Assembly: GCF_964213995.1 (NCBI RefSeq)
Contig: NW_027590155.1
Location: 434,001 to 498,000, forward strand
DNA length: 64,000 nt
Reading direction: 5' to 3'
DNA from: Mustelus asterias
Taxonomy: Eukaryota
The notes below the pieces were generated by a model, which searched no databases, was not told the DNA's origin, and saw only the letters and a program-made list of their open reading frames with translations. The translations under genes and the position numbers were made by a program. This document shows positions 1 to 64,000 of the stretch, piece by piece. Every line of letters begins with the position of its first letter. Position 1 is the first letter of the stretch.

Positions 1-22119: not shown

Positions 22120-25025
22120 AAAGAACAAAGAACAAAGAACAATACAGCACAGGAACAGGCCCTTCGGCCCTCCAAGCCCGCGCCGCTCCTTGGTCCAAAC
22201 TAGACCACTCTTTTGTATCCCTCCATTCCCACTCCGTTCATATGGCTGTCTAGATAAGTCTTAAACGTTCCCAGTGTGTCCGCCTCCACCACCTTGCCTG
22301 GCAGCGCATTCCAGGCCCCCACTACTCTCTGTGTAAAATATGTCCGTCTGATATCTGTGTTAAACCTCCCTCCCTTCACCTTGAACCTATGACCCCTCGT
22401 GAACGTCACCACCGACCTGGGGAAAAGCTTCCCACCGTTCACCCTATCTATGCCTTTCATAATTTTATACACCTCTATTAAGTCTCCCCTCATCCTCCGT
22501 CTTTCCAGGGAGAACAAACCCAGTTTACCCAATCTCTCCTCAGAACTAAGCCCCTCCATACCAGGTAACATCCTGGTAAACCTCCTTTGTACTCTCTCCA
22601 AAGCCTCCACGTCCTTCTGGTAATGTGGCGACCAGAACTGGACGCAGTATTCCAGATGCGGCCGAACCAACGTTCTATACATCTGCAACATCAGACCCCA
22701 ACTTTTATACTCTATGCCCCGCCCTATAAAGGCAAGCATGCCATATGCCTTCTTCACCGCCTTCTCCACCTGTGACGTCACTTTCAAGGATCTGTGGACT
22801 TGCACACCCAGGTCCCTCTGCGTATCTACACCCTTTATGGTTCTGCCATTTATCATATAGCTCCTCCAGACATTATTTCTACCAAAATGCATCACTTCGC
22901 ATTGATCAGGATCGAACTCCATCTGCCATTTCTTTGCCCAAATTTCCAGCCTATCTATGTCCTTCTGTAGCTTCTGACAATGCTCCTCACTATCTGCAAG
23001 TCCTGCCAATTTTGTGTCGTCCGCAAACTTACTGATCACCCCAGTTACACCTTCTTCCAGATCATTTATATAAATCACAAACAGCAGAGGTCCCAATACA
23101 GAGCCCTGCGGAACACCACTAGTCACAGGCCTCCAGCCGGAAAAAGACCCTTCCACTACCACCCTGTGTCTTCTGTGACCAAGCCAGTTCTCCACCCATC
23201 TAGCCACCTCCCCCTTTATCCCATGAGATCCAACCTTTTTCACCAGCCTACCATGAGGGACTTTGTCAAATGCTTTACTAAAGTCCATATAGACGACATC
23301 CACGGCCCTTCCCTCGTCAACCATTTTGGTCACTTCTTCAAAAAACTCCACCAGGTTAGTGAGGCATGACCCCCCTCTCACAAAACCATGCTGACTATCG
23401 TTAATGAGTTTATTCCTTTCTAAATGTGCATACATCCTATCTCTAAGAATCTTCTCCAACAACTTCCCCACCACGGACGTCAAGCTCACCGGCCTATAAT
23501 TACCCGGGTTATCCTTCCTACCCTTCTTAAATAACGGGACCACATTAGCTATCCTCCAATCCTCTGGGACCTCTCCTGCGTCCAGTGACGAGACAAAGAT
23601 TTGCGTCAGAGGCCCAGCGATTTCATCTCTCGTCTCTCTGAGCAGCCTTGGATAGATTCCATCAGGCCCTGGGGATTTGTCAGTCTTTAAATTCTCTAAC
23701 AAACCTAACACTTCCTCCTTTGTAATGGAGATTTTCTCCAACGGTTCAACACTCCCCTCCGAGACACTCCCAGTCAACACATCCCTCTCCTTTGTGAATA
23801 CCGACGCAAAGTATTCATTTAGGATCTCCCCTACTTCTTTGGGCTCCAAGCATAATTCCCCACTTTTGTCCCTGAGAGGTCCGATTTTTTCCCTGACAAC
23901 CCTTTTGTTCCTAACGTATGAATAAAATGCCTTGGGATTCTCCTTAATCCTGTCTGCCAAGAACATTTCGTGACCCCTTTTTGCTCTTCTAATTCCCCGT
24001 TTGAGTTCTTTCCTACTTTCTTTGTACTCCTCCAGAGCTCCCTCCGTTTTTAGCTGCCTGGACCTACCATACGCCTCTCTTTTCTTTTTGACCAGTCCCT
24101 CAATTTCCCTGGTTATCCACGGTTCTCGAATCCTACCCTTCCTATCCTTCTTTTTAACAGGCACATGCCTGTCCTGTAGCCCTAACAACTGTTCCTTAAA
24201 AGACTCCCACATGCCAGATGTGGATTTACCCTCAAACAGCCTCTCCCAATCAAGAGCTGCCAATTTCTGCCTAATCCCACTAAAGTTAGCCTTCCCCCAA
24301 TCCAACACCTTACCCTTGGGACACCACTCATCCTTTTCCATCACTATCCTAAAGCTAACAGAATTGTGGTCACTATTTGCCACATGTTCCCCTACCGAAA
24401 CTTTGAAGACCTGACCGGGCTCATTCCCCAGTACGAGGTCTAGTATAGCCCCCTCTCTAGTCGGGCTATCTACATATTGTTCCAAAGAACCCTCCTGTAC
24501 GCATTTTACAAATTCCTCCCCATTCTGCTCTCAGCGATTTCCAGTCTATACCAGGGAAATTGAAGTCTCCCACTACAACAACCCTATTTTTCCTGCACCT
24601 ATCCAGTATCTCCTGACATATCCGTTCTTCCACTTCCCTTGGGCTGTTGGGGGGCCTGTAGTATACCCGCAACATAGTGACTGCGCCCTTCCTGTTTCTA
24701 AGCTCCACCCAGAGTGACTCGTTACACGACCCCTCTGAATTGTCGTCCCTCTGCACCGCTGTAATATGCTCTCCAACTAATACTGCTACTCCCCCACCTC
24801 TTTTGGCCCCTCCTCTGTCTCGCCTAAAACACTTGTACCCCGGAATATTCAGCTGCCAGTCCTGTCCCTCTTTCAACCAAGTTTCTGTCACCGCAACCGC
24901 ATCCAAATTCCTCGTGAGCATTAAGGCCCTCAGTTCATCTGTCTTACCTGCTACGCTCCTTGCATTTAACTATAAGCACTCCAGACCTCCAGGCCCAGTG
25001 AGGTCATCCTCCCCCAGAGGGAGGA
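22120..25025 (-). mobile_element. Young CR1 LINE with most of ORF2 (APE endonuclease + RT)
   Basis: ORF 24466-24921 (AVTETWL, YRPP, VGDFN) and ORF 22200-24485 (761 aa, ILDLV, full RT motifs), separated by one frameshifting deletion near 24500. Confidence 0.97.
22200..24485 (-). CDS. CR1 ORF2 reverse transcriptase (761 aa open segment)
   Basis: KSPGPDG, NYRPVSLTS, QHGF, DFSKAFDKV, GVPQGSVLGPLLF, FADD motifs. Confidence 0.9.
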   Translation of the reverse strand: MEQYVDSPTREGAILDLVLGNEPGQVFKVSVGEHVANSDHNSVSFRIVMEKDEWCPKGKVLDWGKANFSGIRQKLAALDWERLFEGKSTSGMWESFKEQLLGLQDRHVPVKKKDRKGRIREPWITREIEGLVKKKREAYGRSRQLKTEGALEEYKESRKELKRGIRRAKRGHEMFLADRIKENPKAFYSYVRNKRVVREKIGPLRDKSGELCLEPKEVGEILNEYFASVFTKERDVLTGSVSEGSVEPLEKISITKEEVLGLLENLKTDKSPGPDGIYPRLLRETRDEIAGPLTQIFVSSLDAGEVPEDWRIANVVPLFKKGRKDNPGNYRPVSLTSVVGKLLEKILRDRMYAHLERNKLINDSQHGFVRGGSCLTNLVEFFEEVTKMVDEGRAVDVVYMDFSKAFDKVPHGRLVKKVGSHGIKGEVARWVENWLGHRRHRVVVEGSFSGWRPVTSGVPQGSVLGPLLFVIYINDLEEGVTGVISKFADDTKLAGLADSEEHCQKLQKDIDRLEIWAKKWQMEFDPDQCEVMHFGRNNVWRSYMINGRTIKGVDTQRDLGVQVHRSLKVTSQVEKAVKKAYGMLAFIGRGIEYKSWGLMLQMYRTLVRPHLEYCVQFWSPHYQKDVEALERVQRRFTRMLPGMEGLSSEERLGKLGLFSLERRRMRGDLIEVYKIMKGIDRVNGGKLFPRSVVTFTRGHRFKVKGGRFNTDIRRTYFTQRVVGAWNALPGKVVEADTLGTFKTYLDSHMNGVGMEGYKRVV

Positions 25026-25530
25026 GCAATTCTATGATATTGAATTTCAGAGGTATACAATTCATAATGAAGACATATGTGTTAAATAATGCATTCAGAC
25101 TAAATACTGAAACAAATACTGAGTACAATTGTACAATGAACTTTGTTAAAGTGTCACCTGGATTCGAACATCAGTTCATTTCTCTCCTTACAGGTGCTGT
25201 CAGACGTTTTGAGATTTACCAGCATTTTTTCGTTTGGTTTCCGATTCCAGTATCTGCAGGAATTTGCTTTTATCGCTGAGTAAAATTGGTTGAGATTAGT
25301 CGAAGGAAGATGAGAATGATGCATTAATGAATGGCCAGAAATCATTGTTCCCTTAGATATTTGCCAGAAGAACGCTTTTAACTTTTGAAGTTCAAGATAA
25401 TTTGAGCAATCAGATTGAAAGCAACGGTTATCTTCCTGAATTAAGTGACATGTGCTCTCAGTCTAACCATTGGAACCTGCAGCAGTTGAACATTGCGGAC
25501 AGGCCGATTTGCTGCAGCTTGCGTCCAGCT

Positions 25531-25603
25531 GTTTCTGTAGTGCAGTGGTTATTATGTTCGTCCGACACGCGGAAGGATCCTGGTTCCAAACGAAGCAGAA
25601 ACA
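25531..25603 (+). pseudogene. tRNA-Val pseudogene, array unit E (anticodon reads GAC)
   Basis: GTTTCTGTAGTGCAGTGGTTATTATGTTCGTCCGACACGCGGAAGGATCCTGGTTCCAAACGAAGCAGAAACA. Confidence 0.75.
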
Positions 25604-26777
25604 TTCATTAAGATTTCTCATGTCGGGTGAAGGAAAATTGCATGAATTCAGTTCGTTCCTCAACATTATCTGAACCTCGATATTACAGGCATATTATCGT
25701 TGCTCTGACATCGGCCTCCAATGTTTTCTGTAAAATAAGAAATGCTGATTTTTTTTTTGATGCCTGACAGGAAAGAAACGTTTCGATTTTGACACCGAGC
25801 ACATATTCGCATCTCGTTCAGTCTCCAACAGAATTTAATGGGTATATGGGTGCAGACTGACATGGCTAATCACCGTCTGAAATATATCTAATAGTAGTGT
25901 GTGCTCCAGAAGACTGACACAAGTGATATTGTAAGTGATCTATCGGAAATGGCGTTCATTTCCCAGAAGATTCCATTTTAAAATCGTTGTTCACAACAAA
26001 GAAATTAAAAAAAAAACACTCAGACAGATGAGGGAATCGGGACTCAGTGCAGATCTTCTGGACTTTCCTATAAATGGCCGGAATTTATGCGCCTCAATAA
26101 TTCACGCCCACAATAAAAAAGGCTCAAGTGTCACGAACAGTTAATTCTTGAATCACTTCCATTTAAACGGAGTTGACTTTGTTTAAAAGCTGGCGATAGT
26201 CAATCTCAAAATTGCGATCTGTATTACCCGGTGATTCGATTCGTTCTGTTGGTCAGTTATGTTTGCAATTCTGTGATATTCAATTCCAGAGATATTCAAT
26301 TCATAATGAAGACATATGTGTTAAATAATGCATTGGTACTAAATATTGAAACAAATACTGAGTGCAATTGCTCAATTAGCTTTGACACAGTGCCATCTGG
26401 ACTCGAATCGTCAGCCCTTCTCTCTCCTTACAGATGCTGAGATATTGCGAGATTTTCCAGCATTTTCTCTTTTGGTTTCCGATTCCAGCATTCGCAGTAA
26501 TTGCTTTTATTAATGAGTGCAGATGTTTGAGATTATTCGAAGGAAGATGAGAATGATGCATTAATGAATGGGCAGAAATCATTGCTCCCTTAGATATTTG
26601 CCAGACGAAAGCTTTTAAATTTTGATGTTCAAGATAAGTTGTGAAATCAAGTTGAAAGTACCGGTTCTCTTCTTGAATTCAGTGACATGGGCTCTCAGTC
26701 TAACCATTGGAACCTGCAGCTGCGCAGCGCAGTTGGACATTACAGACAGGCCGATTAGCTAAAATATGCGGTCAGCT

Positions 26778-26850
26778 GTTCATGTAATGTCGTGGTTATC
26801 ACGTTCGCCGCACACTCGAAAGATTCCCGTATCAAAACCCGGCAGAAACA
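26778..26850 (+). pseudogene. tRNA-Val(CAC) pseudogene, array unit F
   Basis: GTTCATGTAATGTCGTGGTTATCACGTTCGCCGCACACTCGAAAGATTCCCGTATCAAAACCCGGCAGAAACA. Confidence 0.75.
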
Positions 26851-26902
26851 CTTTGGGACCTTTCTTATTAATGGCGTGCGAAGCCTGTATGGTTTAACAT
26901 CC

Positions 26903-27195
26903 TAGAATCACATACCAAAGAATGGGGCCATTCGGCCCATCGAAGCTGCACCGAACACAATCCCATCCAGGCCCTATCCCCATAACCCCATGTATTTACC
27001 TGGCTCGTCCCCCTGACACTAAGGGGCAATTTTGCATGGCCAACCCGCCTCTCCCGCACATCTCTGGACTGTGGGAGGAAGCCAGAGGACCCGGGAAGAA
27101 CGTGCAAACTCAACACAGACAGTGACCCAAGCCAGGAATCGAACCCAGGTCTCTGTGAGACCGCAGTGCTAACCAATGTGCCACTGTGCCGCCCC
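26903..27195 (-). mobile_element. HE1/V-SINE
   Basis: Head, V-domain and tail in reverse orientation. Confidence 0.85.
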
Positions 27196-28029
27196 CCACT
27201 GTCCAACCATCATTGCTCAACATTATGTGAATCTCGATGTTACATCAACTCAAATGCTTTTCGGACAATCGTATCTTACAGTCACTCAATTGCCGTGAGG
27301 AAAATCAGAATTGCTGTGTTTTAGGATGCAATGGCAGGAAATAAATGTTTGTCTTGTTATATTCGCAACCCGTTCAGTTCACAATAAAATTCAATGCGTT
27401 TACAGGTGAAGACTAAGAGCTTTAATCACCATCTGAAACATGTCGAACAGTCGTGCATGCTCATAAGGACAGACACAAGTGAAACTGTAACTGAACTAGA
27501 GGAAATGGCACACATTGCTTCGAAGCTTATTTTTTAAATTGTCCTTCTTAATAAAGATATAGGAAATACCATTCAGGTCGATGAGGAAATGGAGAATCAG
27601 TGCGGACTTGCTGGGCCTCCTGTAGATGAAAGATATTTAAGCGCCAGAATGTTTCACACACAGAATAAAGAAAGATCAAGTATAACTAACAGATCATTCT
27701 TAAGTCTCTTCGCTTGAAAGATATTTGCTTTTGTTTGAAAGCTGACTGCGGTCAATTTCAAAAAGGTACCATGGGATGTGTATTCCCCAGTGACTCGCTT
27801 TCTTTTGTGGACCAGTCATGTTTGCAATTCAATGTTCTCTATTTCAGGGATATTCAATTCAGAATGAGGACATTTGAGTTAAATAAATGTATTGAAGTTA
27901 AAGGTTGAATCAAAAGAACCGGGAAGATGCAATGTGATTGGATGGGATTTATTTTCTTCGCCCATTTTCGTATCAACAAATTGTCACTTTCTGCAAAAGG
28001 AGACTCTGATGTTCGGTAAGTGATCAAAG

Positions 28030-28044
28030 AGCGCCCTCCCGTGG
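28030..28044 (-). promoter_or_regulatory. Second CTCF-like motif, paralogous to 13503
   Basis: agtgatcaaagagcgccctcccgtggacagtacagc versus agtgatcagagagcgccctcccgtggacagcacagc at ~13492-13527. Confidence 0.5.
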
Positions 28045-28114
28045 ACAGTACAGCAGTGGTAACAGACGCAGAACCAAGATCTGAGATATCGGCACTCAGA
28101 GAATATCCAGGACA

Positions 28115-30400
28115 GCTACAACATTGGACAAGAGGAAACATCCGCTCAACATCCACACTGTTCGCACCACTTAGGGTTTTGAAGGTTTCAGCCAATTTGC
28201 CTCTTACTCTTCTAAACTCCCGTGGATACAAACCTGACGGTACCATTCTTTCCTCATAAGATGACCCGCTCATAGCTGGTAATAGTTTAGTGAAACTCCT
28301 CTGAACGTTTTCAAACGCATTAACATCTTTCTTAAGATAAGGAGACAAGTAGTGCACACAATATTCGAGACATGCCCAATGCCCTCGCCAATGCTTAATT
28401 TTCCGATCTATATTTGTGGCGTCAGCAGACTTAGCATTTATATCTTCACTCTCTTCATCACTGCAGAAATCATCCCACTTATATGTTTCTTGACAAATTC
28501 AGCCAGAATGCATTTGTTCAGGTCAAATCGTGTATAATTAACTTGCTTGAGTTTTATGCTGAGTAACAGAGATGGTTTGTGAGGGTATTTCTCTTATTGG
28601 GCGTCCAAAAGTCATGTGATACGGTGCTGCACCACAGCTTGTGAGTAAATATGGAGCTCACAGAATAAAATGGACAGGAGTAACATGGATAGGAAATTGG
28701 CTGAGTGCCAGGAAACAACTCGTCGCTGTTTTTCGGACTTGAGCAAAGCTTGTAGTGAAGTTGCCAGGAATAGTTGACCTTCCTGGCATAGTAATGACCG
28801 AGAGCTTGGTATGGAAGTCAGACTTTCAAGACCTGTGAATGATACAGAACTTGGAAACATTGCCAACCATCAGTAGATCATGCAGAACTTTAGAACGAAA
28901 AAGAACCTAATTGGTGCAATGGGCGTGCAATTAGGAGGTTTAGTTTATTGCAGAGTAAAGTTACATGCTTAGCTTTGTTGTGCAAAATGTGAAGAGACAA
29001 ATGGAAATGATGAAAACGCTATGAAAGTGGGTGTCGACGCCGAGGGAACTGAGAGAATATGTGAATAAATCATTCATGGTGGAAGACAGTTGAGACTGCA
29101 GTAAATAAAATAGTTAACAATCTTTGTCTATTGGGGAATAGAATACAGAAGCAAGGAAATTAGGCCATATCTGTCGAAAGCAATGGAAAATAGTCAACAG
29201 AAATATTGCGTCCAATTCGGGGCACCAAACTTAAGGAGGAATGTAAAGCCAACAGGATGGCTACAGAGGAAAAACACGAGAATAGTTCCAGAGTTCAGAA
29301 ACTTCAATTACAAGAATATATTGGAGAGGTTAGGACTGTTTTCCTTGACAGGGAGTTACTGATGTGATCTTAGCATGGGTTCGTGAAGGGCAGGTCATGT
29401 TTCACTAATTTGGTGGAATTCTTTGAGAACGTTACATGTGCAGTGACAATGGGGAACCTGTGGATGTGGTGTATCTGGATTTCCAGAAAGCATTTGACAA
29501 GGTGCCGCGCCAAAGACTGCTGCATAAGATAAAGGTGCACGGTGTTACGGGTAATGTATTAGCATGGATAGAGGATTGGCTAACTAACAGAAAGTTAAGA
29601 GAAGGGGTAAATGGGTGTTTTTCTGGTTGGCGATCAGTGACTAGTGGTGTGCCTCAGGGATCAGTGTTGGGACAGCAATTGTTTACGATTTAAATAGATG
29701 ATTTGGAATTGGGGACCAAGTGCACTGTGTCAAAATTCGCAGACGACACGAAGATGAGTGGCAGAGCAAAGTGTGCAGAGGATGCTGGAAGTCCACAAAG
29801 CGATATAGATAGTCTAAGTGAGTGGGCGAGGGTCTGGCAGATGGAATACAAGGAATTCCCTGCCCAGTGAAGCAGTTGAGGCTACCTCATTGAATGTTTT
29901 TAAGGCAAGGATAGATACATTTTTCAACAGTAAAGGAATGTAGGGTTATGGTGAGCGGCGCGGTTAAGTGGAGCTGAGTCCACGAAAAGATCTTATTGAA
30001 TGGCGGAGCAGGCTCAAGGGGACAGATGACCTACTCCTGCTCCTAGTTCTTATGTTCTTATTATGTTCTTATTGAGGCATTCAAAATGCAAAGTGGTCTG
30101 GAGAGAGTCGATAGAGAGGAACCGTTAACTGGGAGAAGGATCTTGTACCAGAGGGTGCGGGTCGAAGTTAATTGGCAAAAGAAGCATGGAGAAATAACGG
30201 AAAACATTTTCAGACAGTGACTGACTCAGATTTGGAATGTGCTGTTTGAGAGTCTGGTGCAGGCAGCGCCAATTGATGGTTTCAAAATGGGATTGAATTA
30301 TTGTCTGAAAATGAACAAAATGCTGGACTGTGGGGTAGAGAGTGTTATTGGATGAATTGCTCCTTTAGAGGGCAAACACATACACGATGAGTCAAATGGC
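28115..30400. mobile_element. Cluster of CR1 fragments (28115-28370 -, 28640-29350 +, 29375-30070 +, 30075-30400 +)
   Basis: RT motifs such as VDVVYLDFQKAFDKVP and GVPQGSVLG (ORF 29436-29693); ttcttatg tails. Confidence 0.8.
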
Positions 30401-31180
30401 CTTTTCCAATATCACTGGGCTAGTAATTAGGAGGGGAGGCAATTTTCTCAAGGTATATATTCAAAGACAACTACAACAGTACGTGGGATTTAGAATGCAA
30501 TTAAAATTTTGAATTTCAAGTTTGTTTCCTTAATTGCTGCTATTACAAAAAAACACGTCAGATTCGCTAATGCCCGCTGGAAAAGGAAACCTTCCATCCT
30601 TCCCCAGCTTGGCCCATACGTAACTCCAGGCCTCCAAGTGGTTGGCACTAACTGCCTGCTGTCATGTTTTAGAAAACCAATAAATTCAGAGTATTAGCGA
30701 TTACCTCCAATTGCTGGCCTCTCCAGCTGGGTTTACAGACAATGAAAAAATAAGAAACAGCAACTAAAATCAGCATTTCACAACATCTGCAATAGCAAAG
30801 GTTGTCCAGGAGATGGCAGTGAAACCGTGATTTTTGGCATGACACAAAACTGAGGTTGTCTCAATTATTGCTGCCATGGACTCAGGCTTTGCCCATCGTA
30901 AACTAGAGCCAGTTTATATGACAAGAAATCCTATTTCTGATAATATGACAATAATTCTGAGTTGATTCCGTACTCATCAAAATCCCAGTTGTTATTATAC
31001 TGATCAAAGCCTGAGTTGATATTGCACCGTGCATTCTGGCAGTTACGGCAGCACGGAATTAATTCTCGGCTAATGTCATGATTCTCCATGTCTCTGTTGT
31101 TACGTCACTTGACCCTCTGTCTTCTGATACTGCACCAGAACACGTTACTGTTTTTATGACACGAGGCTCGGTCTGTTATT

Positions 31181-31506
31181 GCACGGTAGCACAGTGGTTA
31201 GCACTGCTGCTTCACAGCTCCAGGGACTTGGGTTCGATTCCCGGCTTGGGTCACTGTCTGTGTGGAGTTTGCACATTCTCCTCGTGTCCGCGTGGGTTTT
31301 CTCCGGGTGCTCCGGTTTCCTCCCACAGTTCAAGCTGTGCGGGTTAGGTTCATTGGCCATGCTAAAATTTCCCCTTTGGCGTCCTGGGATGTGGGGATTA
31401 GCGGGTAAAATATGTCGGGATATGGGGGTAGGGCCTGGGTGGGATTGTGGTCGGTGCAGACTCGATGGGCCGAATGGCCTCTTTCTGTACTGTAGGATTT
31501 CTATGA
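31181..31506 (+). mobile_element. HE1/V-SINE, full length
   Basis: gcacggtagcacagtggttagcactgctgc...ctgtaggatttctatgat. Confidence 0.92.
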
Positions 31507-31589
31507 TTGCTGGAACCTGCCACGTGTATAACAAACATCGACAATATCTCAATCACTCCTGCACCAGTCTACCTCCATGTTTATAGCGA

Positions 31590-32190
31590 ACAGCATCCTG
31601 TCTCTGTAATTATTGTTTTATTACACGTTTCATTTATTGATGCACTTGCCGCGTCAAAGTTTATATCAATCTAAGGCCTTGGTCTGAAATTACTGTGTCA
31701 GGCTTTGTCTCATTTTATATTATACAATGCCCAGAATCAGACAAAATTATTCTCGGCCCGGTGTCAGTTTTATTACGTTTGATGTTCTCTCCTTTATTAT
31801 GCGCTAAACCATACCGCTGTTCATTTTGCACATCATCCTCTCTCAATTATTGCTTTACTCTGCATTGCCTCACTTTTTATTCCACTGGGCTACATCTCTG
31901 TTTATATCACACTAGATCATGTCCCTATATTTTGATAGCACTTATATGAGTTTACATTACACTAGAACCTGTCTCAGTTGAAATTATTGTGCACATTGTC
32001 TCCGCTGATATTAGAATAAATCTTGTCTTTGTTACAGCTGCATGTCTCTGTTTATATTAGAAAGTACCACGCTAGTTACTAATACACTAGACATTCAAGA
32101 ATTATTGAACTGAACCCAACCTCCATTCATACTAGTGCAGGTACTGTATAAATAATTGTTGCACTCGGCCCTGTCTCTGTATTACTGAAC
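31590..32190 (+). repeat. Degenerate 27-bp minisatellite block
   Basis: Recurrent tgtctctgtttatattacactaga-like units. Confidence 0.6.
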
Positions 32191-33067
32191 AAACGCCTAC
32201 CCCCAATTTTTATTTAATCATACCATGTTAGATGGATTGGCCATGTGAAATTGCCCCTTCGTGTCCAAAGATGTGTAGGTAACGTGGATGAGCCATCGTA
32301 AATGTGCAGGGCCATCGGGAATAGGGTAGAAGGAAGGGTAGAATGGCATAGGGTAGAAGGAAATTTGGGCCGAATGACCTGGATGGGATGCAGACTCGAT
32401 GGGCCAAATGACCTTTTTCTCCACAATAAGGATCATATGGCTCTATGTCTAAGAAATATCACATAATTTCCCTCCTTAAATATTTGTCTGCTTATTTATT
32501 TAAATTAATCTAGTTTCTATTAACCCCATTTGGAGAAATAAACTTTCATTTAGCAAATTCCCTTCAATTTTCCAGTGATAACCTTCAATCCATTTCCGCC
32601 TTCCGTGAGTGTATGAAAACCCTAAACAATTCATGTATTAAATTGAAGAATAGGTAATACTGTAATTATTTATTGTCAACCATTCTGTTCTGTGCTCTTG
32701 TTTACAAATGATTTCAGACTGACTATTTTCCCAGCGTTGACTTATTTGTCTTTAGAGATCAGTTGGAAAATGAATTACTCACATGTCAAATGGCGAGGAG
32801 ATTTTAAGAAAATGACCTGCTCAGTTTCTCACTGAATTTCCTGAAATAAGACTCGAATATGTTCCGTTTTGTGAAAATGATGCCGAAAATGAACCTGGAT
32901 ATATAGCCGACAGGAGATAATTATAACTTTAATTCTCAGTCCTCTTATTCCTATTGATGCAAAGGATGGAAACATCTGCTGCTCTCCAGAGAAGGAGCAA
33001 TATTTCTGTGTAACCGTTACCTTCACCAATTCCATGGTAACCAACCTAAATATTTTCTACTGTGTAT

Positions 33068-34925
33068 ACATAAGAACTTAAGAAACATAAGAAATAGGAG
33101 CAGGAGTAGGCCATCTGGCCCTTCGAGCCTGCCCCGCCATTAAACAAGATCATGGCTGATCTGAAGCGAATCAGTTCCACTTACCTGCCTGCTCCCCATA
33201 ACCCCTAATTCCCTTATCGATCAGAAAACTATCTACCCGTGATTCAAACATATTCAACGAGGAAGCCTCCACCACTTCAATGGGCAGAGAATTCCAGAGA
33301 TTCACTACCCTCTGAGAGAAGAAGTTCCCCCTCAACTCTGTTCTGAACCGGCCCCCCCTTATTTTGAGGCTGTGCCCTCTAGTTCTGGTTTCCCTTCTAA
33401 GTGGAAAGAATCTCTCCACCTCTACCCTATCCAGCCCCTTCATTATCTTATATGTCTCTATAAGATCACCCCTCATCCTTCTAAACTCCAACGAGTACAG
33501 ACCCAATCTGTTTAATCTCTCCTCATAAGCTACACCCCTCATCTCCGGTATCAACCTGGTGAACCTTCTCTGCACTCCCTCCAAGGCCAATATATCCTTT
33601 CGCAAATAAGGGGACCAAAACTGCACACAGTACTCCAGTTGCGGCCTCACCAGTGCCTTGTACAGTTGCAGCAAGACCTCCCTGCTTTTATATTCTATCC
33701 CCCTCGCGATAAAGGCCAACATTCCATTCGCCTTCTTGATCACCTGCTGCACCTGCAGACTGGGTTTTTGCGATTCGTGCACAAGGACCCCCAGGTCCCT
33801 CTGCACAGTCGCACGATGTAATTTTTCTCCATTTAAATAATATTCCAATTTACTATTATTTCTTCGAAAGTGGATAACCTCACATTTGCTAACGTTATAT
33901 TCCATCTGCCAGATCCTCACCCACTCGCTCAGCCTATCCAAATCTCTCTGCAGACTTTCCGCGTCCTCCTCGCAATTCGCTTTCCCACTCACCTTCGTGT
34001 CATCAGCAAACTTGAATACCCTACATTCAGTCCCCTCCTCCAGATCATCTATGTAAATGGTAAACAATTGAGGCCCCAGCACCGATCCCTGCGGCACGCC
34101 ACTGGTCACCAACTGCCAACCAGAAAAGCACCCATTTATCCCAACTCTCTGCTTCCTGTTGGATAGCCAATCCCCAATCCACGCCAACACCTTACCCCTA
34201 ACTCCGTGTCCCCCAATCTTCTGCAGCAACCTTTTGTGAGGCACCTTATCGAATGCCTTCTGGAAATCTAAAAACACCACATCCACCGGTTCCCCTCTGT
34301 CAACCGCACGAGTGACATCTTCATAAAAGTCCAGTAGATTCGTCAAACACGACTTTCCCTTCATGAATCCATGCTGCGTCTGCTTGATCGAACCATTCTT
34401 ATTCAGGTGTTCTGTTATTTCCTCTTTAATAATGGACTCTAGCATCTTCCCAACTACGGACGTTAAGCTAACCGGCCTGTAGTTACCCGCCTTTTGTCTA
34501 CTTCCTTTTTTAAACAGCGGCGTAACAGTAGCTGTTTTCCAGTCAGCCGGCACTACCCCAAAGTCCAGCGAATTTTGATAAATTACTACTAACGCATCTG
34601 CTATTACCTCAGCCATTTCTTTCAGTACCCTGCATTCCATCCGGGCCCGGGGACTTGTCTACCTTCAGTCCTATTAGTCTACCAAGCACCACCTCCTTAG
34701 TAACAGTAATTGTATTAAGGACCTCCCCTCCCACCAACTCTCGATCTCTAATATTCGGCAAACTATTTGTGTCTTCCACCGTGAAGACCGACACAAAGAA
34801 CTTAGTTAACGTCTCAGCCATTTCCTCGTTTTCCACTATTCAATCCCCCCTCTCATCTTCCAAGGGTCCAACATTCACTCTAGCCACTCTATTCCTTTTT
34901 GTATACTTGTAAAAGCTTTTACTAT
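33068..34925 (-). mobile_element. CR1 LINE, 5'-truncated (RT ORF 33171-34640)
   Basis: 489 aa RT with all CR1 motifs; cataagaa tail repeats. Confidence 0.96.
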
Positions 34926-37900
34926 TATAGTATAGGTTGTACAATGTCGGTAATATGATTAATCAAGATCAGGTGTATCATAAGGGTGTTCAGACCTTGT
35001 GTGGTATAAACAGTGATACGGGCTGCTGAACATGGATCGCAGTGGTTCAAGGTGGCAGCTCATCACCACTTTGTCAGGGGCAATTAGGGAAGGGCAACAG
35101 ATGCCAGTGATGCCCAAATCCCATAAATGATTAAAACTTATTCAGGAACAACAGAGACAGAATCTAATCTAATATAGACAGATATGCTAGCGCAATGATG
35201 ACATAAACTGACCGGGGGAGAATCATGTAAACCAATGTATGGGATATATAGAATAGGAGAGACAGAACATGATATGACATTTAAATAAACATTTTTGTGC
35301 GTGTGATCATTCTCGAAAAAAGTAATTTGTCCAATGATAACCGGCAGGTGTCAAATGAAACAAAATCAGATATAGGTTGTAATTCACAACTGATTGGCTA
35401 ACGGTTTCCAGAAATAATCATGGAGAATTAGAATATTATAATTTGAATGACCGGCTCCAGTGTATCACTAACAGAGACAGCTGGGCCCGGAGTCGGACTG
35501 GGAACTGATATAAGTAAGCAATCAGTTCTAGGGCCTTAGCGCAGGTTTCTTTGTCATGACGAGTCTCGTAGGGATTTGTGTGGCAAACACGGATTGAAAA
35601 CCCGATGACGACCGCAGGAGTGACTGACTCTACCTGACTAAGAGCTGTTATTCCCAAGGGGGACAATCGTGGCGGGCTCCATAAATTTCTGTTATCTGAG
35701 GTAACAATGGTGAATCTGTCAGAGGAACAGAAAATAATCTGTTTCTTCTCTTTCCTACAAACAGTTCCACATTTACAGACAGAATTAGGACATATGATGA
35801 CTGAAAAGTCTAAATATGAAAACTTCATCGGAGGAAAAAAGAACAGTGCAATAAATATTAAGGGTAATTGTGCTTTTCCTAAACAATCGATCCAATGCTA
35901 ATTTGTTCAAAGTGATACTCTTATCTTAACACAAGACGACAACTGTATAAATATTGCGTTCTATTGAGTCTCAATGAAGGGCAGGGAGAGACACAAAAAG
36001 GATGCGAGGACAATTATATAGATGAACCATCAAACTGCTCCCATTCTTGAAAACCCTTCAAATTTTAACCCCATGAAGGATATATCTTATTTATTTTCTA
36101 AAGTTACTGTGAAATCTGATTCGATCACCCTTTCAAGCTCTTTATTCCAGTTCATAACAACGTCTGTGTAAAAATAAACGATTATATTTCTGTCTCCCTG
36201 CTCAATAAAATAAATTTGTGCCCATTGGTTGCTGACCGTCCTCCCAGTTGAAACATTCTCTCTTTAATTACCCCACTCACAACTTCATGATTATGAACAC
36301 TAATAAAAGTGTTCAAAAGATAGGAGACAGACAGAGATACCGGGAGAGTTAGCAGAAAGAAAAACGGGGTGCTGACAGATAAGGAACAAAAAATAAAAAG
36401 CAGATGGAGAGAAAATGATCAAACACTGCAAGATAACAGCTATCATTCCCTTCCGTCACGGAACCCGGGGGAGCTCAGTGGCTAATCCACTGACCATCGA
36501 GTTATGTCCGGGAATGGAAACTCTAAGCAGATCACACCAGGCTCATTTGTAAATGTCACCGCAATGTGATCTGTGTGACTCTGCCCTGACTCTGTGGACA
36601 GATATAGGCCGCACTGACAGATGTTCTCACCAGATTGTGGTCCATGGATTTATTTTCTGCTCAGAAGTGAGATGTGCGGTTTGGAACCGGCAGCAAGAAA
36701 CAGGAAGTTGTGTTACCTGAGAATGAAACAACCGAGGCCAGTTTGATGTTATCACCGTAAACATTCTTCCTGACTGTGAGAGTGAACTCACTCTGACAGC
36801 ATCAAGAACAACCACACAGATTGCTGCCAGTCTCAGTATTACATTCACTTCTATTCCCAGTTTAATGAATCAAGAAAATGATCATATTTGGGGTTTAAAT
36901 AGATTAATTGAAGTGAAGATGGACCGAAGGCTATCACTGAGGGAAAAGAGGGAAAATTAAAGCAGCATTTTTTTCCCCGCAGAGGTATTCCATATAAGAA
37001 AGTTTAAGTGTGTTAGGTGTTGTGTGAGAGAAATCGAGGAGAAAGGTTAAGTGAGTGAACTGGTTTGTTTCCGACACTGAATTTTCCGCTGATGAGATTT
37101 TTGTACTTTATCTTTTCAGATACAAGGTGCCTTAAACAACAAAAAAAATATTTTTTTTAACTCGTAGCCAGATCCGTCTCCTGGATACCTGTGTAAGCGA
37201 GTTAATGGAGACTGAGAGAGAGAAGGTAGGTTATCTGATTTAGGTGCAGCCTGAGGCTGAGAAAGAGAGGAGAGAAGTTCAGTGAGTCATTTGAAAGATG
37301 CATTGCGTTGGCAGCGAAATGGCCAGCTGTGCATCACATTCAAGAGCGTCCAGGGCAATTCATTAACTTTAGGTATTGACTGAGGCATAGAATGTGTAAG
37401 TGAATACTGAATAAATTACCGTATCATGTTTAAAGGTAATAGCAATTATTTAGCCAGTGGTTAGCACTGGTACCTCACACTGTTACGGGCACAGGTTCCA
37501 TTTCGGCCTTGTGTAAATGTGTGGTGTTTGCACATTCACCCCGTGTGTGCCTGGGTTTCCTCCAGGTTAACTGCTTTCCTCCTACAGTCTAAAGATGTAC
37601 AGGTTAGTTGAAGTGGCCATGCTGAATAGCCCTTTAGTGTCCATTTGCTCTGCAACGTGGCGTGCGTTTATTAATCTCTTCTGAACAAGAGGATGTTACA
37701 AGTTGCATCCCAAACTTTCAACAAAATATTGCAGACAATACGAGAGCAATTAAATATTACACGCAACACCTAATAGTTATTAACAAGACGAAACGCATTC
37801 TTCGAACCCCTTTCATCGACCGAAATATATTACGTTTTTTAAGCTAATATCCATCTTTTCTCGCTCGCCCCTTCTTTCTTTCCATCTGTCAGACGCATTT

Positions 37901-38136
37901 TATAGAAAACCAATTGCTGAGACAGTGTCTGCTTTATATATAAGACAAAGTGAGGCACGGATGGTTCAGTAGTGCACGACATAGAGCCTAGCGCAATAAT
38001 ATCTGAGATGGAGCCGAGTGTAACAGAAATGGCCTCTTGACTGAACAAAAACTCAGAAATAATGACTTGTAGCATTGTCGTGATGTAATAATAAATGAAG
38101 CGGCATATTATGTAAAGTAAAGTAATAGCAGCATTT

Positions 38137-38209
38137 GGCTCCATGGCTCAGTGGTTTAAGCACTGGCTTTGTAAACCAGGGGTCGCGAGTTCAATTCTCA
38201 CTGGAATCT
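38137..38209 (+). tRNA. TRT-TGT: tRNA-Thr(TGT), diverged, possibly pseudogene
   Basis: GGCTCCATGGCTCAGTGGTTTAAGCACTGGCTTTGTAAACCAGGGGTCGCGAGTTCAATTCTCACTGGAATCT; mismatches in the acceptor, D and T stems. Confidence 0.82.
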
Positions 38210-38307
38210 GAAAACAAAATCTAGCTCATAGAAGCTGCACGGAAGAGACTGGGAGACGAAGCAGAGAGCTTTGATCAGTGGAGAGAATAGATCGGATGTC
38301 ATTTTAG

Positions 38308-38640
38308 TGCGGCACGGTAGCACAGTGGTTAGCACTGCTGCTTCACAGCTCCAGGGATCTGGGTTCGATTGCCGGCTTGGGTTACTGTCTGTGTGGAGTT
38401 TGCACATTCTCCTCGTGTCTGCATGGGTTTCCTCCGGGTGCTCCGGTTTCCTCCCACAGTCCAAAGATGTGCGGGTTAGATTGATTGGCCATGCTAAAAT
38501 TGCCCCTTAATGTCCTGAGATGCGGAGGTTAGAGGGATTAGCGGGTAATTATGGGGGTAAGGCCTGGGTGGGATTGTGGTCGGTGCAGCCTCGCTGGGCC
38601 AAATGGCCTCTTTCTGCACTGTAGGGTTTCTATGATTCTA
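38308..38640 (+). mobile_element. HE1/V-SINE, full length
   Basis: Near-identical to the reverse complement of 17752-18098. Confidence 0.92.
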
Positions 38641-39599
38641 ATGTAAACAGACACCAAGATCTATTGCAAATGCTCACATGCAGCATATAAATAGGCATGG
38701 CCTAGTGCATTACTGTACATGACTGCGCCAAATGTGGGTGACAGAGAGGGAAGGAGAGAGAGACACACAAGGAGAGAGAGAGACACACAAGGAGAGAGAG
38801 AGAGATGCACATTAATACCACTCCATTTATGATGAATGATCTGCTCAGTGTTTCAGCATTTTTTTTTCAGACCCATGCATCGGCAATATCTTCCTGATGA
38901 GCAACGAGATATTTAATCAGGTTACTGACAGGATGGCCAATAAAAGTGATAGTTTTATGGATTGATTTAGACGAGGAATATGAAGTTACGAGATTTAGGG
39001 AGGGAATAACAGAGCTTAGGGCCTCGACAGATGAACACATCCCAAACTGAAAAATAATTTTGAAGATAACAATACGAATTGCAGAAAATATATGTTTTTA
39101 ATTCTATTCAAACATAACGTACCAGTCAACACTTGTTCTGTGGCCATTTCGGTTTGTTTCTCTCTGAAACAGATGAGCAAATAATAAATGGACAGATATT
39201 TAGCCTGTGGGAGCCCATCTGGCGATATTGTGAGGACACAATTCTGTCTCTCACTGTCAGTATATCAGTTGAATGGTATAAATAAAATAAGATAGGCGAA
39301 CAATTTTTATCGCCAAACTCTGTGGCATATTGACTCAGTGCAACACAATATTCAACTAATAAAATGTATCACAACAGAGGTTGCTTGAAGTTATTGCAAC
39401 GAGCACCGAACGATTGTTCAGAAATTGACTTGTCCCCAATGCCGGTTAATCACTGAGAAATTGTTATGACGTTCACGCTAAATATTACCCACATGATAGC
39501 AGAGCAATTAGACGTTTCTCACAGCTATTTATATATATCAGCAAAAAAATAAACTGACTCTTCGAAACAAGAATGATTGGTACCGGACAGGCAAACCCA

Positions 39600-39900
39600 T
39601 ATTATATCGTGATTGATCATATCTCGACAGGCAACATATTCATGGTCGTATGTTGGATTAACAGAGACAGGTTCTGATGTAATGTAAAGAGACAAATCCT
39701 GTTTAATATAAAAAGAGATGGGATCTGATGTAATATAATCAGATCCGTGGTCTATTCTAGTAATAATTGACAGGACCAAATCTAGCATAAATAGAGAGAT
39801 GGCCTAGTGTAGCAAAACGAGAGAAATGACCGAATGTAACGTGAAGAGAGACAGGGTCTACTGTCATTCAATTAAAGACTGGGTCCAGTACAGCACAAAT
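39600..39900 (-). repeat. 27-bp minisatellite block; 39640-39840 is duplicated at 44522-44730
   Basis: acagagacagg..tgatgtaatataa units; the same ~200 bp is recognisable at both sites. Confidence 0.65.
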
Positions 39901-40029
39901 AGCAGTATGGTCTTGTATAAAGCAGTGCCTTCTGTGTATTGGCCTCTTTCCAGTGGGTAACAGTTTCTTCCTAATGAGTAAAACATTCCCATTCATAACT
40001 TTGAACTTCTGTACTAAATCTCCAATAAA

Positions 40030-43000
40030 GATTGGGATCAAAGGTGAACACGGGATCAAAGGTGAACTAGCTAGATGGGTACAGAAATGGCTTGGCCATA
40101 GAAGACAGAGGGTAGCAGTGAAGGGGTCTTTTTCTGATTGGAGGTCTGTGACTAGTGGTGTTCCGCAGGGCTCTGTACTGGGACCTCTGCTGTTTGTGAT
40201 ATATATAAATGACTTGGAAGAAGATGTAGCTGGTCTGATTAGTAAGTTTGCGGACGACACAAAGATTGCTGGAGTTGCGGACAGTGATGAACATTGTCAG
40301 AGAATATAGCAGGATATAGATAGGCTGGAAAATTGGGCGGAGAAATGGCAGATGGAATTTAATCCAGATAAATGTGAAGTGATTCATTTCGGTAGATCTA
40401 ATGCTGGGGGGAGCTATACAATAAATGGCAGAACCATCAGGAGTATAGACACACAAAGGGATCTGGGTGTGCAAGTCCACAGATCCTTAAAGGTGGCAGC
40501 ACAGGTGGAAAAGGTGGCGAAGAAGGCATATGGCATGCTTGTCTTTATTGGACGGGGCATAGAGTACAGAAGTTGGCATATGATGCTGCAGTTAAATAGA
40601 ACGTTGGTTGGGCCACATTTGGAATTCTGCGTCCAGTTCTGGGCGCCACACTATCAGAAGGACAAGATGTTGCCTGGTATGGAGGGTATTAAACAAATAA
40701 CAGATGCATGTAAAAATGGAACAGCAATAATCATGGGGGATTTTAACCTCCATATTGATTGGTTAACTCAAGTCGGACGCGGTTCTTAGAATGCTGTCGC
40801 GATAGTTTCCTCGAACAGTATGTTACAGAACCTATGAGGGAGCAAGCTATCTTGGACCTGGGGTGGAGGGTGATGCATGCAGCAGTGCCGCACAACCGTA
40901 GGATTCACTGGTTCACGGGATCCGAAGGCTGCCCTTTCTGTGGCCTTGTGGAGTCCGTGGACCATGTCTATGTTGTGTGTCTTCGGCTGCACTCCCTTTA
41001 TGTTTTCCTAAAGAACCTTTTATTGATGTTCTGTTTGCACTTCAGTCCCACACTCCTGATCTACGGACACCCGGTGCGGAGAGGGGAGGGTCGGGATGGC
41101 GACCTCCTCGTGAACCTGCTCCTGGGCCTGGCGGAACGCGCCATTTATCGGTCCAGGCAACGGGCGATCGAGGGGGCCGTCCATCCTGACTGTCTTCCCC
41201 TCTACCGTGGCTACGTTCGCGGCCGGGTATCCCTGGAGAGGGAGCATGCGGTGTCCACGGGTGTCCACGGGCATGGTTGACGCCTTCCGCGCCCGCTGGA
41301 CACCGCAGGGGTTGGGGTGCGTTATCGACCCTAATAATCACATTTTAATTTGATGTTTTTAAGTTTCCTTTGTACTTGGATTTCTGTTCTGGCTGTTCCT
41401 CGCCCCCCCCCCCCCTTTTGGGGAGCTGCCCCTGTTACTTTGTCCTGACTTAATCTAAGTTTGTTTATTTGGTTTGACCTAAAAAGAGGGCAAGCTATCT
41501 TGGATCTGGTCCTGTGTAATGAGACAGGTAAAATTAATGATCTCCTTGTGAGGGATCCTCTTGGAATGAGTGATCACAATATGGTTGAATTTCTAATACA
41601 GATGGAGGGTGAGAAAGTAGCGTCCCAAACCAGTGTCCTCTGCTTGAACAAGGGGGATTACAAAAGGATGAGGGCGGAGTTGGCTAATGTAGCCTGGGAA
41701 AACAGACTAATTGGAGGGACAGTTGAGGAACAGTGGAGGATGTTTACGGAGATTTTTCTCAGGACTCAGCAAAAATATATTCCAGTGAAAAAGAAGGAAT
41801 GTAAGAAAAGGGATAACCAGCCATGGATAACCAAGGAAATAAAGGAGAGTATCAAATTAAAAACAAATGCATACAGAGAGGCCAAAATTAGTGGCGAACT
41901 AGAAAATTGGGAAAGCTTTAAAAAACAGCAAAAAGCTACGAAGAAAGCAATAAAGAAAGGAAAGATAGATTATGAAAGTAAACTAGCACAAAATATAAAA
42001 ACTGATAGTAAAAGTTTTTACAAACATATAAAACGGAAAAGAATGGCGAAAGTGTTGGTCCCTTAGAAGATGAGAAGGGGGATTTAATAATAGGAAACGA
42101 GGAAATGGCCGAGGCCTTAAACAAGGTTTTTGTGTCGGTCTTCACAGTGGAGGACACAAATAGCTTACCAATAATTGACGGTCATGGGACTGGAGGGTGT
42201 AAGGACCTTAAAACGATCACTATTACTAAAGAGGTCGTGCTGGGTCGGCTAATGGGGCTAAAGGTACACAAGTCCCCTGGTCCAGATGGAATGCATCCCA
42301 GGGTGCTAAAAGAAACGGCAGAAGAAATAGCAAATGCGTTAGTTGTAAGTTATCAAAATTCACTGGACTCTGGGGAGGTGCCAGCTGATTGGAAAACAGC
42401 TAATGCACCGCCACTGTTTAAAAAAGGAGGTAGACAAAAGACAGGTAACTACAGGCTGGTTAGCTTAACATCCGGAGTTGGGAAAATGCTGGAATCTATC
42501 ATTAAGGAAGAAATAGCAGGACAACTGGAAAAAAATGGTTTAATCAAGCAGACGCAGCATGGATTCATGAAGGGAAAGTCATGTTTGACTACTTTACTGG
42601 AATTTGTTGAGGATATAATGAGTGCGGTTGACAGAGGGGAACCGGTGGATGTGGTGTATTTAGATTTCCAGAAGGCATTCGATAAGGTGCCTCACAAAAG
42701 GTTGCTGCGTAATATAAAGGTACACGGAGTTGGGGGTAAAGTATTAGTGTGGATTGAGGATTGGCTATCTAACAGAAAGCAGAGAGTCAGAATAAATTGG
42801 TGCTTTTCCGGTTGGCAATCAGTGACTAGTGGCGTGCCGCACGGATTGGTGCTGGGGCCTCAACTATTTACCATATACATAGACGATCTGGAGGAGGGGA
42901 CCGAGTGTAGGGTAACAAAGTTTGTGGATGACACAAAGATGAGTGGGAAAGCAAATTGCGTGGAGGACACAGAGAGTCTGCAGAGAGATTTGGATAGGTT

Positions 43001-44287
43001 AAGTGAGTGGGCAAGGATCTGGCAGATGGAGTATAACGTTGGTAAGTGTGAGGTTATCCACTTTGGAAGGAATAATAGTAAAATTGACTATTATTTAAAC
43101 GGTGAAAAATTACAACATGGTACTGTGCAGAGGGACCTGGGGTTCTTGTGCATGAATCACAAAAACTCAGTTTACAGGTGCAGCAGGTAATCAAAAAGGC
43201 AAATGGAATGTTGGCCTTTATCGCGAGAGGGATGGAGTATAAAAGCAGGGAGGTCGTGCTGCAGCTGTAGCGGGTACTGGTGAGGCCGCACCTAGAATAC
43301 TGTGTACAACTTTCGTCCCCTTAGTTAAGAAATGATATAATAGCTTTGGCGGGGGTACAGAGAAGGTTCACCAGGTTGATTCTGGAGATGAGGGGGTTAG
43401 CTTATGAAGAGAGATTGAGTAGACTGGGCCTGTACTCATTGGAGTTTAGAAGGTTGAGGGGAGATCTTATAGAGACATATAAGATAATGAAGGGGCGAGA
43501 CAGGGTAGAAGCAGCGAGGTTATTTCCACTTATTAAGGAAACAAGAACTAGGGGGCATAGCCTCAAAATACGGGGGAGTCAATTTAGAACAGAGTTGAGG
43601 AGGAACTTCTTCTCCCAGAGGGTAGTGAATCTTTGGAATTCTCTGCCCAATGAAGCAGTAGAGGCTACCTCGTTAAATGTGTTTAAGTCACAGATAGATA
43701 GATTTTTAACCATTAAGGGAATTAAGGGTTATGGGGAGCGGGCGGGTAAGTGGAACTGAACCCACTATCAGATCAGCCATGATCTTATTGAATGGCGGAG
43801 CAGGCTTGAGGGGCTAGATGGCCTACTCCTACTCCTATTTCTTATGTTCTTATGTAGCTATGAGGTGAGGTTGAGTAAACTAGGGTTGTTCTCCCTGGAA
43901 AGACGGAGGTTGAAGGGCGACCTAATAGAAGTTTATAAAATTATGAAGGGCATAGATAGGGTGAACAGTTGGAAGCTTTTTCCCAGGTCAGAAATGACAA
44001 ACACAAGGGGTCACAAGTTCAAGGTAAGGGGACAAGGTTCAATACAGATATGCAGGGGACGTTTTTTACACAGAGGGTGGTGGGGCCTGGGATGCACTAC
44101 CAAGCAAAGTGGTTGAGACAGACACGCTAGGATCATTTCAGACTTATCTAGATAGCCACATGAACAGACGGGGAATAGAGGGATACAAACGGATGGTCTA
44201 GTTAGGAACACATGATCGGTGCAGACTTGGAGGGCCGAAGGGCCTGTTCCTATGCTGTATTGTTCTTTGTTCTTTATTTGTTCTTTG
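40030..44287 (+). mobile_element. Nested CR1s: host CR1 (40030-40692 + 43856-44287) split by a second CR1 (40693-43855)
   Basis: Host reads ...MLPGMEGI|SYEVRLSKLGLFSLE across the insertion; the inner copy has EN (IIMGDFN, ILDLV) and RT ORFs 42105-43190 and 43346-43759. Confidence 0.9.
40857..41489 (+). mobile_element. Tx1/L1-clade LINE 3' fragment with 15-bp TSD
   Basis: WRVMH...CPFCGLVESVDHVYVVC zinc-knuckle region; flanked by gcaagctatcttgga at 40842-40856 and 41490-41504. Confidence 0.85.
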
Positions 44288-44694
44288 TAAACTGCTCAGC
44301 TCTAAGGGAACCAAACTCAGCTTTCAGCTGTTCTGATAGTGCAGTTCATGCATGATTAACGTCAAGATCGATAAGACTTTCTACCTCGCGTGCTTCCTGG
44401 TGTCATTTTAGGAATTGATGGAACTTTTGGATGGATTCCCATTAATCATTGTCATTATGACAGCATAAGATTCCAGGCTGGGAGAAGACTTGCTTCTGAC
44501 AATTAAATGCCAACAACATATACATAGTCGTATGTTGAATTAACAGAGACAGTCTCTGATGTAATGTAAAGAGAAAAATTCTGTGTAATATAGAAAGAGA
44601 TGGGATCAGATGTAATAGAAACAGATCCGTGGTCTACTCTCGTACTAATTGAGAGGACCTAATGCAGCATAAATAGAGGGATGGCCTCATAACG

Positions 44695-44774
44695 AGTGTA
44701 GTATAACGAGAGAAATGACCGAATGCAGCATAAATTCATACTACATTCGGTCATTTCTCTCGTTATGCTACACT
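44695..44774. repeat. Foldback inverted repeat (37-bp arms, 6-nt loop)
   Basis: agtgtagtataacgagagaaatgaccgaatgcagcat / atactacattcggtcatttctctcgttatgctacact, 3 mismatches. Confidence 0.85.
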
Positions 44775-45249
44775 AGGCCATTACAAATTCCAAATTCCAA
44801 ATTTGGAAATTTCAAATTCCAAACCACAAATTCATTACAAATGAATTTATTCTATAAATGTAACCTACGTGTCTGCGTGGGTTTCCTCCGGTTACTCCAT
44901 TTTCCTCCCACATTCGGAAATACGCGCTGTTTAGGTGCATTGACCCGAACAGCCGCTGGACTGTGGTGACGAGAGAAATTTCACAGTAACGTAATTGCAG
45001 TGTTAATGTAAGCCTTACTTGTGACTAAGAAATAAACTTTGTATAGTGTACTATTGGACACAGATTTCAGACTGTGTGCACACTGAGCTAAATGCCATCA
45101 TGTCAAAACACAAATTATGACACTAATCTCAGTGGAATCCGCATAAGTTTTGAGTCAAACGGTAATGTGTTCAATTCCCACAACAGAAACCTGAGCTCGT
45201 GATCCAATCTGTGACCCAGTGCTGAATATTCAGTTTTCCATTATTAGAT

Positions 45250-46343
45250 AGAACAAAGAACAACGAACAATACAGCACAGGAACAGGCCCTTCGGCCCTC
45301 CAAGCCCGTGCCGCTCCCTGGTCCAAACTAGACAATTCTTTTGTATCCCTCCATTCCCACTCCGTTCATATGGCTGTCTAGATAAGTCTTAAACGTTCCC
45401 AGTGTGTTCGCCTCCACCACCTTGCCTGGCAGCGCATTCCAGGCCCCCACCACCCTCTGTGTAAAATATGTCCTTCTGATATCTGTGTTAAACCTCCCCC
45501 CACCCCCCCCCCCTTCACCTTGAACCTATGACCCCTCGTGAACGTCACCACCGACCTGGGGAAAAGCTTCCCAGCGTTCACCCTATCTATGCCTTTCATA
45601 ATTTAATACACCTCTATTAAGTCTCCCCTCATCCTCCGTCTTTCCAGGGAGAACAACCCCAGTTTACCCAATCTCTCCTCATAACTAAGCCCCTCCATAC
45701 CAGGCAACATCCTGGTAAGCCTCCTCTGTACTCTCTCCAAAGCCTCCACGTCCTTCTGGTAGTGTGGCGACCAGAACTGGACGCAGTATTCCAGATGCGG
45801 CCGAACCAACGTTCTATACATCTGCAACATCAGACCCCAACTTCTATACTCTATGCCCCGTCCTATAAAGGCAAGCATGCCATATGCCATCTTCACCACC
45901 CTTTCCACCTGTGACGTCACCTTCAAGGATCTGTGGACTTGCACACCCATGTCCCTCTGCGTATCTACACCCTTTATGGTTCTGCCATTTATCGTATAGC
46001 TCCTCCCTACATTATTTCTACCAAAATGCATCACTTCGCATTCATCAGGATTGAACTCCATCTGCCATTTCTTTGCCCAAATTTCCAGCCTATCTATATC
46101 CTGCTGTAGCTTCTGACAATGCTCCTCACTATCTGCAAGTCCTGCCAATTTTGTGTCGTCCGCAAACTTACTGATCACCCCAGTTACACCTTCTTCCAGA
46201 TCGTTTATATAAATCACAAACAGCAGAGGTCCCAATACAGAGCCCTGCGGAACACCACTAGTCACAGGCCTCCAGCCAGAAAAAGACCCTTCCACTACCA
46301 TCGTCTGTCTTCTGTGACCAAGCCAGTTCTCCACCCATCTAGC
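45250..46343 (-). mobile_element. Young CR1 3' fragment (same subfamily as 22120-25025)
   Basis: ORF 45603-46334 is almost identical to the C-terminal part of the 761-aa ORF. Confidence 0.95.
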
Positions 46344-46649
46344 CCATCTAGATGTGATGATATTTCAGTCTAAGGGGTAGTACAGCAATATCGTTATTAA
46401 GCGAGCATTCCAAAAGCTTGAAGTAATGGTCTGGGGACAGGAGTTCCAATTCCAACCTGGCAGCTGAGGAATTTCAATTCACTTAATTGATTATGCTGAA
46501 ACAAACATCATGTATATTTAAAGTTTAAAGGTTTAAAGTGTATTTATTCGTCACAAGTACGCTTACATTCAAAATGTAATGAAGTTACTGTGAAAATCTT
46601 ATGTCGTCAAAGCTCATCTTCTTCTCGAATGTCGTTCAGGAGAGGAAAT

Positions 46650-49295
46650 TTTACTTCTTAGTTCTAAGATATATAAAATTACAGAAGAAGCAACAAACCT
46701 GAGGTTTAGGACCGTTTTAGAATTCAACAAAAGAAGACCAAATGATCGCGGGGGGAAATAGAGTATGAAAGTAAAATAGCAGTGAACATAGAAACTGATT
46801 GTAAAAGCTTCTATGAATATCTGAAGAGACAAAGATTAGTAAAGACAAATGTAGTACCTTACAGTCAGAATCCAGGGAAATTATAATGGGGAACAAAGAA
46901 ATGTTGGGTGAATAGAACACAAAGTTTGACACCACCTTCACAAAAGAGGACACACATATCCTCCCAGAAATGTTAGGGAACCAAGGGGCTAGTTGGAAGG
47001 CGGCATTGCTGAAAACCAGTATTAGTACGAAAATCGTACTGGGGAAATTAATCCGGTTAAATGCTGATCAATCACTAGGGCTTGATAATCTACATCCCAG
47101 AGTATGAAAGGAAATGGCCCTGAAAATATTGGATACATTGGTGGTCATCTTCCAATCTTCTATGAACTCTGGAACAGTTCCTACAGATTGGAGAGTGACA
47201 AATGTAACCTCAATGTATACAAAGGAAGGGAGAGTAAAAATGATGAATTACAGCCTGACTTTAGTCTCATCGAAGATTTTAGAAACTTATAAAAGACATG
47301 ATAGCAAAACATGTGGAAAGCATTAACGGAATTTGATGAACCCAGCACGGGCTTAATAAATACGTCATTCTTAACAAACCTACTTGCGTTCTTTGAGGAT
47401 GCAAATAATGGGATAGGCAATGTGGGACCGGTGTACGTGGTGTATTTGCACTTCAAGAAGACATTTGAGATGGTTCTTCATAAAATATCAGGAGGCCAAA
47501 TTAAAGCGCAAACGGGGTTAATGTATTGGCATAGGTATGGAATTCGTTGACAGGTAAGAAACTCGAGAGTGGAAATAAATGGGTCATTTTCCGAGTGGCA
47601 GTCAGCGACTCGTGGGGTACCCCAGATCCCAACTTTTTAAATTTATTCATTAGTCACAAGTAGGCTTACGTTAACACTGCAATGAAGTTACTGTGAAATC
47701 CCCGAGTCGCCATATTCCAGCGCCTGTTCGGGTGCACTGAGGGAGAATTTAGCATGGCGTAGCTAATGCACCTAGCCAGAAAGTCTTTCAGACTGTGGGA
47801 GGAAACCGGAGCACCCGGAACAAATCCATATAGACACGGGGAGAATGTGCAGGCTCCGTACAGACAGTGACCCAAGCTGGGAATCGAACCCAGGTCCCTC
47901 GCACTGTACAACTGTGGGATCTGGATGAGGGAATCAAATGTAACATTTTCAAAAGGGTTGGCGATACATAACTGGGCGTAATTGTGAGCTGTGTGGAGGA
48001 TGAAGGGGGGCTTCACTGTGATCTGGACAAGTTGAGTGAATGGGTGAACACGTGGCAGATGCAGTACAGGGTGACAAATGTGCAGTTATATACTGGTGTG
48101 TAAAGTAGAAAGCAACATATATTTGGAAGTGCGATGTAGAAATGGATCTGCGTGTCCTTGTACACCAGTCAATAAAATTGGAGAGGCATGCACAGCAAAC
48201 AATTAGGAAGGCCTTCTCTGCACGAAGATTTGAGTTCAGAATTACGGAAGCCTTACTGCAGTTATGCCGGGCCTTCCTAGGACCATGCCCGGTGTAGTGC
48301 GTGTAGTTCTGATCTCGGTAAATAAGAATCGGTCTGTGAGGACTACAACTGATACCGGAATTGGTGGGACTGTCCTAGGAGGTGAGGTTGATTCGACTGG
48401 GCCTGTATTCACTTGACTCACCTGATGAAGGAGCGGTGCTCTGAAAGCTCGTGATTCCAAATAAACCTGTTGGACTTTAACCTGGTGTTGTGAGACGACT
48501 TACTGTGCCAACCCCATTCCAACGCTGGTATTTCCACCTCATGTATTCACTTGAATTTAGAAGGATGAGAGGACATCTGATCGAAACATATAAAATTGTG
48601 ACTGAAACATATAAAACATATAAAACGAGGGCGGCACGGTGGCACAGTGGCTAGCCTCATAGCGCCAGGGACTCGGATATGATTCCCAGCTTGGGCCACT
48701 GTCTGTGCAGAGTCTGCATTCTCCCCGTGTCTGCGTGGGTTTCCTTCGGGTGCTCCAGTTTCCTCCAATAATCTGAAAGACGTGTTGGTTCGGTGCATTG
48801 ACCATGCTAAATTTTCGCTCAGCGCACCTGAACAGGCACTGGAGTGTGACGGTAGGGCATTTTCACAGTAACTTCATTGGAGTGTGAATGTATGCCTACC
48901 TGTGACACAAATAATAAATATACATTATGAATAAATAAATAAAGTATAACAGGGCTGGACAGGCTAGATGAAGGAAAGATGTTTTCGCTGGTTAGGGAGT
49001 CTCAAACCAGGGATGCAGTTTCAAGACACAGGGTAGCCAATTTAGGATAGAAATGGGGAAAGCTCTCTTCACTTCAGAGGCGAGTGAACCTGCGGAGTGA
49101 TCTCGCACAGATGACTGTGGATGCCATGTCGCTGCATATATTCAAGAAATAAATAGATTTGTGATTAAATTTTAATGCTATCAAGGGGTGTGGACAGAAT
49201 GCAACAATGTGGCCTGGAGATAGAAAACTATCCATGATCATAATGAATGACGGATCAGGTTCGAATGGCCTACTTCGATTCCTAGTTTCTGTGTA
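46650..49295 (+). mobile_element. Old degenerate CR1 with nested V-SINEs (47640-47905 -, 48630-48915 +) and a Penelope-type insert
   Basis: Decayed motifs VPTDWRVTNVT, LTNLLAFFE, VVYLHFKKTF. Confidence 0.75.
48417..48541 (+). mobile_element. Penelope-like terminal-repeat fragment with hammerhead motif and 13-bp TSD
   Basis: tcac-CTGATGA-a-ggagc ggt gctct-GAAA-gctc-gtga followed by aataaa; flanked by tgtattcacttga at 48404-48416 and 48542-48554. Confidence 0.75.
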
Positions 49296-49860
49296 CCTAA
49301 TGTTCAGCTAATGTTCTGAGGACCTGGGTTTAAATCCCACCGCGGCAGATCGTGGAATTTGAATTCAATTAAAAATATCTGGAACTAAGAATCTATTGAT
49401 GACTGAGACCATTGTTAATTTTTGTAAAAACCCATCTGATTCGCTAATGTCCCTTTCGGGAAAGAAATCTACCGTCCTTAACTTGTCTGACCGACATTTG
49501 ACTCCAGAGGCACAGCAATGTGGTTGACTCCCAACTGCCCTCCAAGGGCAACTAAGGATGGGCAAAGCATGCTCGTCAGCCAGTGACGCCCAAGTCCCAC
49601 GAATGAATAAAAAAGACTGTGTTTACCCTGTCTGTCCTACATGTGACTCCAGTTCCACAGTGATGAAGCTGACACTTAAATGCCGCTGAGATTTCCGAAA
49701 TAGCCATTCAGGTGTTTCAAAGCTGCTGCAGAAATTCAAACACAAATAAAACCGACCAGAGGGCAATTATTTCAAAAAGGTGGCTCAGATCAGCCTTCTC
49801 AGGATGGGCAATGAATGCTGACTTTGCCAGTGATGCCCATATCCAGAGAATGAATAAAAC
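49295..49860 (+). mobile_element. Old SINE copies (SacSINE1/DeuSINE-like)
   Basis: aaatcccaccgcggcagatcgtggaatttgaattcaat...gactccagag...ggatgggca...gaatgaataaaa. Confidence 0.6.
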
Positions 49861-50239
49861 AGTGGAAACAGTGCGGATCCTGACAATCTAACAGAAAAAC
49901 AACAAAAACGGTTGATCAGTGGGCATCAGCAGAGAGTGAAACGGATTCTCATTGCAGGCCAATGGCAGGATGCAAAATCTCGATGAAATAATTCCCTAGA
50001 ACAGGGCTGTTCTCCCCAGTATCCTGGGCCATTCATTCTTCAACTAAAATCACAAAATTGCTGTTCCTTTATCACATCTCGGTTTGTGGGAGGCTGCTGT
50101 GCTCCAGATATTTGCTGTATTCCCAATATTACAGTAGTGAATAAATTCAGCGAAAATACATCAGTGAGTTTTAAATGCTTTGGGGCGATCTGAGGTCAGG
50201 GAAACCGTTATAAAAACGTGGGCGGCACGGTGTCATAGT

Positions 50240-50575
50240 GAGGCGGCACTGTGGCACAGTGGTAGCACTGCTGCCTTACATCTCTAGAGCCGTGGTTCGA
50301 TTCCCGGCTTGGGCCACTGTCTGTGTGGAGCTCGCACATTCTTCCACATGCCTGCGAGGGTTTCCTCCGGGTGCTCCGGTTTCTTTCCACAGTGCAAAGA
50401 TGTACGGGTTAGGTTGATTGGCCATGCTAAATTGCCCCTTAGTACCCCATGATATGCAGGTTAACGAAATTAACAAGGTAAATATGTTGGGTTGCGAGGA
50501 TAGGGCCTACGTGGGATTTTTGTCGGTGCAGACTCGACGGGCTGAATGGCCTCCTTCTGCACTGTAGGTTTTCTA
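50240..50575 (+). mobile_element. HE1/V-SINE
   Basis: Head, V-domain and tail. Confidence 0.88.
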
Positions 50576-51719
50576 TGTTTCCATGAACTAAATGCAAGTT
50601 CTTTCCAAATGTTAACATTAGAAAATGCAAGATTTGATATGTTGAGAGCTCTGAGATTAATGTGATTGTATTCATTCCGCTGCATGTTGTCTTAGCTTGT
50701 CCAGTTTAAGTAGATTAAATCATCAATCAAATTGATATTCAGTGGAATACCAGCCTGTTCAACTATATTTCATTTATTGTGACATCAGAATACTCTGAAC
50801 AAATTTTTGATTAGAATGTATCTCTTTATTTGAATTAAATAGCATCTGTTCTAATGGGTATTCACAAAGCTTCTATTCATTTTGAACCAATTGTCAATAT
50901 ACTTAAATTAAACAGTTACTTTGAGTTGAAACGAATCAATAAGTGACTGATTATCTGGTTTTGCTGCCGTGATACTTCATTCTAACCAGTGAGGTGTTTG
51001 TGTAAGTAAACAGAGAAATAGCAATCCCAGAATAAATTTATTGATGGAGATAAACAAAACAAAAATTTCCCCATCAACACAGCACAGAAATAGACAAACA
51101 TGCATATAAATCAAGGGATTCCAGTCGTTAATGTTTTTTGGACATTTTTCTTCATCGGTTATATGCGCAAAAAAGGCCATGATCATCTCTGTGTTCAAAA
51201 GTAGGAAAGATTCCCTCTAATCTCGAAATATAATGCCACGGCAAATATATTTGTGGAGATTTCCTGTGCTTTATCTCTCTGTGTTTTTCTCCTGTCTGAT
51301 TCTGTCTCTTGTTTTGTCTCTCCACGACAGGTCATTGTCAACAACATCAAGTCAAACTCCAGCTAATGTATTCTCTCAGCCATATCAATAGGCTTCTAAC
51401 TAAATGGGTCTAATTCAATTAATTGGACAATATCGAGAGAGCTTTTCTCCAAAATGTATATTGGTCATTCCCTGGATCTAACTCGTCCTGTCCCGGCCAC
51501 CCAATTGTTTCAATGGACAGTGTAGAGAGAGTTTTACTGTTTCTAAACAGCCTACATTTTCTGGGAATGTATGATTCGGACAGTGGAGATGGAGATTCAC
51601 TTCGTATCTATCCCGTGCTACACCTGCCTTGGGAATGTTTAATGTTGCAATGTGGAGGGAGCTTAACATTCGCTACCTAAACACATGCTACACCTGTCCT
51701 TGGAATGTTTGATGGGACA

Positions 51720-52045
51720 CTAGGCCCTGTCTCTATAATGCACTCGTCTGTGATCCTGGTCTGCTGATGCTAAATTAACTAATCTCTGCGTCAGTTTATA
51801 TTAAAGAACGTTGTGTCTCTGTTCATATTACACGAGATGTGCTCTCTGTTTATACTAAACTAGATGCTGTCTCTGTTTATATTACACGTCACCATATCTC
51901 TGTTTACATTAAGCTCGACAGTGACTCTGCTTCTATTAATGTAGACCTGTCTCTGTACTAAACTGGATGCGGTCTTAGTTCTGCACTTGACTATGTCCAC
52001 GTTCATTTTATATTGGGCACGGACTCAGTTATTACTGCGCTAGAC
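51720..52045 (+). repeat. 27-bp minisatellite block
   Basis: tctctgtt recurs at 51816, 51843, 51870 and 51897 (period 27). Confidence 0.8.
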
Positions 52046-52439
52046 AAGGTGCAATAATGTGAAAAGTGGCTGGGGGAACACATTTCTCTGCATCCTCCGA
52101 CAGACACAACTCTCTGGGATGGAGACTGGTCTTGGGCACTGGAAGAAGTGATATCTGAAATGCAATTCTGCTGACTGTATTGCAAGTAGATATCAAACCC
52201 TGCGCTGGATGCACTGTCGATCCAATAGTTTCTGTTTCAGGATCCTGCTGAATACAGATGTTTTTAGCACAGCATATTTATGTATTGTATTATCTCTCCT
52301 CCTCACAGAACCGTAGAGTAATGCGACCATAATTCGAACAGAGGCATAATCTAGTGCATTAATAACAGTGACCTGGTCGCATTAAATGTAGGCAGAGTCA
52401 GGATGAAATAAACACATACATGGACTGATGCAGCATTAA

Positions 52440-52885
52440 GACCATACCATAAGACATAGTAGCAGAAATGGGCCACTCGGCCCATCGAGACTGCTCCGCC
52501 ATTCAATCATGGCTGATACTTTTCTGATCTTCATTCTCCTGCCTTTTGCCCATAACCCCTGATCCCTTTATCAATCAAGAACCTATCTAACTCTATCTTA
52601 AAGACACTCAATGACTTGGCCTCCACAGCCTGGCAAAGAGTTCCACAGATTCACCACTCTCTGGCTGAAGACATTTTTCCTCATCTCTGTTTTAAAGGAT
52701 CACCCCTTTAGCGTGAGGTTGTGCCCTCTGGTTCTAGCTTTTCCTACGAGGGGAAACATCCTCTCCATGTTCACTCTATCCAGCCCTCGCAGTATCCTGC
52801 AAGTTTCAATAAGATCCACCCCCCCATTCTTCTTAACTCCATCGAGTACAGACCCAGAGTCCTCAAACGTTCCTCATACGGCAAG
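52440..52885 (-). mobile_element. CR1 3' fragment
   Basis: cataagacatag tail and ttccacagattcaccactctctgg. Confidence 0.8.
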
Positions 52886-53044
52886 TTCTAACTAAAACAA
52901 GATCGAGTTAATTTGATGTAATGAACTATTCAAGCAAATACTGTGACCGAAACATTTGTAATGTAAGAATGTTGTTTCAGTTTAGTATACACAGATAAAT
53001 GCTGTGATGCAGTAGGAATTGAGACACAGCCAGATTAAAGTTTT

Positions 53045-53340
53045 AAAGCTTATTTGTTAGTGTCACAAGTAGGCTTACATCAACACTGCAATTAAGTTAC
53101 TGTGAAAATCCCCTAGTCGCCTGTTCGGGTAGAATTTAGGGGAGAATTTAGCATGGCCAAAATGCACCTAAACAGCACGTCCTTCGGACTGTGGGAGGAA
53201 ACCGGAGGACCCGGATGAAACCCACCCAGACACAGGGAGAACATGCAGACGACACACAGACAGTCACCATAGCTGGGAATTGAAACCGGGTCCCTGGTGC
53301 TATCAGGCAGCAGTGATAACTATTGTGCCACCGTGCCGCC
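53045..53340 (-). mobile_element. V-SINE variant
   Basis: V-domain and ggcttacatcaacactgc tail. Confidence 0.8.
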
Positions 53341-53554
53341 CGTATTAACTGAAACATAGTTCAGCACAGTCATAACTCAGAAACTATCGTCGAAGTAGGG
53401 CCTTGGCTTCTTGTCGGAACAACTGATAATGAGCCGAGTAGGGAAATAACGGAGATAAGACATGTTGTAATGTGATCGAGACATGGCCTATTTCAATACA
53501 GAAATGGGGGTTAATTGAATATAAGCAGAGATATGATATGTTTAAAGTTATTTT

Positions 53555-55390
53555 ATGAGATTTTTGTGTCACTGGTAAAGTAGCATTTGTTGCCACTTCG
53601 TTTTTCCCTTTGAGAATGTAGTGGTGAGCACTCTTCTCGAGCCATTGAATTCCACAGAGTAAATACACGCACAGTGCTGACAGGAAGGGAGTTACAAGGT
53701 TTTCATCCATTGACACTGAAATATACAGTCAAGATGGCGTGTGGGTTTTATGGGCACTTGCAGGTAATTGTGTTCTCGTGCATCTGCTGCCCTTGTCGTT
53801 TTAAGTATCAGAATGAATGTGTTTGGAAGGTGCTATCGAAGGATTATGTTGCCGCTCTCCAAGTTGTGTATAGTTCACACTACTGGAGTTGTACATCTGT
53901 GATGCAGAGAGTGAATGCTTAAAGTGGTGTGTGGGGCGTTCATCGAGCAACCTGCTTTTTGCTGGGTGGTTTCGAGATATTTGGGTGTTGCTTCAGGGTC
54001 ACACGTCAGACAAGTGGAGAACATTCAATCAGACTCCTGACCTTTGCCCTGTACATGATGGAGAGGGTTTGAGAAGTCAAGGGGTGAGTGACTCAACACA
54101 AAATTCCCAGCGTCTGACATGTCCTTGTCGCAATATTTTTTACATGGTTGCCCAGTTCAGTTTTTAATCAACGGTAATTCACAGAATGATGATAGTGGGG
54201 GTTTCAGCCGTCGTCATGCCATTTAGTGTCAAAGGGAGATGTTTGGAATCTCTCTTACTTGCAGAAGGTCATTGCCTGCCACTTGTGTGGCGTGAATGTT
54301 ATTCTCTAATCCTCAGAAAAGCCTGAATGTGTTCTAAGTCTTGCTGCATATGGACACGGACTGCTTCAGTATCTGAGGAGTCGCAAATGTGCTGAACACT
54401 GTGCAATCATTAGTGAACATCCCACTTCTGACCTTCCAATGAAGGGTGAAGATTAGGCCGAGCACACTATCCTGAGGACTTCCTGCAGCAAAGCCCTGTG
54501 ACTCAGATGATTGGCTTTCAACAACCACAACCATCTTACTCTATGTTCGGTTTGACTGAAGCCAGTGGAATGTTTACCCCCGGATCCCCATTGACTGCAG
54601 CTTCGCTCGGGCTTATTGATGCCATAATCAGTCAAGTGCTGCGTTATTGTCGAGGGCAGGCACTCTCACCTTACCTTATTAAATCAGCTATTTCTACTAT
54701 ATTTGGACTAAGTTCAAATGATTTCTGGAACCGCGTGCCCCTAGTGGGACCCAGAGAGAGCATCATTGAGCGGATTATTATTATTATTGCTGATCGGATG
54801 ATCCTTGATACTTTCTATTACGTTGATCGAGTGAGGACGCATTGGGCGATAATTGGCCGGATTGGATTTTCCCTGCTTTTCGTGACAGGACATGTCTGCC
54901 AATTTTCCATACTGTTGGGTATGTGACCGTGATGTATATACTTGAATAGATTGGCTGGGGCGCAGCTAGCTCCAGAGCACAAATCGTCATTATTATTGCT
55001 GAAATATTGTCAGGACCAATAACCTTTGCAGTGTCCAAAGCCTTCAGCACAGTGTTAGGCCACAGATCAATCATGAACATATTGCATGGCGGAGCGGGCT
55101 CCAGGGCTTGAATGGCCTATTCCTGTTCCAATGTTATACTGTGAAATGAATTGAACTGCTTGGAAACTGGCATCTGTGATGCTGGGGACCTCAGGAGGAG
55201 GCTGAGATGGAACATCTTCTCGGCACTTCCGGCTGGAGATGGTAGCAATTGTTTCAGTTTTGTTTCTTTACCCTTTGCTGAGGTCCCACATCATTAAGAA
55301 TGTGGGTTTTATTTTAGGCTCCTGCTGCGGTTAGTTGTTTTAATGTCCACGACCATTCAGGACTGCATGCGGCAGAACTGCAAAGTTTGA
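53555..55390 (-). mobile_element. Old CR1-clade LINE, heavily decayed
   Basis: LKALDTAKVIGPDNI and SPQDSVLG remnants; same family as 11255-11860. Confidence 0.7.
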
Positions 55391-55809
55391 TCCTTCCTGG
55401 AAATATTCGGATCAGAGTGATTGTGTGATGTATACATTGACATGTACTGGTGCAATATTAGTTTAAACAGGGTGTCATATAATATAATGTAGTATAATCA
55501 GCGACTGTGCCCATTCTAAATAGATACATATGGAGGTCAATTCAAAATGAACAGATACAGGGTCCAGTGTAGTATTTATTGCGGCATTCATTGCGTCATG
55601 TAATGTAACCCATCAAGATTTCATTTCCATCTGCTGGCAAAACTCTGTAATTACAGTTACTGTGAAAATATCGCTGTTCGGTATGATCTATGATATGAAT
55701 GTACCACGAATTCACATCCATTAATGTAATACCACATCCCCTTCTGCGGAAGGTGCCAAATTGTAAGGTGCAACGAATTGTACACGTACGTTACTGAATC
55801 ATGCAGCTT

Positions 55810-56620
55810 AAGTGTTGTCCCGCAGGAATCTGTCTTGGGGCCTCAATTATTGACAGTATTCATTAATGGCTTAGATAATGGCATAAAAAGTCAAATGTCC
55901 AAATGATAGATCAATGTATTTTTAGAAGGCACAAAATTAAATTTAGTGGATGCCCAACGAGATTTGGGCCTTCCGGCGCATAGTTTCTCAAAATGCCACG
56001 AACTGATGCAGAAAATAGACATTAAGGCCAATGGAATGCTGGCCTTCATACCCAAAGGACTGGAGTATAGGGATGCAGATGTTGTACTGCAATTGTGAAA
56101 ATCTTTGTTACACCACAAAAAGAGTACTGTGAGCAGGCATGGGCAACAAATCTTTGGAAAGATGTTGGCTCTGGAGGGAGTTCAACGCAAGTTGCGAGGA
56201 GAGATCAGACAAATTAAGGCTTTTTCTCTCGAATTCAGAAGGTTGAGGGCCGCTCTGATAGAAATCTATGAAATATTTACAGGGAAGGTAGATAAAGATA
56301 AAATGTTTCCACACGTTGAAAGTTCGAGAATAAAGGGCCATAGTTTAAAAAAATAGGGACAGGCCGTTCAGGAGAGTTAATAGAAAGAATTTGTACACGC
56401 AGAGAGAGATGGATGTTTGGAACTCTCTTCCGCAGACGCCAGTGGGTGCTGGTTCAATTGTTAGATTGAAGTCTGAGATCGATTTTCTTTTATTGAACAG
56501 GGGTATCAACATGGGCCGGGGGAAGGTACATGTATTCGGCCACAGATCAGCCATGAACTTATTGAATGGCGAGGCGAGTTAGAGGAGCTGAATGGCCTAC
56601 TCCTGCGGCTATGTTCCGAT
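55810..56620 (+). mobile_element. Decayed CR1 fragment
   Basis: LALEGVQRK...FSLEFRRLRAALIEIY. Confidence 0.75.
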
Positions 56621-56802
56621 GTTGCCAGATCAGCATCAGATCAAAATAGCTCAATCCATGGTAATGCATTTTTGTTCATTTTGGTTAAAAGGAGGGATGT
56701 TGACCAGGGCGCTGTTGGAGACCATGGGACCTTTAACGTCCAGCTCAGCAAACATGGCGTTGGGGAAAGTTTATTTGTTCATCGTTCCATCTGAAAGATA
56801 GT

Positions 56803-56856
56803 TGGTCACACATTCCAGTTATTTATCAGGAGTTTCTGTGTGATGATGAGGTGATT
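56803..56856 (+). repeat. Left arm of a perfect 54-bp inverted repeat
   Basis: tggtcacacattccagttatttatcaggagtttctgtgtgatgatgaggtgatt is the exact reverse complement of 59473-59526. Confidence 0.9.
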
Positions 56857-57699
56857 CCTCGGAAGCCAAGATGGAGTGTTAAGTTGAAGGAAAGTGTGTG
56901 TGTGTGTTTCTATTTCTGTACGTGTACGTGCGTATGAAAGGGAGACAATTTGTGGGACAGAATGAGAACAAGAGAGAATATATGTGTGTGCCTCTGCGTG
57001 CGTTGTCGGAAAAATGTCATATTGTTTACAAATCAACGTCACAATGATAACCGGCATCCTTCCATTTACAATAGAAGTTAGAAACACAGTAAACACATTC
57101 ATTTCAGTTTCGTTTCTTTTGCATATGTCAAATTTGTTGATGACTGAGGGGGACAACTTTTGAGAGGTTGATTCAACTACAAGTGTTGCCCATGACGCTA
57201 TCAGTTGTGGTTGTAGATTGTCGTTTTGTGTGTCATGAATGAGACCGAGGACGTTTTGGTGGAGAGCCTAGTTCCCCCAAATCTTGCAGTCTCTGCTCTG
57301 ATGCGAGTGTCGAATATCTTCTTGCGATTCACGAAAGTATGGTTATGATACGCATATCTTCCAACACAAGCACAACACTGTGCTTCAGGTTAATCCCGGT
57401 CTTCAAGCAGACGAGTAACAAAATTGTAATCCTATCAAAGGCCTTTCCCGTGATGCTATGATTGAGATACAGCTGCAGATGTTGCCGTCTCCTCTGTCGG
57501 CCTTGTCTTCGGATAGTGTGATGTTTTTGAATCATGAATCTCCTGTGGAACGGAACCTATCTTCTGGCAGAGAAAGAGAAGGTCATAAATGTTCAGAAAG
57601 TTGGTATTTATTTTCACCAATTGCCATCCATTCACAAAGTTGCACAATTTTGTTCACAAGTTATCATCCATTCATAAACATTAATGCATTTAAGTTTTA

Positions 57700-59225
57700 A
57701 TTCAAGGGACATGGGTGTTGCTGGCTAAGTCAGCATTTATTGCCTATACCTAATTGCCCTTAGTAAGCTGGTGATGAGCTAACTGCTTGAATTGCTGCAG
57801 AACCTGTGGTGTAGGTACCCACACTGTGCTGTTCTAGGATTTCAATCCAGCGACAGTGTAGGAAGGACGATATGTTTACAAGTCAGGTATATGACTGATT
57901 TGGAGGGGAATTTATAGGTGATATTCCCTGGTAACTGTTACTCCTGTCCTTCCAGATGGTAACTGTCGTGTGGTTGGAAGTTGCTGCCTAAGGAGTCTTG
58001 GTGAGTTTCGGAAGTGAAACTTGTAAATGGTACATCATACTGCTCTCTGTGGTGGAGGGAGTGAGCATTTTCAAATTCTATGCCAGTCAAGCCGGCTGCT
58101 TATTCCTGAATGGTATGAAGATTCTTGAATGTTGTTTGAGCTCCACTTATTCAAGCAACTGGAAAGAACCCTTTTACTCTCCTGACTTATGTCGTGTAGT
58201 TGGTGCACAGGTTTGGGGAGTCTGGAGGTGGGTTACTCACAGCAGGCTGACCTGATTTTCCAGCCGGAGCTGGATGGAATATAACGTTGACAAGTGTGAG
58301 GTTATCCACTTTGGAAGCAATAATAGTAAAATGGACTCTTATTTATATGATGAAAAATTACAACATGCTACTGTGCAGAGAGACCTGTGGGTCCTTGTGC
58401 ATGAATCGGAAAAAATCAGTTTGCAGGTGCAGCAGGTGATCAAGAAGGCAAATGGAATGTTGGCCTTTATCGCGAAGGGGATGGAGTATAAAAGCAGGCA
58501 GGTCCTGCTACAATTGTACAATGTACTGGTGAGGCCGCAACTAGAGTGCTGTGTGCAATTTTGGTCCCCTTATTTGCGGAAGGATATATTGGCCTTGGAG
58601 GGAGTACAGAGAAGGTTCACCAGGTTGATACCGGAGATGAGGGGGTTAGCTTATGAGGAGAGATTGAGTAGATTGGGCCTGTACTCATTGGAGTTTAGAA
58701 GGCTGAGGAGAGATCTTATAGAGACATATAAGATAATGAACGGACTAGACAGGGTAGAGGCAGAGAGATTCTTTCCACTTAGAAAGGAAACAAGAACGAG
58801 AGGACACAGCCTCAAAATAAGGGGGAGTCAGTTTAGAACAGAGTTGAGGAGGAACTTCTTCTCTCAGAGGGTAGTGAATCTTTGGAATGAATTCTCTGCC
58901 CATTGAAGCAGTGGAGGCTACCTCGTTAAATATGTTTAAGTCACAGGTAGATAGATTTCTGATCAATAAGGGAATTAAGGGTTATGGGGAGCGGGCGGGT
59001 AAGTGGAACATACTATCAGATCAGCCATGGTTTTATTGAATGGCGGGGCAGGCTCGTGGGGCTAGATGGCCTACTCCTGCTCCTACTTCTTATGTTCTTA
59101 TATTCTTGTTAGCCATTGGTAACACCGACGATGTTTATAGTGGGTGATTCAGTATCATAATATCATTGAGTGACAAGGAGCAATGGGTAGATTCTCCTTT
59201 TTGGAGGTGGTCATTGCCTGGCGCT
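57700..59225. mobile_element. Old LINE (minus; 57700-58255, 59110-59225) with a nested CR1 (plus; 58265-59105)
   Basis: ORF 58274-58906 is a CR1 RT C-terminus; flanks resemble the 11255 family. Confidence 0.8.
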
Positions 59226-59472
59226 AATATTACCAATAATCTTCAATTCACAAAAGTTAATTAATATTTCACCAATTATTGTCAGTATTTTATTTGATGC
59301 GAATATAATTTCAGTTTATTTAGTACAATTCATTGAGATTCAAATGTATTGAGACAGCATTCGCCTTTCTGTCACGAAAGAATCAAATCTGCCTCAGAAT
59401 TCAGTGGGAAATTGATTTAAATCAGACCAAATAGTAGCAGCTACCCAGCAGCCTCTACGCTTTATTACAAGT

Positions 59473-59526
59473 AATCACCTCATCATCACACAGAAACTCC
59501 TGATAAATAACTGGAATGTGTGACCA
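59473..59526 (-). repeat. Right arm of the perfect 54-bp inverted repeat
   Basis: aatcacctcatcatcacacagaaactcctgataaataactggaatgtgtgacca. Confidence 0.9.
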
Positions 59527-61784
59527 TTTTTATAATGGCTGTATAACTGAAAGTATCTGTATCTAATATGAATTTATAGGAGCTTAAAAATCCCGATTCA
59601 TTTTTACACAGTTCTGGAAAGTAATTCAAAACTTCAAGCTGTCCAGTGAGTTACACAATATTTTCGTTGCCACATTATTTATTTATTAGGCTTCACTAAT
59701 TTGGGTGATGATCTGTTGAGTGATTTTGTTGCACTGGAAAGGCCACATGTTCCAAATATTACAACCCTCCCTCATCAACCTAATCATGTTCCCTCTTTCC
59801 ATTTTGGATTTGAAGATTTACCACCAACATGGGGAAAAATCAGACTAATCTTAGTGAGGTTCAATTCATTTGTTCCCGATATCCCGGGGATGGAATTCAC
59901 CCCGAAAATCTGGAAGGATTAAAGGTTGTAGACTGACACAATTGTAATAAAGGACTAGATTCGATTTTTGAAGTAGCAAAACACAAGTAAGCGAATGTAG
60001 AACAACAAATTTCAGGACCAGCTATCGTCGCATCCATCAGTCCATTCACTGATTCCTCAATGAAAACATTCAGGTATCCAACTATCGTTCATCCCTGCAT
60101 CAACACAGGCATTTATTTATTTCTTGTGTCGATGGTGGCGTAATATTAATGCCAGTGGAGCAGTAATCCAGAATCCCAGTGCAGTGATGTGGGAACACGA
60201 GATTAAATCCGACCATGGCAGCTGGTGGAATTTGATTTCAATCAATAAATCTGGATTCATACTTACAGCGACCAGATAAACCTCTCTGATTCCCCAATCA
60301 AGGAAATCTGCCATCCCTACTTGGTCTCACCAGGGTGTGACTACAGACAGGCAGCAATATGTGTAACTGGGCAATGCCTTCCGAAATGCCCTAGCACACC
60401 CCTCAGTTGAAAATAAATTAAGCACAGGAAACAAATGTTGGTCTTTCCAGAGACTCCCTCGTCCCATGGAAGAATCAAGTGAAATAAAACACAAGCATAT
60501 ATGTTTATGCAGTATAAGATATATCACCTCTCTGAATCAACTCTCACAATCTGCCTGTATTTATTTCTATCCATCGATCACAGTGTTTTGTTGTGTTGGA
60601 GAGATCGTCATTGTTGCTAACAAGGAGCCAGAGAAGATGGAAACCTTCTTTTCCAAAGAAATGGGAAACATTCATACAGGTTTACAACATTAAAAATAAT
60701 TAACTTGCCTCCAGTACTGTTGCTGGGTAGATTTATTTATAAATAGGCCCCATTGACAATGCTGAGAGTTTGAAGTTGGCTTGCAGCCAAGCGCTCAGTA
60801 CTGAGGAAACAGATCTTTGAGTTTCTGAACAAACACCCTCAGATGCTTCCTGTAAATATTTTCGGATATTTGGCAGCAGGTTGGACCGCTGCCAAGCACT
60901 GCGTGGACAGATTAACGTTAATATGTAAGGATAAAATGGGACTTAGCCAGTTATGCAATAAATGTCTGATTCCCACAAGTAAGACACGTTTTAAATGGTA
61001 TTCATTCCAAGCAAATACTTTTAATGAATGCACTGTTGATTATGTGATTAAACAGTATCGGAAACTAGTCAATTGGCTGGGTGCTATTTCATTTGTATGA
61101 CTTACAAATAAATGTCCTTCCAACAATTAAAGCCACTTTGTGAGCAACTTCAATGAAGTGCAGGAAAGAGATTTTGATGTCCCCAATCCCTCAGTCCAAT
61201 GAGATCAGTGTAATGGCCCAAACATGAAAATAATTAAAAGTAAAATAAAGTCATATAATTGCCTTGAACAGCGCGGATTCCTGGAATATTCTCAGTCTTC
61301 TGCCCCTCATTAGAAAGGCAACGTCTCTTGTACCTGAGTAGTACCATGTTCTAATGTGCAGCATAATTTGATTTTGATTATTTAACAGTGCCTCTCAGAG
61401 CTGCCAATCTGTGAAGAAATGTCCAGTTCATAACCTGGTTCTGTGGAAGATAAAGCATTTACTCTTGTGATATTGTGCAATATGCTGCAAAGTCCTGATG
61501 TCCTGTGCTCCCACTACCAGTGAATGTGAGACAGCCGGTGGTCAATAAGATGAGCTACAATGATTTGGATGCTGACGGAGAACTTTCCTGATCGCTGTGT
61601 CCGTCCTGATTTATTCAATTCTGTCAAAAGTCGATTTCAATTTTGTTTCTCTGCCAGCTCAATTAATTATAAGCCAACCAGGTTTCGTTCACCGCTAATT
61701 GTCACAGGGTTAAGGAGCTGTTGGAGAAATATAAAGTGTAATACTGTATCATATGAGGATTTTCTTTTTTGAATTCATTCGTGG

Positions 61785-62420
61785 GAGGCACAGTGACATA
61801 GTTGTTAGCACTTCTGCCTCACAGCGCCAGGGACCCGGGCTCAATTACCGGTTTGGGTCTGTGTGGAGTCACTGTCTCTGTGGAGCATGCACATTCTCCA
61901 ATTGTCTGCCTATTTACTCATACGATCCAAGGATGTGCTGCTTAGGCTGATTGGCGATGATAAATTGTCCCATAGTGTCAAGGGAATTAGCAGGGAATAT
62001 ACGTGGGGTGATGGGTATAGGGCCTGGGAGAGAATGGTGTCGGTGCGGGCCCGATAGGCCAAATGGCCTCCTTCTGCTCTGTAGGGATTCTATGGACATG
62101 GGTGCCGCTGAATGATCAGCATTTATGGCCCACCTCTTATCCGAGGGCAGTTGAGAGCCAACCACATTGTTGTGGCTCTGGAATCACATGTAGGCCAGAC
62201 CAAGTAAGGACAGCAGATTCCCTTCCCTAAAAGACATTAGTGAACCAGATAGGTTTTTACACAATCGGCAATGATATCATGGTCATAAGTAGATTCTTAA
62301 TTCCAGATGTTTTTACTGAATTTAAATTCCACCATCTGCCGTGGCGGGACTCGAAGCCGGATCCTGAGACCATTAGTTGAGTTTGTGGATTAATTGTCTA
62401 GTGATAAAAACACTAGGCCA
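61785..62420. mobile_element. V-SINE (61785-62092 +) followed by an old SINE (62095-62420 -)
   Basis: Similarity to other copies in the window. Confidence 0.75.
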
Positions 62421-62814
62421 TTGTATTCCCTTCTTCTTATATCCAGTCCCAAGTTACAGTGAAAGCTATCCACACCAGAAATACAATAAATCGATAATAA
62501 TTCCTTTAATGAATTATATTTTTGATGCAATGTGCTAGAGACACAGAATTATTGCAAATCAGATTGACATCTTTACCCTGATAAGTTAATGTCATCTTCT
62601 TTATGTCTATTCCCTTGTGGAGGGGTGGATAAATGAAGGGACTTAATTTACAATGAAATTGTATTTTTTTCTATAACAGAGGCTCAAATGCAATTTCACC
62701 TCTTGGACTAGCAGAGACATGACAATGGATCTCACTGTTACTGCCTCAGTGTTAGCCTATCTCTGGAATGTCGCAGTGTCAGCAATCAATTCATCGGGAA
62801 TAATCCTCAGTGTT

Positions 62815-63140
62815 TTTGATTGATTTGATTTGATTTGGTTTAGTTTCATTTGATTTATTATTGGCGTGCATATTAGTATACAATGAAAATTATTGTTTCT
62901 TGCGCACTATACAGAGAAAGCATACCGTACATGGAGATGGAAACGAGCGAGTGCAGAATGTAGTGTTGTAGTCATAGCTAGGGTATAGAGAAATATCAAC
63001 TTAATGCGAGGAAGGTCCATTCAAAAGTCTGATTGCAGCAGGAAAGAAGCGATTTTTTAGTTGGTTTGTACGTGTCCTAATACTTTTGTATCTTGTTCCC
63101 GGTGTAAAACGGTGAGAGAGTATGTTCGGGGTGTGTGGCC
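62815..63140 (-). mobile_element. Rex1-like 3' end, upstream of the VH exon
   Basis: gattt tail repeats and sequence paralogous to 10395-10700. Confidence 0.75.
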
Positions 63141-63174
63141 TTTCGTTTTCATTGTTTTCTTTATATTTTTACAA

Positions 63175-63696
63175 GTATCGAATCGGAGGTTATGTTCACT
63201 CAGCCAGAGGCAGAAACCGGACTTCCCTGAGGCTCCCTGAGACTGAGCTGTAAGGCCAACGCGTTGAATATTGGCAGCAACTGGGTGGTTCGGGTCCCAC
63301 AGGTCCCTGGACAAGGTTTATAGTGTCTTCTTCAGTAGGATAGATTTGGATCAACCTACAATTCCTCCGCCCCAGGGATTCAGAATCAATTTACTCCGCC
63401 CACAGACACTTAAAACAACGTAAAGAGAAAATGCTGCAAAATCTCAGCAAGTCTGGCATCATCTGTAAGGAGAGAGAAGAGCTGACTTTTCGAGCACAGA
63501 TGACCCTTTGTCAAAGCTTTTTCAAAAGGCCATCTGGACTCGAAACGTCAGCTCTTAGCTCTCCTTACAGATATTACCAGGCCTGCTGAGATTTTCCAGC
63601 ATTTATTCTTTTGGTTTCAATTCCAGAATCCGTGGTAATTTGCTTTTATACTTCAAACAACGTCGTCTCTTTGGAAATAACATGAAAACCGAAGAT
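63175..63696 (+). pseudogene. IGHV: Immunoglobulin heavy-chain V (shark IgM-type VH) pseudogene, interrupted and 3'-truncated
   Basis: IESEVMFTQPEAETGLP*GSLRLSCKANALNIGSNWVVRVPQVPGQGL*CLLQ*DRFGSTYNSSAPGIQNQFTPPTDT[insert]SNNVVSLEIT..KTED, following the elasmobranch IgM VH framework QPEAExGxPGGSLRLTCK/VRQVPGQGLEW/DTSNNIFALEMKSLKxED; acceptor mutated (acaa|gt); three stops before the insertion. Confidence 0.88.
63422..63649. mobile_element. Inverted (head-to-head) Penelope-type terminal repeat inserted in VH FR3
   Basis: ~95-bp imperfect arms centred on caaagcttt (~63512-63520); 14-bp TSD acttaaaacaacgt (63408-63421) / acttcaaacaacgt (63650-63663). Confidence 0.8.
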
Positions 63697-64000
63697 TCTC
63701 AACTTTCCCCTGTCTGTCCTAACTAGACTCCAGTTCCAATGTGATGAAAATGACTCTTCGCCACCAATGCAATTGCTGAGCAAGCCATCCAGTTGTATCA
63801 AAGCTGCTATGGAAAGTCAAACTATAAAATCATCTAGATGGCAGGTTTCAACTAGGTGGCTCACAATCGCCCTCTCAGTAGGGACAATTACTGTTGGCTT
63901 TGTCAGTGATGCTCACATCCAGAGATTCAATAAAAGCAGTGCAAAGTGCTGCAGATTTCTGAAATCTAATACTAAAACAACAAAAGTGCTACTCAGCATC

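Follow-up and report, generated by a model that had tools for sequence, protein, structure and literature searches.

The antibody-type VH pseudogene near the end of the window (the whole stretch analysed, 64,000 nt of Mustelus asterias DNA; C123:434001-498000, NW_027590155.1) is most probably a long-dead duplicate of an IgM V gene. An intact IgM cluster begins 13 kb downstream of it, and its copies stand next to IgM clusters at many places; the region also has 19 assembled TCR-delta D-J-C genes, likely real miniclusters that were partly pre-joined by RAG in the germ line. With rather less assurance, a broader reading is favoured, in which TCR-delta turned from one gene before J-alpha into at least ten self-contained miniclusters among IgM genes, detached from TCR-alpha. 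Germline RAG would have specialised some of these: it would have made dedicated NAR-TCR genes whose second V is pre-joined, in convergence with TCR-mu, and on contig C138 a hard-wired IgM-V TCR-delta gene, a direct example of an antibody cluster giving rise to a VH-delta gene. The pseudogene is ordinary and marks a variant form of the shark Ig/TCR-delta complex; alone it is of little importance, and it is the context that matters.

The assignment of this segment to an IgM-type VH with stops, made for 63175..63696 in an earlier note on this DNA, was borne out. Four stops (63228, 63321, 63336, and 63411) interrupt the frame, which from 63177 runs IESEVMFTQPEAETGLP*GSLRLSC..., and a query with X for each stop matched 3345 distinct PDB sequences at E<=0.01, the top ones being antibody V domains (best 1e-18), with 0 matches for a wrong-frame query. 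Identity to the intact IgM V 13 kb downstream is 74.6% over 256 nt. The proposed span stands for its V part, and 63420-63649 proved to be a palindromic insertion with 100-nt arms that are 81% complementary, flanked by 14-nt direct repeats (63408-63421 and 63650-63663) that represent a target-site duplication; this insertion, a common repeat, may resemble the Penelope-type hairpin elements. The splice acceptor reads AA instead of AG at 63173-63174, the FR2 tryptophan is lost, and the leader exon of the intact IgM gene has no match in the region 5' of the pseudogene. Neither a YYC nor an RSS is recognisable 3' of its FR3. The pseudogene thus has none of the features of a functional IgM VH (leader exon, AG acceptor, open frame, YYC, and 23-RSS). 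Because acceptor, leader exon, frame, FR3, YYC, and RSS are damaged or absent, the gene is dead and, judged by its sequence, is unable to be spliced, translated or rearranged.

The pseudogene is closest to IgM V (49% identity to that of Triakis), followed by IgW-type V genes (34-41%, n=4) and TCR-delta-associated VH genes (32-36%, n=2), with no match to TCR V. The TAILV stand-ins in this comparison were P0133 and P0055, a label inferred from the scaffolds in Table S1 of PMC12227049. In a tree of 32 rows, three copies of the pseudogene formed one clade (100/97) inside an IgM/IgW group (92/85), in which IgM and IgW are not separated; the clade was set apart from TCR V at 100/99, and the VH genes near D-delta (TAILV-like) excluded it. 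This closest identity to IgM V, together with the matching intron and 5' flank (Table 1), points to an IgM origin. The 3' flank had no match to the IgM V-D-J interval, and no D or J of its own precedes the intact V 13 kb on; within the 64-kb window no D, J or C was seen, in agreement with the earlier note, which had found no D, J or C-mu there. The pseudogene is therefore best described as an IgM V gene that was duplicated and does not head a cluster of its own. An IgM V gene and its 5' flank would have been duplicated, would have decayed, and would later have been amplified with their neighbours by segmental duplication.

Copies of the pseudogene are numerous (40 listed of 179 candidates, 84-100% identity), and they share its lesions. 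The acceptor AG is kept in none of 13 aligned copies, the palindromic insertion is common to 11 of the 13, and the first stop to 10 of 12 unambiguous rows, which implies that death preceded amplification. Nineteen paralogous sites were picked, not at random but according to rank and the presence of a TCR V partner. An IgM V and JH follow 10-15 kb downstream on the same strand at 18 of them; the exception (C110:208906) has no IgM V in the 10 kb of downstream sequence looked at. By hand count, a TCR V pseudogene lies 24-52 kb upstream in the same orientation for at least 18 of the 40 matches listed. In the window this partner is the pseudogene at 12804..13129, which is co-duplicated with the pseudo-VH, and near-identical copies of the other TCR V exon (6299..6630) exist on other contigs. 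The two TCR-type V segments mentioned in the earlier note are present, 57 kb (6299) and 50 kb (13129) away; the 200 kb upstream of the window had no V or C matches. By its surroundings the pseudogene is a passenger of IgM clusters, and it plays no role itself in Ig/TCR-delta joining.

The intact IgM cluster, V-D-D-J-Cmu, begins 13 kb downstream of the pseudogene, as expected by the alternative in the earlier note that the start of an IgH cluster had been reached. A NAR-type cassette, a second V, VH-like genes, and D-J-C-delta follow (Table 1), and beyond C-delta a new unit opens with TCR V genes, a further pseudo-VH, and a further IgM V. The same order (TCR V, pseudo-VH, IgM, NAR V-D-J, second V, VH-like V, D-J-C-delta) occurs at 6.99-7.17 Mb of C71, a 20.4-Mb scaffold on which the VH nearest D-delta is intact. 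The cassette is presumably NAR, a label taken from motif and layout. The layout of a NAR-TCR gene (V-D-J cassette, second V, D-J-C-delta) is present, and its parts are spliced alike in the NCBI model P0121. Among the Ig V genes it is the VH-like ones just upstream of D-delta and the intact IgM V that are positioned to serve TCR-delta, not the pseudogene.

Some minor features of these units deserve mention. The IgM TM exon region of C123 is duplicated, with copies 28 kb apart that are 96% identical over 2.7 kb. Four tandem perfect 23-RSS (a 61-nt repeat; C123:567431-567680) stand behind the second V, with two or three on C90, C110, and C111 and one on C71. The divergent V exon at C123:575463-575777, for which an RSS scan found none, has a very long branch, is 95-99% conserved in six other units, and has its place after the NAR cassette and before the VH-like genes.

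Table 1. Position of antigen receptor features in the window (numbered from its first letter), downstream on C123, and at pre-joined D-delta segments on other contigs
Feature	Position	Strand	Remarks
TCR alpha/delta-type V exon	6299..6630 (V 6299-6591)	+	open frame; 23-RSS heptamer at 6592; leader putative
TCR alpha/delta-type V pseudogene	12804..13129 (V 13129-12839)	-	frameshifted; 23-RSS heptamer at 12842
5' flank of pseudo-VH	59459..61673	+	homologous to region upstream of intact IgM V, 73.9% over 2288 columns (~2.2 kb)
IgM leader intron remnant	62730..62826	+	78% over 97 nt
Repeat within leader intron	62827..63163	.	similar sequence at 15 places in 464 kb
IgM-type VH pseudo-exon, FR1 to mid FR3	63173..63419	+	4 stops
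Palindromic repeat insertion, 230 nt	63420..63649	.	splits FR3; similar sequence at 21 places in 464 kb
Remaining FR3 of pseudo-VH	63650..63695	+	80% to IgM V over 50 columns; 4-nt deletion
Intact IgM V	C123:510457		
Two IgM D, then JH	C123, JH at 511998		
C-mu 1-4	C123:520392-524083		
IgM TM exons	C123:527738 and 556117		
NAR-type V-D-J cassette	C123:562004-563160		
Second V of NAR cassette	C123:567130		
Divergent open V exon (L018)	C123:575463-575777		
Two VH-like pseudogenes	C123:577948 and 580129		
D-delta	C123:595364		12/23 RSS
J-delta segments	C123, from 595630		
C-delta exon	C123:615229		
C-delta TM exon	C123:620864		
Second V of NAR cassette joined to D	C436, C119, C96		one shared junction, open
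Second V of NAR cassette joined to D	C850		open; both ends trimmed
Second V of NAR cassette joined to D	C401		broken V; whole D after CC, consistent with P nucleotides
TCR V joined to D	C71:11.02 Mb		broken V
IgM D1 fused to D-delta	C138		whole 17-nt IgM D1 and trimmed D-delta, at RSS coding ends

The constant exon of C123 is a C-delta by several measures. Its best PDB matches are human TRDC (E 1e-14 to 1e-13, against 1e-7 for TRAC), and it has a relative in the catshark model P0133, which would correspond to the IgWVTCRD gene of the scaffolds in Table S1 of PMC12227049. The CLXXXFXP signature described for trd (PMC10322711), rather than CLXTD-F, is present in all 19 copies of this gene. DNA and protein searches agree on these 19 places in the assembly, three on C71 (7.1, 11.0, and 12.3 Mb, with different neighbours) and 16 on other contigs. 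A TM exon accompanies every copy and a D-delta region all but one (18/19), and the constant frames are open throughout (19/19), with GT donors and AG acceptors at CP and TM. At the seven unjoined copies that were read directly, D-delta carries its 12/23 RSS and J its 12-RSS. The possibility that this 19-copy gene is a second, divergent delta was considered and rejected, as DNA, protein, and TM searches gave no other delta constant.

The copy number is a count in the assembled genome, not one of read depth. The coding sequences are of 16 kinds, which differ from each other at up to 44 of 485 nt, and this is more than two alleles could supply. Several pairs are 98.5-99.7% alike over about 10 kb, so that some copies may be alleles, and a safe minimum is 8-10 loci. 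Two DNA-like runs gave summed contig depths of about 6-29 over non-repeat C-delta bins, contigs by nature giving no copy number. TRDC protein clusters in sharks numbered 10 in Mustelus, 2 in Heptranchias, and 1 each in Pristiophorus, Scyliorhinus, and Rhincodon (clustered at 90%, with word limits; a weak count). Contigs of runs X2 and X3, taken as RNA runs from their spliced joints alone, splice C-CP-TM-UTR at GT..AG; they carry letters of other C-delta copies that C123 lacks, and expression of the C123 copy can therefore not be deduced from them. Since only 1.7 stops are expected under neutrality (P(0)=0.17), the open frames are not a sign of selection, and neither this expectation nor pN/pS of the Ig exon (about 0.8-0.9 in 5 of 6 pairs) gives any sign of selection on the C-delta copies.

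Two C-alpha copies, 84% alike, occur in the assembly (C546:240150 and C71:18419395), preceded by J arrays that contain 140 and 34 J-like motifs, respectively. That there are only two, each paralogue appearing once, argues against wholesale duplication of haplotypes. No C-delta precedes J-alpha in 165 kb on C71 or in 33 kb on C546, and none was matched anywhere on C546; its one gap before J-alpha has flanks that align with gapless repeat DNA of C71. Seen from the other side, no J-alpha array directly follows any of the 19 C-delta copies; C115 ends just past its TM exon, and a link is possible there. C546 was also considered as a canonical delta locus and rejected, for its 140 J-like motifs and CLXTD-F signature make it TCR-alpha. 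Two D-delta-like segments with 12/23 RSS were seen upstream of its J-alpha array (C546:113600-138300, L051-L054), with no J-delta or C-delta between them and the array, the one gap aside; V-D-J-alpha joining there would satisfy the 12/23 rule. The 165 kb upstream of the C-alpha on C71 had no V match and contains zinc-finger ORFs and satellites.

D-delta is already joined in 7 of 18 copies, with five different junctions (Table 1), and is unjoined in seven copies that were read directly and four judged from full-length matches. The joins have the marks of RAG joints, namely breakpoints at RSS coding ends, agreement with the 12/23 rule, and trimming or P nucleotides (C138, C850, and C401); they were likely made by RAG in the germ line. 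It has been reported that Ig genes are joined in shark germ cells (PMC2193156).

The join on C138 crosses from antibody to T-cell receptor. It is of the 22-RSS to 12-RSS type, the fused D is open in all three frames, an intact IgM V (leader and 23-RSS) stands 0.44 kb upstream, and the sequence continues without a gap through J segments to an open C-delta. Compared with the C71 unit, 55 kb comprising JH, C-mu, and the NAR cassette are missing, and identity is 99% before the breakpoint and 96-97% after it. The junction is single-copy (1 of 37 matches). As its D-delta differs in type from that of the otherwise matching C71 unit, the parent was a similar unit or two units. The C138 gene is likely a germline record of an IgM-to-D-delta join.

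Segmental duplication would have multiplied IgM and TCR-delta modules together. An IgM V (23-RSS) or D1 (22-RSS) upstream of D-delta (12-RSS) on the same strand could join it by deletion, and the known Ig-TCR-delta 'trans' chimeras would thus arise in cis; RAG in germ cells would have fixed some of these joins. IgM parts stand upstream on the same strand at 6 of the 19 C-delta copies and are inverted at C71:12.2 Mb, the other 12 having been surveyed over a shorter distance. Same-strand IgM upstream of D-delta means that deletion in cis is permitted under the 12/23 rule. At 11 of 12 sites no IgM exon lies within the 10-20 kb upstream of the NAR V, C96 alone having a TM exon there; no chimeric Ig-TCR-delta transcript was seen.

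Three other explanations were weighed. It is improbable, though the least so of the three, that the pseudogene is an ordinary IgM passenger and that a locus with one to three real C-delta genes was expanded to 19 copies for the most part by haplotypes left uncollapsed or by misassembly. Most copies do lie on separate contigs with nearest neighbours 96-99.7% alike, three of them (C3311, C110, and C71:11.0) have identical coding sequences, the copy number is an assembly count, and the contigs of 240-580 nt that DNA-like runs gave across the gene are also expected of a single locus. These facts have to be reconciled, however, with the 16 distinct coding sequences and their differences at up to 44 positions, with the three C71 copies (7.1, 11.0, and 12.3 Mb), whose neighbours differ, with five different D joins, with the different upstream genes of C110 and C71:11.0 despite an identical coding sequence, and with C-alpha paralogues that each appear once. 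Much less probable still is the suggestion that the copies are real and their pre-joined D-delta segments, that of C138 above all, are somatic lymphocyte rearrangements caught in the assembly. Although four of the five junctions are single-copy, C436, C119, and C96 share theirs while their flanks differ by 2-4%, which indicates that it was inherited and then duplicated. In addition, the joins are half-finished with intact RSS left, the C138 junction lies 217 kb inside a 966-kb contig, and germ-cell joining of shark Ig genes is on record (PMC2193156), pre-joined IgM VD and DJ being present in this genome also.

A very small chance, marginally above that given to somatic joins, is left to a decayed TCR-delta-associated VH (TAILV-like), or an IgH V recruited into a TCR V array, as the origin of the pseudogene. 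The idea is suggested by its place 50 kb from TCR V segments, with a D-delta on its strand 98 kb downstream, and by VH-like genes without D-J-C near D-delta, both here and among the scaffolds of Table S1 in PMC12227049. It is largely refuted by the pseudogene falling outside the TCR-delta-associated VH rows, which it resembles least, by its retained IgM flank and intron, and by its closest paralogues among the matches listed (C107, C118, C108, C87, and C112), which stand beside IgM on contigs without a C-delta match. The co-option of this V by TCR proposed in the earlier note is unsupported on the same grounds, the pseudogene travelling with IgM clusters. That note was right that the region is shared with TCR alpha/delta genes, and the TRDC it proposed to locate on the same scaffold is the C-delta of C123. 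It had held that its interpretation would be disproved by a complete ordinary IgM cluster downstream on a scaffold free of TCR alpha/delta constants; an intact IgM cluster is there, and so is a TCR constant, 118 kb downstream. The preferred reading remains that of a dead IgM V duplicate amid real TCR-delta miniclusters.

In the elasmobranch antigen receptor complex described by Flajnik et al. (2025; PMC12227049), IgM miniclusters are interleaved with TCR alpha/delta V, NARTCR, and lone VH genes, and in the catshark IgM is found near TAILV and TCRD. Such interleaving being published, the segment flagged here is ordinary. In that system TCR alpha/delta is treated as a translocon, and Table S1, a set of chosen scaffolds and not a genome-wide count, has one delta constant followed by TCR-alpha in stingray and catshark, whereas in M. 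asterias there are 19, which have a D and J of their own and of which none is followed directly by J-alpha. In the nurse shark, IgHV-TCR-delta trans-rearrangements use an IgM V with D-J-C-delta (Criscitiello 2010, Deiss 2019, and Ott 2021, as given in PMC12227049, PMC5931798, and PMC6795676). Those joins are described there as somatic, whereas that of C138 is found in assembled DNA with the IgM V unrearranged.

The likeness to mammalian TCR-mu (PMC7615758) lies in a delta-derived chain of three domains, in clusters that are repeated and have a C apiece, and in a second V of limited diversity (here C436, C119, C96, and C850). According to the account in PMC7615758, TCR-mu differs in its VH-like first domain and in the marsupial second V, which is fully joined and thought to be retroposed; in M. 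asterias only V and D are joined, at RSS ends, and J still rearranges. By analogy, the M. asterias NAR-TCR genes are considered to work like TCR-mu without being a member of it. Germline-joined shark Ig genes (Lee et al., 2000; PMC2193156) likewise have coding joints at RSS ends in inherited DNA, and the newt has pre-joined TRD V-J with the same kind of joint, TRA separated from TRD, and possibly two TRD clusters (PMC12698447). The M. asterias joins differ from both in leading into a TCR D-delta, five separate times, with one crossing from Ig to TCR. A literature search found no report of many shark delta constants or of an inherited Ig-D to TCR-D join; its scope was the literature apart from Deiss 2019, Ott 2021, Criscitiello 2006/2010, and the PDF supplement of PMC12227049, any of which may bear on novelty.

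If the preferred reading is true, the miniclusters of this shark would show concretely by which route Ig-TCR chimeras may form in cis, and the animal would be a living model in which to study how VH-delta and TCR-mu arose. Two questions would then become testable: with copy-specific letters, whether each IgM V is paired with the neighbouring C-delta in chimeric chains, and by what means delta is excluded if rearrangement of alpha has ceased to delete it.

Pre-joined IgM segments were also noted, as V-D at C112:1191049 and C242:32660 and as D-J at C123:677053 and C154:651521, and a broken V-to-J exon precedes a divergent C-mu at C71:10998799. In Heptranchias perlo, two differing C-delta models (P0129 and P0131) share one contig, one of them behind a NAR-type J and a second V; the delta minicluster layout may thus be wider than M. 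asterias.
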